A stretch of 36,479 nucleotides of DNA. It comes from an uncultured bacterium (GTDB lineage: Bacteria; Fidelibacterota; Marinisomatia; Marinisomatales; AB-629-J13). The stretch lies in the NCBI GenBank assembly GCA_964489755.1, contig CAZBBE010000002.1, forward strand, positions 1 to 36,479. Reading direction: 5' to 3'. This document shows positions 1-36,479 of this stretch, one piece after another. The notes beneath the pieces are model-generated. The model was not told where the DNA came from. It ran no database searches and saw nothing but the letters and a program-made list of their open reading frames with translations. Both the position numbers and the translations under genes were made by a program. Within the stretch, counting starts at the first letter, position 1. Each line of letters opens with the position of its first letter.

Positions 1-2
1 GT

Positions 3-422
3 TATTTTGATGAGTATATTGATGAAAAACCGCTTTTTTTAGGGTTTTCCGAATCAATAAATACAGCCATTGAATTAGAAACAGTTATTCCTTCGGGTAA
101 GCACCCAAGGTATCGTTTTTCCGGTGTGAATACACAAAAATCAGCCCAATCTTTAATTGGTCAATTTGTGTTCGCCGGAGTATCAGAACATGATCAAATC
201 AATTGGATTTCTGAGGAATTAATTGGTTTTGAAGTCGTAACCACAGAAAGCAAATGGGTGGGAATATTAAAAGAAATACTATGGCTTCCCTCAAATGATG
301 TATATGTTATTCAAAAAGAAAAACGGGAATTTCTGGTTCCGGTTATACCGGAGATTGTGAAACATCTTGATTGGGAATGTGAAACCCTGGTTATTTCCCC
401 AATGGAGGGACTTCTGGATTGA
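3..422 (+). CDS. rimM: Ribosome maturation factor RimM (5' end cut by window edge)
   Basis: Frame is open from nt 3 to TGA 420-422; the ORF track starts it at an internal GTG at 126. PRC-barrel-like C-terminus (EELIGFEVV...NDVYVI...LVPVIPEIV). Canonical rimM-trmD-rplS order follows. Confidence 0.85.
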   Translation, partial: YFDEYIDEKPLFLGFSESINTAIELETVIPSGKHPRYRFSGVNTQKSAQSLIGQFVFAGVSEHDQINWISEELIGFEVVTTESKWVGILKEILWLPSNDVYVIQKEKREFLVPVIPEIVKHLDWECETLVISPMEGLLD

Positions 423-1144
423 AACGATTTGCAATCATAACACCGGTTCCGGAGCTTGTTAATACAGTAATTCAGGAAACAATCATAAGAAAATCGGTGG
501 AAAATGGAATAGCAGAGATTAATGTTGTTAATCTACGAAATTTCACCAAAGGAAAATACCGGCAGGTTGATGATGAACCTTATGGCGGTGGTGACGGTAT
601 GGTGATGATGGCGAAACCGTTTTTTAAAGCCATTGATCATACCATTTCTTCATGGAAGGAATCTGGCAATTTACGAATCGTCTATCCAACACCCCAAGGT
701 GAACTCTGGTCCCAAAAGACTGCTCGGGAATTTAGTAAAGATGGGAATACTATTTTTCTTTGTGGTCATTATAAAGGAATTGATGAACGGGTAATTGAAA
801 AATATGTTACGCATGAATTTTCCCTTGGAGATTATGTCATATCAGGAGGAGAATTGTCTTCAATGGTTATGCTGGATAGTATCATTCGTATGGTTCCCGG
901 TGTCTTAAACTCATATGAATCTGCACTCTCTGATTCCTTTATGAATAAACTCCTGGATGCACCGTATTATACCAGACCAAGAGAGATTGATGGTGTACAG
1001 GTTCCGGAAGTTTTATTAAACGGAAACCACAAACAAATTGAATCTTGGCGAGAAAATAAAAGGAAAGAACGCACTATTGCAAGAAGGAAAGATTTATGGA
1101 AAAAATATAATTCCATGATAAGTAATGGAGAAACACATGAATAA
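419..1144 (+). CDS. trmD: tRNA (guanine37-N1)-methyltransferase TrmD
   Basis: 241 aa with TrmD-like blocks ([35 protein letters not shown]). TTG start overlaps the rimM stop. Confidence 0.93.
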
Positions 1145-1478
1145 AATACAGGAAGCAACAAAAGAGTATTTAATGGATGACCTTCCACAATTCAGAGCAG
1201 GTGACAGGATTACTATTGACTACCGTGTTATTGAAGGAGGTAAAGAACGAATACAGAAATTTCAAGGGGATGTAATCAGTAAAAAAGGTGGAAGTGTAGA
1301 GGCCTCATTTACCGTTCGAAAAATCTCAGGAGGTGTGGGAGTCGAAAGAATATTTCCACTTCATTCACCTATGATAGCTAAAATAAAAGTATTACGCAGA
1401 GGGAAAGTACGCCGAGCTAAATTAAATTATCTTAAAAAATTAAAAGGAAAAGCTGCTAGGATATCAGAACAGAGATAA
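1137..1478 (+). CDS. rplS: 50S ribosomal protein L19
   Basis: MNKIQE...[33 protein letters not shown]...FTVRK is a typical L19. ATG 1137 is preferred over the in-frame ATG 1125. Overlaps the trmD stop. Confidence 0.93.
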
Positions 1479-1502
1479 CCGGGATATTTCTTGCTAAAAT
1501 TG

Positions 1503-1536
1503 CCCTCACAATTTTTTTTATGTGAGGGTTTTTTAT
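1503..1536 (+). terminator. Rho-independent terminator after rplS
   Basis: Perfect 8-bp inverted repeat CCCTCACA (1503-1510) / TGTGAGGG (1521-1528), followed by a T-run TTTTTT (1529-1534). Confidence 0.8.
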
Positions 1537-1563
1537 TATTTACCCAGATTCTAAAAATATCAT

Positions 1564-2736
1564 TTGAGTCATAAAGAGAAAATAATTTTAGGTATAACTA
1601 CCGGTTCCCATATGAGCGTTCATAGTATGATGCTCATTTTTCCTACAATTATGTTGGTTTTAAAAAATGAATTTTCTACAGGACTTGCCACTCTTGGAAT
1701 AATAGTTTCACTTAGTACTTTTATGTACGGATTGGGAGCTTTGCCAACTGGTTTTTTAGAAAGAAAATATGGTGCGTATAATTTACTATTGCTTTATCAG
1801 ATTGGAACTATAATTTCTACGATATTCATTGCCAAATCTCATTCACTCTTCACCTTAACCATAGGTTTGATTTTTGCAGGACTTTTTGCCAGCATATATC
1901 ATCCTGCGGGGTTAACATTGATTTCCCATCACTCAAAAAAATTATCGAAAGGAATGGCAATTCATGGAATTGGCGGTTCATTGGGGCTTGCACTGGGTCC
2001 TATGATTGGTGCAGGATGTACAGTACTTGTTTCATGGAGATTTGCATATATTACAATTTCAATTGTGAATCTATTATTATTAATGATCACTCTGATATCT
2101 TCAAAATACTGGTGTGATACTCCTTACAAAGACCCCCGGGAAAATAAAAACAAGAGTAAAACCAATAAACCTGCTTTAAAATATTATTATGGAGTATCAG
2201 TTCTTATGGGATTTACTTTTACCGGATTTACAACATTTATGCCTACCCATCTTGCATCTGAAACCCAGACAATCTTACAAGGTATTTCTGACACAATGAG
2301 AGGAGGGATATTTACATCTCTTGTTCTGTTATCGGGTATAGTAGGACAGTCAATGGGAGGCTGGGCTGGAGAAAGATTTCCTTTAACGAAGTACTTGTTT
2401 TGGATTGTTCTATTAAATATCCCCTTTTTAGTTTTATTGGGTCTGGTTTCAAATTATTGGCTTATTGGTTCTGCTTTAGTACTGGGGATTGTCCATTTTA
2501 ACTGGCAGCCTGTGGCGAATTCGCTCATAGCACATCTAACTCATACAACTCACCGGGGGTTAGGATATGGAATTAATTTTTTCCTGAATATAGGGTTCGG
2601 AGCAGGAGCAGCTGCAATCGGGGGATTCATTGCAGAAAAATTCGGAGTGACATATATCTTTCCCATGATGGGAATCGTGTTGATTCCCGCCTTAATATTA
2701 AGTTGGATTTTAATTGGAAAAGTGGAAGAAATATAG
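1564..2736 (+). CDS. MFS-type membrane transporter (substrate unknown)
   Basis: 390 aa, hydrophobic throughout with about 10-12 predicted TM segments and a central charged loop (KDPRENKNKSKTNK), the usual MFS 6+6 layout. TTG start is uncertain; ATG 1612 is an alternative. Confidence 0.7.
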   Translation: MSHKEKIILGITTGSHMSVHSMMLIFPTIMLVLKNEFSTGLATLGIIVSLSTFMYGLGALPTGFLERKYGAYNLLLLYQIGTIISTIFIAKSHSLFTLTIGLIFAGLFASIYHPAGLTLISHHSKKLSKGMAIHGIGGSLGLALGPMIGAGCTVLVSWRFAYITISIVNLLLLMITLISSKYWCDTPYKDPRENKNKSKTNKPALKYYYGVSVLMGFTFTGFTTFMPTHLASETQTILQGISDTMRGGIFTSLVLLSGIVGQSMGGWAGERFPLTKYLFWIVLLNIPFLVLLGLVSNYWLIGSALVLGIVHFNWQPVANSLIAHLTHTTHRGLGYGINFFLNIGFGAGAAAIGGFIAEKFGVTYIFPMMGIVLIPALILSWILIGKVEEI

Positions 2737-2770
2737 ACATATTTTGGTGGGTATTTACCGTTAATTTAGA

Positions 2771-4144
2771 ATGAATCAAAAACAATTAAAAACATTGCCT
2801 TCTATATCTGAAGTATTACTTGAGATAAAACGGTTAACAGACTTTGACCAAAGAATATTAATTCTTTGGATTAATGAAATATTAGAGAAGTATCGATCCA
2901 GTGCTATAAAAGGTAAATTGAAGCAGGATAGAAAAGAAATTATTCAGAATACTGTTTCGACTGTTTTAGAAAAATCACAAGGGAGTTTAAGACCTGTTAT
3001 TAATGGAACGGGAATCGTTCTTCATACGGGTCTAGGACGGGCACCCATCCACCGTCAAGTAATTAAAAAAGCCTCAAAAATGATGGAAGGATACTCAAAT
3101 TTAGAATTCCAGTTGGAGTCCGGTAAGAGAGGAAATCGTCAGTCTCATGTATCCCATTATTTCAGAGCTATAACTGGTACAGAATCAGCTATGGTTGTGA
3201 ACAATAATGCAGCAGCAGTTTTATTGGGAATTAACACATTGGCGGAAAATAAGGAAGTAATCGTTTCCCGAGGTCAGGAAGTGGAAATAGGGGGATCATT
3301 CCGAATCCCTGACATCATAGAAAAAAGCAGCGGAATATTAATGGAAGTTGGAACTACTAATAGAACTCACAGAAAAGATGTCGAAAAAGCTATAAATTCC
3401 AAAACTGGACTATTACTTTGGGTTCACACATCTAATTATAAAATCCATGGATTTACCCAGGATTTATCTCTTAAAACCCTTGTGGAAATTGGGAGGAAAA
3501 AACGAATTCCGGTCATGGCGGATTTAGGCAGTGGTGCTCTTCAAAATATCTCAAATCTAGGGCTTCCCAAAGAATTTTCTGTTCAGGAAATTATAAAGAT
3601 AAAACCCCAACTCACTACTTTTTCAGGAGATAAATTATTGGGAGGACCCCAGGCAGGGATTATGTTAGGATCAAGAAGGCTAATTCAAAAATGCGGTCAA
3701 AATCCCCTTTACCGAACGGTAAGATGCGATAAATTAACGATTTCCTTATTAGATGAAACTTTAAAGTTATTGGGAAGAAAAAAACAGGTTAAACACAATT
3801 TAGCATTATCTTTATTGGCAACTTCTGGAAAACAATTAGTTCGGCGAGTAAATCAGCTGGTGGATTTACTCCCTCAAAACCTTGTTCGATCATTTGGTAT
3901 ATCTGCCATTGAAACAAAGGTTGAAGCAGGCAGTGGTTCACTTCCTGTAAAGACCTTACTAAGCGCTGCTCTGGTGTTTTCTTCAAAAAAAATCAAACCT
4001 ACAGCACTGGCGAAAAGATTCAGGAAAGGCAATCCTCCATTAATCGGATATATTCACAAGAATAAATTTTATATTGATTTTAAATCTGTTCTTCCCGAAC
4101 AGGATAAAATCATTATTCAGCTTATTCAGGATAGCCTTTCATGA
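2771..4144 (+). CDS. selA: L-seryl-tRNA(Sec) selenium transferase SelA
   Basis: Close block matches to E. coli SelA recalled from memory: PVINGTGIVLHTGLGRAP, VVNNNAAAVLL, VSRGQEVEIGGSFRIPD, EVGTTNRTH, VHTSNYKI.GFT, FSGDKLLGGPQAGI (PLP lysine), SGSLP. Confidence 0.93.
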   Translation: MNQKQLKTLPSISEVLLEIKRLTDFDQRILILWINEILEKYRSSAIKGKLKQDRKEIIQNTVSTVLEKSQGSLRPVINGTGIVLHTGLGRAPIHRQVIKKASKMMEGYSNLEFQLESGKRGNRQSHVSHYFRAITGTESAMVVNNNAAAVLLGINTLAENKEVIVSRGQEVEIGGSFRIPDIIEKSSGILMEVGTTNRTHRKDVEKAINSKTGLLLWVHTSNYKIHGFTQDLSLKTLVEIGRKKRIPVMADLGSGALQNISNLGLPKEFSVQEIIKIKPQLTTFSGDKLLGGPQAGIMLGSRRLIQKCGQNPLYRTVRCDKLTISLLDETLKLLGRKKQVKHNLALSLLATSGKQLVRRVNQLVDLLPQNLVRSFGISAIETKVEAGSGSLPVKTLLSAALVFSSKKIKPTALAKRFRKGNPPLIGYIHKNKFYIDFKSVLPEQDKIIIQLIQDSLS

Positions 4145-6021
4145 ATCAGATTGTCATCGGTACTGCAGGGCATATTGATCATGGCAAAACAGCCCTTGTG
4201 AAAGCCCTAACCGGAGTAGATACCGATAGATTAGTTGAGGAGCAGAAACGGGGAATGACCATTGATTTAGGATTTGCATTTTTAAATGACCGTATTACCA
4301 TTATTGACGTTCCCGGTCATGAACGCTTTATACGGAATATGGTAGCAGGTGTATCTACCATTGATTTTGTAATCTTGGTGATAGCCTTGGATGATGGAAT
4401 GATGCCCCAAACCATGGAGCATTTAAACATAATTGATTTATTGAGGATTCCTGATGGCGTTATAGTTTTAACCAAATCTGATTTAATCAAGGATGGTCAA
4501 TGGGTGGATTTGGTTAAAGAAGAAATAAAGGAAAAGACTGAAGGAACCATTTTAGAAGGTAAACCCATCATTAAGACTTCAGTTAACACCAATGAAGGAA
4601 TTAAGGAATTATATGATCTACTGAGTTCTTTGGAAGGAGTTAAGGTTAAATCCCAAAATGATGAAAATTTCAGATTACAGATTGATCGAGTATTTCATAA
4701 AACCGGATATGGAATAATCCTCACCGGGACGGTACTCTCTGGAAATCTGACAATTGGGTCATCAGTTGGAGTTCAACCCTCAAATAAAACGGGGAAAGTA
4801 AGGGGACTTCAGAGTCATGGTGAACCGGTTGATTTTGTTTCGAAGGGAGATAGGGCAGCTGTTAATTTGACTGGAATTGAATTGGCGCATGTCTGGCGTG
4901 GTTCGGAACTTGTGACACCTAAGTCCATTCAAGCAACTCATCGAGCCATTGTCCATATAGAATTAATTGAAACTACAAAATGGAAATTAAAAACCCAGCA
5001 ACATATTCGGATCCATTTAGGAACATCGGAATCATTGGCTAAGATTGTTTATATCCCTAAAACAATTTCTGCCGGAGAATCCATAAACGCAGTTTTGGAA
5101 TTTAATAAACCGGTTACTACAGCATTGGATGATCGTTTTATTATACGGGCTTATTCCCCCATGGATACAATTGGAGGAGGAAAAATTTTGGATAAAGATC
5201 CAGAAGGAAATTGGAAAAAAATCAAAGTTCAATGTCAACGGTTATCGAAACAGGTGTCAGAACGTTTCTCTCAATTTATTACCTACTCAGACAATGTACC
5301 AAAATCAGTAGAATTTTGGGCTGATAAATTTTCAAAATCCAAGGAGTACATCCATCAATTGGTTGAATCCAATCAGTTAGTTAATAAAAAAAATATGGTG
5401 TTTTCTGAAAAGGGAAAAGATTTTTCAAAAAAAGCGATTTTAGATTACTTAACTGATTTTTATGAGAAGAATCCATATCGTGCATATATTAATTCGGAAT
5501 CTGTGCGGAATGAGTTAGGCTTCAGTCGATCCTGGTACGATTATATTGTTTCAAAATTAGATGGAAAGGAAATAACACTTCAAAAAGGCGGATTGACGCT
5601 AAAATCTCACAAAATTGAATTGTCCAAAAAGGATAAAAAAAGTTTGGAGCAAATTAAACATATCTTGTCCAAAATTCAATTTCTCCCCGTGTCATTAAAA
5701 GATATTGAAGAAAAGATCCAATGTGAATCTGATCAGATTCTTGAATTACTGCATGTGTTAAAACGTCAGGGATATTCACTAGATATTTCAAATCAACTGT
5801 GGATGAGTAGACCTGATTTGGATAGATTGATTGAAAAACTTGATGAGTACTATATTTCGAATGAAATTTTAAGTGTAGGAAAATTTAAATCAATGACGAA
5901 TCTTACACGAAAAACTGCTATTCCTCTTCTGGAATATTTAGATAAATCTGGTATTACATTCCGGAGGGGAAATGAACGTATTCAGGGATCAAAATTTCCC
6001 TCAAAACAAGAACGGGTGTGA
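4141..6021 (+). CDS. selB: Selenocysteine-specific translation elongation factor SelB
   Basis: N-terminal GTPase (GTAGHIDHGKTALVKALTG.DTDRL.EE..RGMTIDLGFA, DVPGHERF, TKSD). Long C-terminal extension of winged-helix type, 626 aa. ATGA overlap with the selA stop. Confidence 0.92.
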   Translation: MNQIVIGTAGHIDHGKTALVKALTGVDTDRLVEEQKRGMTIDLGFAFLNDRITIIDVPGHERFIRNMVAGVSTIDFVILVIALDDGMMPQTMEHLNIIDLLRIPDGVIVLTKSDLIKDGQWVDLVKEEIKEKTEGTILEGKPIIKTSVNTNEGIKELYDLLSSLEGVKVKSQNDENFRLQIDRVFHKTGYGIILTGTVLSGNLTIGSSVGVQPSNKTGKVRGLQSHGEPVDFVSKGDRAAVNLTGIELAHVWRGSELVTPKSIQATHRAIVHIELIETTKWKLKTQQHIRIHLGTSESLAKIVYIPKTISAGESINAVLEFNKPVTTALDDRFIIRAYSPMDTIGGGKILDKDPEGNWKKIKVQCQRLSKQVSERFSQFITYSDNVPKSVEFWADKFSKSKEYIHQLVESNQLVNKKNMVFSEKGKDFSKKAILDYLTDFYEKNPYRAYINSESVRNELGFSRSWYDYIVSKLDGKEITLQKGGLTLKSHKIELSKKDKKSLEQIKHILSKIQFLPVSLKDIEEKIQCESDQILELLHVLKRQGYSLDISNQLWMSRPDLDRLIEKLDEYYISNEILSVGKFKSMTNLTRKTAIPLLEYLDKSGITFRRGNERIQGSKFPSKQERV

Positions 6022-8672
6022 ATATGAACCCAGACATGAATGATTCACCAAAAATACAAGATTTAAAAGAAAAAAATACACAAATCATTTCTACTGGTAC
6101 TCCTCTCATGCGGCAATATGGTGAGGTGAAATCAAAATATCCTGACAGTATTGTTTTGTTTAGAATGGGGGATTTTTTTGAAACCTTCAATGAAGATGCA
6201 AAAATCACGGCGAAAATTCTGGGTATTGTATTGACGAAGAGGACAAACGGCGCTGCCGCTGATGTCCCTTTGGCTGGCTTTCCACACCATTCTTTAGATA
6301 ATTACCTTCCTAAAATTGTTAATGCAGGACATAAAGTAGCCATATGCGAACAGGTAGAAGATTCCAAATTTTCAACTGGTATTGTAAAACGTGAAGTAAT
6401 TGAGATTGTGTCGCCCGGTACTCTGGCACCGGATGAAGAGTCACTTCAAAAGTCAAATAATTTTATCGTTTCCCTAATCTTTTCACAGAATAATGTTGGC
6501 TATGCGGTACTAGATCAATCTACGGGTGAGTTTTATTTGGGAGAATCTCCCGAAGATACTTTAAGTGAATCTCTTCGCCAATTTTCGCCTAGGGAAGTAC
6601 TTATAGCGGAATCTCATACCTATATCACATCTAATTGGTACAAAAAATTAAAACCTTTTATTTCTCGGGTTGATGATTGGGCATTTGATTATGATCACGG
6701 ATACAGACTCTTGACGGACCATTTCGAAACCCCGTCCCTAAAGGGATTTGGATGCGAGGAATACAATTTAGGAATATGCGCTGCAGGTGCAATGATGTAT
6801 CAAATGAAACATAATCTTAATTCACCATTAAATCATATTTCAACTATAAAACCCATTTTAAAAGACTCAATCATGGGGCTCGACAGTTTTACCATGAGAA
6901 ATCTGGAAATTTTTAATTCCCTGTCCACTCAAGGCACACACGGAACATTAACAAGTATTCTGGATGAAACTGTTTCACCCGGAGGTGGAAGATTGTTGAA
7001 AAAATGGCTTCACAATCCGTTGACCGATATGGAGCGGTTGATTGACCGGGTAACTATTGTTGATGCATTCACTAAGGAAAAATCAATCCTACGTACTCTG
7101 AGAGATCTTCTAGGAAAAACATCTGATCTTGAAAGAATATTGGGGAGAATCAATCGGACCAAAGCCACACCCAGGGACTTATTGGGACTAAAATATACGT
7201 ACGAGCTAATTACTCAAATATTGAAAAAACTCAAAGAATCTAATGTGGTGAATTCACTTAAAATCAATACGTGGTTTGGAGAAACTAAATCGTTGATAGA
7301 TTCCATCAAATCCAAGATTAAAGAGGATGCACCAGCGACTTTAAAACAGGGCGGAGTTATTGCTCAGGGAATTAATTCGGAATTGGATGAACTTCGTTCA
7401 CTGGCAAAAGATGGTTCTGAATGGATAGCCCAATTACAATCTTCTGAACGGGAAAGAACCGGTATTTCATCACTAAAAATAGGATATAACAAGGTATTTG
7501 GATATTATATCGAGGTGACAAAAACTCACTTGGAAAAAGTCCCTTCTGAATATATTCGAAAACAAACCTTAGTAAATGCAGAACGGTACATCATTCCTGA
7601 ATTAAAGGTATATGAGGAGAAAATTCTAAGCGCAGAAGAAAAATTATGTGAGATTGAAAACTGTTTATTCCAAGAATTATGCCATGAAATTTTATTAGAA
7701 GCCCATTCCATAAAGAAAAATGCTGAAAGTCTTAATAAACTGGATGTTTTAACTACCTTTGCATATTTGGCGCTTCAAAATAAATATGTGAAGCCCCGGT
7801 TTAGGCAAAAATCCATCCTGAAATTAAAAAAAGCTCGCCATCCAGTTGTGGAAAAACTGTTACCTGTCACTGAAAAGTTTATTCCGAATGATCTTGAAAT
7901 CGACACAAAAAAAAATCAAATTCATTTAATCACTGGCCCAAATATGGCGGGAAAATCCACCTATTTACGGCAAGTGGGACTCATTGTAATTATGGCTCAA
8001 ATCGGGTGTTTTGTTCCCGCCGAAAAAGCCGAGATGGGTATAGTTGACCATCTGTTTACACGAGTGGGAGCCAGTGATAATTTAGCAGGTGGGGAAAGTA
8101 CTTTTTTAGTGGAAATGATTGAAGCGGCAAATATTCTGAATAATGCAACCCAGAACAGTCTAATTCTTCTAGATGAGGTGGGCAGAGGGACAGCAACATT
8201 TGACGGTTTATCCCTTGCATGGGCGATTACAGAATATTTACACGATGATTCACACGTAGCAGCCCGAACACTGTTTGCAACCCACTATCATGAATTAACC
8301 GTTTTAGAAGATTCTTTGGACAGATTGTCCAATTATCATGCGGATGTTAAGGAATATAAGGATAAAATCATTTTCCTTCGAAAAATAATACCAGGAGCTG
8401 GTGATAAAAGTTACGGCATTCATGTGGCAAAAATGGCAGGACTTCCAATGTCGATTATTCAACGTGCAAATGAAATCCTTTTACAACATATCAATCAATC
8501 AAAAGAAAACCAGATTCAAAGTGAGATATCCAGTCCTGATACACAAGAATTATTGTTCGACATTGAGGAGAAAAAATTAAAAAAAGAATTAAGTAAATTA
8601 GATGTTAATTCTATAACACCTATAGAAGCCCTCCAAATACTGTTTGATTTAAAAACCAAATATGAATCATGA
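6018..8672 (+). CDS. mutS: DNA mismatch repair protein MutS
   Basis: TPLMRQY...K.KYPD.IVLFRMGDFFE.F..DA; Walker A GPNMAGKST; STFLVEM; LLDEVGRGT.T.DG; THYHEL. The start may be ATG 6024 rather than GTG 6018. Confidence 0.95.
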   Translation: MNMNPDMNDSPKIQDLKEKNTQIISTGTPLMRQYGEVKSKYPDSIVLFRMGDFFETFNEDAKITAKILGIVLTKRTNGAAADVPLAGFPHHSLDNYLPKIVNAGHKVAICEQVEDSKFSTGIVKREVIEIVSPGTLAPDEESLQKSNNFIVSLIFSQNNVGYAVLDQSTGEFYLGESPEDTLSESLRQFSPREVLIAESHTYITSNWYKKLKPFISRVDDWAFDYDHGYRLLTDHFETPSLKGFGCEEYNLGICAAGAMMYQMKHNLNSPLNHISTIKPILKDSIMGLDSFTMRNLEIFNSLSTQGTHGTLTSILDETVSPGGGRLLKKWLHNPLTDMERLIDRVTIVDAFTKEKSILRTLRDLLGKTSDLERILGRINRTKATPRDLLGLKYTYELITQILKKLKESNVVNSLKINTWFGETKSLIDSIKSKIKEDAPATLKQGGVIAQGINSELDELRSLAKDGSEWIAQLQSSERERTGISSLKIGYNKVFGYYIEVTKTHLEKVPSEYIRKQTLVNAERYIIPELKVYEEKILSAEEKLCEIENCLFQELCHEILLEAHSIKKNAESLNKLDVLTTFAYLALQNKYVKPRFRQKSILKLKKARHPVVEKLLPVTEKFIPNDLEIDTKKNQIHLITGPNMAGKSTYLRQVGLIVIMAQIGCFVPAEKAEMGIVDHLFTRVGASDNLAGGESTFLVEMIEAANILNNATQNSLILLDEVGRGTATFDGLSLAWAITEYLHDDSHVAARTLFATHYHELTVLEDSLDRLSNYHADVKEYKDKIIFLRKIIPGAGDKSYGIHVAKMAGLPMSIIQRANEILLQHINQSKENQIQSEISSPDTQELLFDIEEKKLKKELSKLDVNSITPIEALQILFDLKTKYES

Positions 8673-9676
8673 TGAAAAAACAAATTTTCAAAAAAATCCT
8701 TCTTTTTTCAAATCTTCTCATTTTGACCCTTATATCCAATTTAAATGCAGGTAATTCTGTATTTCACACTGTAATTGATGCCTCGGCTCTGGCAGTAGGA
8801 AATGCACTTACAGGTGCTCGATTTTCTCATGATGCTGGATTAGCCAATCCAGCACGAATTAATCAATTCAAACCGGGTGCTGTTTTATTCTCAAGTGAAT
8901 CCCGATTTTCCGGCACTTTATATAGACATATATTCGCCTATCGAAGTCTTTCTTCCTCCATTAAATTTCTATTTATTCATGAAGGAATTTATAAAATTCC
9001 CGATACCCGTTATGCTTTAGATGATTGGAATGGTGATGGAATGTTGAACGGAAATGAACGACTGATTACAGGTCAGATATCCCATTTTGGTCAACATCGT
9101 TATGGTGTCATGATCCAACACTCAATTTCATGGAAAGATTGGCAGATTGGGATGGGATATAATACATTTATTTCTTCCCTTGCAGATGAAAACGGTTATG
9201 GACTCACCATCAATGGTGGAATCCTCAAGCAGTGGAATTCATCATTTTCTGTAGGATTAGAAATAAAAAATATTGGGATATTACCCATGAAATGGACCAC
9301 CGGATATCAGGAATCCTGGTCACCGGAAATTTTTATAGGTGGAAGTATCACACCTGTAATGAAATATATGTGGTGTGAAATTAATCTTTTTTTTGATGGA
9401 GGACTCCGACTCACAGAACGGACATTGGATGACGATTTTCATATATATGACAATGGTGGTATTGTCCGTTATGGAGTAGAACTAAATGCAGATGAAATAT
9501 GCGCAATGAGAATTGGCAGGTCCGGAAAAGGAAAACTGGCAATAGGATTCAGTATTTCCACTGAAAAAAATATATTAAATTACACTTTGAGCACAAAACA
9601 GGGATGGGGTAAAAATTCAACCGGTCATATTTTCACTTTTTTACTGGATGTAGAGACAATAAAAAAATGGTTTTAA
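8669..9676 (+). CDS. Secreted, probably outer-membrane protein of unknown function
   Basis: N-terminal signal peptide (MMKKQIFKKILLFSNLLILTLISNLNA). Gly/aromatic-rich alternating pattern consistent with a beta-barrel. ATGA overlap with the mutS stop. No family assigned with confidence. Confidence 0.5.
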   Translation: MMKKQIFKKILLFSNLLILTLISNLNAGNSVFHTVIDASALAVGNALTGARFSHDAGLANPARINQFKPGAVLFSSESRFSGTLYRHIFAYRSLSSSIKFLFIHEGIYKIPDTRYALDDWNGDGMLNGNERLITGQISHFGQHRYGVMIQHSISWKDWQIGMGYNTFISSLADENGYGLTINGGILKQWNSSFSVGLEIKNIGILPMKWTTGYQESWSPEIFIGGSITPVMKYMWCEINLFFDGGLRLTERTLDDDFHIYDNGGIVRYGVELNADEICAMRIGRSGKGKLAIGFSISTEKNILNYTLSTKQGWGKNSTGHIFTFLLDVETIKKWF

Positions 9677-9747
9677 TAATGAAAATTAAAACGATTGAAT
9701 GGGTCGATTTATCTTTATAGTTTTTAAGATTGTATTCGGAATGAAAA

Positions 9748-10611
9748 ATGATTAAAAGCATGTCTGGGTTTGGTCAGGGAACCGCCCAATTAAAGAATGG
9801 AATGTGTACTATATCTGTTCGAGCCTTGAACTCAAGATATTTAGACATCAAATTATCTGGTATAGAGGGATATCCAGATTTAGACCATTTAATACGAAAT
9901 AAAATCACAGAAAAGTTGGAAAGAGGCAGCATTCAACTCAATGTGAATTTAAATTTTGGAATGAATGGAAAGAGTCATTTCCAATTTAATCAAGAGAGAT
10001 TTGAACTAATTGATAAAATATTATCCACAATAAAAAAAAAATACGGCAGACACATGAACATGGCTGATATTATCACTTCAAAAGATTTATTTATGGATGG
10101 TCCTGAAATGGAAATTGACAGTTCGGAAATTCTGACTGCCATCAACCTTGCCCTGAGTCAAGTAGATTCGATGAGAATTAAAGAAGGGGAAAAAACCGCA
10201 GAACATTTGGCATCTTTATTAAATGAAATAGCTGATTTAGTTGAAGTATTAAAAGAAAAAACTAAAAAAATAATTGAAAAGAAAATCAATAAATATAGGG
10301 AAAAGATTCAAGATTTAATTAACGGAATACCCGTGGAAGAATCTCGATTAAGTATGGAGATCATGATATTAGCTGATAAAACAGATGTGTCAGAGGAATT
10401 ATCTCGGAGTTTAAGTCATATTGATCAATTTAGACAATTGATGAAGTTGGATGAACCGGTTGGAAAACGATTAAATTTTCTCACTCAGGAACTAAACCGA
10501 GAAGTTAATACTTTAGGAGTAAAAGCAGCCGATGTTACTGTAAGTCGGGATGTCATCGATTTAAAATCCGGAATAGAAAAAATCAGAGAACAGATACAAA
10601 ATATATTATGA
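9748..10611 (+). CDS. yicC: YicC-family protein
   Basis: Starts MIKSMSGFG, the typical YicC/YloC N-terminus. C-terminal EE..R...H...F...........GK.LNFL.QE.NRE.NT.G.K motif. Sits upstream of gmk as in many bacteria. Confidence 0.85.
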   Translation: MIKSMSGFGQGTAQLKNGMCTISVRALNSRYLDIKLSGIEGYPDLDHLIRNKITEKLERGSIQLNVNLNFGMNGKSHFQFNQERFELIDKILSTIKKKYGRHMNMADIITSKDLFMDGPEMEIDSSEILTAINLALSQVDSMRIKEGEKTAEHLASLLNEIADLVEVLKEKTKKIIEKKINKYREKIQDLINGIPVEESRLSMEIMILADKTDVSEELSRSLSHIDQFRQLMKLDEPVGKRLNFLTQELNREVNTLGVKAADVTVSRDVIDLKSGIEKIREQIQNIL

Positions 10612-11183
10612 AATTAATCTATACAATATCTGCTCCTTCCGGAACAGGAAAATCCACCCTGTGTAAGGCAATTCTAAAAGAAATTCCTGAGCTGTCATTT
10701 TCTGTTTCATATACAACCAGACTTCAAAGAGATAACGAAATAAATGGAGTGGATTATCATTTTATCAGTCATTCTGAATTTCAATCAATGATTGACAAGC
10801 AACAATTTGCCGAATACGAAGATGTACACGGGCAGTTTTATGGCACTCTGAAATCTTCTTTGGACGATTCCATGATCAAGGGAAATCCATTACTGCTGGA
10901 ATTGGATGTAAAAGGCGCGATGTCAGTTAAAGAATTATATCCTGAGCAAACCCTTTCAATTTTTGTAAAACCTCCGAGTGAAGATGTACTGCGATTAAGA
11001 TTGGAAAGCCGTGGTACTGATGATAAAGCCTTGATTAAAAAAAGATTAACTCGTATTCATATGGAACTTGAATATGGAAAAATGTTTGATGTCAGTTTCA
11101 TAAATGATGATCTGGAAACGGCAATAAAAGAATTAAAACACATTATTTTAATAGAACTAAAAGGAAAAATACATGAATATTAA
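10608..11183 (+). CDS. gmk: Guanylate kinase
   Basis: P-loop SAPSGTGKST, YTTR..R..E..G.DYHF, 191 aa. ATGA overlap with yicC. Confidence 0.93.
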   Translation: MKLIYTISAPSGTGKSTLCKAILKEIPELSFSVSYTTRLQRDNEINGVDYHFISHSEFQSMIDKQQFAEYEDVHGQFYGTLKSSLDDSMIKGNPLLLELDVKGAMSVKELYPEQTLSIFVKPPSEDVLRLRLESRGTDDKALIKKRLTRIHMELEYGKMFDVSFINDDLETAIKELKHIILIELKGKIHEY

Positions 11184-11451
11184 ATCAATCTCATTTAGAA
11201 ATATTGAATCCAAAACAAAGAATATCTACGAAGCAGTTGTGGTTATTTCTAAAAGGGCAAGCCAGGTATTACATGACAGGTTGGTTGAAAAAATGATGCA
11301 GGAGAACACTGAAGAAGAATTTGGGGTATTGGATGAAGTACCTGAAAATAATTCACAGGTTTATTTAGAGAAACCATCCAGCGTTGCTGTGAATGAATTT
11401 TTAAATGGTGATCTTAGTTGGAGTAAACCTGAAGAAAAGGAAGATGTATAG
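11173..11451 (+). CDS. rpoZ: DNA-directed RNA polymerase subunit omega
   Basis: 92 aa with the N-terminal NIYEAVVVISKRA omega-like motif. Conserved gmk-rpoZ adjacency. Confidence 0.75.
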   Translation: MNIKSISFRNIESKTKNIYEAVVVISKRASQVLHDRLVEKMMQENTEEEFGVLDEVPENNSQVYLEKPSSVAVNEFLNGDLSWSKPEEKEDV

Positions 11452-11453
11452 CA

Positions 11454-12140
11454 TTGCCGGAATCCCAGATAAAAAAGGATTCAGTACGTTTTTTAGAACA
11501 GACAAAAGAACTGTTTGGTTCAAAAATCTATAAAAAATTATCCATGAATGAAATGGGAATAACACGATTGAATCCTTCTTTCCCTGTTCAATTAGATGAA
11601 TTTGGAAAATCTATTTCCACCTGTCAGAAATGTAATTTAGGTCAACATAGGAATAAATTCGTATTTGGTGTGGGTGATACCCATGCGGATTTAATGCTTG
11701 TTGGAGAAGCACCAGGAAAAGAGGAAGACCTGAAAGGAGAACCTTTTGTTGGAAGAGCAGGAAAATTGTTGGATAAAATTTTATCTGCCATTAAAATGAG
11801 TCGTCATAAAAACGTATATATTTGCAATGTGTTAAAATGTAGACCACCACAAAATAGGGATCCACTACCCGATGAAGTGGAAAAATGTGAACCTTATCTC
11901 TTGCATCAGATTAATTTGATCAAACCAAAACTGATCGTTGCACTAGGAAGGATTTCTGGTACAACCCTGTTACGGGTTGATGACACTCTTAAATCTATGA
12001 GAGGAAGATTACATGATTATCACGGAACACCGTTGTTGGTAACCTATCATCCAGCAGCACTATTGCGTAATTCCAATTTAAAAACGTATGCCTGGGAAGA
12101 TTTTCAATTTATCCGGGATTTTATTAATAAAAAGAACTGA
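11454..12140 (+). CDS. Family-4 (Fe-S type) uracil-DNA glycosylase
   Basis: C.KC.L...R...VFG.G, then GEAPGKEEDLKGEPFVGRAGKLLDKIL, N.LKCRPP.NR.P, HPAALLR. TTG start. Confidence 0.85.
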   Translation: MPESQIKKDSVRFLEQTKELFGSKIYKKLSMNEMGITRLNPSFPVQLDEFGKSISTCQKCNLGQHRNKFVFGVGDTHADLMLVGEAPGKEEDLKGEPFVGRAGKLLDKILSAIKMSRHKNVYICNVLKCRPPQNRDPLPDEVEKCEPYLLHQINLIKPKLIVALGRISGTTLLRVDDTLKSMRGRLHDYHGTPLLVTYHPAALLRNSNLKTYAWEDFQFIRDFINKKN

Positions 12141-13504
12141 TGGAAACAGATAACCAAATCACAACCTTAAAGGCACCGCCGCAATCTTTAGAAGCAGAAG
12201 CTGCTGTCTTGGGAGCCATGCTTTCCAGCAGAGAAGCAGTAAGTATATCTCTCCAATGGTTAAAGCCTGATCATTTTTATAAAACTGGACATCAGAAGAT
12301 TTTTTCTGCAATGCTTAAGCTGTTTAATGATAACGAACAAATTGATACAATTTCTGTATCCGATATTCTTAAAAAACAAAAAGCCCTTGAATCGGTGGGG
12401 GGAGCTTATTTTCTGACGGGTTTGGTAGAATCTATTCCTACAACTGCAAATGTTGAAAGTTATGTAAAAATCGTACTGGAAAAATCATTATTAAGACAAT
12501 TAATTAAGGTTGCTCAGAATTTATCTAATGAAGCCTATGATGACCATCGAAAAGCAGAAGATATTTTAGACCGGGTTGAACGCTCAATATTTTCCATCAC
12601 TCAATCTGGTTTAAGAGGAGGATTTCAACCTATAGATAAAATATTGCATGAATCATTTGAGCAGTTAGATTCAATTGCCTCCAAAGGGGGCGGAGTGATC
12701 GGAGTCCCCTCGGGATTGACTGATTTGGATGAAGTGACTGCCGGTTTCCATCCAGGTGATTTAATTGTCATCGCTGGAAGACCTTCCATGGGGAAAACAG
12801 CACTTGCTCTGAATATTGCACGGAATGCAGCAATTGAACATAAAACGGGAATCGGGTTTTTCAGTCTTGAAATGGCAAATAACCAATTGGCCATGCGGCT
12901 TCTTTGTACCGAAGCAAAAGTTGACAGCCATCTGGTCCGCACTGGGAATCTTCCCAGAAATCAATGGGTGAATTTAAGTACCAATGTAGGGACATTAGCA
13001 GAAGCACCTATTTATCTTGATGATACTCCGGGAATTTCAGTTTTGGAATTAAGAGCAAAAGCTCGAAGGATTAAAGCACGGAAGGATGTGGGACTTATCA
13101 TTGTGGATTATTTGCAATTGATGCAAGGTCCTGTTTCTGAAAACCGTCAACAGGAAATATCGAATATATCCCGATCATTAAAAGGATTAGCAAAAGAATT
13201 GAATCTTCCTGTTATCGCACTATCTCAGCTCTCCCGAGCAGTGGAAAACCGCAGCGATCGGAGACCGCTCCTTTCGGATTTGCGTGAAAGTGGAGCGATA
13301 GAGCAGGATGCAGATGTCGTTATTTTTCTGTACCGTCCTTTCCTTTACACCCAGGAGGAATCGGATGATGGTAAAGTCCATATTATTGTTGCTAAACAAA
13401 GAAACGGTCCCGTCCGAACAGTCATGGCATCTTTTATTTCCCGGTTTACAAGCTTTGAGAATTTATCATATTACCAGGAAGAAGAAGTGCAGGCACCCTT
13501 CTGA
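12140..13504 (+). CDS. dnaB: Replicative DNA helicase DnaB
   Basis: PPQSLEAEAAVLGAML; Walker A GRPSMGKTALALN; IVDYLQLM; ISRSLKGLAKEL..PVIALSQLSR; IAKQRNGP. 454 aa with no intein insertion. Confidence 0.95.
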   Translation: METDNQITTLKAPPQSLEAEAAVLGAMLSSREAVSISLQWLKPDHFYKTGHQKIFSAMLKLFNDNEQIDTISVSDILKKQKALESVGGAYFLTGLVESIPTTANVESYVKIVLEKSLLRQLIKVAQNLSNEAYDDHRKAEDILDRVERSIFSITQSGLRGGFQPIDKILHESFEQLDSIASKGGGVIGVPSGLTDLDEVTAGFHPGDLIVIAGRPSMGKTALALNIARNAAIEHKTGIGFFSLEMANNQLAMRLLCTEAKVDSHLVRTGNLPRNQWVNLSTNVGTLAEAPIYLDDTPGISVLELRAKARRIKARKDVGLIIVDYLQLMQGPVSENRQQEISNISRSLKGLAKELNLPVIALSQLSRAVENRSDRRPLLSDLRESGAIEQDADVVIFLYRPFLYTQEESDDGKVHIIVAKQRNGPVRTVMASFISRFTSFENLSYYQEEEVQAPF

Positions 13505-15702
13505 TGGCGAATGTACTCGGTCGTTTAATCCCCCAAATAGTAGGAGATTATCCAAAATCTTTTACGACACTTTTTAATAAAATTTCCATTTCTACTTCAA
13601 CTTCCGAGGATGAGATTAGACTAATTCTTTGGAAAGCTTTTGAGTTTGGGAAATCATGTCATTCAGGTCAAAAACGTCTTTCCGGTAAACCTTATTTCTC
13701 TGATCATTGTGTGAGTGTTGCCAACATTCTTGCTGATTGGAAAATGGATTATAACACTATTATTGGTGGATTGCTTCATGATACAGTGGAAGATTCTGAT
13801 ATTTCCATTGATCAAATAAAAAAGCAATTTGGTGATGATGTAGCTCAAATGGTAGATGGAGTCACCAAATTGGGGCATCTAGAATTCACAAACAGACAGG
13901 AAAAACAGGCGGGTAATTTTATGAAATTACTATTATCGGTTGCCCAGGATTTGCGTGTTGTGATGATAAAATTTGCCGATAGACTTCACAATATGAAGAC
14001 TCTTCATTATTTGAGCCGTTTAAAACAACATCGCATAGCCAAAGAAACGAGGGATGTGTATGTTCCTCTTGCTCACCGACTGGGGATGGCTTCTGTTAAG
14101 TGGGAATTAGAAGATATGGTCATGGCAACTCTTCACCCTAAAAAACATAAAGAAATAAAAGCAAAATTAAAAGCAACGAAACGTCAGAGGGAGAAAGTGA
14201 TAAACCAAGTCATCACTCCAATTCAATGCGAATTGAAGGATTTTGATTTAAATGCAGAGATATTTGGAAGACCAAAATCTATTTTTTCAATATTTGGAAA
14301 AATGATCACAAGGAATAAGACCTTCGAAGAAATATTTGATTTGTATGCAATCCGTGTTTTGGTGGATGAACTTGAACAATGTTATCTCATCCTTGGAGTA
14401 ATTCACCAGTTGTATTCGCCTTTTCAAGAAAGATTTAAAGACTTTATTGCTACACCTAAATCCAATGGATATCAATCAATCCATACTACTGTCATCGGTC
14501 CCAATGGCAACATGGTTGAAATTCAAATCCGCACTCGAAAAATGGATAAAACAGCCGAGATTGGTGTTGCCGCGCATTGGAGATATAAAGAAGGTAATAA
14601 TAGATCAACTATTTTAGGTGGTAACGTTAAATGGTTGAGAGAATTAATAAATATACTTCAAAGTGAAACTGCGGACCCAAATGAATTTATGCACCTGTTA
14701 AAAATTGATTTATTTGATGATGAAATATTCGTATTCACACCTAAGGGTGATTTAGTGCAATTGCCAAATAACTCCACAGTCATAGATTTTGCATTTCAAA
14801 TTCATACACAGGTCGGACTGCACTGTTTAGGATCAAAAATAAATCATAAGGTGGTTCCTCTTAACACAGTGTTGAAAAACGGTGACAGAGTAGAAATCTT
14901 GACTTCTTCGACCCAAAAACCTAGTTATGGGTGGTTAAAATTTGTGGTAACCTCAAAAGCCCGCACTCACATTAATCGATATTTAAAATCTATTCGAAGG
15001 GACGAATGTATTCATATCGGAAAAGAAATATTAGAAAAATCCCTGAGAAGAAATAAATTAGGTTCTTTATTCAAAAAAGTGCAGAATGCTCACTCTGATT
15101 TTGGACATAAATCCAAGGATGATTTGATGGAGGCCGTAGGAAATGGTAAAATAACAGTCAAACAGATAATTAGAAAAATGAGACCCAAAAGTGTCCTAGA
15201 AGTTTCTGATGAAGAATTTGAATCAAACCAGAAATTTATTGAAGATGCTCGTTCAAGGACCGGGGGTATTAAACTGCAAGGTATAACGGATTTAATGGTG
15301 CATTTTGGAAAATGTTGCAATCCGATTCCCGGAGATGGAATGGTGGGTTTTATCACACGAGGAAGAGGGATTACCGTACATCAATCTTCCTGTAAAAGTC
15401 TTCCCTTGTTACAGGAAGAATCAGATAGGCTCGTTCCGGTTGAATGGGATGTGGGTCGGAAAGATTTTTTTAATGTACGCTTAAAAATAACAGGGGTAGA
15501 CCAAAAAGGGAAATTAAAAGAATTAACTGAATGCATTTCCGGTTTGAATATCAATATTACCAGTCTCGATCTAAAAGTCATACACGGGCTAGCAAAAATG
15601 ATGTTTATTATCCAAGTTCGAAACCTCCGTCAATTGGACAGAGTGATAAAAAAGGTATCCCATATAAAGGGGATAGATTCTATTGAGAGAGTAGGGAGAT
15701 AA
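13504..15702 (+). CDS. spoT: Bifunctional (p)ppGpp synthetase/hydrolase, RelA/SpoT homologue
   Basis: HD hydrolase motif (LLHDTVED), synthetase block (YQSIHTTV, IQIRT..M), TGS region (IFVFTPKGD...LP..ST.IDFA) and a C-terminal ACT-like domain. 732 aa. Confidence 0.93.
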   Translation: MANVLGRLIPQIVGDYPKSFTTLFNKISISTSTSEDEIRLILWKAFEFGKSCHSGQKRLSGKPYFSDHCVSVANILADWKMDYNTIIGGLLHDTVEDSDISIDQIKKQFGDDVAQMVDGVTKLGHLEFTNRQEKQAGNFMKLLLSVAQDLRVVMIKFADRLHNMKTLHYLSRLKQHRIAKETRDVYVPLAHRLGMASVKWELEDMVMATLHPKKHKEIKAKLKATKRQREKVINQVITPIQCELKDFDLNAEIFGRPKSIFSIFGKMITRNKTFEEIFDLYAIRVLVDELEQCYLILGVIHQLYSPFQERFKDFIATPKSNGYQSIHTTVIGPNGNMVEIQIRTRKMDKTAEIGVAAHWRYKEGNNRSTILGGNVKWLRELINILQSETADPNEFMHLLKIDLFDDEIFVFTPKGDLVQLPNNSTVIDFAFQIHTQVGLHCLGSKINHKVVPLNTVLKNGDRVEILTSSTQKPSYGWLKFVVTSKARTHINRYLKSIRRDECIHIGKEILEKSLRRNKLGSLFKKVQNAHSDFGHKSKDDLMEAVGNGKITVKQIIRKMRPKSVLEVSDEEFESNQKFIEDARSRTGGIKLQGITDLMVHFGKCCNPIPGDGMVGFITRGRGITVHQSSCKSLPLLQEESDRLVPVEWDVGRKDFFNVRLKITGVDQKGKLKELTECISGLNINITSLDLKVIHGLAKMMFIIQVRNLRQLDRVIKKVSHIKGIDSIERVGR

Positions 15703-15714
15703 TACGTCATATTA

Positions 15715-16143
15715 ATGAACGGTAGAATTCTTGGCATAGATTACGGATCCAGTCGAGTTGGATTTGCTGTATCAGATCCATTACATATTATAGCCACTCC
15801 TTTAAAGACAATAAAAAATAAATCAACCAAATACCTCTTGGAACACATTGGACAGATAATAAAGGAATACGGAATTGAGTCCATTGTTGTGGGGCTGCCA
15901 TTGGGTATGAATGGAAAAGAGACAAAACAAACTGAGACGGTAAAATTATTTTCAGAAACATTAGGAAAAAATAATTATAAAGTGATACTTGAGGATGAGA
16001 GGCTAACTACAGTTATTGCAAAAAAGGAACTTATAAAACAAAAAATAAGTACGGGAAGGAACAAATCCCTTATTGACCAGATTGCAGCTGCGCTTATTTT
16101 ACAAAACTATCTCGACCGGAAAAAATCTTTTATCGTCAAATAA
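15715..16143 (+). CDS. ruvX: YqgF/RuvX putative pre-16S rRNA nuclease / Holliday-junction resolvase-like protein
   Basis: ILGIDYGS.RVG.AVSD; VVGLPL.MNG; DERLTT; 142 aa. Confidence 0.88.
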   Translation: MNGRILGIDYGSSRVGFAVSDPLHIIATPLKTIKNKSTKYLLEHIGQIIKEYGIESIVVGLPLGMNGKETKQTETVKLFSETLGKNNYKVILEDERLTTVIAKKELIKQKISTGRNKSLIDQIAAALILQNYLDRKKSFIVK

Positions 16144-16158
16144 AATTTATACGGTATT

Positions 16159-17661
16159 TTGAATACCATCATTCACCAAAAATTACTTCTCTCACTCTTA
16201 AGCGGACTATTCATCGGTTTATCTTATCCACCCCTACCGTTAGGATTTTTTGCCTGGTTTGGGCTCATACCTTTATTTCTATCATTAGAAGGTAGCGATT
16301 ATAAAGAATCATTAAAATATGGTTACTCGGCGGGAATCACTGCGCATTTTATCGTTCTATATTGGATTGGTTTTAATAGTGGAGCTGGATTTGTACCTGT
16401 TTTTCTTTCACTAATAGGTGCGATTTTTTATTTATCTCTATTCTGGGGGTTGTTTGCTGTTACTTTACAATATTTTTTACAGGAAAAGACCATCTTCCTT
16501 TGGTTTGCTCCTTTAATCTGGGTCACAATGGAATGGCTCAGGAGTTTGGGGCCACTTGGATTTCCGTGGATGGATTTAGCCCTTACCCAATCCCGATTCA
16601 TTCAGTTTATCCAAATAATGGACGTAACGGGTTCGTCTGGAGTTTCACTTTGGATTTTGATTTTGAATGTTCTTTTATATTTTGCAATTACGGTTAGAAA
16701 AGGAAATAGGATTTATTCTATAGCTGCCATCAGTTTACTTGTCGTTTTATGGCTGTTTGGTTCACATAAAATTAAATCTGTTGAAAAAGATTTTATCGGA
16801 AAGTCTATTGTCGTGGCAGTAACTCAACCTTCTGTGGACCCAAATGAAAAATGGGAAAAAGATCATCGAAAACAAACATTTGAACTCATGCATCAGCTTT
16901 TGGATAAAGCTGTGGAATTAGATCCTGATATGATTGTTTGGCCTGAAACCGCATTACCCAGTTATTTACGATTGTCCGGAAAAGATCGCTCGCCGATTCA
17001 GGAAAAAGTGAATAGAAATGAAATACCTTTATTTTCCGGAACGATAGACAGAGAAAATTCTGAGGAAGGGAAACCCCTTTATTTCAATGGATCCATTTTT
17101 TTTCAACCGCACAAACTTCCTGAAATATATCATAAAGTGAAATTAGTACCCTTTGCAGAATATGTTCCTTTATCCGGATATTTTCCATCATTGAATGATC
17201 TAAATTTTGGTCAGGGGAACTTTACAGCAGGAAATGAATTTACTTTATTTCAGTTTGACAAATTTTCATTTTCAAATCTGATTTGTTATGAATCCAGTTT
17301 ACCAGATATAGTGCGGAAATTTGTATTACAAGGCGCAGAGTTTTTAACCATCCAGGCAAATGACGGGTGGCTAGGAAAAACATCGGGCCCCTATCAACAT
17401 TTTGAAATTGCAAAAATGAGAGCTATAGAAAACCGAAGATCAATAGTGAGAAGTGCCAATACAGGAATCTCTGGGGTTATTCTGCCAACTGGAAAGATTA
17501 AAGTAATACAATCATTGGGAGAACGAGTTGTCTTTAAGGAAACTGTACCTTTGGCTGAATTCACAACTTTTTTTTCTAGGAATGGAAATATTTTAGGAAA
17601 ATGGGTTTCGCTTATATTTATTATATGTGTAGGAATAATTTTATGGATAAAAAAAATATAA
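16159..17661 (+). CDS. lnt: Apolipoprotein N-acyltransferase
   Basis: Multi-TM N-terminal half, then a CN-hydrolase domain (WPE, ICYES catalytic Cys, N.GWLG..., R.AIENRR..VRSANTGISG). 500 aa, TTG start. Confidence 0.88.
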   Translation: MNTIIHQKLLLSLLSGLFIGLSYPPLPLGFFAWFGLIPLFLSLEGSDYKESLKYGYSAGITAHFIVLYWIGFNSGAGFVPVFLSLIGAIFYLSLFWGLFAVTLQYFLQEKTIFLWFAPLIWVTMEWLRSLGPLGFPWMDLALTQSRFIQFIQIMDVTGSSGVSLWILILNVLLYFAITVRKGNRIYSIAAISLLVVLWLFGSHKIKSVEKDFIGKSIVVAVTQPSVDPNEKWEKDHRKQTFELMHQLLDKAVELDPDMIVWPETALPSYLRLSGKDRSPIQEKVNRNEIPLFSGTIDRENSEEGKPLYFNGSIFFQPHKLPEIYHKVKLVPFAEYVPLSGYFPSLNDLNFGQGNFTAGNEFTLFQFDKFSFSNLICYESSLPDIVRKFVLQGAEFLTIQANDGWLGKTSGPYQHFEIAKMRAIENRRSIVRSANTGISGVILPTGKIKVIQSLGERVVFKETVPLAEFTTFFSRNGNILGKWVSLIFIICVGIILWIKKI

Positions 17662-18293
17662 CTTTTATTTTACTTCTAATTTTAATAACTCCAATAACGG
17701 AGATAAAAGCTCAGACGACTGGGAAGGGAGATTATCCTCATTATGTGTGGCGATCACTGGTGATTCCGGGATGGGGCGAATATTCCTTAAATGATAAGAA
17801 AAGAGGAAAATTATTTATTATTACCGAATCTCTTCTTTGGATTGGAATGGGAGGGAGTTTTTTAGGATCGAACTTAGAAAAAAATACTTATGAATCAATT
17901 GCTATGAAACACGGGGGAATTAGTTCGGGTGACAAACCACGACAATTTTGGATTGATATTGGATTTTATGATAGTCGGGAATACTTTATAGCAGAGCATC
18001 TACGCTGGAGAGATTTTGATGCAGTTGGAGCCTATGAAGATCCGGAATGGGATTGGAACTGGGATTCCAAGTCAAATAAAGAATATTTTGAATCAAAACG
18101 AATCCGAAGTGACCGATTATTGCTGATGGGAAAATTTTTTATTGGCGGAATTGTATTGAATCATATTATTTCCGGAATTGATGCTTTATATCTCAGTCGG
18201 AAACATTTAGGAAATGAAATCCAGTTTTCAATTTCTCCAATTAACTCATTACCTGATGGAAAAATTTATTTAAATCTTTCCGTTTCATTATGA
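17643..18293 (+). CDS. Hypothetical secreted/membrane protein
   Basis: Signal peptide from ATG 17643 (MDKKNITFILLLILITPITEIKAQ). SLVIPGWGEY motif followed by hydrophobic segments. No confident family. Confidence 0.5.
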   Translation: MDKKNITFILLLILITPITEIKAQTTGKGDYPHYVWRSLVIPGWGEYSLNDKKRGKLFIITESLLWIGMGGSFLGSNLEKNTYESIAMKHGGISSGDKPRQFWIDIGFYDSREYFIAEHLRWRDFDAVGAYEDPEWDWNWDSKSNKEYFESKRIRSDRLLLMGKFFIGGIVLNHIISGIDALYLSRKHLGNEIQFSISPINSLPDGKIYLNLSVSL

Positions 18294-18316
18294 TTGGATA
18301 AAAAAAATAAACTATT

Positions 18317-19051
18317 ATGCCTCGGTTTAAAATAGCCATACAGTATGACGGGACTCGGTATTGTGGGTGGCAGACACAACAAAACGGTCTTGCCATCCAA
18401 CCAGTATTGGAAGAGTTAATTGGTAGTTTTAACAGTGCATTATCTATTAAAATTACCGGTGCTGGGCGTACGGATTCTGGTGTTCATGCTTTGGGGCAGA
18501 TTGCTCATTTTGATTTAAAAACGGATTTAGACACATGTACATTAATGAGAGCTATGAATGCAAAATGTCCGGAAGATATTATTATTATTGACTGCAATGT
18601 TGTTTCCCCCAAATTTCATGCGCGGTTTTCTGCCGTTCGAAGAACGTATAGATATCAGTGTTATACAGGTACAAATCCGCTCTATAAAAATCAGAGTTGG
18701 TTTTTACCTGAACTGGATATTTATATGTTGAATTCTATATCAAAGAATTTACTGGGGACACATGACTTCTTATCCTTTTCCAAGTGGAACAAAGAATTAA
18801 AAAACACAGAATGTGACATTTTTCAATCTGCATGGACAAAAGAAAATAATATGGTATTTTTTACTATTATAGGGAACCGTTTTTTGCACCATATGGTAAG
18901 ATATTTAGCAGGAACAATGGTCGCAGTGGCTCAAAAAAAATATTCCGAAAAAGATTTTATTCAATTATTATCAAATCCTCAAAAAAATGTGACTTTGCAT
19001 AAAGCTCCCGCTCGGGGTCTCTTTTTGGAAAAAGTAGAATATGATCAATAA
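18317..19051 (+). CDS. truA: tRNA pseudouridine(38-40) synthase TruA
   Basis: Y.GT.Y.GWQ.Q; GAGRTDSGVHALGQ (catalytic Asp); R.Y.Y; GTHDF..F; F..F.....RFL..MVR...G. Confidence 0.92.
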   Translation: MPRFKIAIQYDGTRYCGWQTQQNGLAIQPVLEELIGSFNSALSIKITGAGRTDSGVHALGQIAHFDLKTDLDTCTLMRAMNAKCPEDIIIIDCNVVSPKFHARFSAVRRTYRYQCYTGTNPLYKNQSWFLPELDIYMLNSISKNLLGTHDFLSFSKWNKELKNTECDIFQSAWTKENNMVFFTIIGNRFLHHMVRYLAGTMVAVAQKKYSEKDFIQLLSNPQKNVTLHKAPARGLFLEKVEYDQ

Positions 19052-20144
19052 AATTCTCATTGTATTATTCCTGATAGGAAATTCTCTGAATAGTCAGGAG
19101 GATCTGCATTCTTCGCGTTACAATGCTATTACAAGGGCAATTCAAAATATATCTCCTGCCGTTGCCAGTGTGAATGTGATTCAGTTAAAGGAAATTGCAC
19201 GGAAGTCTCCGTTTTCCGATCCTTTTTTTGAGTTTTTTTTCCCGTATGATTTGCATCGCGAAAAAGTAAAAAGTTCGGGGTCAGGTGTAGTGATAAGCCC
19301 TGATGGGTATGTGCTTACAAATTATCATGTCATCGAGAATGCACATGAAATTATTGTCACTCTTCCCGGAGGTGAAGAATACAAATCAGAAATCATTGGA
19401 AAAGACCGATTTACAGATTTAGCTTTGCTAAAAATGGAAGGTTCCAATTTTCCATATGCTGACCTGGGAAATTCGGATGACTTAATCATAGGTGAATGGG
19501 TCATTGCTTTAGGTAATCCATATGGACTTTTTGACGTTAGTGATCAGCCAACAGCAACAGTAGGGATCATCAGCGCCTTAAATATGGATTTTGGTCAACA
19601 AGAATCGGGACAATTATTCCAAGATATGATTCAGACGGATGCGGCAATAAATCCCGGAAACAGCGGTGGACCTCTTGTCAATGGATTAGGTGAGATTGTG
19701 GGAATTAATACGTTTATTTATACTGGTTCAAATTATTCTCAGGGTTCTATTGGTATCAGTTTTGCTATACCCATCAATCGGGCGAAACAGATTGCTGAAG
19801 AATTGAAAAATAAAGGAAGAATTGACCGAAATTATTCTACGGGACTTCAGGTGCAATCACTGAATAAACGGGTTGCCCGGTATCTGAATTTACCTTTTGT
19901 TAAAGGTGTTATTGTCGTAGAAGTGGAAAAGGGCAGTTCCGGAGATAAAGCAGGAATTAAAATTGAGGATATTATTTTAGCAGTAAATGGTGTCCAAATA
20001 ACCAGTGCACAGGATATTAAAAATGTCATTTTAGATCAGGATATTCGTTCTGGAGATAGAATAACTGTTAAAATTTATAGGGATGGAGTAAGAAAACAGA
20101 TCAGATTGAAATTAGAAAAAGTAAATAATTCTTATTATTATTAA
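19041..20144 (+). CDS. HtrA/DegP-family periplasmic serine protease with one PDZ domain
   Basis: Signal peptide. Catalytic triad contexts TNYHVI, DLALLK, GNSGGPL. C-terminal PDZ (GVIVVEVEKGSSGDKAGIKIEDIILAVNG). Confidence 0.88.
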   Translation: MINKILIVLFLIGNSLNSQEDLHSSRYNAITRAIQNISPAVASVNVIQLKEIARKSPFSDPFFEFFFPYDLHREKVKSSGSGVVISPDGYVLTNYHVIENAHEIIVTLPGGEEYKSEIIGKDRFTDLALLKMEGSNFPYADLGNSDDLIIGEWVIALGNPYGLFDVSDQPTATVGIISALNMDFGQQESGQLFQDMIQTDAAINPGNSGGPLVNGLGEIVGINTFIYTGSNYSQGSIGISFAIPINRAKQIAEELKNKGRIDRNYSTGLQVQSLNKRVARYLNLPFVKGVIVVEVEKGSSGDKAGIKIEDIILAVNGVQITSAQDIKNVILDQDIRSGDRITVKIYRDGVRKQIRLKLEKVNNSYYY

Positions 20145-20794
20145 TGATTGTTAAAGAAGGATTTCCATTTATATTTGGCTTTTTAATTTTAACCATCGTT
20201 GTGCGTCTGGTCGGGTACTTTTTAGAATTTTCTATCCTATTGGATAGTGCTGCAATTCCGGGATTATTATTATTATTCTGTTTAAATTTTTTCAGAGATC
20301 CGAAAAGGAAAATCCCTAAGGGAAAAGGAATCCTTGTTTCACCTGCCGATGGAAAAATATTACAAATTAAATCTGTTGACGATCCTGATATTGGAAAAGC
20401 AAACTTAGTTTCAATATTTTTAAATGTATTTAATGTACATGTAAATCGGACTCCTGTTGGTGGTTCAGTCCAGAAAGTGGAATACAAAAAAGGAAAATTT
20501 ATAGCTGCTTTCAATCACTCAGCATCCGATAAAAATGAGCAGTCAACTCTTCATATAAATTCACAAATGGGAATGATTAAAGTTAAACAAATAGCGGGCC
20601 TTTTGGCTCGACGAATCCGTTGTTATGTAAAAAAGGGAGCTCAATTAAATACGGGAGATAAATTCGGGTTTATCATGTTTGGATCAAGGGTGGATATTAT
20701 TCTTCCAGAATACATAGATTTAAGGGTGAAATTGGGACAAAAAGTCAAGGGTGGAGAATCTATCATTGGAAAAAATAATGAGACTAAAACATAA
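20144..20794 (+). CDS. psd: Phosphatidylserine decarboxylase proenzyme (short, membrane-anchored type)
   Basis: N-terminal TM segments, SPADGKI, and F.FGSRVD with the self-cleavage G-S site. Directly upstream of pssA. Confidence 0.85.
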   Translation: MIVKEGFPFIFGFLILTIVVRLVGYFLEFSILLDSAAIPGLLLLFCLNFFRDPKRKIPKGKGILVSPADGKILQIKSVDDPDIGKANLVSIFLNVFNVHVNRTPVGGSVQKVEYKKGKFIAAFNHSASDKNEQSTLHINSQMGMIKVKQIAGLLARRIRCYVKKGAQLNTGDKFGFIMFGSRVDIILPEYIDLRVKLGQKVKGGESIIGKNNETKT

Positions 20795-21539
20795 ACCAAA
20801 TCAACTAAAACGAAAACGGTTTGACAAAAGGGTAATCCCAAATTTGTTAACGGTAATAAACATGTTTTTAGGATTTTTTTCTATTGGATTACTCTTCAGT
20901 GGAAGACCGGTTCACGCTGGATGGATTATTCTTATTGCCGGAGCTTTTGATGCTGTGGACGGAAAAATAGCGAGACTGTTAAATATTCCTTCAAGGTTCG
21001 GCACCGAATTTGATTCTTTCGCTGATACAATTTCATTTTGTGCATCCCCATCCTTATTAATCTATACGGTTTATGTTCATGGGATGGATCCTCTTTTAGC
21101 CGGAATCATCAGTTTTATGCCACTCATGTTTGGCACAATTAGATTGGCACGTTTCAATATAGATTATTCAGAGAAACAAACCTTTTTTACGGGACTTCCT
21201 ACACCGGTAAATGCATTATCGCTTTACGGATTCATGCTGTTTCATTACCAATTAAATGGGACGATGGGAGACCCAAGGGTCATTCTTGTTTTGATGGTTA
21301 TTCTTAGCTTCCTCATGGTTAGTCCGCTGCGATTCAATAAACTCCCCTTGTTATCTTTTAAAAAAGGAAAAACGAATTCCATTAGATTGATTGGGTTAGC
21401 CATTTTAATATTTACCCTTCTCTTATGGAGAGGATTGATATTATTTCCTTTTCTGATGGGGTATATTATCTATAATATTATGAATTGGGTTATAAAAAAT
21501 AGACTCACTGCATCTGAAATTAAGGATTTTAAAAACTAG
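20778..21539 (+). CDS. pssA: CDP-diacylglycerol--serine O-phosphatidyltransferase
   Basis: CDP-alcohol phosphatidyltransferase motif DAVDGKIARL....S.FG.EFDSFAD. Multi-TM. ATG 20778 is preferred over the GTG 20751 of the ORF track. Confidence 0.88.
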   Translation: MRLKHKPNQLKRKRFDKRVIPNLLTVINMFLGFFSIGLLFSGRPVHAGWIILIAGAFDAVDGKIARLLNIPSRFGTEFDSFADTISFCASPSLLIYTVYVHGMDPLLAGIISFMPLMFGTIRLARFNIDYSEKQTFFTGLPTPVNALSLYGFMLFHYQLNGTMGDPRVILVLMVILSFLMVSPLRFNKLPLLSFKKGKTNSIRLIGLAILIFTLLLWRGLILFPFLMGYIIYNIMNWVIKNRLTASEIKDFKN

Positions 21540-21549
21540 GCAGATCCCA

Positions 21550-21837
21550 ATGAATAAACGAACACTTGGATTCATTTTTATCGTACTTTTCAGCGGTGCA
21601 GTAATCGGTTCTGTGCTGGGTGAACTCATTGGTTGGATAATGCCGGATGGTGTTGTAAAGAAATTTTTTCTCACGGGAATTGAATTAGATTTAGCCGGAT
21701 TAAGCGGTTTTGATTCAGGAGTTATGGTCCTTAATTTAATTGTATTAACTCTTAAGTTCGGGTTGTCGGTTTCATTGAATTTTATAGGGTTGGTGGGATT
21801 GGCAACAGCCTATTATTTCTTAAGATATTTTCGGTAA
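21550..21837 (+). CDS. Small membrane protein (DUF4321-like)
   Basis: 95 aa with two or three hydrophobic segments. Family assignment from memory only. Confidence 0.45.
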   Translation: MNKRTLGFIFIVLFSGAVIGSVLGELIGWIMPDGVVKKFFLTGIELDLAGLSGFDSGVMVLNLIVLTLKFGLSVSLNFIGLVGLATAYYFLRYFR

Positions 21838-21903
21838 TGGATATAAGGAATATTATCACTGTGAATTGTGCAATAATTTAATTTAAAGGAGCAGGTATAC
21901 TTC

Positions 21904-22140
21904 ATGAATATAGTAAAAGCAATGTTTAATCTTGGACCATGGGAAATCATCCTTATTTTATTGGTGGTTTTACTTTTGTTTGGTGCAAAAAGGCTTCCGG
22001 AACTTGCCAAAGCTTTAGCTCAGGGAATCAAAGAATTTAAAGGAGGCATGAAAGATGTGAAGCAGGAGATTGAAGATGCTACCGCAAATGATGACTCTAA
22101 TTCAGAGATTGAAAAGGAAAAAAATCAATCGGCTGAATAA
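21904..22140 (+). CDS. tatA: Sec-independent protein translocase subunit TatA/E
   Basis: LGPWEIILILLVVLLLFGAKRLPELAKALAQGIKEFK is a textbook TatA. AAGGAG lies 12 nt upstream of the ATG. Confidence 0.9.
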   Translation: MNIVKAMFNLGPWEIILILLVVLLLFGAKRLPELAKALAQGIKEFKGGMKDVKQEIEDATANDDSNSEIEKEKNQSAE

Positions 22141-22216
22141 TTTTATTTTGTATCTATATTGATGAATTATTGATATTCATTAAAACTTAATCCTTTTTAA
22201 CTTGTAACTCTCGAGT

Positions 22217-23185
22217 ATGAAATTTGCAAATCCCTGGTATTTATGTGCATTATTGCTCATTCCTCTAATGGAAATCTGGTATCGAAAATATGGCAAAAGC
22301 AAAGAAAGTGTCATAAATATATCTTCAAAAGAATTGATGATAGAATCTTTCATTACCGGTGGAAAATACAGACATTTGATTTTAAGAGTACTAGGTTTAA
22401 TTCTGTTATGTCTTATCATTCTTGGTCTTGCCAGGCCTCAACATGTGGACACATTAGAAAAAACCAAAGTGGAGGTAGTTGATATTGTTCTGGTTTTAGA
22501 TATTTCCAGCAGTATGCTGGCGGAAGATTTTAAACCCAATAGACTGGAAGCAGTCAAAAGAACTGCTGCACAATTTATCGAAAGTCGTTCCGGTGATAGA
22601 GTTGCATTGTTGGTCTTTGCTGGAGAAACATTTATTCAATGTCCTCTCACAGTTGATACGGAAGTTATTGGAAACTTATTAAGTGAAGTGACTGTTGCAG
22701 AGAGGGCTTATGACGGTACCGCAATCGGTATGGCAATTGTCAACGCAGTGAACAGACTTCGAGGAAGCACAGCCAAAAGTAAGGTAATGGTTCTGTTATC
22801 AGATGGAAGCAACAACGCTGGAGAACTGGACCCCCTGACAGCCGCAGATATTGCAACTGAATTTGACATAAAGATTTACACAATTGGAGCGGGAACAAAT
22901 CAGGCGACTACATTTATAACAAATCGAGGATATGTTAAAAATGAAATTGATGAAGAAACATTGAAAGAAATTGCCGCTCGAACTAAGGGCAAATATTTCC
23001 GTGCTACAGATGAGGAATCCCTGAGAGATGTTTATTCTGAAATTGACAATTTGGAGAGAACAGAAATTGAAGTAAAGGAATACACACGGTATAGGGAACT
23101 ATATAGTGTATTTTTTATTCCAGCATTGGTCATCGGCCTGTTCCATGAAATCTTGGAAAGGTTCATTTTTAAAAGAGGAATATAA
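22217..23185 (+). CDS. batA: BatA-type membrane-anchored von Willebrand factor A protein
   Basis: N-terminal F.NPW.L motif plus TM, a vWA MIDAS (DISSSM), a C-terminal TM, and its position in a batA-E-like cluster. Confidence 0.82.
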   Translation: MKFANPWYLCALLLIPLMEIWYRKYGKSKESVINISSKELMIESFITGGKYRHLILRVLGLILLCLIILGLARPQHVDTLEKTKVEVVDIVLVLDISSSMLAEDFKPNRLEAVKRTAAQFIESRSGDRVALLVFAGETFIQCPLTVDTEVIGNLLSEVTVAERAYDGTAIGMAIVNAVNRLRGSTAKSKVMVLLSDGSNNAGELDPLTAADIATEFDIKIYTIGAGTNQATTFITNRGYVKNEIDEETLKEIAARTKGKYFRATDEESLRDVYSEIDNLERTEIEVKEYTRYRELYSVFFIPALVIGLFHEILERFIFKRGI

Positions 23186-24204
23186 TGGATGTAAGATATC
23201 CCGTTGTATTTATCTTTCTGGTTGTGCTTGGCATTATCCTGTTTTTTGGAAAAAAAAGAAAGTCTATAACAAGTATGTTAAACATTCAATCTAACAATAT
23301 AAAAGACCAATTATTTGGAAATATAGATTTCAATAAGACAAATTGGCAAAAACGATGTCGTTTAGCGGGACTACTGTTTTTAATAATCTCTGCTTCTGGT
23401 ATCCAGATTGGGACACAAGTGAAACCGGTGGAGCGAAAAGGAGTTGATTTAATATTTTCTATGGATGTTTCCGTTAGTATGAATGCTGAAGACGTAAAAC
23501 CAAGCCGACTTGAAAAAGCAAAATTTGAGATTTCACAAATCATTCGCCAGCTCACAGGTGACCGTGTGGGAATCATCGTTTTTGCCGGAGCCAGTCACCT
23601 TTATTTACCCCTTACTTCTGATTACGAAGCCGCAATTTTATTTTTAAACGAGATAGATACGGAAATGATTTCCACACAGGGAACTGCCATCAGTTCTGCC
23701 CTTAATACGGGACTTTCTGCATTTTCAGATGAGAGTGAAAAATTCAAAGTATTAATTTTGGTCACGGATGGAGAGGACCATGAAGGAGAAGCAATTGGAA
23801 TTGCAGAAAAAGCAGCCCAGACCGGAATCATCATCCACACTGTCGGGGTTGGTTCCGTTTCGGGATCACTCATTCCGGTTTTGGATAAAGAAACAGGAGA
23901 CACGTCATACAAGAAAGATCGTCGGGGAAAATTTATTACATCCACCTTGAATGAAGGGGTCCTACAGAATATTGCCCGAGCAGGTAACGGTATTTATGTG
24001 CGATTTGACAATCGTGCAGCGAATTATAAGACAATCTCTCAAGAAATAAACCAGATGGAGAAAAAAACCATAAGCACTCATGAGTTTTCTGAATATGAGG
24101 ATCAATTTCAATTATTTGGAGTTATATCCTTATCCATGTTTTTAGCTGCATTTTTTATTCCGACAAAAAAAATAACTTCAAATGAGTCGGAGGAATTTAA
24201 TTGA
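23185..24204 (+). CDS. batB: BatB-type vWA protein
   Basis: TM, then vWA MIDAS (DVSVSM), VTDGEDHEG and a C-terminal TM. TAATG overlap with batA. Confidence 0.82.
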   Translation: MDVRYPVVFIFLVVLGIILFFGKKRKSITSMLNIQSNNIKDQLFGNIDFNKTNWQKRCRLAGLLFLIISASGIQIGTQVKPVERKGVDLIFSMDVSVSMNAEDVKPSRLEKAKFEISQIIRQLTGDRVGIIVFAGASHLYLPLTSDYEAAILFLNEIDTEMISTQGTAISSALNTGLSAFSDESEKFKVLILVTDGEDHEGEAIGIAEKAAQTGIIIHTVGVGSVSGSLIPVLDKETGDTSYKKDRRGKFITSTLNEGVLQNIARAGNGIYVRFDNRAANYKTISQEINQMEKKTISTHEFSEYEDQFQLFGVISLSMFLAAFFIPTKKITSNESEEFN

Positions 24205-25034
24205 AGTTTAATAGAATATTATTTTTAATCATTTTTTCTCTTTCGAGCACGATTTTAATAGCTGTTGATGATAAGGGTGTTCGCTATTTTAAGAATGGAG
24301 AATTTGAAAAAGCTCTGGGATATTATGAATCCATTTTGAGAAAACAAGTTGATAATAAAGAAGCGCAATTTGGATTAGGGACAACGTCATTTCAGACTCA
24401 GGACTTTATTGCATCTGAAGAAGCATTCAAGCAAGTATTGGAATCGGAAGATACTGAATTGCAATCTAAGGCGCATTACAACCTTGGCAATCTCTATTTT
24501 CAAAATCAGAAACTTGAAGAAAGTCTCGCCCATTATAAAAAATCAATTGAATTAAATCCTGCAGATCCAGAAGCAAAGTGGAATTATGAATTTGTTCAAA
24601 GAATGATGCAGGAACAATCTCAAAAAAACAAAGAATCGGATAATGACTCTCAGGAAAAAGACGAGAAAAACCCACAGGACAATCAATCACAAGATCAGAA
24701 GAAAGAGAAAAATAAAGAAAACCAGTCAGAAAAACAGAATGATGATGACTCTCAGGAAAACCATTCTGAACAAGCGGGAAAAAAAGAGCCAAACCAGGAA
24801 CAAAACAAGGATAAAAACACTAACAATTCACAAAAAGAAGATACAAATAACAAACCCCAGGAACAAATCCAACCCGAGCCAACCCCGGCTGAAAAGAATG
24901 AAGAAGGAGCCGATTCACTAAAAAACAAGATGAATGCGCAAGCCATTCTCAATGCATTAAAGGATAAAGAAAAAATTAATAAAAGACGCCAAATGAAAAA
25001 TGTGAAATCCAGAAAAACGGAAAAGGATTGGTAA
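24201..25034 (+). CDS. batC: BatC-type TPR protein with long Q/K/E/N-rich low-complexity tail
   Basis: Signal/anchor, TPR repeats (A..Y..S....P....A.F.LG...; HYNLGNLYF; Y.KSIELNP.D) and a charged low-complexity C-terminus. TTG start overlaps the batB stop. Confidence 0.7.
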   Translation: MKFNRILFLIIFSLSSTILIAVDDKGVRYFKNGEFEKALGYYESILRKQVDNKEAQFGLGTTSFQTQDFIASEEAFKQVLESEDTELQSKAHYNLGNLYFQNQKLEESLAHYKKSIELNPADPEAKWNYEFVQRMMQEQSQKNKESDNDSQEKDEKNPQDNQSQDQKKEKNKENQSEKQNDDDSQENHSEQAGKKEPNQEQNKDKNTNNSQKEDTNNKPQEQIQPEPTPAEKNEEGADSLKNKMNAQAILNALKDKEKINKRRQMKNVKSRKTEKDW

Positions 25035-25040
25035 CCAATT

Positions 25041-26786
25041 ATGAATCCAGTGGTTTATTTTTTGAAATATATTATTAATTATCTACCGTTATTGTTTGTT
25101 ATTCAATTGGCTTTTGGAGTAACTGTAAATGCAACGGTTGACCAAAATAAATTAACCTTAGATAATGTATTTGAATTCAAGGTTGATGCTATAGACGGTA
25201 GTGCATTACCACAGGTGGATATATCACCATTAAAGAAAAATTTTATAGTGGTAAACGGCCCCAGTCAGCAAACCAATATATCATGGATAAATGGGAAAAG
25301 GGCATCTATACATGGACTGTCCTGGACGTTATCTCCGAAGAAGATAGGAACATTATTTCTGCCCGCATTGACAGTGACCGTAGGAAAATCAAAACTCAAA
25401 ACAAAACCGATAAAATTACATGTATCAAAAAATCCTGTTAGTTCGAAATCAGGGAATTCCCAATCTTATTTTATTCGAGTGGAATTGGATAAGGATACAG
25501 CATTTTTAGGAGAACAAATCACTGTTACCTATCAATTATTTACCCGCACGGATTTATCCATAGAAAGTGTTGATTTACCTGAATTTGTTGGGTTTTGGAC
25601 GGAAAGTTTGTATTCTCCAAGACAGATAAATATGCGGGAGGTATCCTACAACGGAGTTCGATATAAAAAAGCAAAATTATATACTGTCGCTTTGTTTCCG
25701 ACGAAAATAGGAAAAATTACTATAGCTCCCTATACAATTAATTCAAAAGTCTATGTGGAGAATAAGAAATCAAAAAGGCGAGATCATTTTTTTGATGTTT
25801 TTGATTCATATTCTTCCAGGCAGGCGATTCGAAAAGTGATAAAATCTGAAACAAAAACAATTAATGTACTGCCATACCCTGATGGTAAACCTGATGATTT
25901 TACCGGAGCAGTGGGGAATTATACTGTTAAAACGTCCGTAGATGTTCAAAAGGTAAAAGCGAATGAAGCATTAACTTTTAATATCGAAGTGAAAGGAATG
26001 GGAAATCTTTCATTGTTCAGTTTGCCGGAATTAGCATTTCCAAAAACATTAGAGGTGTTTCCGCCGGTAAGTGAAATAAATAAAGATTCATTTCGCGATG
26101 AGATCTCGGGAACATTACAATGGGAGTATGTGGTTATTCCCCGTCAATCAGGTAGGTTTAATCTTCCTAGAGTAGAACTTCCTTTCTTTGACCCAAAGAC
26201 TACCACATGGAAAAGAGCTAAAGCTCACTCAATTCAGATTTCGGTTTCTCCCGGGTCTGTTCCCATCGGTTCTCCGGAGGGTTTAACAAAACAGGAGGTA
26301 GCACTGCTTGGGAAAGATATTCGTTATCACAGAACAACAGTACCCAAATGGAATCAGAAAAAACGTTTACCTATTGTGGCAGTTTTATTTTATTCTTTTG
26401 CTGTTTGTGGTTTTATTTTTCCCAGCATGGTAAACACCTACCAGAAAAAACACTTTGAAGGGATGGACGTACGCCAATCCAAAAAAGCGCTTAAAAAGGC
26501 GTTAAGTTCCCTTCAAAATTGGGGAGAGAATGAAATTGATATGAGTGCTTCCGTCCTTTATACATATTTAAAAGAAAAATTTTATCTCCAAACTGACAAG
26601 ATGGATCCAACCACGGTTCAGACAATTCTGGGAAATTATATCCCTGAACATGAAATGAATGAATTAATTCAGTTATTATACCGATGTGATGCGGGTCGTT
26701 TTTCTCCTCAAACGGTAACATTTAAAAATGATATTATCCCTGCCGCAATTTCTATTTTGAAGAAGATTGATAAATATGGCGTATAG
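25041..26786 (+). CDS. batD: BatD-type (oxygen-tolerance) protein
   Basis: 581 aa with a signal peptide, repeated beta-rich modules and a late TM segment (LPIVAVLFYSFAVCGFIF), as in BatD. Position in the cluster. Confidence 0.68.
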   Translation: MNPVVYFLKYIINYLPLLFVIQLAFGVTVNATVDQNKLTLDNVFEFKVDAIDGSALPQVDISPLKKNFIVVNGPSQQTNISWINGKRASIHGLSWTLSPKKIGTLFLPALTVTVGKSKLKTKPIKLHVSKNPVSSKSGNSQSYFIRVELDKDTAFLGEQITVTYQLFTRTDLSIESVDLPEFVGFWTESLYSPRQINMREVSYNGVRYKKAKLYTVALFPTKIGKITIAPYTINSKVYVENKKSKRRDHFFDVFDSYSSRQAIRKVIKSETKTINVLPYPDGKPDDFTGAVGNYTVKTSVDVQKVKANEALTFNIEVKGMGNLSLFSLPELAFPKTLEVFPPVSEINKDSFRDEISGTLQWEYVVIPRQSGRFNLPRVELPFFDPKTTTWKRAKAHSIQISVSPGSVPIGSPEGLTKQEVALLGKDIRYHRTTVPKWNQKKRLPIVAVLFYSFAVCGFIFPSMVNTYQKKHFEGMDVRQSKKALKKALSSLQNWGENEIDMSASVLYTYLKEKFYLQTDKMDPTTVQTILGNYIPEHEMNELIQLLYRCDAGRFSPQTVTFKNDIIPAAISILKKIDKYGV

Positions 26787-27513
26787 ATATATTATTTGTT
26801 TAGTCATATCCTTTGGATTAAGTCAAAATGCAGATTCATTATTTATGCAGGGCAGCTCTTATTTGGAATCAGGAAAATATGAGAAAGCGGTTGTGATGTT
26901 TGAAACAATATTAAATCAGGGATTTTTCCATGAAGATCTATACTATAATTTGGGAAATTCATACTACAGGTCAGGGAGTTATGGTCAAACAATTTGGGCT
27001 TACGAAAAAGCTATGGAATTAAATCCTCTGGATGGAGATACAAAATTCAATCTTGCCATTGCTAACACTTATGTAAAAGATCGAATTCCAGTCCCCGAAA
27101 CTCTTTTCCTTCTCAAGTGGTACAGGTTGCTCAAATCTTCTTTAACGTTTTCCCAATTTTTATCTATTTCAGCTTTATTTATTCTGTTGGCCTCGATTTA
27201 TTACCTTGTGGTCAAAGTTTTTCGAATTGATTTCAGTTGGCTTCCCTTTAAAATATTTTTATTTTGTTCATTTTTTCTACATGGGATTCTCCTCGATAAA
27301 TATTGGGAAATATCAGAAAAAAATGAAGGAATTATCACTGCTTATGAAGTGGAAGCATTCTCGGGTCCTTTTGTCCGCAGTGATGCTGTTTTATTCAAAA
27401 TGCATGAGGGGATTAAGGTATCCATTGACCATGACCAAGGAGGCTGGGTAGAAATATCATTATTGGATGGAAAAAAGGGTTGGATAAAAATCAATCAGTT
27501 GAGACTTTTATGA
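26776..27513 (+). CDS. batE: BatE-type TPR protein with C-terminal SH3-like domain
   Basis: TPR (YYNLGNSYYRSGSYGQTIWAYEKAMELNP.D), TM segments and a C-terminal SH3b-like stretch (GWVEISLLDGKKGWI). ATG 26776 is preferred over TTG 26767. Confidence 0.65.
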   Translation: MAYRYIICLVISFGLSQNADSLFMQGSSYLESGKYEKAVVMFETILNQGFFHEDLYYNLGNSYYRSGSYGQTIWAYEKAMELNPLDGDTKFNLAIANTYVKDRIPVPETLFLLKWYRLLKSSLTFSQFLSISALFILLASIYYLVVKVFRIDFSWLPFKIFLFCSFFLHGILLDKYWEISEKNEGIITAYEVEAFSGPFVRSDAVLFKMHEGIKVSIDHDQGGWVEISLLDGKKGWIKINQLRLL

Positions 27514-27980
27514 ACCAATCAGGAGAAAATTTCTTGAAATGGAGCATAATGATGTTAATTGTCACTACACTTTTCTGTCAGACGAAGGAAGAATTTGATT
27601 CGTCCCGACTGAAGGATATTCCACCGAAATGGCCTCAAATAAACCATTCTTTTATAAAACATAAACCAGCATATCTGGATTCTTCAGTTTTGTATACAGC
27701 GCTGAAGAAAATGGACGGATTTAGAGTCCAAGTTTTTGCGACCCGGTTTTCCCATTCTGCTGATAGTATGAAAGCTGTCCTGGAGGAAAGAGTAAATGAT
27801 GATGTGTTTATTGTCTTTGATGCTCCGGTTTACAAGATAAGAGTGGGAAACTTTGTCTCTCGGAATAAAGCAGAAAATATGAAAATAAGTTTAGTTAAAC
27901 ATGGTTATGATACCGCCTGGATAGTCCGTTCAAAAGTATTCGCTAGAAAATATCAGTTGATTGAGACGAGAAAACACTAA
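27510..27980 (+). CDS. SPOR (peptidoglycan-binding) domain protein
   Basis: TM anchor, then GFRVQVFATR....A..........DVFIVFDAPVYKIRVGNF..R..AE.....VKHGY..AWIV. ATGA overlap with the batE stop. Confidence 0.7.
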   Translation: MNQSGENFLKWSIMMLIVTTLFCQTKEEFDSSRLKDIPPKWPQINHSFIKHKPAYLDSSVLYTALKKMDGFRVQVFATRFSHSADSMKAVLEERVNDDVFIVFDAPVYKIRVGNFVSRNKAENMKISLVKHGYDTAWIVRSKVFARKYQLIETRKH

Positions 27981-28048
27981 TAACTTTTAAACTTGAATTT
28001 GTTTATTCGTGAACTTTTGAATTATTGTAAGATTCAACAAAATATTCT

Positions 28049-28121
28049 GGGGCCGTAGCTCAGTTGGGAGAGCGCCTGAATGGCATTCAGGAGGTCGTCG
28101 GTTCGATCCCGTCCGGCTCCA
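28049..28121 (+). tRNA. tRNA-Ala (anticodon GGC)
   Basis: Hand-folded cloverleaf: acceptor GGGGCCG/CGGCTCC with the G3:U70 Ala identity pair, anticodon loop AT-GGC-AT, T-loop TTCGATC, discriminator A. One U50-U64 mismatch in the T stem. CCA is not encoded. Confidence 0.9.
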
Positions 28122-28162
28122 CTGAATATTTTTAGTAAAAGTAGGATAGTATCGAAGGATAT

Positions 28163-28486
28163 ATGAGTGTGAATTCAAAATTGGTTTATTCGACAGATCC
28201 CGACCTGTGTTTAGATGGAAAAGAAACAAAAAATAATATTGCTAATTCTGATCAGGATTTACGCATTTGGTTGGAAAACAAACCTGGGGGGAAAAAAGCA
28301 ACCATAGTGCGGGGATTTAACGGTTCTAAAATGGAATTGAAAAAATTGGGTAAAATATTAAGATCTTTGTGCCACGTGGGAGGAACAGAAAAGAAAGGAG
28401 AAATCATGATACAGGGGAATGTAAGAAATCAGGTCTATGACTATTTAATTAAAAATGGATATAATGCTAAATTAAGCGGTGGATAA
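28163..28486 (+). CDS. yciH: SUI1/eIF1-family translation initiation factor YciH
   Basis: 107 aa: VYSTDPD..., GGKKATIVRGF, L.K.L...C..GGT.K.GEI.IQG..R..V...L...GY. Confidence 0.88.
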   Translation: MSVNSKLVYSTDPDLCLDGKETKNNIANSDQDLRIWLENKPGGKKATIVRGFNGSKMELKKLGKILRSLCHVGGTEKKGEIMIQGNVRNQVYDYLIKNGYNAKLSGG

Positions 28487-28512
28487 TAGGAAAATAAAAT
28501 TGAAAGGAAGTT

Positions 28513-29679
28513 ATGAATCATTTGAAAAATAAGAGCGGATTGGTCTTTACTCTCATCGTTTCAGGGTTATTTTTCTCCTGTACGGGTTCGGAAAAACGAG
28601 ACCTTAAGGGAACCCTATCTTTTGTCTTATCTGCTAATGTTAGGGCCCAATTCGACCCCTGCGGCTGAAAGAATAACCCTCTTGGCGGTCTGCCAAGAAA
28701 ATTAACATATATTAATGGGTTGAGAGAGCAGGGAAAAGATCCGGTAATTCTGGATGCAGGAGAGGTGTTGTTCACGTCGCCCCTTGTGTTGGATAACACT
28801 CGGTCTGCTGATGAATATAAAGCGAAAAATATCATCAAAGGGTATGAGGAGATTGGGTGTGATGCAATCAATATTGGAGGATATGAACTTGCTGGAGGCG
28901 TTAAATTTTTACAGAGCATAATGGATGCAACGGATATTCCATTTATTTCTGCAAATCTTCGTATTAAATCTACCGGAAAATTATTTACTGACCCATATGT
29001 GATTGTTGACCGTGAACCTTTCAGAATCGGCATCATTGGACTTACAAATCTTCTGAAGGATGGAAACAAGTATATCGTAATGGATGACATATATGATTCA
29101 GGGAAGAAATACATGAAGGAAATCCGGAGAAAAGCTGATTTAGTGGTCATACTGGTGAATGCTGACAAAAAAGAAAAACAGGTTTTGCAGGATGAGTTCA
29201 GGGATGCGGATTACATTGTGATGAGCAGGGATATATCTAGGACAAAACAGGGACAACCTCCGGCGAAAAATTTGCCACCAATTTATTGTCCCGGAAAGCA
29301 GGGGAAATACATGGCATTTATGGAAATGGACATTACTCACATTGACTCACCACACGTGGATGTCAGCTATTATAACAAGCAGATACAGACTTCTGAACGG
29401 CGGATTGCAAACTATCAAAAGAGGAACCCTGAGATACCTCTCAAAGAATTATATACGGAAAACCAAGCTATTTATAGTCAAATTGTGACCTTGGAAAAGC
29501 AAATGCTGGATGCCAAAAACACAATAGCCAATGCGAATAACAAGATAGAATTTGAACTGATCCCAATGAGCAGGAAGATCCCGGATGACCCGAAAATGCT
29601 TACATTTGTTGACGATATTTTATCAAAGGATAAACAATTAAGGGACAACTCTTTTTCACCTATTATTAAGAAGAAATGA
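28513..29679 (+). CDS. Predicted selenocysteine-containing lipoprotein (Sec52 encoded by TGA 28666-28668; C-G-U motif) with a degenerate 5'-nucleotidase/metallophosphatase-like N-domain
   Basis: ATG 28513 is in the same frame as listed ORF 28720-29679, with only one stop (TGA) between them. Signal peptide plus lipobox LFFSC lie upstream of the TGA. SECIS-like hairpin 11 nt downstream. The domain similarity spans the TGA. selA/selB are in the window. Confidence 0.75.
28666..28698 (+). promoter_or_regulatory. UGA(Sec) codon plus bacterial SECIS-like hairpin
   Basis: UGA, then an 11-nt spacer (AAGAAUAACCC), then stem U-CUUGGC (28680-28686) / GCCAAG-A (28692-28698) with apical loop GGUCU (28687-28691). 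Spacing and the G/U-containing loop resemble the E. coli fdhF SECIS. Confidence 0.7.
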
Positions 29680-30164
29680 CCATCGATTCCCCCCTGCGCC
29701 AAAGTGTGTTTATTCTAACCATTTCATCTATTTTTTCTATTGGCTATAATACCATACGTTTGGACAGTCTTGACCTCATCTATGAAAAGCCGGCGGACGC
29801 AGGAATTAGTAAACTTGACTCTCTTCTTGCTGCTGAGACCATTTTGGTTGCACCGGTTATGGTTGACCTTGAACTGGCGAAAAAGATGTACGACCTTGGT
29901 ATTATGTTTGTAGATGCACGGGATAAAGATGAATACGATGAAAGTCATATCACAGGGGCTATTCTTGAACCTACCATTGCAGGTGAATTAACAAAGAATT
30001 TTCCTCCAGACAAACCACTCATCACCTATTGTAGCGGGGGACACTGTGACTTGAGTTTTGAACTTGCAATGGAACTTATGGAAGAATGGAATTATGAAAA
30101 AGTGTTCGTCTATGAAGGGGGACTTCCGGAATGGGAAGAAGCTGGGTATCCGGTGCACAGGTAA
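29676..30164 (+). CDS. Membrane-anchored single-domain rhodanese-like sulfurtransferase
   Basis: N-terminal TM (VFILTISSIFSIGYNTI). Rhodanese domain FVDARDKDEYDESHI.GA, active-site loop YCSGGHCDLS, GG...W..AGYPV. ATGA overlap with the preceding selenoprotein gene. Confidence 0.85.
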   Translation: MTIDSPLRQSVFILTISSIFSIGYNTIRLDSLDLIYEKPADAGISKLDSLLAAETILVAPVMVDLELAKKMYDLGIMFVDARDKDEYDESHITGAILEPTIAGELTKNFPPDKPLITYCSGGHCDLSFELAMELMEEWNYEKVFVYEGGLPEWEEAGYPVHR

Positions 30165-30166
30165 GA

Positions 30167-30610
30167 ATGAATTATTTGCAAAACAAATGGATTTCTCTGG
30201 TATTCCGTCTCTTTTTAGGTGCGATGTTCATGTATGCCAGTTTGGATAAAATCAATGATCCAGAAACATTTTCAGGTGACATAAGAGCCTATCAAATTGT
30301 TCCGTTTGGATTGGAAAATTCTGTGGCTATCATTCTACCGTGGTTAGAACTATTGATTGGCATTGGCCTAGTTATCGGAGTTATGGTTGATGGTTCCGCT
30401 CTCATATCTATGGGTTTACTGGTGGTATTTATTATAGCTATCAGTTCTGCAATTTTACGAGGATATAACATTGATTGTGGATGTGGATTAAAAGAAGGGG
30501 AAGTAGTGGGTACCCAAAAATTGCTGGAAAATACTATTTTCTTTTTAATGGGATTGTTCATTATAAACAGACCCTCAACATTGTATGAAATTTTTCCTAA
30601 ATCGGATTGA
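30167..30610 (+). CDS. MauE/DoxX-family redox-associated membrane protein
   Basis: About 4 TM segments. RLFLGAMFMYASLDKI.DP..F...I.AY.I.P, LPWLELLIG and the family-typical G..IDCGCG motif. ATG 30167 lies 2 nt after the rhodanese stop; the ORF track starts it at 30131. Confidence 0.8.
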   Translation: MNYLQNKWISLVFRLFLGAMFMYASLDKINDPETFSGDIRAYQIVPFGLENSVAIILPWLELLIGIGLVIGVMVDGSALISMGLLVVFIIAISSAILRGYNIDCGCGLKEGEVVGTQKLLENTIFFLMGLFIINRPSTLYEIFPKSD

Positions 30611-30648
30611 CCAGAAGTAAATAAGACTTTAACTTTGGTCCCTAATTT

Positions 30649-30721
<73 letters not shown>

Positions 30722-30761
30722 CAATGCTCTGAATGGTGCATTTGTATTTTCATTTATACTG

Positions 30762-32849
30762 ATGTTTAAACAACCCTCAAACCAGATACTCGTGAAATAC
30801 CTTATATTTTCCATTATTTTATTTCTCTTTTCCAGCTGTTCACAAGAAGGGAAAAATCCGATCTTAATGTCAAGAGAAGAACCAATCAATTTTTCTTTGA
30901 CAACTGCTGATCACATTCTGGATGCCACGGATCATGTCCTTTATAAGGCAAATAGAATATTGAAAAATATTTATAAAATTGGACCATCCCAAAAATCATT
31001 TAAAAACACACTTCTTCCATTAGACGATATGGGCAATATTATTGAAAATGTATGGAGTCCTGTCAGTCTGCTGGCATTTACTCACCCAGATAATGGCATA
31101 AGGGATGCAGGGCTCAAAGCCAGTCAGAAAATTGAGGAATTTCTCAATTCTATTTCAGTGGATGAAAAACTGTATAATGCAATTGATGTTTTTTCTAAAA
31201 ATGCCAATGGAAAAATGCTTTCAGGTTTGGAGAAGAAATTTTTAGTCGAAACACTTAGGGATTTTAACCGTAGTGGTTTTGGTCATGGTGAAAGAGTGCG
31301 AAATCGAGTAAAAACCATTTTAGATCAATTAACTTCTTTAGGCTTGAAATTTGAAAAAAATATATCAGAATCCAAAGATACACTATTTCTAAAGGAACAC
31401 CATATGGTGGGACTCTCTGAAGATTATTGTGAAAATCGAAAAAAAGAAAACGGTATTTATACGATTGATCTGTCTTACCCAAGTTATTTACCATTTATGA
31501 AATATGCAGAATCCGACAGTGCCAGGAAAGCTCTTCGTTTTATGTATTGGAATCGTGCATCGGATAAAAATCTTTCGATCTTGGATTCGTTAATTCTTAT
31601 TAGAAATCAATTAGCTGAAATATTGGATTATCCCTCATATGCGGATTACGCTACAGAAATATTGATGTCGGAAAATGCAAACCGTGTTTGGGAATTTGAG
31701 AAATCCCTACATGAAATGATTATGCCAAAGGCTTTGGATGATTACAATAGAATGCTGGAAATGAAATCTCATGAAACCGGAAGATATGAATCAGTGATTG
31801 AATCTTGGGAATATGATCGATATGAACATTTACTGAAACTGAAACAGTTCCGTTTGGATAGCAAAAAGATCAGCGAATATTTTGAATTAACTGGGGTAAT
31901 AAACGGATTATTTGAAATTTGCACCCAATTGTTTGGAATTGAATTCAGTCAGATTGATAATCCATCTGTCTGGCATGAAGAAGTGACCCTATATGAGGTT
32001 TATGAGAAAGCTGACAGTATTTTAATAGGAAGGTTTTATCTGGATTTATTTCCCCGGGCTGACAAATATTCCCATGCTGCAGCTTTTAGTGTCACCATGG
32101 GTAAACTATTGGAGAACGAATACCAGATACCTGCAACAGCATTGGTATGCAATTTTCCTCCTCCACAGAATGGAAAACCCTCTCTTTTACCCCATGAGGA
32201 TGTGGAAACATTTTTCCACGAATTCGGGCATTTACTACATGATATACTGACCGTGTCTCCCTTACAATATTATTCTGGGACCAGTGTTTTACAGGATTTT
32301 GTGGAGGCTCCATCCCAAATCCTGGAGAATTGGGTTTGGGAAAAGGAGATTTTAAAATTGTTTGCCCATCATTATGAAACAGGAGAAGTGATTCCTGACA
32401 GATTAGTCAATAAAATGATTGCGGCGAAAAATGTGAATTCAGGTCTTAACACGCTACAGCAAATATTTTACGGTGTTTATGATTTCACTCTTCATGATGA
32501 ATTTGATCCTTTTGGAGAATTTAATACAACAGATCTTGCTGAATTACTACAGAACGAAATCACTTTATATCCCTATCTTGATGGAACTCACATGCAAGCG
32601 TCATTTGGTCATTTGGTAGGATATGAAGCAGCATATTATGGTTATTTATGGTCTAAAGTGTATGCTCAGGATATGTATTCAGTTTTTAAGAAAAATGGCA
32701 TTCTTGACCCGGAGACAGGCAGACGATTTCGAAAAGTAATTTTTGAACCAGGAGGAACGGTTCATCCTAAATTCCTGATTCAAGAGTTTTTAGGAAGGGA
32801 ACCAAACATGGATGCATTTTTGACCAGTCTGGGAATCCAGCCAAATTGA
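30762..32849 (+). CDS. M3-family zinc metallo-oligopeptidase (thimet oligopeptidase/Dcp-like), probable lipoprotein
   Basis: HEFGHLLH zinc motif with a downstream E (FVEAPSQ). About 695 aa, typical of M3A. N-terminal signal with lipobox LFSSC. Confidence 0.88.
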   Translation: MFKQPSNQILVKYLIFSIILFLFSSCSQEGKNPILMSREEPINFSLTTADHILDATDHVLYKANRILKNIYKIGPSQKSFKNTLLPLDDMGNIIENVWSPVSLLAFTHPDNGIRDAGLKASQKIEEFLNSISVDEKLYNAIDVFSKNANGKMLSGLEKKFLVETLRDFNRSGFGHGERVRNRVKTILDQLTSLGLKFEKNISESKDTLFLKEHHMVGLSEDYCENRKKENGIYTIDLSYPSYLPFMKYAESDSARKALRFMYWNRASDKNLSILDSLILIRNQLAEILDYPSYADYATEILMSENANRVWEFEKSLHEMIMPKALDDYNRMLEMKSHETGRYESVIESWEYDRYEHLLKLKQFRLDSKKISEYFELTGVINGLFEICTQLFGIEFSQIDNPSVWHEEVTLYEVYEKADSILIGRFYLDLFPRADKYSHAAAFSVTMGKLLENEYQIPATALVCNFPPPQNGKPSLLPHEDVETFFHEFGHLLHDILTVSPLQYYSGTSVLQDFVEAPSQILENWVWEKEILKLFAHHYETGEVIPDRLVNKMIAAKNVNSGLNTLQQIFYGVYDFTLHDEFDPFGEFNTTDLAELLQNEITLYPYLDGTHMQASFGHLVGYEAAYYGYLWSKVYAQDMYSVFKKNGILDPETGRRFRKVIFEPGGTVHPKFLIQEFLGREPNMDAFLTSLGIQPN

Positions 32850-32878
32850 TTTAACTAAAGCAACGGAGAGAAAAATAA

Positions 32879-35797
32879 ATGAAAAATGGTTCTTCAAAAC
32901 ATGGATTTAGACAGATTAGTGAAAGGGAGATAAAAGAAATATCATCTTTTTCCCGACGGTTTATCCATGAACAGAGTGGAGCTGAACTGCTTCACTTTGA
33001 AAATACAGATAAAAATAAAGTGTTTGTTGCAGGATTTAAAACTCCTCCGGATAATAGTTACGGAATACCTCATATTTTAGAACATTGTGTTTTAAATGGG
33101 TCTAGAAAATTCCATTGTAAAGAACCTTTTGTTGAATTGCTGAAAGGTTCCATGCAAACATTTACAAATGCTATGACCTATCCTGATAAAACAGTGTATC
33201 CGGTTGCCAGTACCAATGATCAGGATTTTTTCAATTTAATGGATGTGTATATGGATGCAGTGTTTTTCCCAAATATTTATTCAAATCCTGATATTTTCAG
33301 ACAGGAGGGGTGGCACTATGAGTTGAGTGGACCAGAAGAAGATCTGAATATAAAAGGTGTCGTTTATAACGAAATGGAAGGAGCATTTTCATCCCCTGAA
33401 CAGGTTCTATTTCGCTCCATCAGACAAAACCTTCTCCCGGACACAATTTATTCAAATGAGTCCGGGGGAGACCCTGATGTTATTCCAAATTTGACCTACG
33501 AAGATTTTATTGCATTTCATAAAAAATATTATCATCCTTCAAATTGTAAAATTCTGTTATATGGTGACGGGAAAATCGAAGAACAATTGGCCTTTTTAAA
33601 TGAAGGATACCTTGACCAGTTTCAACGGAGGGAGATGAACCATGGTTCATGGGTTCAGCGAAATATTCAAGAAAAGAAATCTGTTGAATTAGTTTACCCC
33701 TTATCTGAGGAAGAATCTGAGAAAGGCAAAGCATATCTGAATCTCAGTTTTGTCACAGGAAGCTATTTGGACCCGAAAACAATTTTAGGATTAGAAATTC
33801 TCAATCATATTCTATTGGGAACTCCTGCGGCACCTCTAAAAAATGCATTATTAAAAGCTAAAATAGGAAAGGATATATTTGGACAGTTTGATGAAGAATT
33901 ATTACAACCGATTTTCTCCATTACTGTTAAACATACTGACCCGGATAAAAGAGGTGAATTTGAGAAAATTATTATGGATACTCTCGCTTCATTAGTAGAC
34001 AAAGGATTGAATGAAAAGGTTGTTAGGGCATCAGTGAATATTAAGGAATTTGAATTGAGAGAGGCAGAATTTGGAGGTTTTCCAAAGGGCTTAGTTTTTA
34101 CACTTACAGCACTATCACACTGGATGTATTCTGAAAAGCCTATTGAAATCCTGGAATTTGAAACACCTTTGAAGACAATAAAGGAGAATGTGAAAAAGGG
34201 ATATTTTGAGGCCCTGATACGAAATCATTTATTAGACAATCACCATAAGATCACCGTCACATTGCTCCCGGAAAAGGGACTCACAGAAAAAAGGGTTCAA
34301 GAGAAAGAGGCCCATCTTGAAAGATTCAAATCTGAATTGACACAAGATGAAATTAATACCTATGTAGAAAAAACAAAAACATTACTGGAAAGGCAAATCA
34401 CCGAAGATTCTGAAGAGGATTTGAAAACTATTCCTCTGCTCAATTTATCGGATTTGAATAAAAGGGCGGAGAGGATCTCTTTAATTCACGATGAGGTAGA
34501 GAGTACTCTGACTCTTCTTCACACAGGGGAAACAAGGGGAATTGGTTATCTGAAATACTTTTTTGATACAACGATCGTCCCACAGGAACAATTATCCTAT
34601 CTATCCCTCCTTATCTCTCTATTAGGTAAGGTAAATACAACCAATTATTCCTATGGTGAGTTATCAAATGAAATCCTGTTTCATACAGGGGGAATCGGAT
34701 TTTCTCTGGATACTTTTCAACCGATGAATAGTGAAGAATTTCACCCGAAATTGACTGTTTCCACAAAAGCATTGAATCCCAAAATCCCTGAGTCCAACAG
34801 GCTGATAACAGAAATTATGTCGCAGACAAAATTTGACGACAGGGAAAGAATTAGGGAAATTATTCAGGAATTAAAATCCCGCATGGAAATGATAATAATG
34901 AATTCCGGACACCAGGTGGCTTCAATGCGCTTATTATCTTATCTCAGTTCAATGGGAATGTACCATGAAATAACGGGAGGGCTTGAGTTTTACCGCTTTG
35001 TTTCACGACTTGATAAAGATTTTGATGGTCAATTTGACAGTATTAAAGTAATACTTGAAAATATTTTAGTATCGCTCTATAATAAAAGGGATTTAGTTGT
35101 TGGAATGACAACAGAAAATGATAAGATAAGCAGATTGAAATTAAATTTGAAAGATTTTATTTCAAATGTTCCGGATAATAAATTTACTATGAGTCCATTA
35201 CAATTTTCACCGAAAATTCGAAATGAAGGTCTGGCAACACCCACACGGGTACAGTATGTAGCACAGGGATATAATTTCAGAAAATTGGGATTTCAATATT
35301 CCGGAGCATTGACCGTCTTCAGCAGGATAGCGGGGTTAGATTATTTATGGAATAAAGTGAGAGTTCAGGGTGGGGCATACGGTTCGTTTGTCTCCCTGGG
35401 AAGAAATGGAGATACGGTCTTTTCTTCCTATCGTGACCCTAATTTAAAGAAGACACTAAAGGCTTTTCATGGGATTAAGGAATATTTAGCCCAATTTAAT
35501 CCAACGGATCGGGAAATGCGAAAATATATAATCGGTTCTGTCTCTGCTCTGGATAAACCTTTAACACCGCTCATGAAAGGGTCTATTGGGACCGCCCGTT
35601 TCTTTAAGAAAATTGATGAAAAATTAATTCAGGCTCACCGAGAAGAAGTCATGGGGGCAAAACCGGAACATATTCGTGATATCGCAGAATTGGTTGAGGT
35701 CGTTTTGGATAAGAAAGTGATCTGTGTGGTGGGAAACGAAGGGAAACTTCAGGAAGAGGAATCAATTTTTGGAGAGATCGTCCCCGTTTTTAATTGA
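32879..35797 (+). CDS. M16C-family (PreP/Cym1-like, insulinase-type) zinc metalloprotease
   Basis: Inverted zinc motif HILEHCVLNGS.KF near the N-terminus and NAMTYPD.T.YP. About 970 aa, typical of presequence-protease-like M16C enzymes. Confidence 0.88.
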   Translation: MKNGSSKHGFRQISEREIKEISSFSRRFIHEQSGAELLHFENTDKNKVFVAGFKTPPDNSYGIPHILEHCVLNGSRKFHCKEPFVELLKGSMQTFTNAMTYPDKTVYPVASTNDQDFFNLMDVYMDAVFFPNIYSNPDIFRQEGWHYELSGPEEDLNIKGVVYNEMEGAFSSPEQVLFRSIRQNLLPDTIYSNESGGDPDVIPNLTYEDFIAFHKKYYHPSNCKILLYGDGKIEEQLAFLNEGYLDQFQRREMNHGSWVQRNIQEKKSVELVYPLSEEESEKGKAYLNLSFVTGSYLDPKTILGLEILNHILLGTPAAPLKNALLKAKIGKDIFGQFDEELLQPIFSITVKHTDPDKRGEFEKIIMDTLASLVDKGLNEKVVRASVNIKEFELREAEFGGFPKGLVFTLTALSHWMYSEKPIEILEFETPLKTIKENVKKGYFEALIRNHLLDNHHKITVTLLPEKGLTEKRVQEKEAHLERFKSELTQDEINTYVEKTKTLLERQITEDSEEDLKTIPLLNLSDLNKRAERISLIHDEVESTLTLLHTGETRGIGYLKYFFDTTIVPQEQLSYLSLLISLLGKVNTTNYSYGELSNEILFHTGGIGFSLDTFQPMNSEEFHPKLTVSTKALNPKIPESNRLITEIMSQTKFDDRERIREIIQELKSRMEMIIMNSGHQVASMRLLSYLSSMGMYHEITGGLEFYRFVSRLDKDFDGQFDSIKVILENILVSLYNKRDLVVGMTTENDKISRLKLNLKDFISNVPDNKFTMSPLQFSPKIRNEGLATPTRVQYVAQGYNFRKLGFQYSGALTVFSRIAGLDYLWNKVRVQGGAYGSFVSLGRNGDTVFSSYRDPNLKKTLKAFHGIKEYLAQFNPTDREMRKYIIGSVSALDKPLTPLMKGSIGTARFFKKIDEKLIQAHREEVMGAKPEHIRDIAELVEVVLDKKVICVVGNEGKLQEEESIFGEIVPVFN

Positions 35798-36025
35798 ATA
35801 TGATCCTTCTAAAACCTCCGGATTTTTAAAAAGATCGAGGTCGAATATGATGGAAGCAATCTCTTGTGCTGTATCATCATCAGAAAGTCCTGATGATTTT
35901 AAAGCTAACCAAGCATCCGATAATATGTTTAGATCTTTGTCATTATTGAATATTTCATCGAGAAAAACTGCTGGAACTTCAAAATCCCGGAGACGCTGAT
36001 ACATGTTTAATTTTTCCAGCTTCAT
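35762..36025 (-). CDS. Hypothetical small acidic protein (87 aa)
   Basis: The only plausible minus-strand ORF in the window. It fills an otherwise non-coding gap of about 340 nt. Protein-like composition with no recognisable motif. Its 3' end overlaps the convergent M16 gene by 36 nt. Confidence 0.35.
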   Translation of the reverse strand: MKLEKLNMYQRLRDFEVPAVFLDEIFNNDKDLNILSDAWLALKSSGLSDDDTAQEIASIIFDLDLFKNPEVLEGSYSIKNGDDLSKN

Positions 36026-36136
36026 TAGTAAAATTACTGTGATAAAGAATTAGATAAAATAATTATGTGAATTTTGTATGAATAGAAAAACGAAATGTAA
36101 ATTTAGTCTCTTCATTTTTAGTTTATCTATTGAATT

Positions 36137-36210
36137 GGCGTCGTACCCAAGTGGCTTAAGGGGGCGGTTTGCAAAACCGTTATTCACCGGTTCGAATCCG
36201 GTCGACGCCT
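36137..36210 (+). tRNA. tRNA-Cys (anticodon GCA)
   Basis: Acceptor GGCGTCG/CGACGCC, discriminator T (U73 Cys identity), A13-A22 mismatch in the D stem as in E. coli tRNA-Cys, anticodon loop TT-GCA-AA, T-loop TTCGAAT. Confidence 0.9.
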
Positions 36211-36225
36211 CTCTATATTATTGAT

Positions 36226-36310
36226 GCCCGGGTGGTGGAATTGGTAGACACAAGGGACTTAAAATCCCTCGGATGTATAATCCGTGACGGTTCGAGTCCG
36301 TCCCCGGGTA
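36226..36310 (+). tRNA. tRNA-Leu (anticodon TAA)
   Basis: Acceptor GCCCGGG/CCCGGGT, anticodon stem AGGGA/TCCCT with loop CT-TAA-AA, long variable arm (CGGAT-GTATA-ATCCG), T-arm GACGG-TTCGAGT-CCGTC, discriminator A. Confidence 0.92.
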
Positions 36311-36418
36311 CTTTCTAAAATACCCACTCATCTTGTTTTAGCAGTAGTAGAGTTTGTGCAGAATATGAAAATGGTGTTTTTGAAATAGTTTTTTTAAAAA
36401 AATAATAAGGATATATTA

Positions 36419-36479
36419 ATGAACAAAATTATTTTACTATTTATTGTTCTATCTGTGGAATTTGGTTATGCCCAGATTG
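36419..36479 (+). CDS. 5' end of a secreted protein (truncated by window edge)
   Basis: ATG 36419 is preceded by AAGGA. MNKIILLFIVLSVEFGYAQI looks like a signal peptide. Only 20 codons are visible. Confidence 0.4.
   Translation, partial: MNKIILLFIVLSVEFGYAQI

Follow-up and report, generated by a model that had tools for sequence, protein, structure and literature searches.

A predicted selenocysteine codon in a marine Marinimicrobia gene for a probable lipoprotein belonging to the known UshA-like Cys-x-Sec family

The UshA-like CxU family of selenoproteins was reported from ocean metagenomes by Zhang and Gladyshev (PLoS Genet 2008; PMC2398784) and listed again in reviews of 2022 and 2026 (PMC9312934, PMC13188914). 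With 76 sequences, it ranks with the more abundant selenoproteins found in the GOS ocean samples, where it stands outside the families classed with Cys-based redox motifs, and it was presented without an analysis of function, operon context or metal site (PMC2398784). The same study counts the family as 'previously described' (PMC2398784); in a search for the first description, neither the Sargasso Sea 2005 paper nor the Olavius 2007 paper was found to name it in its main text. The protein considered here is encoded in a stretch of 36,479 nucleotides from an uncultured Marinimicrobia bacterium (contig CAZBBE010000002.1), hereafter the window, and is the already known 'COG0737 UshA-like, CxU' selenoprotein of Zhang and Gladyshev (2008) rather than a novel one. 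It shares with the published family the motif DPCG-U-K.NP.GGL, the lipoprotein-type N-terminus, the 5'-nucleotidase-like domain and the marine origin, and differs from it in nothing essential. An initial sequence-only reading of the window had predicted a Cys-Gly-Sec selenoprotein missed by the ORF track. This prediction is supported, although the call, while correct, is not new because the family was published from ocean metagenomes in 2008.

The portion of the GOS 2008 supplement covered by our comparison includes reads of the same marine lipoprotein clade, and 74 Sanger-read sequences in that portion also have TGA at the Sec site. One of its reads, JCVI_READ_508186, corresponds to the protein of locus L023 from Met1; the two agree at every position of the ~85 residues that can be compared, until a discrepancy at the end of the read. 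Between L023 and the window protein, the identity is 40% (residues 14-372). This portion of the supplement contains sequences of both paralogue types of Marinimicrobia, U-KKNP and U-PKKP; the string NVRAQFDPCGU of the window subclade was not found in it.

The best family match of the window protein is NF041198 (UshA_like_PCGU; E=4.4e-61), an NCBIfam equivalog model for 'UshA-like (seleno)protein' with 519 positions and a curated cutoff of 275 bits. The match spans residues 19-379 of the protein, PCGU motif included, and is confined to profile positions 8-384, and the score, 207 bits, lies below the cutoff. Scores of other Marinimicrobia forms range from 195 to 240 bits, and two homologues, L083 and L084, pass with 337-345 bits. 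The latter proteins possess, at the C-terminus, a domain bearing four CxxCH haem motifs (tetrahaem tail), which is missing from the window protein and from the other examined forms of Marinimicrobia. The window protein is a short-form member of the UshA-like Cys-x-Sec family. A second model, NF049981 (UshA-like (seleno)protein family 2), yields 37.6 bits versus the required 140 and describes a CxxU motif, whereas the window motif is CxU, which places the protein outside family 2.

The gene occupies positions 28513..29679 of the + strand and is a complete CDS for a protein of 388 aa with Sec52, to which full-length homologues align from end to end. Its ATG (28513-28515) is preceded by a Shine-Dalgarno-like AGGA, read from the sequence at 28505..28508 (+ strand) and ending 4 nt 5' of the start, exactly where the sequence-only reading had placed both elements. 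Frame 1 from 28513 to 29679 holds 388 sense codons and is interrupted once, by the TGA at 28666-28668, in the context ...FDPCG*KNNPLGG.... The ORF-list entry 28720-29679, which has a TTG start, lies in the same frame as ATG 28513, and the translation agrees with the earlier claim that this TGA is the sole stop within the joined frame. The gene's own stop, TGA at 29677-29679, shares nucleotides with the ATG start codon of the following gene (ATGA). Upstream of the internal TGA, the N-terminus, MNHLKNKSGLVFTLIVSGLFFSC, looks like a signal peptide (28513..28581, + strand) closing in a lipobox-like Cys23 (LFFSC, residues 19-23; Cys codon at 28579-28581), in agreement with the signal peptide and lipobox proposed before. 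Most homologues have an N-terminal hydrophobic segment followed by a Cys, with lipoboxes LVSC, VGAC, ITSC or LSAC; paralogue group B has no lipobox Cys. The window also carries lnt, the lipoprotein N-acyltransferase gene, at 16159-17661. An antisense ORF of 216 aa (28518-29168) was rejected as spurious because of the strong coding signal of the + strand.

The C-x-U context pointed out earlier consists of Cys50 (codon TGC at 28660..28662, + strand), which is invariant in alignments A1 and A2, a Gly and Sec52 (UGA at 28666..28668, + strand). TGA stands at this codon, without exception, in all related loci in which the site is covered, about 84 with the window included, in proteins that are just 30-83% identical. 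Such recurrence is far more than chance would give. All these loci have an in-frame start and a signal peptide 5' of the TGA, and none of the homologues starts 3' of the TGA with a signal peptide of its own; the shorter database proteins of the family are truncated gene calls. For the 27 codons 5' of the TGA, comparison with seven close relatives gives 44/8/94 differences at codon positions 1/2/3 and 77 synonymous versus 37 non-synonymous codon changes, showing conservation of 28513-28665 at the protein level. Protein-level conservation also extends through the 17 codons from the TGA to the TTG (KKNPLGGLxRK), with change biased to the third position (9/13/38 differences at codon positions 1/2/3). 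Judged by these substitution patterns, the DNA on either side of the TGA is under purifying selection and evolves as coding sequence.

In the alignment column of residue 52, Cys is found in 36 of the 60 family representatives that span the site, giving the motif C-G-C, and the three such representatives checked at the DNA level have genuine Cys codons. Within Marinimicrobia there is no Cys form among the ~84 loci, the Cys forms being confined to more distant representatives. A scan of both strands of the window for TGAs flanked by a long open frame returned one site on the + strand (28666) and two on the - strand, both of the latter being antisense to annotated genes. The window also encodes selA (2771..4144, + strand; L-seryl-tRNA(Sec) selenium transferase; TIGR00474, 513.5 bits versus a cutoff of 267.9) and selB (4141..6021, + strand; the Sec-specific elongation factor binding SECIS; TIGR00475, 356.9 bits versus a cutoff of 242), which had been correctly recognized from the sequence. 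Neither tRNA-Sec nor selD is present in the window, where the Rfam gathering scan detected only four tRNAs. On the comparative evidence, the in-frame TGA is a genuine Sec codon in a predicted exported lipoprotein of a marine Marinimicrobia bacterium.

The SECIS-like hairpin that had been noticed after the TGA is located inside the CDS at 28680..28698 (+ strand), where both folding and covariation define it. It begins 11 nt past the UGA and consists of a 7-bp stem (28680-28686 / 28692-28698) and the apical loop GGUCU (28687-28691). Across 79 sequences, 92.4% of cells are paired. Pair 28683/28695, which connects two synonymous third codon positions, is present as GC in 37 cases, AU in 18, UA in 9 and CG in 4, with a covariation score of 0.283 versus 0.135 in shuffles, 0 of 500 of which reached the observed value. 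In addition, the nucleotides of GGC-GGU-CUG never vary, not even at synonymous sites. The alignment thus describes a predicted hairpin whose structure is conserved beyond the demands of the protein sequence. The stability calculated from the single sequence is not unusual (z = -1.45), and since the single-sequence folding statistics are unimpressive, the case for the SECIS is built on comparative data. A permissive Rfam scan of 28600-28780 (E up to 10) produced only chance-level matches and no relevant family. As in the SECIS of E. coli fdhF, the hairpin lies in the CDS and GGUCUG follows the UGA at codons +7/+8, an offset of 21 nt, both sequence and offset being identical. The two differ in that fdhF has a bulged U, whereas the window hairpin has a perfect helical stem of 6-7 bp, and in that no long lower stem is predicted for the latter. 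With a G/U apical loop at a fixed distance past the UGA, the window hairpin has the features of the fdhF type and is a candidate SelB-binding element.

The Pfam scan of the protein with U replaced by C detected no significant family at all, and no Metallophos or 5_nucleotid_C match even at E up to 1, because the domain is too diverged for either model. Profile searches against the PDB match 5'-nucleotidases with E of about 1e-14, and hhalign aligns the protein to E. coli UshA with a probability of 97.5% over residues 30-284. The AF2 model used for structural comparison is that of P0023, a 61%-identical homologue in which Trp stands in for Sec; it has a pLDDT of 86, and its first strand comprises residues 32-39. 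The similarity to the 5'-nucleotidase N-domain thus begins 5' of the TGA, as was suspected from the sequence. Top Foldseek matches of the model are E. coli UshA (E=2e-18, about 290 aligned columns) and CD73, with TM of about 0.5 normalised to the query. The C-terminal residues, about 283-376, are modelled as two long helices, a strand and a helix, with no 5'-nucleotidase C-domain.

The window protein shares with E. coli UshA (PDB 1USH, 2USH, 1OID) the N-terminal metallophosphatase fold, but it has neither the dimetal site, nor the His117-Asp120 dyad, nor the nucleotide-binding C-terminal domain, and it contains a DPCG insertion. In the hhalign alignment, UshA residues D41/H43/D84/N116/H217/H252/Q254 correspond to N43/R45/E84/G123/N216/R239/I241 of the window protein, that is, six of the seven dimetal ligands are replaced and the D84 position alone remains acidic. 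The catalytic dyad H117/D120 is changed to Y/A, with IGNHEFD of UshA aligned with IGGYELA. Because six of the seven ligands and both residues of the dyad are replaced, a nucleotidase role is improbable, and the sequence indicates that the protein is probably not a nucleotidase. The four-residue DPCG insertion bears the Cys-x-Sec motif and, according to the alignment, is situated in the loop with the first UshA metal ligands. In the P0023 model, confidence is low for the Cys-Gly-Sec loop (pLDDT below 50), and since the modelled loop is unreliable, the placement of Cys-Gly-Sec at the former active site is taken from the alignment alone. SoxB (TIGR04486) belongs to the same 5'-nucleotidase superfamily and is likewise linked to sulfur-handling proteins, a rhodanese in the case of the window. 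However, the SoxB cutoff is 550 bits, and the window protein scores 27 bits and L083 at most 94 bits, both far short of it. The SoxB enzyme works with a dimanganese site, whereas the dimetal site is lost in the window protein. There are no Sox genes near the selenoprotein gene.

The gene immediately downstream (29676..30164, + strand) encodes a rhodanese-domain protein (PF00581, E=4e-15) with an N-terminal hydrophobic anchor and the active-site region YCSGGHC, and is probably translationally coupled to the selenoprotein gene. It is followed by a gene for a MauE/DoxX-family membrane protein with a DCGCG motif (30131..30610, + strand; PF07291 MauE, E=1e-29, and PF07681 DoxX), for which ATG 30167, right past the rhodanese stop, is the likelier start. 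The same arrangement, with rhodanese directly 3' of the selenoprotein gene and then MauE, is found in 59 of 84 loci. A tandem rhodanese adjoins the Syntrophorhabdaceae homologue, and a TlpA-like redoxin adjoins the second paralogue in four loci. Rhodanese and MauE neighbours are absent around three Cys-form homologues of other lineages, and the operon argument is therefore not extendable to the whole family. A literature search for a link between DoxX/MauE, rhodanese and selenoproteins returned nothing useful. Parallels are offered by DoxX-SseA in mycobacteria and by the DoxDA thiosulfate:quinone oxidoreductase.

If the TGA were a true stop, the locus would encode two products, a lipopeptide of 51 residues and a cytoplasmic protein of 319 residues that starts from TTG 28720 or another internal codon, which is how the mechanical ORF list presents it and how most public pipelines call the homologues (296-340 aa). 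We consider this very improbable, since the called internal starts vary between homologues, the first β-strand of the fold lies 5' of the TGA, the 17 codons between TGA and TTG show the protein-level conservation and third-position bias described above, and Cys-containing homologues read straight through. Reassignment of TGA to Trp or Gly (genetic code 4 or 25) might be suspected from the 'W' form present in 15 of the 60 representatives and from DPCGWKK in six full-length database homologues; in four database homologues with 'W' at the Sec site, the DNA at that position is TGA. Genome-wide reassignment is argued against by the fact that TGA closes 13 of the 30 long ORFs in the window, the selenoprotein gene included, and no other gene requiring TGA read-through was seen in the 36 kb. 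Moreover, selA and selB are present, TGA-free homologues align Cys and not Trp or Gly, and reassignment would leave the nucleotide-level conservation of the downstream hairpin unexplained, all of which makes it hardly credible. Nothing beyond the presence of the stop codon itself speaks for a sequencing error, an assembly error or a pseudogene in the present genome, and the probability of this explanation is negligible given the identical codon in ~84 independent assemblies of many studies and in the 74 Sanger-read sequences from the covered portion of the GOS supplement.

A real selenoprotein could nevertheless be a working phosphoesterase, either a nucleotidase or a SoxB-like thiosulfohydrolase, with an altered metal site in which Sec and Cys would be ligands instead of a redox pair. 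The 5'-nucleotidase fold and the weak matches to SoxB and nucleotidase models are consistent with this possibility, as is the D84 position, which is Asp in most homologues and Glu in the window protein. The equivalent of H43 is His in many homologues (SVHGQ), and His-rich C-terminal tails, also present in many of them, hint at metal binding. However, the H43 equivalent varies in the family, being R in the window clade and H elsewhere, and the window protein has undergone the ligand and dyad replacements listed above. The nucleotide-binding C-domain is absent, judging from the Pfam result and the helical C-terminus of the model, and the neighbours are thiol and sulfur proteins. We regard a phosphoesterase activity as unlikely. 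The best explanation as a whole, with a probability of about 0.93, is a single gene in which UGA 28666 encodes Sec and whose product is an UshA-like short form with an inferred redox or sulfur role.

Under this single-gene explanation, UGA 28666 would be decoded as Sec by SelB and tRNA-Sec, as the comparative evidence suggests, their recruitment being mediated by the putative SECIS hairpin within the downstream Leu-Gly-Gly-Leu-Pro-Arg codons. The product would be an exported, probably lipid-anchored selenoprotein, which has kept the N-terminal metallophosphatase fold of 5'-nucleotidases and lost the dimetal site. Cys50 and Sec52 may form a reversible selenenylsulfide, and the protein would then function as a periplasmic redox or sulfur-transfer enzyme of the sulfane or thiosulfate type. 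Its likely partners, judging from the gene neighbourhood, would be the rhodanese, co-transcribed and membrane-anchored, and the membrane thiol protein of the MauE/DoxX type, and in the longer relatives the fused tetrahaem cytochrome c may take the electron-transfer part. The conserved operon with rhodanese and MauE/DoxX suggests, without proving it, a periplasmic Cys-Sec redox or sulfur-transfer role.

A more far-reaching reading, which is tentative and on balance doubtful, is that the Cys-Gly-Sec lipoprotein of Marinimicrobia, the membrane-anchored rhodanese and the MauE/DoxX-type CGC membrane protein make up an undescribed envelope redox module for sulfane sulfur, thiosulfate or selenium, in which the metallophosphatase scaffold would have switched from dimetal hydrolysis to selenenylsulfide chemistry. 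Such a module would be obligately Sec-dependent in the phylum, because no Cys form occurs among the ~84 loci. In the literature on the family, we found no description of the three-protein module, the loss of the metal site or the function. Loss of the metal site and conservation of the rhodanese/MauE operon together provide a concrete functional hypothesis for an abundant GOS selenoprotein.

The value of the locus as a discovery is small, given that the literature has covered the family, the CxU motif and the marine clade since 2008 and that the NCBI model covers the longer relatives. Its value for annotation is greater. A pipeline using the NF041198 cutoff would miss the gene, because this cutoff excludes the short Marinimicrobia form, and most public calls are cut after the TGA, with lengths of 296-340 aa, or carry Trp at the Sec position. 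The truncated public calls bear the names 'hypothetical protein' or '2',3'-cyclic-nucleotide phosphodiesterase'.

The gene at 28513–29679 (+) very probably encodes a textbook Sec/Cys-pair selenoprotein of a published family, and we put the probability of the gene prediction and its Sec assignment at about 0.93. The sequence-only reading of a Cys-Gly-Sec protein is supported by a TGA that recurs among relatives, a Cys column, a conserved hairpin and selA/selB. Its description of the start held exactly on rereading of 28400–29760, where AGGA at 28505–28508 is followed by four bases and ATG 28513. Translation of 28513–29679 confirms 388 sense codons with TGA 28666–28668 as the sole interruption, the predicted product being MNHLKNKSGLVFTLIVSGLFFSC...NVRAQFDPCG-[TGA]-KNNPLGGLPRKLTYING..., with the terminal stop TGA at 29677–29679. 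As that reading also stated, the mechanical ORF list holds only the downstream portion, 28720–29679, from a TTG start. When both strands were scanned for TGAs flanked by long open frame, the only hits were this one plus-strand site and two minus-strand sites, each antisense to an annotated gene. TGA closes 13 of the 30 long ORFs of the window and is thus an ordinary stop in this genome. A 216-aa antisense ORF (28518–29168, −) overlaps the gene, and probably arises only as an artefact of strong conservation in the plus-strand frame.

The majority of the 194 relatives recovered from 5.8 billion proteins are 296–340 aa long and start downstream of the TGA, as truncated gene calls. Six 'full-length' relatives read DPCGWKK, with Trp at the Sec site; the DNA of four was checked and has TGA in all four, so that the Trp is an artefact of the translation table. 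Scanning one genome per species retrieved 80 loci, nearly all from Marinimicrobia (Neomarinimicrobiota/Fidelibacterota) MAGs and single-cell genomes, the exceptions being one Syntrophorhabdaceae and one Deferrisomatales. Every locus covering the site, about 84 including the window and the four DNA-checked relatives, has TGA at the aligned codon, which argues against an assembly error. Each also has an in-frame start upstream of the TGA and a hydrophobic signal peptide, usually closed by a lipobox-like Cys. Since the retrieval pattern, IGCD..N.G, is at a distance from the Sec codon, the recurrence is not an ascertainment effect. Compared with seven close relatives, the 27 codons 5' of the TGA show 44/8/94 differences at codon positions 1/2/3 and 77 synonymous versus 37 non-synonymous codon changes, and the 17 codons from TGA to TTG show 9/13/38 differences, showing that both flanking segments are translated. 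Some public gene calls place Trp at the Sec TGA (P0023, P0027–P0031, P0126, P0137, P0141–P0149 and others), apparently because genetic code 4 was applied. In most of the remainder the gene is cut after the TGA and labelled 'hypothetical protein' or '2',3'-cyclic-nucleotide 2'-phosphodiesterase'. The sequence-only call of the UGA as Sec was careful and correct, and is useful for repairing annotation.

Read-through is also consistent with the residues found opposite Sec52. Searching 1.84 billion representatives with a profile yielded 9737 matches (182 below 1e-30), many beginning precisely at the profile position following the Sec codon. Among 60 site-spanning representatives, 36 have Cys (C-G-C), 15 the spurious Trp and two a CxTC variant; the motif is absent from seven, three of which are ordinary multidomain nucleotidases. 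Three Cys forms were verified as exact translations of their DNA (3/3). The column shows the classical Sec/Cys pairing.

The SECIS-like hairpin proposed from the sequence alone was likewise borne out. RNA folding places a 7-bp stem with loop GGUCU at 28680–28698 (+), starting 11 nt past the UGA. Its stability alone is unexceptional (z = −1.45), and comparative support for this predicted element is stronger than single-sequence folding. Across 79 distinct sequences, the nucleotides GGC-GGU-CUG never vary, even though they encode Gly-Gly-Leu in proteins just 30–40% identical, and 92.4% of stem cells are paired. Pairing between the third bases of the Leu and Pro/Ser codons takes the forms GC (37), AU (18), UA (9), CG (4), GU (6) and UG (2); none of 500 shuffles scored as high for covariation, and pairing was lost when the 3' partner was slid out of register. 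Escherichia coli fdhF has GGU-CUG at codons +7/+8 after its UGA, and the element here matches it in all six bases and in the 21-nt offset. The window encodes selA (2771–4144, +) and selB (4141–6021, +), as previously noted, both well over curated cutoffs, overlapping by 4 nt and directly followed by mutS (2771–8672 region). Neither selC nor selD was found within the 36-kb window, where the sole tRNAs are Ala, Gly, Cys and Leu.

Pfam gave no family match for the protein. The best NCBIfam match is NF041198, 'UshA-like (seleno)protein' (UshA_like_PCGU; E=4.4e-61, profile positions 8–384 of 519), at 207 bits versus a cutoff of 275. Three Marinimicrobia forms score 195–240 bits, whereas the Syntrophorhabdaceae and Deferrisomatales relatives pass with 337–345 bits. 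The latter are long forms (L083, 1464–5353; L084, about 4000–5400) in which the UshA-like Sec domain is fused C-terminally to a domain bearing four CxxCH haem motifs, a tetrahaem tail absent from the Marinimicrobia forms examined. Given the sub-cutoff score and missing tail, the window protein belongs to a short-form sister clade of the equivalog and is not a formal member. AlphaFold modelling of P0023, a homologue with 61% identity, gave a structure (pLDDT 86, pTM 0.83) that is confident save for the Cys-x-Sec loop and is closest to the N-terminal domains of E. coli UshA and CD73 (E about 2e-18). Aligned by profile with E. coli UshA (probability 97.5%), the window protein has N, R, E, G, N, R and I in place of the metal ligands D41, H43, D84, N116, H217, H252 and Q254, and Y and A in place of the catalytic dyad H117/D120. 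DPCG is a four-residue insertion right behind the former motif-I loop, with Sec52 next. The 5'-nucleotidase C-terminal domain is absent. By this mapping, the protein is predicted to retain the 5'-nucleotidase scaffold without the phosphoesterase machinery. Many homologues carry His-rich C-terminal tails (HKHGHNHNHNH, GHNH, GHSH, GHDH, HHGHNH; P0023, P0028–P0031, P0135, P0143, P0147), which suggests metal binding, whereas the window protein ends in IIKKK.

Within an ATGA, the selenoprotein gene's stop shares bases with the start codon of the gene behind it, which encodes a rhodanese-domain protein (YCSGGHC) whose N-terminal segment is hydrophobic; a MauE/DoxX-family membrane protein with DCGCG comes next (both within 29676–30610, +). 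The three reading frames overlap or abut, and the trio is kept in 59 of 84 loci (within L001–L075 and the window); SUI1/YciH lies upstream in 49 of 84. Where the trio is missing, the locus mostly lies on a short contig or belongs to a second paralogue (group B) of about 367 aa with DPCG-U-PKKP or KKKP/KKRP and a signal peptide without lipobox Cys. Group B occurs as an additional copy within the same Marinimicrobia genomes (L042, L046, L050, L054, L055, L056, L067, L068, L076, L079, L080, L082) and has no rhodanese/MauE neighbours; in L042, L046, L056 and L067 a TlpA-like redoxin gene (WCKPC) directly precedes it. The Syntrophorhabdaceae locus has a tandem rhodanese immediately upstream; a gene of another selenoprotein family, UGSC, also lies just upstream there. 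The genes around three Cys-form homologues of other lineages are unrelated to these.

On comparative evidence, UGA 28666 would be decoded as Sec in a SelB-dependent manner, via an fdhF-like SECIS inside the coding sequence, and the signal peptide would direct export of the product, which is probably a lipoprotein. We propose that Cys50 and Sec52, which flank Gly51 on the former metal-ligand loop, may form a redox-active selenenylsulfide. The recurrent partners, namely, the rhodanese, the MauE/DoxX CGC protein, the paralogue's TlpA-like redoxin and the fused tetrahaem cytochrome of the long forms, point to envelope thiol/sulfur redox rather than nucleotide hydrolysis. DoxX/DoxD proteins are tied to thiosulfate:quinone oxidoreduction and, in mycobacteria, to a rhodanese (SseA), and the superfamily that includes UshA-like proteins has SoxB among its members, a sulfur-cycle protein. 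A specific envelope thiol/sulfur redox module with rhodanese and MauE/DoxX is nevertheless a tentative, rather doubtful assignment.

The remaining window genes are housekeeping (rimM, trmD, rplS, mutS, dnaB, relA/spoT, ruvX, lnt, truA, htrA, psd, pssA, batA-like); two plus-strand ORFs among them, 8669–9676 (335 aa) and 17601–18293 (230 aa), gave no Pfam hit with E up to 1e-5. The locus L008 (CAXRJK010000112.1), from a MAG labelled Winogradskyella sp., shows the TPR-SPOR-SUI1-selenoprotein-rhodanese-MauE-OpdA order of the window with 61–69% protein identity, the rhodanese excepted (34%), and is probably a mis-binned Marinimicrobia contig.

In the 2008 report (PMC2398784) and the 2022 and 2026 reviews (PMC9312934, PMC13188914), we found no mention of the metal-site loss, the operon shared with rhodanese and MauE, the pair of paralogues in Marinimicrobia, that phylum's lack of Cys forms (none among the ~84 loci), or the short form missed by the NF041198 cutoff. 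The 'COG0737, UshA-like, CxU' family itself was listed from ocean metagenomes (GOS), where it comprised 76 Sec sequences and 92 Cys homologues (Zhang & Gladyshev 2008, PMC2398784) and relisted in both reviews, the later of which cites NF041198. Because this family and its marine clade were published in 2008, the finding is already known. Dataset S1 of that report contains at least 74 'PCGU' strings under '#COG0737_UshA', including group-B reads (DPCGUPKKPLGGLSRK). The N-terminus of one read there (MNIIKYSFLTVLIFLVSCTNTKEDVGGSVTLLVSTNVRGQLDPCGUKKNPLGGLSRK...) is identical, over the ~85 residues compared and up to a read-end discrepancy, to that of L023, a homologue 40% identical to the window protein.

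Follow-up and report, generated by a model that had tools for sequence, protein, structure and literature searches.

A Marinimicrobia form of the UshA-like CxU selenoprotein family: a metallophosphatase fold without its metal ligands and a Cys-Gly-Sec loop proposed as a redox centre

What does a protein do that is built like the N-terminal domain of a 5′-nucleotidase, has lost the metal ligands of that domain, and is encoded by a gene interrupted by TGA? The question is raised by a locus in a 36,479-nucleotide stretch of DNA from an uncultured bacterium, which we call the window; all features given below lie on its plus strand. Two ORFs, 28513-28668 and 28720-29679, share one frame, with a single TGA (28666-28668) between them. 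When this TGA is read through, they form one gene of 388 codons plus stop (28513-29679), whose 388-aa product (MNHLKNK...FDPCG-U-KNNPLGG...) matches the NCBIfam model NF041198 over residues 19-379 (E = 4.4e-61). The TGA is codon 52 and falls inside a D-P-C-G-U loop, in the sequence context ...LSFVLSANVRAQFDPCG-U-KNNPLGGLPRK..., and the Cys50-Gly51-Sec52 codons (TGC GGC TGA) occupy 28660-28668.

We compared 70 related loci, four obtained via exact protein look-up and 66 via a scan with one genome per species. Of these, 64 come from Marinimicrobia (Neomarinimicrobiota/Fidelibacterota) and six from Thermodesulfobacteriota-type MAGs. All 70 loci, in two phyla, share the TGA at the identical codon, and the coding sequence flanking it is still conserved where identity to the query drops to 26-36%. 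In the full-length forms, the residues S40, Q46, D48, P49, C50, and G51 upstream of the TGA and K53, N55, P56, G58, and G59 downstream of it are invariant.

A bacterial SECIS-like hairpin with a 7-bp stem and a GGUCU loop begins 11 nt past the UGA (28680-28698); its spacing and GGUC-type loop are, we presume, similar to those of the E. coli fdhF element. The GGUCU loop is invariant among the compared sequences, and in the alignment of 27 distinct sequences, 89.9% of the cells are paired. The column pair 24/36 is occupied by GC in nine sequences, AU in eight, UA in six, GU in two, and CG and UG in one each, and is unpaired in none. The covariation score of the hairpin (0.328) is higher than that of any of 500 shuffles and of any slid control. 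Since the single-sequence fold past the UGA reaches a z-score of only -0.75, it is the covariation, and not the fold of one sequence, that makes the hairpin convincing. The codons of the loop encode the G-G-L of the 5′-nucleotidase GGxxR motif, and thus the RNA element overlies an ancestral protein motif. An Rfam search matched no SECIS family at the hairpin; the one overlapping hit, to manA (21.5 bits against a threshold of 55.2 bits), was taken as chance.

The window also contains selA (2771-4144; Pfam SelA, 4.8e-126) and selB (4141-6021; GTP_EFTU, 9.9e-31; SelB-wing_3, 3.3e-15; Beta-barrel_SelB, 1.5e-10), and neither a SelD gene nor a tRNA-Sec gene was found within its 36 kb. In addition, the remote relatives P0139, P0157, P0159, P0181, P0189, P0224, P0236, P0252, and P0264 carry Cys at the Sec position, so that the motif reads C-G-C. 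The remote relatives P0141, P0167, P0185, and P0217 have neither Cys nor Sec left, which suggests that the fold also has some role independent of these residues.

Taken as a true stop, the TGA would leave a short upstream ORF and a 319-aa protein, or a pseudogene. Public gene calls agree with such a reading, in that P0001-P0022 and many others begin past the TGA, but it is hard to reconcile with a TGA kept at one codon throughout both phyla, with invariant residues on either side, with the covarying hairpin, with SelA and SelB in the same window, and with Cys at the equivalent position in remote homologues; furthermore, the shortened ORF would be without strand 1 of the fold and without the signal peptide. 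We regard this reading as scarcely credible and, as far as sequence analysis reaches, refuted. The TGA is a Sec codon on this evidence, with decoding predicted to proceed via the hairpin 11 nt downstream and the SelA and SelB of the window. The public protein matches are mostly 300-340 residues long and begin just past the TGA; the few full-length ones have W there, which is probably the product of gene calls under genetic code 4.

The gene starts with a signal peptide (28513-28581), read from the sequence, that has the lipobox-like end L-F-F-S-C (Cys23). The window and main Marinimicrobia clades comprise 55 distinct sequences, and in nearly all of them a Cys ends the signal peptide; 38 of the 55 follow the strict lipobox pattern, and the others have variants such as WSC or WNC. 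A Cys-terminated signal peptide is absent from the forms that we call paralogue-2 and from the Thermodesulfobacteriota forms. The window gene product is best explained as a lipoprotein that would be exported from the cytoplasm.

The fold of the mature protein was the main subject of the initial annotation, which had recognized, by eye, a 5′-nucleotidase/metallophosphatase N-domain scaffold with four blocks in common with UshA. Sequence, profile, and structure searches all bear this out. With phmmer against the PDB, the window protein matches CpdB (3jyf, E = 2.2e-9) and UshA (1hp1, E = 2.9e-7), and a seven-sequence family profile reaches 1.8e-14. With hhalign, an 89-sequence family alignment matches residues 1-362 of UshA with a probability of 99.35% (E = 6.7e-21, 259 columns). 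For the structural comparison, the homologue P0023 was modelled in place of the window protein; it is 60-61% identical, belongs to the same degenerate-motif clade, and has W at the Sec position. Its AlphaFold2 model has a pLDDT of 88.8 and a pTM of 0.85, and the top Foldseek match of this model is E. coli UshA (E = 4e-19, probability 1.0, ~290 columns). All four blocks were reproduced against E. coli UshA by HMMER and hhalign, namely (window protein first) LSFVLSANVRAQ with ITVLHTNDHHGH, VILDAGEV with LLLSGGDI, GCDAINIGGYEL with GYDAMAIGNHEF, and IPFISANLRIKSTGKLF..RIGIIGLT with FPLLSANIYQKSTGERLF..KIAVIGLT. Weaker NCBIfam matches of the window protein are to the N-domains of CpdB, UshA, SoxB, and NadN; Pfam finds zero domains in the selenoprotein, with Metallophos and 5_nucleotid_C unmatched at E<=1. 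Residues ~33-284 (28609-29364) are thus homologous to the UshA/CpdB N-domain by sequence, profile, and predicted structure, and the β-sandwich of the 5′-nucleotidase N-domain is predicted to be retained. The interval originally marked, 28579-29100, corresponds to residues 23-196, which is most of the N-terminal domain.

The metal site itself is gone. In the hhalign register, with UshA precursor numbering given before window protein numbering, D41 corresponds to N42, H43 to R44, D84 to E84, N116 to G123, and H217 to N216, and the catalytic pair H117 and D120 corresponds to Y124 and A127; in a less certain part of the alignment, H252 and Q254 correspond to D240 and S242. The metallophosphatase motifs DxH, GD, GNH[DE], H, and GH accordingly read N-V-R, G-E, G-G-Y-E, N216, and S-R-D. 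The replacement of the metal motifs had been called correctly from the sequence, except that V-R-A had been given for DxH, which is off by one residue even in the annotation's own alignment. The window clade has N42, R44, E84, G123, Y124, A127, and N216, with no ligand His remaining. Only the equivalents of H43 and D84 remain in the main Marinimicrobia clade, and D41 alone remains in the Thermodesulfobacteriota clade. In nearly all Sec forms, the catalytic His is replaced by Tyr, occasionally by Phe. The replacements vary by clade: position 84 holds E or D, position 123 holds G, H, K, or Q, and position 240 holds D or S. Such variation speaks against a newly formed, conserved metal site. With the two-metal ligands and the His-Asp pair lost, phosphoester hydrolysis is not expected. 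E84, N42, N216, and D240 could still bind one hard metal ion.

In place of the lost site, the protein has the C-G-U motif, which lies, as had been proposed, in the loop right past the first, formerly metal-binding, strand. The D-P-C-G segment is an insertion relative to UshA directly past the first ligand strand, and the Sec loop has a pLDDT of <50 in the P0023 model. C116 was considered as a third member of a redox centre and set aside; it aligns with UshA Y109, where the strand begins that bears the GNH site at its other end, and by this topology is probably distant from the GNH site.

The C-terminal third had been described as a putative coiled coil and as unlike a 5′-nucleotidase substrate domain, and the second of these points also holds: 5_nucleotid_C is unmatched, and the region is helical in the P0023 model. 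The model's secondary structure places a helix hairpin, one strand, and a final helix in 29362-29643, where no Pfam family was found; the helices span residues ~284-302 and ~318-340 and are followed by a strand that rejoins the core sheet and by the last helix. The NF041198 match of the window protein (model positions 8-384) includes this region. Compared with UshA, CpdB, and CD73 (PDB 1ush, 3jyf, and 4h2i), the window protein has in common the N-domain fold and blocks including GGxxR, SAN, and GKY. In contrast to them, it is without the dinuclear metal ligands, the His-Asp dyad, and 5_nucleotid_C, and has the C-G-U insertion past strand 1 and an additional helical hairpin near the C-terminus.

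Where the initial annotation did not hold was novelty. It did not know the protein as a member of a described selenoprotein family, and had named a prior catalogue entry as the counter-evidence to look for; such an entry exists, the family having been catalogued since 2008 and now being represented by NCBIfam NF041198 ('UshA_like_PCGU'). The GOS survey, in its passages on the family, lists 'COG0737, UshA-like' with the motif CxU, counting 76 sequences with Sec and 92 with Cys (Zhang and Gladyshev 2008, PMC2398784). The same passages spread the 76 UshA-like selenoproteins over 20 samples, place the family 13th by sequence count in the ocean selenoproteome table, and leave CxU out of the redox motifs (PMC2398784). 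Reviews of 2022 and 2026, in the parts that list the family, include it once more, with NF041198, and name NF049981 as a second family (PMC9312934, PMC13188914). In those parts of the three papers (PMC2398784, PMC9312934, PMC13188914), the family is tabulated, and its function, ligand loss, and gene neighbourhood are not discussed. The UshA-like family goes unmentioned in the 2005 Sargasso Sea and 2007 Olavius papers, and a literature search on NF041198/PCGU, Marinimicrobia selenocysteine, and MauE/DoxX/rhodanese found nothing on function. As far as we found, the modular wiring described below and the pseudo-phosphatase nature of the protein are apparently undescribed in the literature examined. 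The family itself is already known; the interest remains in its function and partner modules.

The COG0737 UshA-like family is marine and bacterial, has UshA homology, carries Sec in CxU, and has Cys homologues; the window protein agrees with it in each of these points, and at the level of definition given in those passages, we found no difference between them. By its sequence, the window gene is assigned to this catalogued CxU family as the Marinimicrobia form. It has in common with NF041198 the P-C-G-U motif, the degenerate UshA-like N-domain, and the helical region. NF041198 is a 519-position equivalog model ('UshA-like (seleno)protein') with a cut-off of 275 bits; the window protein, at 207 bits, is under this cut-off, as are the other Marinimicrobia forms with 191-226 bits. 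The Thermodesulfobacteriota member L065, at 375 bits, is above it. The C-terminal domain of L065 contains four CxxCH haem motifs and is similar to cytochrome c554, and the same cytochrome fusion occurs in many database relatives of 450-520 residues. The window protein stops at NF041198 position 384, so that it is without model positions ~385-519, and has zero CxxCH motifs. Compared with the core form of NF041198, the window form is a predicted lipoprotein with rhodanese/MauE partners and without the fused four-haem cytochrome. The score below the cut-off and the missing cytochrome part indicate that the Marinimicrobia proteins are a branch of the known family made up of shorter lipoproteins.

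The partners are encoded next to the selenoprotein gene. Directly upstream is a SUI1/YciH-type gene (28163-28486; Pfam SUI1, 5.9e-18), which is found in this position in almost every Marinimicrobia locus, even where rhodanese/MauE are missing. Downstream, the stop of the selenoprotein gene overlaps the start codon (ATGA, 29676-29679) of a gene for a membrane-anchored rhodanese-domain protein (29676-30164; Pfam Rhodanese, 4.2e-15). This protein has an N-terminal membrane helix, and the charge distribution suggests that its rhodanese domain is probably on the periplasmic side; both Cys residues of its C119-x4-C124 motif are present in 49 of 49 distinct neighbour sequences. It also weakly matches two selenoprotein rhodanese families, NF041203 and TsoB (1.2e-8 for TsoB). 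The next gene encodes a MauE/DoxX membrane protein (30131-30610; Pfam MauE, 1e-29; DoxX, 2.5e-9), whose true start is probably the conserved Met13 at 30167, and whose C116-G-C118 motif (CGCGL) is again found in 49 of 49 distinct neighbour sequences. The order SUI1/YciH, selenoprotein, rhodanese, and MauE/DoxX is kept, with differing outer flanks, in ~50 of the 57 loci that belong to the window and main Marinimicrobia clades, and one Marinimicrobia subclade (L004, L022, L025, L031, L039, and L041) has no rhodanese/MauE neighbours. A promoter and terminator scan of 27900-30800 gave counts not above those of shuffles, and hence co-transcription is neither supported nor contradicted by it.

Similar pairs are known elsewhere. 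DoxX-SseA, which combines a rhodanese with a membrane redox protein, is reportedly a membrane oxidoreductase complex in M. tuberculosis (Nambi et al. 2015). TsoB (NF045694), as entered in the 2026 review, is a rhodanese/DsbD-fusion selenoprotein with a Ux4U motif (PMC13188914). In both, as in the window pair, a rhodanese with a two-chalcogen loop is paired with a membrane redox protein. Compared with TsoB, the rhodanese and the membrane partner of the window are separate genes, the membrane partner is MauE/DoxX instead of DsbD, and the rhodanese uses Cys (Cx4C) instead of Sec (Ux4U). A UshA-like protein alongside TsoB or DoxX-SseA is not described in the literature examined.

Other members of the family have other neighbours. 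Paralogue-2, found in seven Marinimicrobia loci, has a context unlike that of the other clades: L047 and L048 were inspected, and both have a gene for a WCKPC thioredoxin of the TlpA/ResA-like type directly upstream, and the L047 thioredoxin matches ResA at 3.5e-17. For the cytochrome-fused form, three loci were inspected (L065, L067, and L068), and a multihaem cytochrome gene adjoins it in each; cytochrome b is present in one, and nuoA/nuoB are nearby. In three neighbourhoods of Cys-form relatives, consistent partners were not found.

What speaks most for a redox centre is that one conserved C-G-U/C loop occurs with three unrelated electron-transfer modules. Together with the loss of the metal site, these modules suggest periplasmic electron transfer of the thiol/selenol type. 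The working part would be the loop past strand 1, D-P-C50-G-U52, which would alternate between a selenol/thiol and a selenenylsulfide. Electrons may enter or leave C-G-U via the two co-oriented downstream proteins, with the membrane-anchored, probably periplasmic rhodanese (Cx4C) and the integral membrane protein MauE/DoxX (CGC) forming the relay; in other lineages, the TlpA/ResA-like thioredoxin or the C-terminally fused four-haem cytochrome c would take the same job. As a first guess, the substrate may be a sulfane-sulfur or chalcogen species, such as polysulfide, thiosulfate-type, or selenium compounds, given that the protein has a rhodanese partner and is related to SoxB. A selenol/thiol redox role would fit the neighbours and is a reasonable guess. 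We favour, with moderate confidence, the reading of the window protein as a catalogued lipoprotein with a dead phosphatase fold and Sec inserted via the hairpin, in which C-G-U would be a redox centre served by membrane partners and a chalcogen-type substrate is guessed. Against this reading stand the subclade without rhodanese/MauE, the uninformative neighbours of the Cys forms, the four relatives with neither Cys nor Sec, the His-rich tails of many main-clade members, the residues that could still hold a hard metal ion, and the treatment of CxU in the GOS survey.

The same loop might instead bind a soft metal or metalloid. As a chaperone, sensor, or detoxifier, the protein would chelate Cu(I), Hg(II), Zn, Ni, or As(III) through Cys-Gly-Sec, helped in most relatives by a His-rich tail and with no redox turnover of its own. 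CxC motifs are metal sites in other proteins, a precedent that suits this reading, and the window MauE has a weak match (5.1e-5) to HvfX, a DoxX relative named as a Cu-binding RiPP maturation protein. Metal binding is the main rival because a His-rich C-terminal tail (HxGHNH and similar) is present in 30 of the 55 sequences from the window and main Marinimicrobia clades, and also in the Cys form P0139; however, the window protein and its closest relatives are without such a tail, and the tetrahaem fusion and the pairing with thioredoxin or with Cx4C/CGC proteins suit electron transfer better than simple chelation. We therefore consider a metal binder unlikely.

A lower probability still is given to a remaining hydrolase, which we think improbable. 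Here N42, E84, N216, and D240 would bind one Mg, Ca, or Mn ion for a SoxB-like cleavage of a phospho-, sulfo-, or thiosulfonate ester, with Sec as the nucleophile or acceptor. SoxB (TIGR04486) is a periplasmic member of the superfamily with sulfur compounds as substrates, a dimanganese hydrolase whose ligands are intact. Matches of the family to it are weak but significant: the window protein reaches 1.7e-6, and the Cys form P0236, in which DxH and GD are retained, reaches 3.6e-33. All are far under the SoxB cut-off of 550 bits. The carboxylate retained at position 84 and the sulfur chemistry hinted at by the rhodanese neighbour also fit hydrolysis. On the other side, the window clade retains neither any His ligand nor the His117/Asp120 pair, the Pfam Metallophos signal is absent, and the clade-variable residues at 84, 123, and 240 are unlike a conserved metal site.

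Returning to the redox reading, the lost metal site and the three kinds of redox partner make the function testable. A wider version of it would see a distinct class of extracytoplasmic selenoenzymes, in which a dead metallophosphatase fold has been rebuilt around Cys-Gly-Sec, is served by three interchangeable electron modules, and reduces or transfers a chalcogen substrate in Marinimicrobia; this is tentative, and we would sooner doubt it than assert it. If true, it would place a chalcogen-acting selenoenzyme in abundant ocean bacteria and a periplasmic electron transfer, possibly tied to sulfur cycling, in oxygen-poor ocean water. Public annotation of the family is poor, in that most entries begin past the TGA, carry a false W, or are named cyclic-nucleotide phosphodiesterase, an activity that the family protein almost certainly lacks, judging from its residues. 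In our scan of one genome per species, the family was found in dozens of Marinimicrobia genomes, several of which have two copies.

The rhodanese gene that follows the selenoprotein gene encodes an invariant two-cysteine Cx4C motif (window 30030..30047), and the MauE/DoxX gene after it encodes an invariant two-cysteine CGC motif (window 30476..30484); therefore, a dithiol or selenol-thiol motif is present in each of the three consecutive genes. In its listed form, the MauE/DoxX ORF shares 34 nt with the rhodanese gene (window 30131..30167), and the conserved Met13 at 30167, just past the rhodanese stop, is a more likely start than the listed one. The selenoprotein itself contains a further cysteine, Cys116 (window 28858..28860, IGC116DAIN), at the position occupied by Tyr in canonical 5'-nucleotidases. 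Cys116 is kept in most Sec forms, with 46 of the 55 sequences of the window clade and main Marinimicrobia clade retaining it, as do all 13 sequences of paralogue-2 and the Thermodesulfobacteriota. Judged by topology, this residue is probably distant from the old active site.

In the core-family members (loci L065-L070 and public proteins P0192, P0201, P0215, P0226, and P0235), the UshA-like domain is fused to a four-CxxCH cytochrome. The THxG and GGH motifs are still visible in some of these fused proteins (P0192, P0215, and P0235), and thus the loss of metal ligands appears to have been stepwise across the UshA-like family. Because the ligands are lost, the 2',3'-cyclic-nucleotide 2'-phosphodiesterase activity implied by the JGI name for the family entries is unlikely. 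Most public entries of the family (P0001-P0120 and P0135-P0183) are either cut at the TGA or show W in the Sec position, the latter apparently originating from code-4 gene calls.

Among 55 members from the window clade and the main Marinimicrobia clade, 30 end in a His-rich C-terminal tail; the window protein has no such tail. Examples include HSGHNH and HKHNHDHDHK (His-rich C-termini occur in L004, L005, L020, L036, P0023, and P0028-P0031). Seven Marinimicrobia MAGs contribute two loci apiece, one of which is usually a second paralogue (L047, L048, L057-L059, L063, and L064) with DPCGU-KKKP or -PKKP, devoid of both lipobox and His tail. In both loci of this paralogue that were inspected (L047 and L048), the gene immediately upstream encodes a TlpA/ResA-like thioredoxin.

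The adjacent selA and selB genes (2771..6021) precede the selenoprotein gene by ~22 kb; the window contains neither selD nor tRNA-Sec. A SUI1/YciH-type translation factor gene (window 28163..28486) precedes the selenoprotein gene at a distance of 26 nt in nearly all Marinimicrobia loci (L001-L062), including the subclade that lacks rhodanese/MauE. Ahead of the selenoprotein block, the window also carries a Bat operon of the aerotolerance type (BatA/VWA, BatD, and TPR) and then a SPOR-domain gene (22217..27513), an arrangement that is syntenic in the closest relatives. The genes for tRNA-Ala(GGC) (28049..28122) and tRNA-Gly(GCC) (30649..30722) flank the SUI1-to-MauE block on both sides, and those for tRNA-Cys and tRNA-Leu are situated at the end of the window (36137..36311). 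The long reverse-strand ORFs crossing these three tRNA regions are artefacts of the tRNA genes.

What the first reader, a model, noticed from the sequence alone, without database searches (positions are those of the whole stretch)
28513..30610. Tightly linked three-gene module: Sec-lipoprotein, membrane-anchored rhodanese and MauE/DoxX membrane protein, a candidate envelope selenol/thiol or chalcogen-trafficking system
The Sec-lipoprotein stop overlaps the rhodanese start (ATGA at 29676-29679), which indicates translational coupling. The MauE/DoxX ATG (30167) lies 2 nt after the rhodanese stop, so all three genes probably form one operon, bounded downstream by tRNA-Gly. The rhodanese has an N-terminal TM anchor and a two-Cys active loop (YCSGGHC). 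MauE/DoxX proteins are membrane redox partners: MauE is linked to disulfide formation in methylamine dehydrogenase, and DoxX-type proteins to thiosulfate/quinone chemistry. This one carries D-C-G-C-G, echoing the D-P-C-G-U of the lipoprotein. Rhodanese with MauE/DoxX is a recurrent pairing. Adding a selenocysteine pseudo-phosphatase lipoprotein suggests a relay in which persulfide or perselenide, or electrons, pass between membrane, anchor and lipoprotein. The function is unknown and this is hypothesis only.
Basis: inference. Interest (0 to 1): 0.82.

Follow-up and report, generated by a model that had tools for sequence, protein, structure and literature searches.

The report
Conserved selenoprotein–rhodanese–MauE envelope module
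Three tightly packed genes in a marine Marinimicrobia genome encode a selenocysteine lipoprotein built on a disabled phosphatase fold, an exported two-cysteine rhodanese and a MauE/DoxX membrane protein. They stay together across the phylum, sometimes reordered or fused, which points to a periplasmic thiol/selenol redox relay and gives a long-known orphan selenoprotein family testable partners.

Summary
Gene 28513-29679 has an in-frame UGA (28666-28668) followed by a SECIS hairpin. The UGA is conserved in all 168 related loci, the hairpin shows compensatory changes, and SelA/SelB lie in the same window. The protein has the UshA 5'-nucleotidase N-domain fold, but its metal-ligand motifs are lost and a C-G-U motif sits on a loop beside the old active site.

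This "UshA-like" selenoprotein family is already known (GOS 2008; NCBIfam NF041198). What appears new is its linkage to the rhodanese (invariant Cx4C) and the MauE protein (invariant CGC):
- 62 of 68 species-level Marinimicrobia loci have lipoprotein, rhodanese, MauE in that order.
- A second clade has rhodanese, MauE, selenoprotein in 50 of 50 loci, with rhodanese and MauE fused in 15.
- A GC-rich unassigned contig has CcdA, a CxxU variant, rhodanese, MauE.
- Canonical NF041198 members carry a fused tetraheme cytochrome c instead and lack rhodanese/MauE neighbours.

Charge bias and the fusion architecture put all redox motifs on the periplasmic side.

Best reading: a periplasmic Cys/Sec redox relay ending in the selenoprotein, probably acting on sulfur or selenium compounds. 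The substrate and the direction of electron flow are unproven. I rate it a new variant of a known kind, of moderately high interest.

The parts
28513..29679 (+). Gene for a 388-aa selenocysteine lipoprotein. It has the UshA-like metallophosphoesterase fold with degenerate metal motifs, the motif D-P-C-G-U (U52), and a C-terminal helical hairpin in place of a nucleotide-binding or cytochrome domain.
   Evidence: Translation. NF041198 E 4e-61 but 207 bits, below the 275 cut-off. AF2 model of the 61%-identical P0023, pLDDT 88.7. Foldseek top hits are the E. coli UshA N-domain, E 1e-19. Profile against PDB UshA E 1e-16, with GNHE aligned to G-k-y-e.
28513..28581 (+). Lipoprotein signal peptide with lipobox L-F-F-S-C (Cys23).
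   Evidence: Read directly from the sequence. A lipobox-type N-terminus is present in nearly all clade-A homologues. The second paralogues and clade B have plain signal peptides.
28666..28668 (+). In-frame UGA decoded as selenocysteine (U52).
   Evidence: TGA in 90/90 clade-A and 78/78 clade-B loci, with protein conservation on both sides. Cys (P-C-G-C) occupies this position in other lineages. The 'W' shown here in database proteins is a gene-calling artefact, because the DNA reads TGA.
28681..28697 (+). Bacterial SECIS hairpin CUUGGC-GGUCU-GCCAAG. The stem starts 15 nt after the U of UGA.
   Evidence: Folding. The GGUCU loop is near-invariant. Stem pair 3 is TA 10, AT 21, GC 39, GT 5, TG 1, so 76/76 are standard pairs against a shuffle mean of 46 and maximum of 58. 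No Rfam family matched.
29676..30164 (+). Exported single-domain rhodanese of 162 aa. It has an N-terminal hydrophobic export or anchor segment and the active loop Y-C119-S-G-G-H-C124 (Cx4C).
   Evidence: PF00581 56.5 bits. Both Cys are 100% conserved in 68 clade-A sequences, and Cx4C is found in 45 of 52 clade-B ORFs. Charge bias: N-terminus +1.1, linker -2.7. PDB sequence relatives include BH2092 (YCWGPAC) and Wolinella Sud.
30167..30610 (+). MauE/DoxX-family four-helix membrane protein of 147 aa, with D-C104-G-C106-G in the loop between TM3 and TM4.
   Evidence: PF07291 104 bits and PF07681 37.5 bits. CGC is invariant in 66 clade-A and 70 clade-B sequences. Termini are net positive and loops 1 and 3 net negative. 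AF2 model with four TM helices, pLDDT 76.6.
29676..29679 (+). ATGA overlap of the lipoprotein stop and the rhodanese start.
   Evidence: Read directly from the sequence. Gaps of -4 to +8 nt are the commonest class at this junction across loci. At the rhodanese-MauE junction, overlaps of -4 or -8 nt occur in 59/63 loci.
30649..30722 (+). tRNA-Gly(GCC), the downstream boundary of the block.
   Evidence: ARAGORN and Rfam. tRNA-Gly follows mauE in 48 of 56 loci that are not cut by a contig end.
28163..28486 (+). yciH/SUI1-family gene 26 nt upstream. It is a conserved neighbour and possibly co-transcribed, but it is probably not part of the functional module.
   Evidence: PF01253 65.5 bits. It lies upstream of the lipoprotein in 68/80 loci, including loci that lack rhodanese and MauE. 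It is absent from the short L094 contig of clade B.
2771..6021 (+). selA (2771-4144) and selB (4141-6021), the Sec-insertion machinery needed to decode the UGA.
   Evidence: PF03841 421 bits. PF00009, PF09107 and PF25461 match SelB.

Best explanation
The three genes encode one extracytoplasmic cysteine/selenocysteine redox relay.

Components:
- The MauE/DoxX-type membrane protein exposes an invariant C-G-C pair at the periplasmic end of TM3. It is the membrane entry or exit point for redox equivalents. By analogy with DoxD/DoxX and MauE, it probably couples to the quinone pool; this is inferred.
- The exported rhodanese, with its invariant Cx4C loop, is the mobile carrier. It cycles either between dithiol and disulfide or through a Cys-persulfide.
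- The Sec lipoprotein is the catalytic end. Its UshA-type metallophosphoesterase fold has lost the dimetal ligands and has gained a C-G-U motif on a flexible loop beside the old active site. That motif can form a selenenylsulfide.

In other lineages the same catalytic domain is wired through a fused tetraheme cytochrome c instead. This argues that the domain catalyses a periplasmic electron-transfer reaction rather than hydrolysis.

The most likely substrates are low-molecular-weight chalcogen compounds: polysulfide or persulfide, thiosulfate or tetrathionate, or selenium species.

Shown here: Sec decoding, the fold, loss of the metal motifs, the conserved linkage, gene fusion and reordering, and the same-side placement of the motifs.
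Inferred: which protein passes what to which, the link to quinone, the substrate and the direction of flow.

The confidence of 0.55 is for the general claim of a functional three-protein periplasmic Cys/Sec relay. Any one specific substrate deserves no more than about 0.2.
For: Sec decoding:
- The UGA is conserved in 168/168 loci.
- The SECIS stem shows compensatory changes at synonymous sites.
- selA and selB lie in the window.

Fold and active site:
- UshA N-domain fold.
- GNHE becomes GGYE, and DxH becomes N-V-R or S-V-H.
- The CGU loop has a lower pLDDT of about 65, consistent with a mobile loop.

Linkage:
- Clade A: 62/68 loci carry lipoprotein, rhodanese, MauE in that order.
- Clade B: 50/50 loci carry rhodanese, MauE, Sec protein.
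- 15 clade-B loci fuse rhodanese and MauE.
- L095 (GC 53%): CcdA/DsbD-TM, a UshA-like CxxU protein, rhodanese with Cx4C, MauE with CGC.
- Start/stop overlaps are conserved.

Invariant redox residues: Cx4C and CGC.

Same compartment:
- Charge bias across homologues.
- Exactly one extra TM separates the rhodanese from MauE in the fusions.
- The Sec protein has a lipoprotein or ordinary signal peptide.

Alternative redox wiring:
- NF041198 proper carries four CxxCH motifs, has a further c-type cytochrome next door, and lacks rhodanese/MauE neighbours.
- A TlpA-like thioredoxin sits directly upstream of the second paralogue.

Precedents:
- The M. tuberculosis DoxX-SseA (rhodanese) complex (cited in PMC8638967).
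- The Sec-dependent periplasmic polysulfide reductase MccSep/ExtKL (PMC13510729). ExtH, a rhodanese-like lipoprotein of the G. sulfurreducens extHIJKL cluster (PMC5877670 abstract; ref 58), is encoded in the same cluster.
- TsoB, a rhodanese/DsbD fusion selenoprotein with Ux4U (PMC13188914; NF045694 hit).

Sulfur hint: family members score against SoxB TIGR04486 as well as or better than against UshA (72 against 47 bits for L095; 66 against 44 for P0201).
Against: - There are no biochemical or expression data.
- yciH and tRNA-Gly are about as conserved as neighbours in clade A, so part of that synteny is simple block retention.
- Some lineages keep the Sec lipoprotein without an adjacent rhodanese or MauE: L007 and L044 for certain; L055, L057 and L067 show none but their contigs end within 150-580 nt downstream. 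The five second paralogues also lack them. The lipoprotein therefore does not strictly need them in cis.
- Three short Cys-form relatives and two tetraheme forms have no rhodanese/MauE neighbours.
- Both clades with names attached are Marinimicrobia. Only one unassigned contig, L095, hints at a wider spread.
- Many homologues end in His-rich tails, which suggests metal binding rather than pure thiol chemistry.
- The MauE model has no solved structural relative, and its link to quinone is untested.
- Topology rests on charge bias and the fusion architecture, not on a dedicated predictor.
Confidence: 0.55

Rival explanations
1. Soft-metal handling. The Sec lipoprotein would be a periplasmic metal-binding or metallochaperone protein for Cu, Zn, Ni, Cd or Hg. 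It would use Cys50/Sec52 and a His-rich C-terminal tail. Rhodanese and MauE would serve only to keep the Cys/Sec pair reduced.
For: - About 40% of clade-A and most clade-B homologues end in ..DHSGHNH..GDPHHGHNH or ..HHHNHNHH.
- CxU/CxC motifs bind thiophilic metals (general chemistry).
- The fold derives from a dimetal enzyme.
- MauE gives a weak hit to the DoxX-like Cu-RiPP maturation protein HvfX, E 4e-5.
Against: - The window protein and its closest relatives lack the His tail (it ends ..PIIKKK), yet they keep the trio.
- The fused tetraheme cytochrome in NF041198 members argues for electron transfer, not storage.
- No metal transporter or regulator is linked in any locus inspected.
Confidence: 0.15
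2. A Dsb-like protein-folding system. MauE would act as a DsbB or DsbD analogue. Rhodanese and the Sec lipoprotein would act as periplasmic oxidoreductases that make, break or isomerise disulfides in envelope proteins rather than acting on small molecules.
For: - MauE is genetically linked to disulfide-rich methylamine dehydrogenase maturation (established knowledge).
- A TlpA-like thioredoxin neighbours the paralogue.
- CcdA/DsbD-TM is adjacent in L095.
- CxC motifs are typical shuttle disulfides, as in the Erv2p C-G-C motif (own knowledge).
- The E. coli rhodanese PspE can support disulfide formation (own knowledge).
Against: - The catalytic protein has no thioredoxin fold.
- A tetraheme fusion and a SoxB/UshA-type substrate cleft suit a small-molecule substrate better.
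- No candidate client protein is linked.
Confidence: 0.2
3. No functional link. The three genes would merely sit in a slowly rearranging synteny block (yciH ... tRNA-Gly) and would have unrelated roles.
For: - yciH lies upstream in 68/80 loci and tRNA-Gly downstream in 48/56.
- Several lineages keep the lipoprotein without rhodanese and MauE.
Against: - The trio persists after reordering in clade B, in 50/50 loci.
- Rhodanese and MauE fuse in 15 loci.
- The trio recurs with a different UshA-like subfamily in a GC-rich contig.
- Start/stop overlaps are conserved.
- Rhodanese and MauE are lost together, never singly.
Confidence: 0.05
4. The UGA is a genuine stop codon. The region would then hold a short 51-aa peptide gene plus a separate 319-aa gene, or a pseudogene, and there would be no selenoprotein.
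For: Gene callers split the gene at the UGA in most database entries.
Against: - The UGA is 100% conserved in 168 loci at 35-83% protein identity, with conserved residues immediately on both sides.
- A covarying SECIS hairpin follows it.
- Cys occupies the aligned position in other lineages.
- selA and selB lie in the window.
- The family is recognised as a selenoprotein (PMC2398784; NF041198).
Confidence: 0.01

Closest known systems
UshA-like (seleno)protein, NCBIfam NF041198 (COG0737 'UshA-like' CxU selenoprotein of Zhang & Gladyshev 2008)
   Same: Homologous N-terminal domain of about 360 residues, the P-C-G-U motif, a Sec/Cys dimorphism, and a signal peptide. NF041198 is the best NCBIfam hit (E 4e-61). 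The family is reported as one of the top-20 marine selenoprotein families (PMC2398784).
   Different: The window protein scores 207 bits, below the 275 cut-off, and matches only model positions 8-384 of 519. True members score 531-569 bits and carry a C-terminal tetraheme cytochrome c domain with four CxxCH motifs. The window protein has none. It is a lipoprotein and is linked to rhodanese and MauE, whereas the two tetraheme members inspected (both Cys forms) are followed by another c-type cytochrome.
E. coli UshA / CpdB / SoxB metallophosphoesterase (5'-nucleotidase) superfamily
   Same: The fold of the N-terminal catalytic domain (Foldseek E 1e-19, TMq 0.53; profile E 1e-16). It is also periplasmic.
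   Different: The dimetal ligands are lost (GNHE becomes GGYE; DxH becomes N-V-R). There is no PF02872 C-terminal nucleotide-binding domain, and a helical hairpin takes its place. A new C-G-U motif lies just after motif I. It should not be a phosphoesterase.
TsoB, rhodanese/DsbD-fusion selenoprotein of the Tso operon (NF045694)
   Same: A rhodanese domain with two chalcogen residues spaced x4 (Ux4U there, Cx4C here), joined to a membrane thiol/disulfide-transport domain and encoded with other selenoproteins (PMC13188914). Weak domain-level hits at E 1e-8. L095 carries a DsbD-TM gene beside the trio.
   Different: Here the rhodanese uses Cys, not Sec. The membrane partner is MauE/DoxX, not DsbD, and is fused only in 15 clade-B loci. 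The partner selenoprotein is UshA-like, not TsoA or TsoC. Scores lie far below the TsoB cut-off (33 against 805 bits).
MauE-MauD of methylamine dehydrogenase maturation, and the DoxX-SseA complex of M. tuberculosis
   Same: A MauE/DoxX membrane protein working with an extracytoplasmic thiol-redox or sulfurtransferase partner. The DoxX-rhodanese (SseA) complex is linked to thiol homeostasis (cited in PMC8638967).
   Different: There are no mau genes, no MauD and no SodA here. The rhodanese is exported and carries Cx4C. A selenoprotein is the third partner.
MccSep (ExtKL) pentaheme selenoprotein polysulfide reductase, encoded in the same Geobacter cluster as the rhodanese-like lipoprotein ExtH
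   Same: A periplasmic Sec-plus-Cys catalytic site fed by c-type haems, encoded in the extHIJKL cluster that also holds a rhodanese-like lipoprotein. It acts on polysulfide (PMC13510729). It is a functional analogue of the tetraheme UshA-like forms.
   Different: There is no sequence or fold relationship to the UshA-like domain. In MccSep the catalysis takes place on a haem centre. The window system has no haem.

Membership tests
NF041198 UshA-like (seleno)protein | Whole-protein HMM score at or above the curated cut-off of 275 bits | tested here: not met
   207 bits, matching model positions 8-384 of 519. Tetraheme members score 531-569 bits over the full model.
NF041198 UshA-like (seleno)protein | P-C-G-U (or P-C-G-C) motif near the N-terminus | tested here: met
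   D-P-C-G-U at residues 48-52. The motif is conserved across the family.
NF041198 UshA-like (seleno)protein | C-terminal tetraheme cytochrome c domain (four CxxCH motifs; PF13435) | tested here: not met
   No CxxCH motif and no cytochrome Pfam hit in the window protein. Four CxxCH motifs are present in P0268, P0279, P0201, P0264 and others.
Calcineurin-like metallophosphoesterase / 5'-nucleotidase (UshA, CpdB, SoxB) | Alpha/beta sandwich fold of the N-terminal catalytic domain | tested here: met
   AF2 model of the 61%-identical homologue P0023, pLDDT 88.7. Foldseek hits to 1oie, 2ush and 1hp1 at E about 1e-19.
Calcineurin-like metallophosphoesterase / 5'-nucleotidase (UshA, CpdB, SoxB) | Dimetal-ligand motifs DxH, GD, GNH(D/E), H and GHxH | tested here: not met
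   GNHEF aligns to G-G-Y-E-L. DxHGH aligns to N-V-R-A-Q, or S-V-H-G-Q in relatives. GD is E in the window protein. There is no PF00149 hit.
Calcineurin-like metallophosphoesterase / 5'-nucleotidase (UshA, CpdB, SoxB) | C-terminal 5'-nucleotidase substrate-binding domain (PF02872) | tested here: not met
   No Pfam hit. The model shows a helical hairpin over residues 283-376 instead.
Bacterial selenoprotein | Conserved in-frame UGA with protein conservation on both sides, and Cys in some homologues | tested here: met
   TGA in 90/90 and 78/78 loci. Cys forms carry P-C-G-C.
Bacterial selenoprotein | SECIS hairpin just downstream of the UGA | tested here: met
   A 6-bp stem with a GGUCU loop at 28681-28697. 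Compensatory changes at 76/76 against a shuffle maximum of 58. No Rfam model matched.
Bacterial selenoprotein | Sec machinery in the genome (selA, selB, selD, tRNA-Sec) | tested here: inconclusive
   selA and selB are present in the window. selD and tRNA-Sec are not in the 36-kb window and could not be searched for elsewhere in the genome.
Rhodanese (PF00581) | HMM score above the gathering cut-off, and a catalytic Cys in the active-site loop | tested here: met
   56.5 bits against 22.2. C119 aligns with the active-site Cys of 6mxv and BH2092 and is invariant.
NF041203 rhodanese-related (seleno)protein (LYCAU) | Score at or above 115 bits, and the L-Y-C-A-U motif | tested here: not met
   52 bits. 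The motif is Y-C-S-G-G-H-C, with no Sec.
MauE (PF07291) / DoxX (PF07681) | HMM score above the gathering cut-off, and a four-TM architecture | tested here: met
   104.2 and 37.5 bits. Four TM helices in the AF2 model.
Mau methylamine-utilisation system | MauE encoded with MauD (thioredoxin-like) and the mauA/mauB dehydrogenase genes | tested here: not met
   None of these lie in the window. A TlpA-like gene occurs only beside the second paralogue in other genomes.
TsoB rhodanese/DsbD-fusion selenoprotein (NF045694) | Score at or above 805 bits, a Ux4U motif and a fused DsbD membrane domain | tested here: not met
   33.5 bits, at domain level only. The motif is Cx4C, not Ux4U. The membrane partner is MauE, which is separate in the window.
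Bacterial lipoprotein | Signal peptide ending in a lipobox with an invariant Cys | tested here: met
   ..SGLFFS-C23. The feature is conserved in clade A. No SignalP/LipoP run was possible.

The most novel reading that the evidence does not exclude
The UshA-like C-G-U domain would be a new type of chalcogen oxidoreductase, built on a phosphoesterase fold that has lost its metals. In Marinimicrobia it would form, together with an exported Cx4C rhodanese and a MauE protein acting as a quinone-coupled CxC disulfide relay (a DsbB-like role in an unrelated fold), a periplasmic (poly)sulfide/thiosulfate (or selenium):quinone oxidoreductase. That would be an unrecognised and very abundant enzyme of the cryptic marine sulfur or selenium cycle.
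Probability: 0.15. Interest if true: 0.85.

Novelty: new variant of a known kind. Interest (0 to 1): 0.62.

Why it matters
The UshA-like CxU proteins were listed in 2008 among the twenty most abundant selenoprotein families in ocean metagenomes. Unlike nearly all the others, they had no recognisable redox context and no proposed function.

This analysis gives the family partners and a location. The partners are an exported Cx4C rhodanese and a CGC-bearing MauE membrane protein, sometimes fused to each other, or alternatively a fused tetraheme cytochrome. The location is the periplasmic face of the inner membrane.

An orphan family thus becomes a concrete three-protein system that can be expressed and assayed. 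Marinimicrobia (SAR406) are among the most abundant deep-ocean bacteria and have been implicated in sulfur cycling. A phylum-wide Sec-dependent periplasmic redox module could therefore matter for marine sulfur or selenium turnover.

The analysis also provides the first strong comparative evidence that MauE/DoxX proteins and rhodaneses work as a physical pair. In addition, it shows a metallophosphoesterase fold re-used for Cys/Sec chemistry.

Tried and rejected
- Rfam, at gathering and at E-value thresholds, found no SECIS family. The only weak hit was a spurious manA match over the hairpin.
- The sigma-70 promoter and terminator scan gave counts no higher than shuffles, so it says nothing about transcript boundaries.
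- Folding the hairpin region alone gave z = -1.4, which is not significant. The support comes from covariation, not from energy.
I used P0023, 61% identical and with W at the Sec site, so the local geometry of the C-G-U loop is not trustworthy.
- The MauE model found no PDB neighbour (best E 0.97). A DsbB/VKOR-like fold could therefore be neither supported nor excluded.
- The MauE homologue search returned only Marinimicrobia orthologues and gave no view outside the phylum.
- L100 was too short to be informative.
- I first mapped D48/C50 onto UshA D41/H43. The alignment with canonical members shows instead that the C-G-U motif lies 4-6 residues after motif I, so I dropped that mapping.
- I rejected Trp at the Sec position in the "full-length" database proteins. 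It is a code-4 gene-calling artefact, because the DNA reads TGA.
- I rejected a real nucleotidase function, because the metal motifs are lost.
- I considered counting yciH as a fourth member of the module. It is retained where rhodanese and MauE are absent, and it is absent from the one clade-B contig inspected for it, so I treat it as a synteny neighbour only.

Full report
**1. The observation**

- The ORF starts at ATG 28513, after an AAAGGAAG ribosome-binding-like stretch.
- It encodes a lipoprotein signal peptide (..LFFS-C23).
- It reaches TGA at 28666-28668 inside the sequence D-P-C-G-*, and continues in frame to the stop at 29677-29679. Read through, it gives a 388-aa protein.
- That stop overlaps the rhodanese ATG (ATGA, 29676-29679).
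- The rhodanese stop (TAA, 30162-30164) is followed 2 nt later by the MauE ATG at 30167.
- tRNA-Gly(GCC) lies at 30649-30722.
- Pfam assigns PF00581 (rhodanese, 56.5 bits) and PF07291/PF07681 (MauE/DoxX, 104 and 37.5 bits).
- Public gene callers start MauE at ATG 30131 (159 aa). Homologues are 147-149 aa, which favours 30167.

**2. The UGA encodes selenocysteine**

A genome scan found relatives in 138 species-representative genomes. Nearly all of the 80 kept are Marinimicrobia (Neomarinimicrobiota, Fidelibacterota or FCB-group) MAGs.
- The codon is TGA in all 90 loci examined at 35-83% protein identity, and conserved residues flank it on both sides.
- It is TGA again in 78/78 loci of a second clade.
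- "Full-length" database proteins that show Trp at this position are artefacts, because their DNA reads TGA.
- A hairpin, CU[N]GGC-GGUCU-G[Y]C[N']AG, starts 15 nt after the U of the UGA.
- Its third pair falls on the wobble positions of a Leu codon and a Pro/Ser codon. It is T:A (10), A:T (21), G:C (39), G:T (5) or T:G (1), so 76/76 are standard pairs. Ten thousand shuffles gave a mean of 46 and a maximum of 58.
- The GGUCU loop resembles the apical loop of the E. coli fdhF SECIS (my own recollection).
- Rfam has no matching model.
- The window also encodes SelA (2771-4144) and SelB (4141-6021).
- Other lineages have Cys at the aligned position (P-C-G-C).

**3. What the lipoprotein is**

Its best NCBIfam hit is NF041198, "UshA-like (seleno)protein" (E 4e-61). 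The score is only 207 bits against a cut-off of 275, and only model positions 8-384 of 519 are matched.

An AlphaFold2 model of the 61%-identical homologue P0023 (pLDDT 88.7) matches the N-terminal metallophosphoesterase domain of E. coli UshA (Foldseek E 1e-19). A family profile hits UshA in the PDB at E 1e-16.

The dimetal ligands are gone. GNHEF aligns with G-G-Y-E-L. The DxHGH motif aligns with N-V-R-A-Q, or S-V-H-G-Q in relatives. The C-G-U motif lies a few residues after motif I, on a loop of lower confidence (pLDDT about 65). The C-terminal nucleotide-binding domain of UshA is replaced by a helical hairpin. "Pseudo-phosphatase" is therefore an apt description.

The family is not new.
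- "COG0737, UshA-like, CxU" was listed among the major selenoprotein families of the Global Ocean Sampling metagenomes, with 76 Sec sequences and 92 Cys homologues. It was one of the few families without a recognised redox motif context (PMC2398784).
- It appears in later reviews (PMC9312934; PMC13188914).
- No function is given in any of these papers.

**4. The wider family and a Rosetta-stone fusion**

A profile search of 1.84 billion cluster representatives found 182 clusters at E below 1e-30. They share (E/D)-P-C-G-(C/U)...G-G-L.
- The longer members (445-540 aa), in both Sec and Cys forms, carry four CxxCH motifs and PF13435 (cytochrome c554-like) at the C-terminus. One example is the protein of Ca. 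Electronema halotolerans.
- Only these members pass the NF041198 cut-off (531-569 bits, full model length).
- In two such loci the next gene encodes another c-type cytochrome, and no rhodanese or MauE gene is present.

The catalytic domain is thus physically wired to haems in one branch of the family. This argues that it catalyses a periplasmic electron-transfer reaction.

Some members score better against SoxB than against UshA (72 against 47 bits for L095; 66 against 44 for P0201). I treat this only as a hint towards sulfur chemistry.

**5. The three-gene linkage**

*Clade A, to which the window belongs*
- Of 68 species-representative loci with at least 1 kb of downstream sequence, 62 have lipoprotein, rhodanese and MauE adjacent and in that order.
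- Five of the six exceptions are second paralogues without a lipobox. The sixth is L044.
- The metagenome contig L007 also lacks rhodanese and MauE; there tRNA-Gly follows the lipoprotein directly.
- L055, L057 and L067 show neither gene either, but their contigs end 150-580 nt after the lipoprotein.
- Rhodanese and MauE are never lost singly.
- The rhodanese-MauE junction overlaps by 4 or 8 nt in 59/63 loci. The lipoprotein-rhodanese junction most often overlaps by 4 nt or has a gap of 8 nt or less.
- A caveat: yciH/SUI1 lies upstream in 68/80 loci, and tRNA-Gly lies downstream in 48/56 loci. Part of this conservation is therefore simple block retention.

*Clade B*
- These are 80 metagenome loci. 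Two of their contigs (L128, L133) carry NCBI protein names assigning them to Marinimicrobia.
- They have a different gene order: rhodanese, MauE, UshA-like Sec protein.
- All 50 loci with enough upstream sequence carry both partners.
- In 15 loci rhodanese and MauE are one ORF, with exactly one extra transmembrane helix between the two domains.

*Contig L095 (GC 53% against 36% for the window; taxon unknown)*
- Its genes run CcdA/DsbD-TM, a UshA-like protein with F-A-C-P-S-U (CxxU), rhodanese with Y-C-D-G-V-D-C, and MauE with A-C-G-C-F.

*Other contexts*
- In two genomes a TlpA-like thioredoxin gene sits directly upstream of the second paralogue.
- Three short Cys-form relatives have no such neighbours.

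Reordering, fusion and recurrence with a different subfamily together rule out pure synteny as the explanation.

**6. Redox residues and topology**

- The two rhodanese cysteines (Cx4C) are invariant in 68 clade-A sequences, and the spacing is 4 in 45 of 52 clade-B ORFs. The three divergent clade-B rhodaneses read by eye (L156, L160, L178) also carry C-W-N-P-x-C.
- The MauE C-G-C motif is invariant in 66 and 70 sequences respectively.
- Across homologues the MauE termini are net positive and loops 1 and 3 (the CGC loop) are net negative. The rhodanese N-terminus is positive and the region after its hydrophobic segment is negative. By the positive-inside rule, the rhodanese domain and the CGC loop both face the periplasm.
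- The fusions give independent support. One TM helix between the rhodanese domain and an N-in MauE places the rhodanese domain and the TM3-TM4 loop on the same side.
- The Sec protein carries a lipoprotein or ordinary signal peptide.
- The rhodanese hydrophobic segment is short, about 15 residues. It could be a cleavable signal peptide rather than an anchor.
- No dedicated topology predictor was available.

**7. Mechanism**

My best explanation is a periplasmic Cys/Sec relay: MauE (CGC) exchanges with rhodanese (Cx4C), which exchanges with the UshA-like selenoprotein (CGU). The selenoprotein is the catalytic end, and a tetraheme cytochrome provides the alternative wiring in other lineages.

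Precedents that make this plausible:
- the DoxX-SseA (rhodanese) complex of M. tuberculosis (cited in PMC8638967);
- MauE's role in disulfide-rich methylamine dehydrogenase maturation, and DoxD in thiosulfate:quinone oxidoreductase (established knowledge, recalled);
- TsoB, a rhodanese/DsbD-fusion selenoprotein with Ux4U, the same spacing (PMC13188914);
- MccSep/ExtKL, a periplasmic pentaheme Sec enzyme that reduces polysulfide (PMC13510729), encoded in the Geobacter extHIJKL cluster, which also holds the rhodanese-like lipoprotein ExtH;
- CxC motifs as strained shuttle disulfides, as in Erv2p (my own knowledge).

The substrate (polysulfide or persulfide, thiosulfate, selenium species) and the direction of electron flow are inferences with low individual confidence.

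Rival readings:
- soft-metal handling, suggested by the His-rich C-terminal tails of many homologues, although the window protein lacks one;
- a Dsb-like protein-folding role.

**8. Novelty and verdict**

The selenoprotein family, rhodanese and MauE are all known kinds. I found no paper that links them: a search for MauE + rhodanese + selenocysteine returned nothing, and a search for MauE + rhodanese returned two irrelevant papers.

The window protein fails the curated NF041198 test on score and on domain architecture, so it belongs to an uncurated cytochrome-less subfamily. I classify the finding as a new variant of a known kind, namely an extracytoplasmic thiol/selenol relay.

It is of moderately high interest because it gives an abundant orphan marine selenoprotein family defined partners, a defined location and a testable function. 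The chemistry remains to be shown.

Noticed in passing
window 2771-6021: selA (2771-4144) and selB (4141-6021) overlap by 4 nt and lie between an MFS transporter gene and mutS. The Sec-decoding machinery is therefore on the same contig as the selenoprotein. No tRNA-Sec or selD was found in the window.
   Followed up: partly
window 28163-28486, and L010-L089: A yciH/SUI1-family translation factor gene sits directly upstream of the Sec lipoprotein in 68/80 species-level loci, including loci that lack rhodanese and MauE. tRNA-Gly follows mauE in 48/56 loci. I did not test whether the yciH adjacency has any link to Sec decoding or is plain synteny.
   Followed up: partly
P0023, P0027-P0031, P0126, P0142-P0149 (database proteins): Public protein collections hold this selenoprotein in two wrong forms. 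It is either cut at the UGA, starting again at an internal M/L codon in ..P-[LM]-GGL.., or given at full length with Trp at the Sec position. The second form is evidently the product of genetic-code-4 gene calling on short contigs.
   Followed up: yes
C-termini of homologues in L011, L017, L031, L038-L082, and clade B L101-L180: Many homologues end in a His-rich tail (..DHSGHNH, ..GDPHHGHNH, ..HHHNHNHHIKEK). The window protein and its closest relative L010 end in ..PIIKKK, whereas L011, at 83% identity, has the tail. This suggests an optional metal-binding appendage. It remains unexplained.
   Followed up: partly
L071 4393-5001 and L078 4230-4898 (upstream of the second paralogue): Some Marinimicrobia genomes carry a second, non-lipoprotein UshA-like Sec paralogue without rhodanese or MauE. 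In two of these loci an exported TlpA-like thioredoxin (WCKPC; PF00578/PF08534) lies directly upstream.
   Followed up: partly
L102, L104-L107, L110, L116, L122, L125, L152, L158, L161, L162, L165, L171: These loci carry natural rhodanese-MauE fusion proteins of about 350-380 aa. The layout is an N-terminal hydrophobic segment, a Cx4C rhodanese domain, one extra TM helix, and a four-TM MauE domain with CGC. I found no such fusion described in the papers searched.
   Followed up: yes
L095 70-2973: A GC-rich (53%) unassigned contig carries CcdA/DsbD-TM, a UshA-like selenoprotein with C-P-S-U (CxxU), rhodanese and MauE. The selenoprotein scores below the cut-off of both NCBIfam UshA-like models and scores higher to SoxB (72 bits) than to UshA (47 bits).
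   Followed up: partly
L014 (CAXRJK010000112.1) and L072 (CAJWMM010000125.1): Contigs labelled 'Winogradskyella sp.' and 'uncultured Gammaproteobacteria' carry the Marinimicrobia-type yciH-lipoprotein-rhodanese(-MauE) block at 69% and 37% identity. They are probably mis-binned contigs in those MAGs.
   Followed up: no
window 22217-27513 and 16159-17661: A BatA-BatD-like aerotolerance operon (VWA, BatD and TPR genes) lies just upstream of the module. An apolipoprotein N-acyltransferase gene (lnt) is also present. These are ordinary context genes.
   Followed up: no
window 28643-28785: A weak Rfam 'manA RNA' match (21.5 bits against a gathering score of 55.2) overlaps the SECIS hairpin. I judge it to be a chance match driven by the hairpin.
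   Followed up: yes
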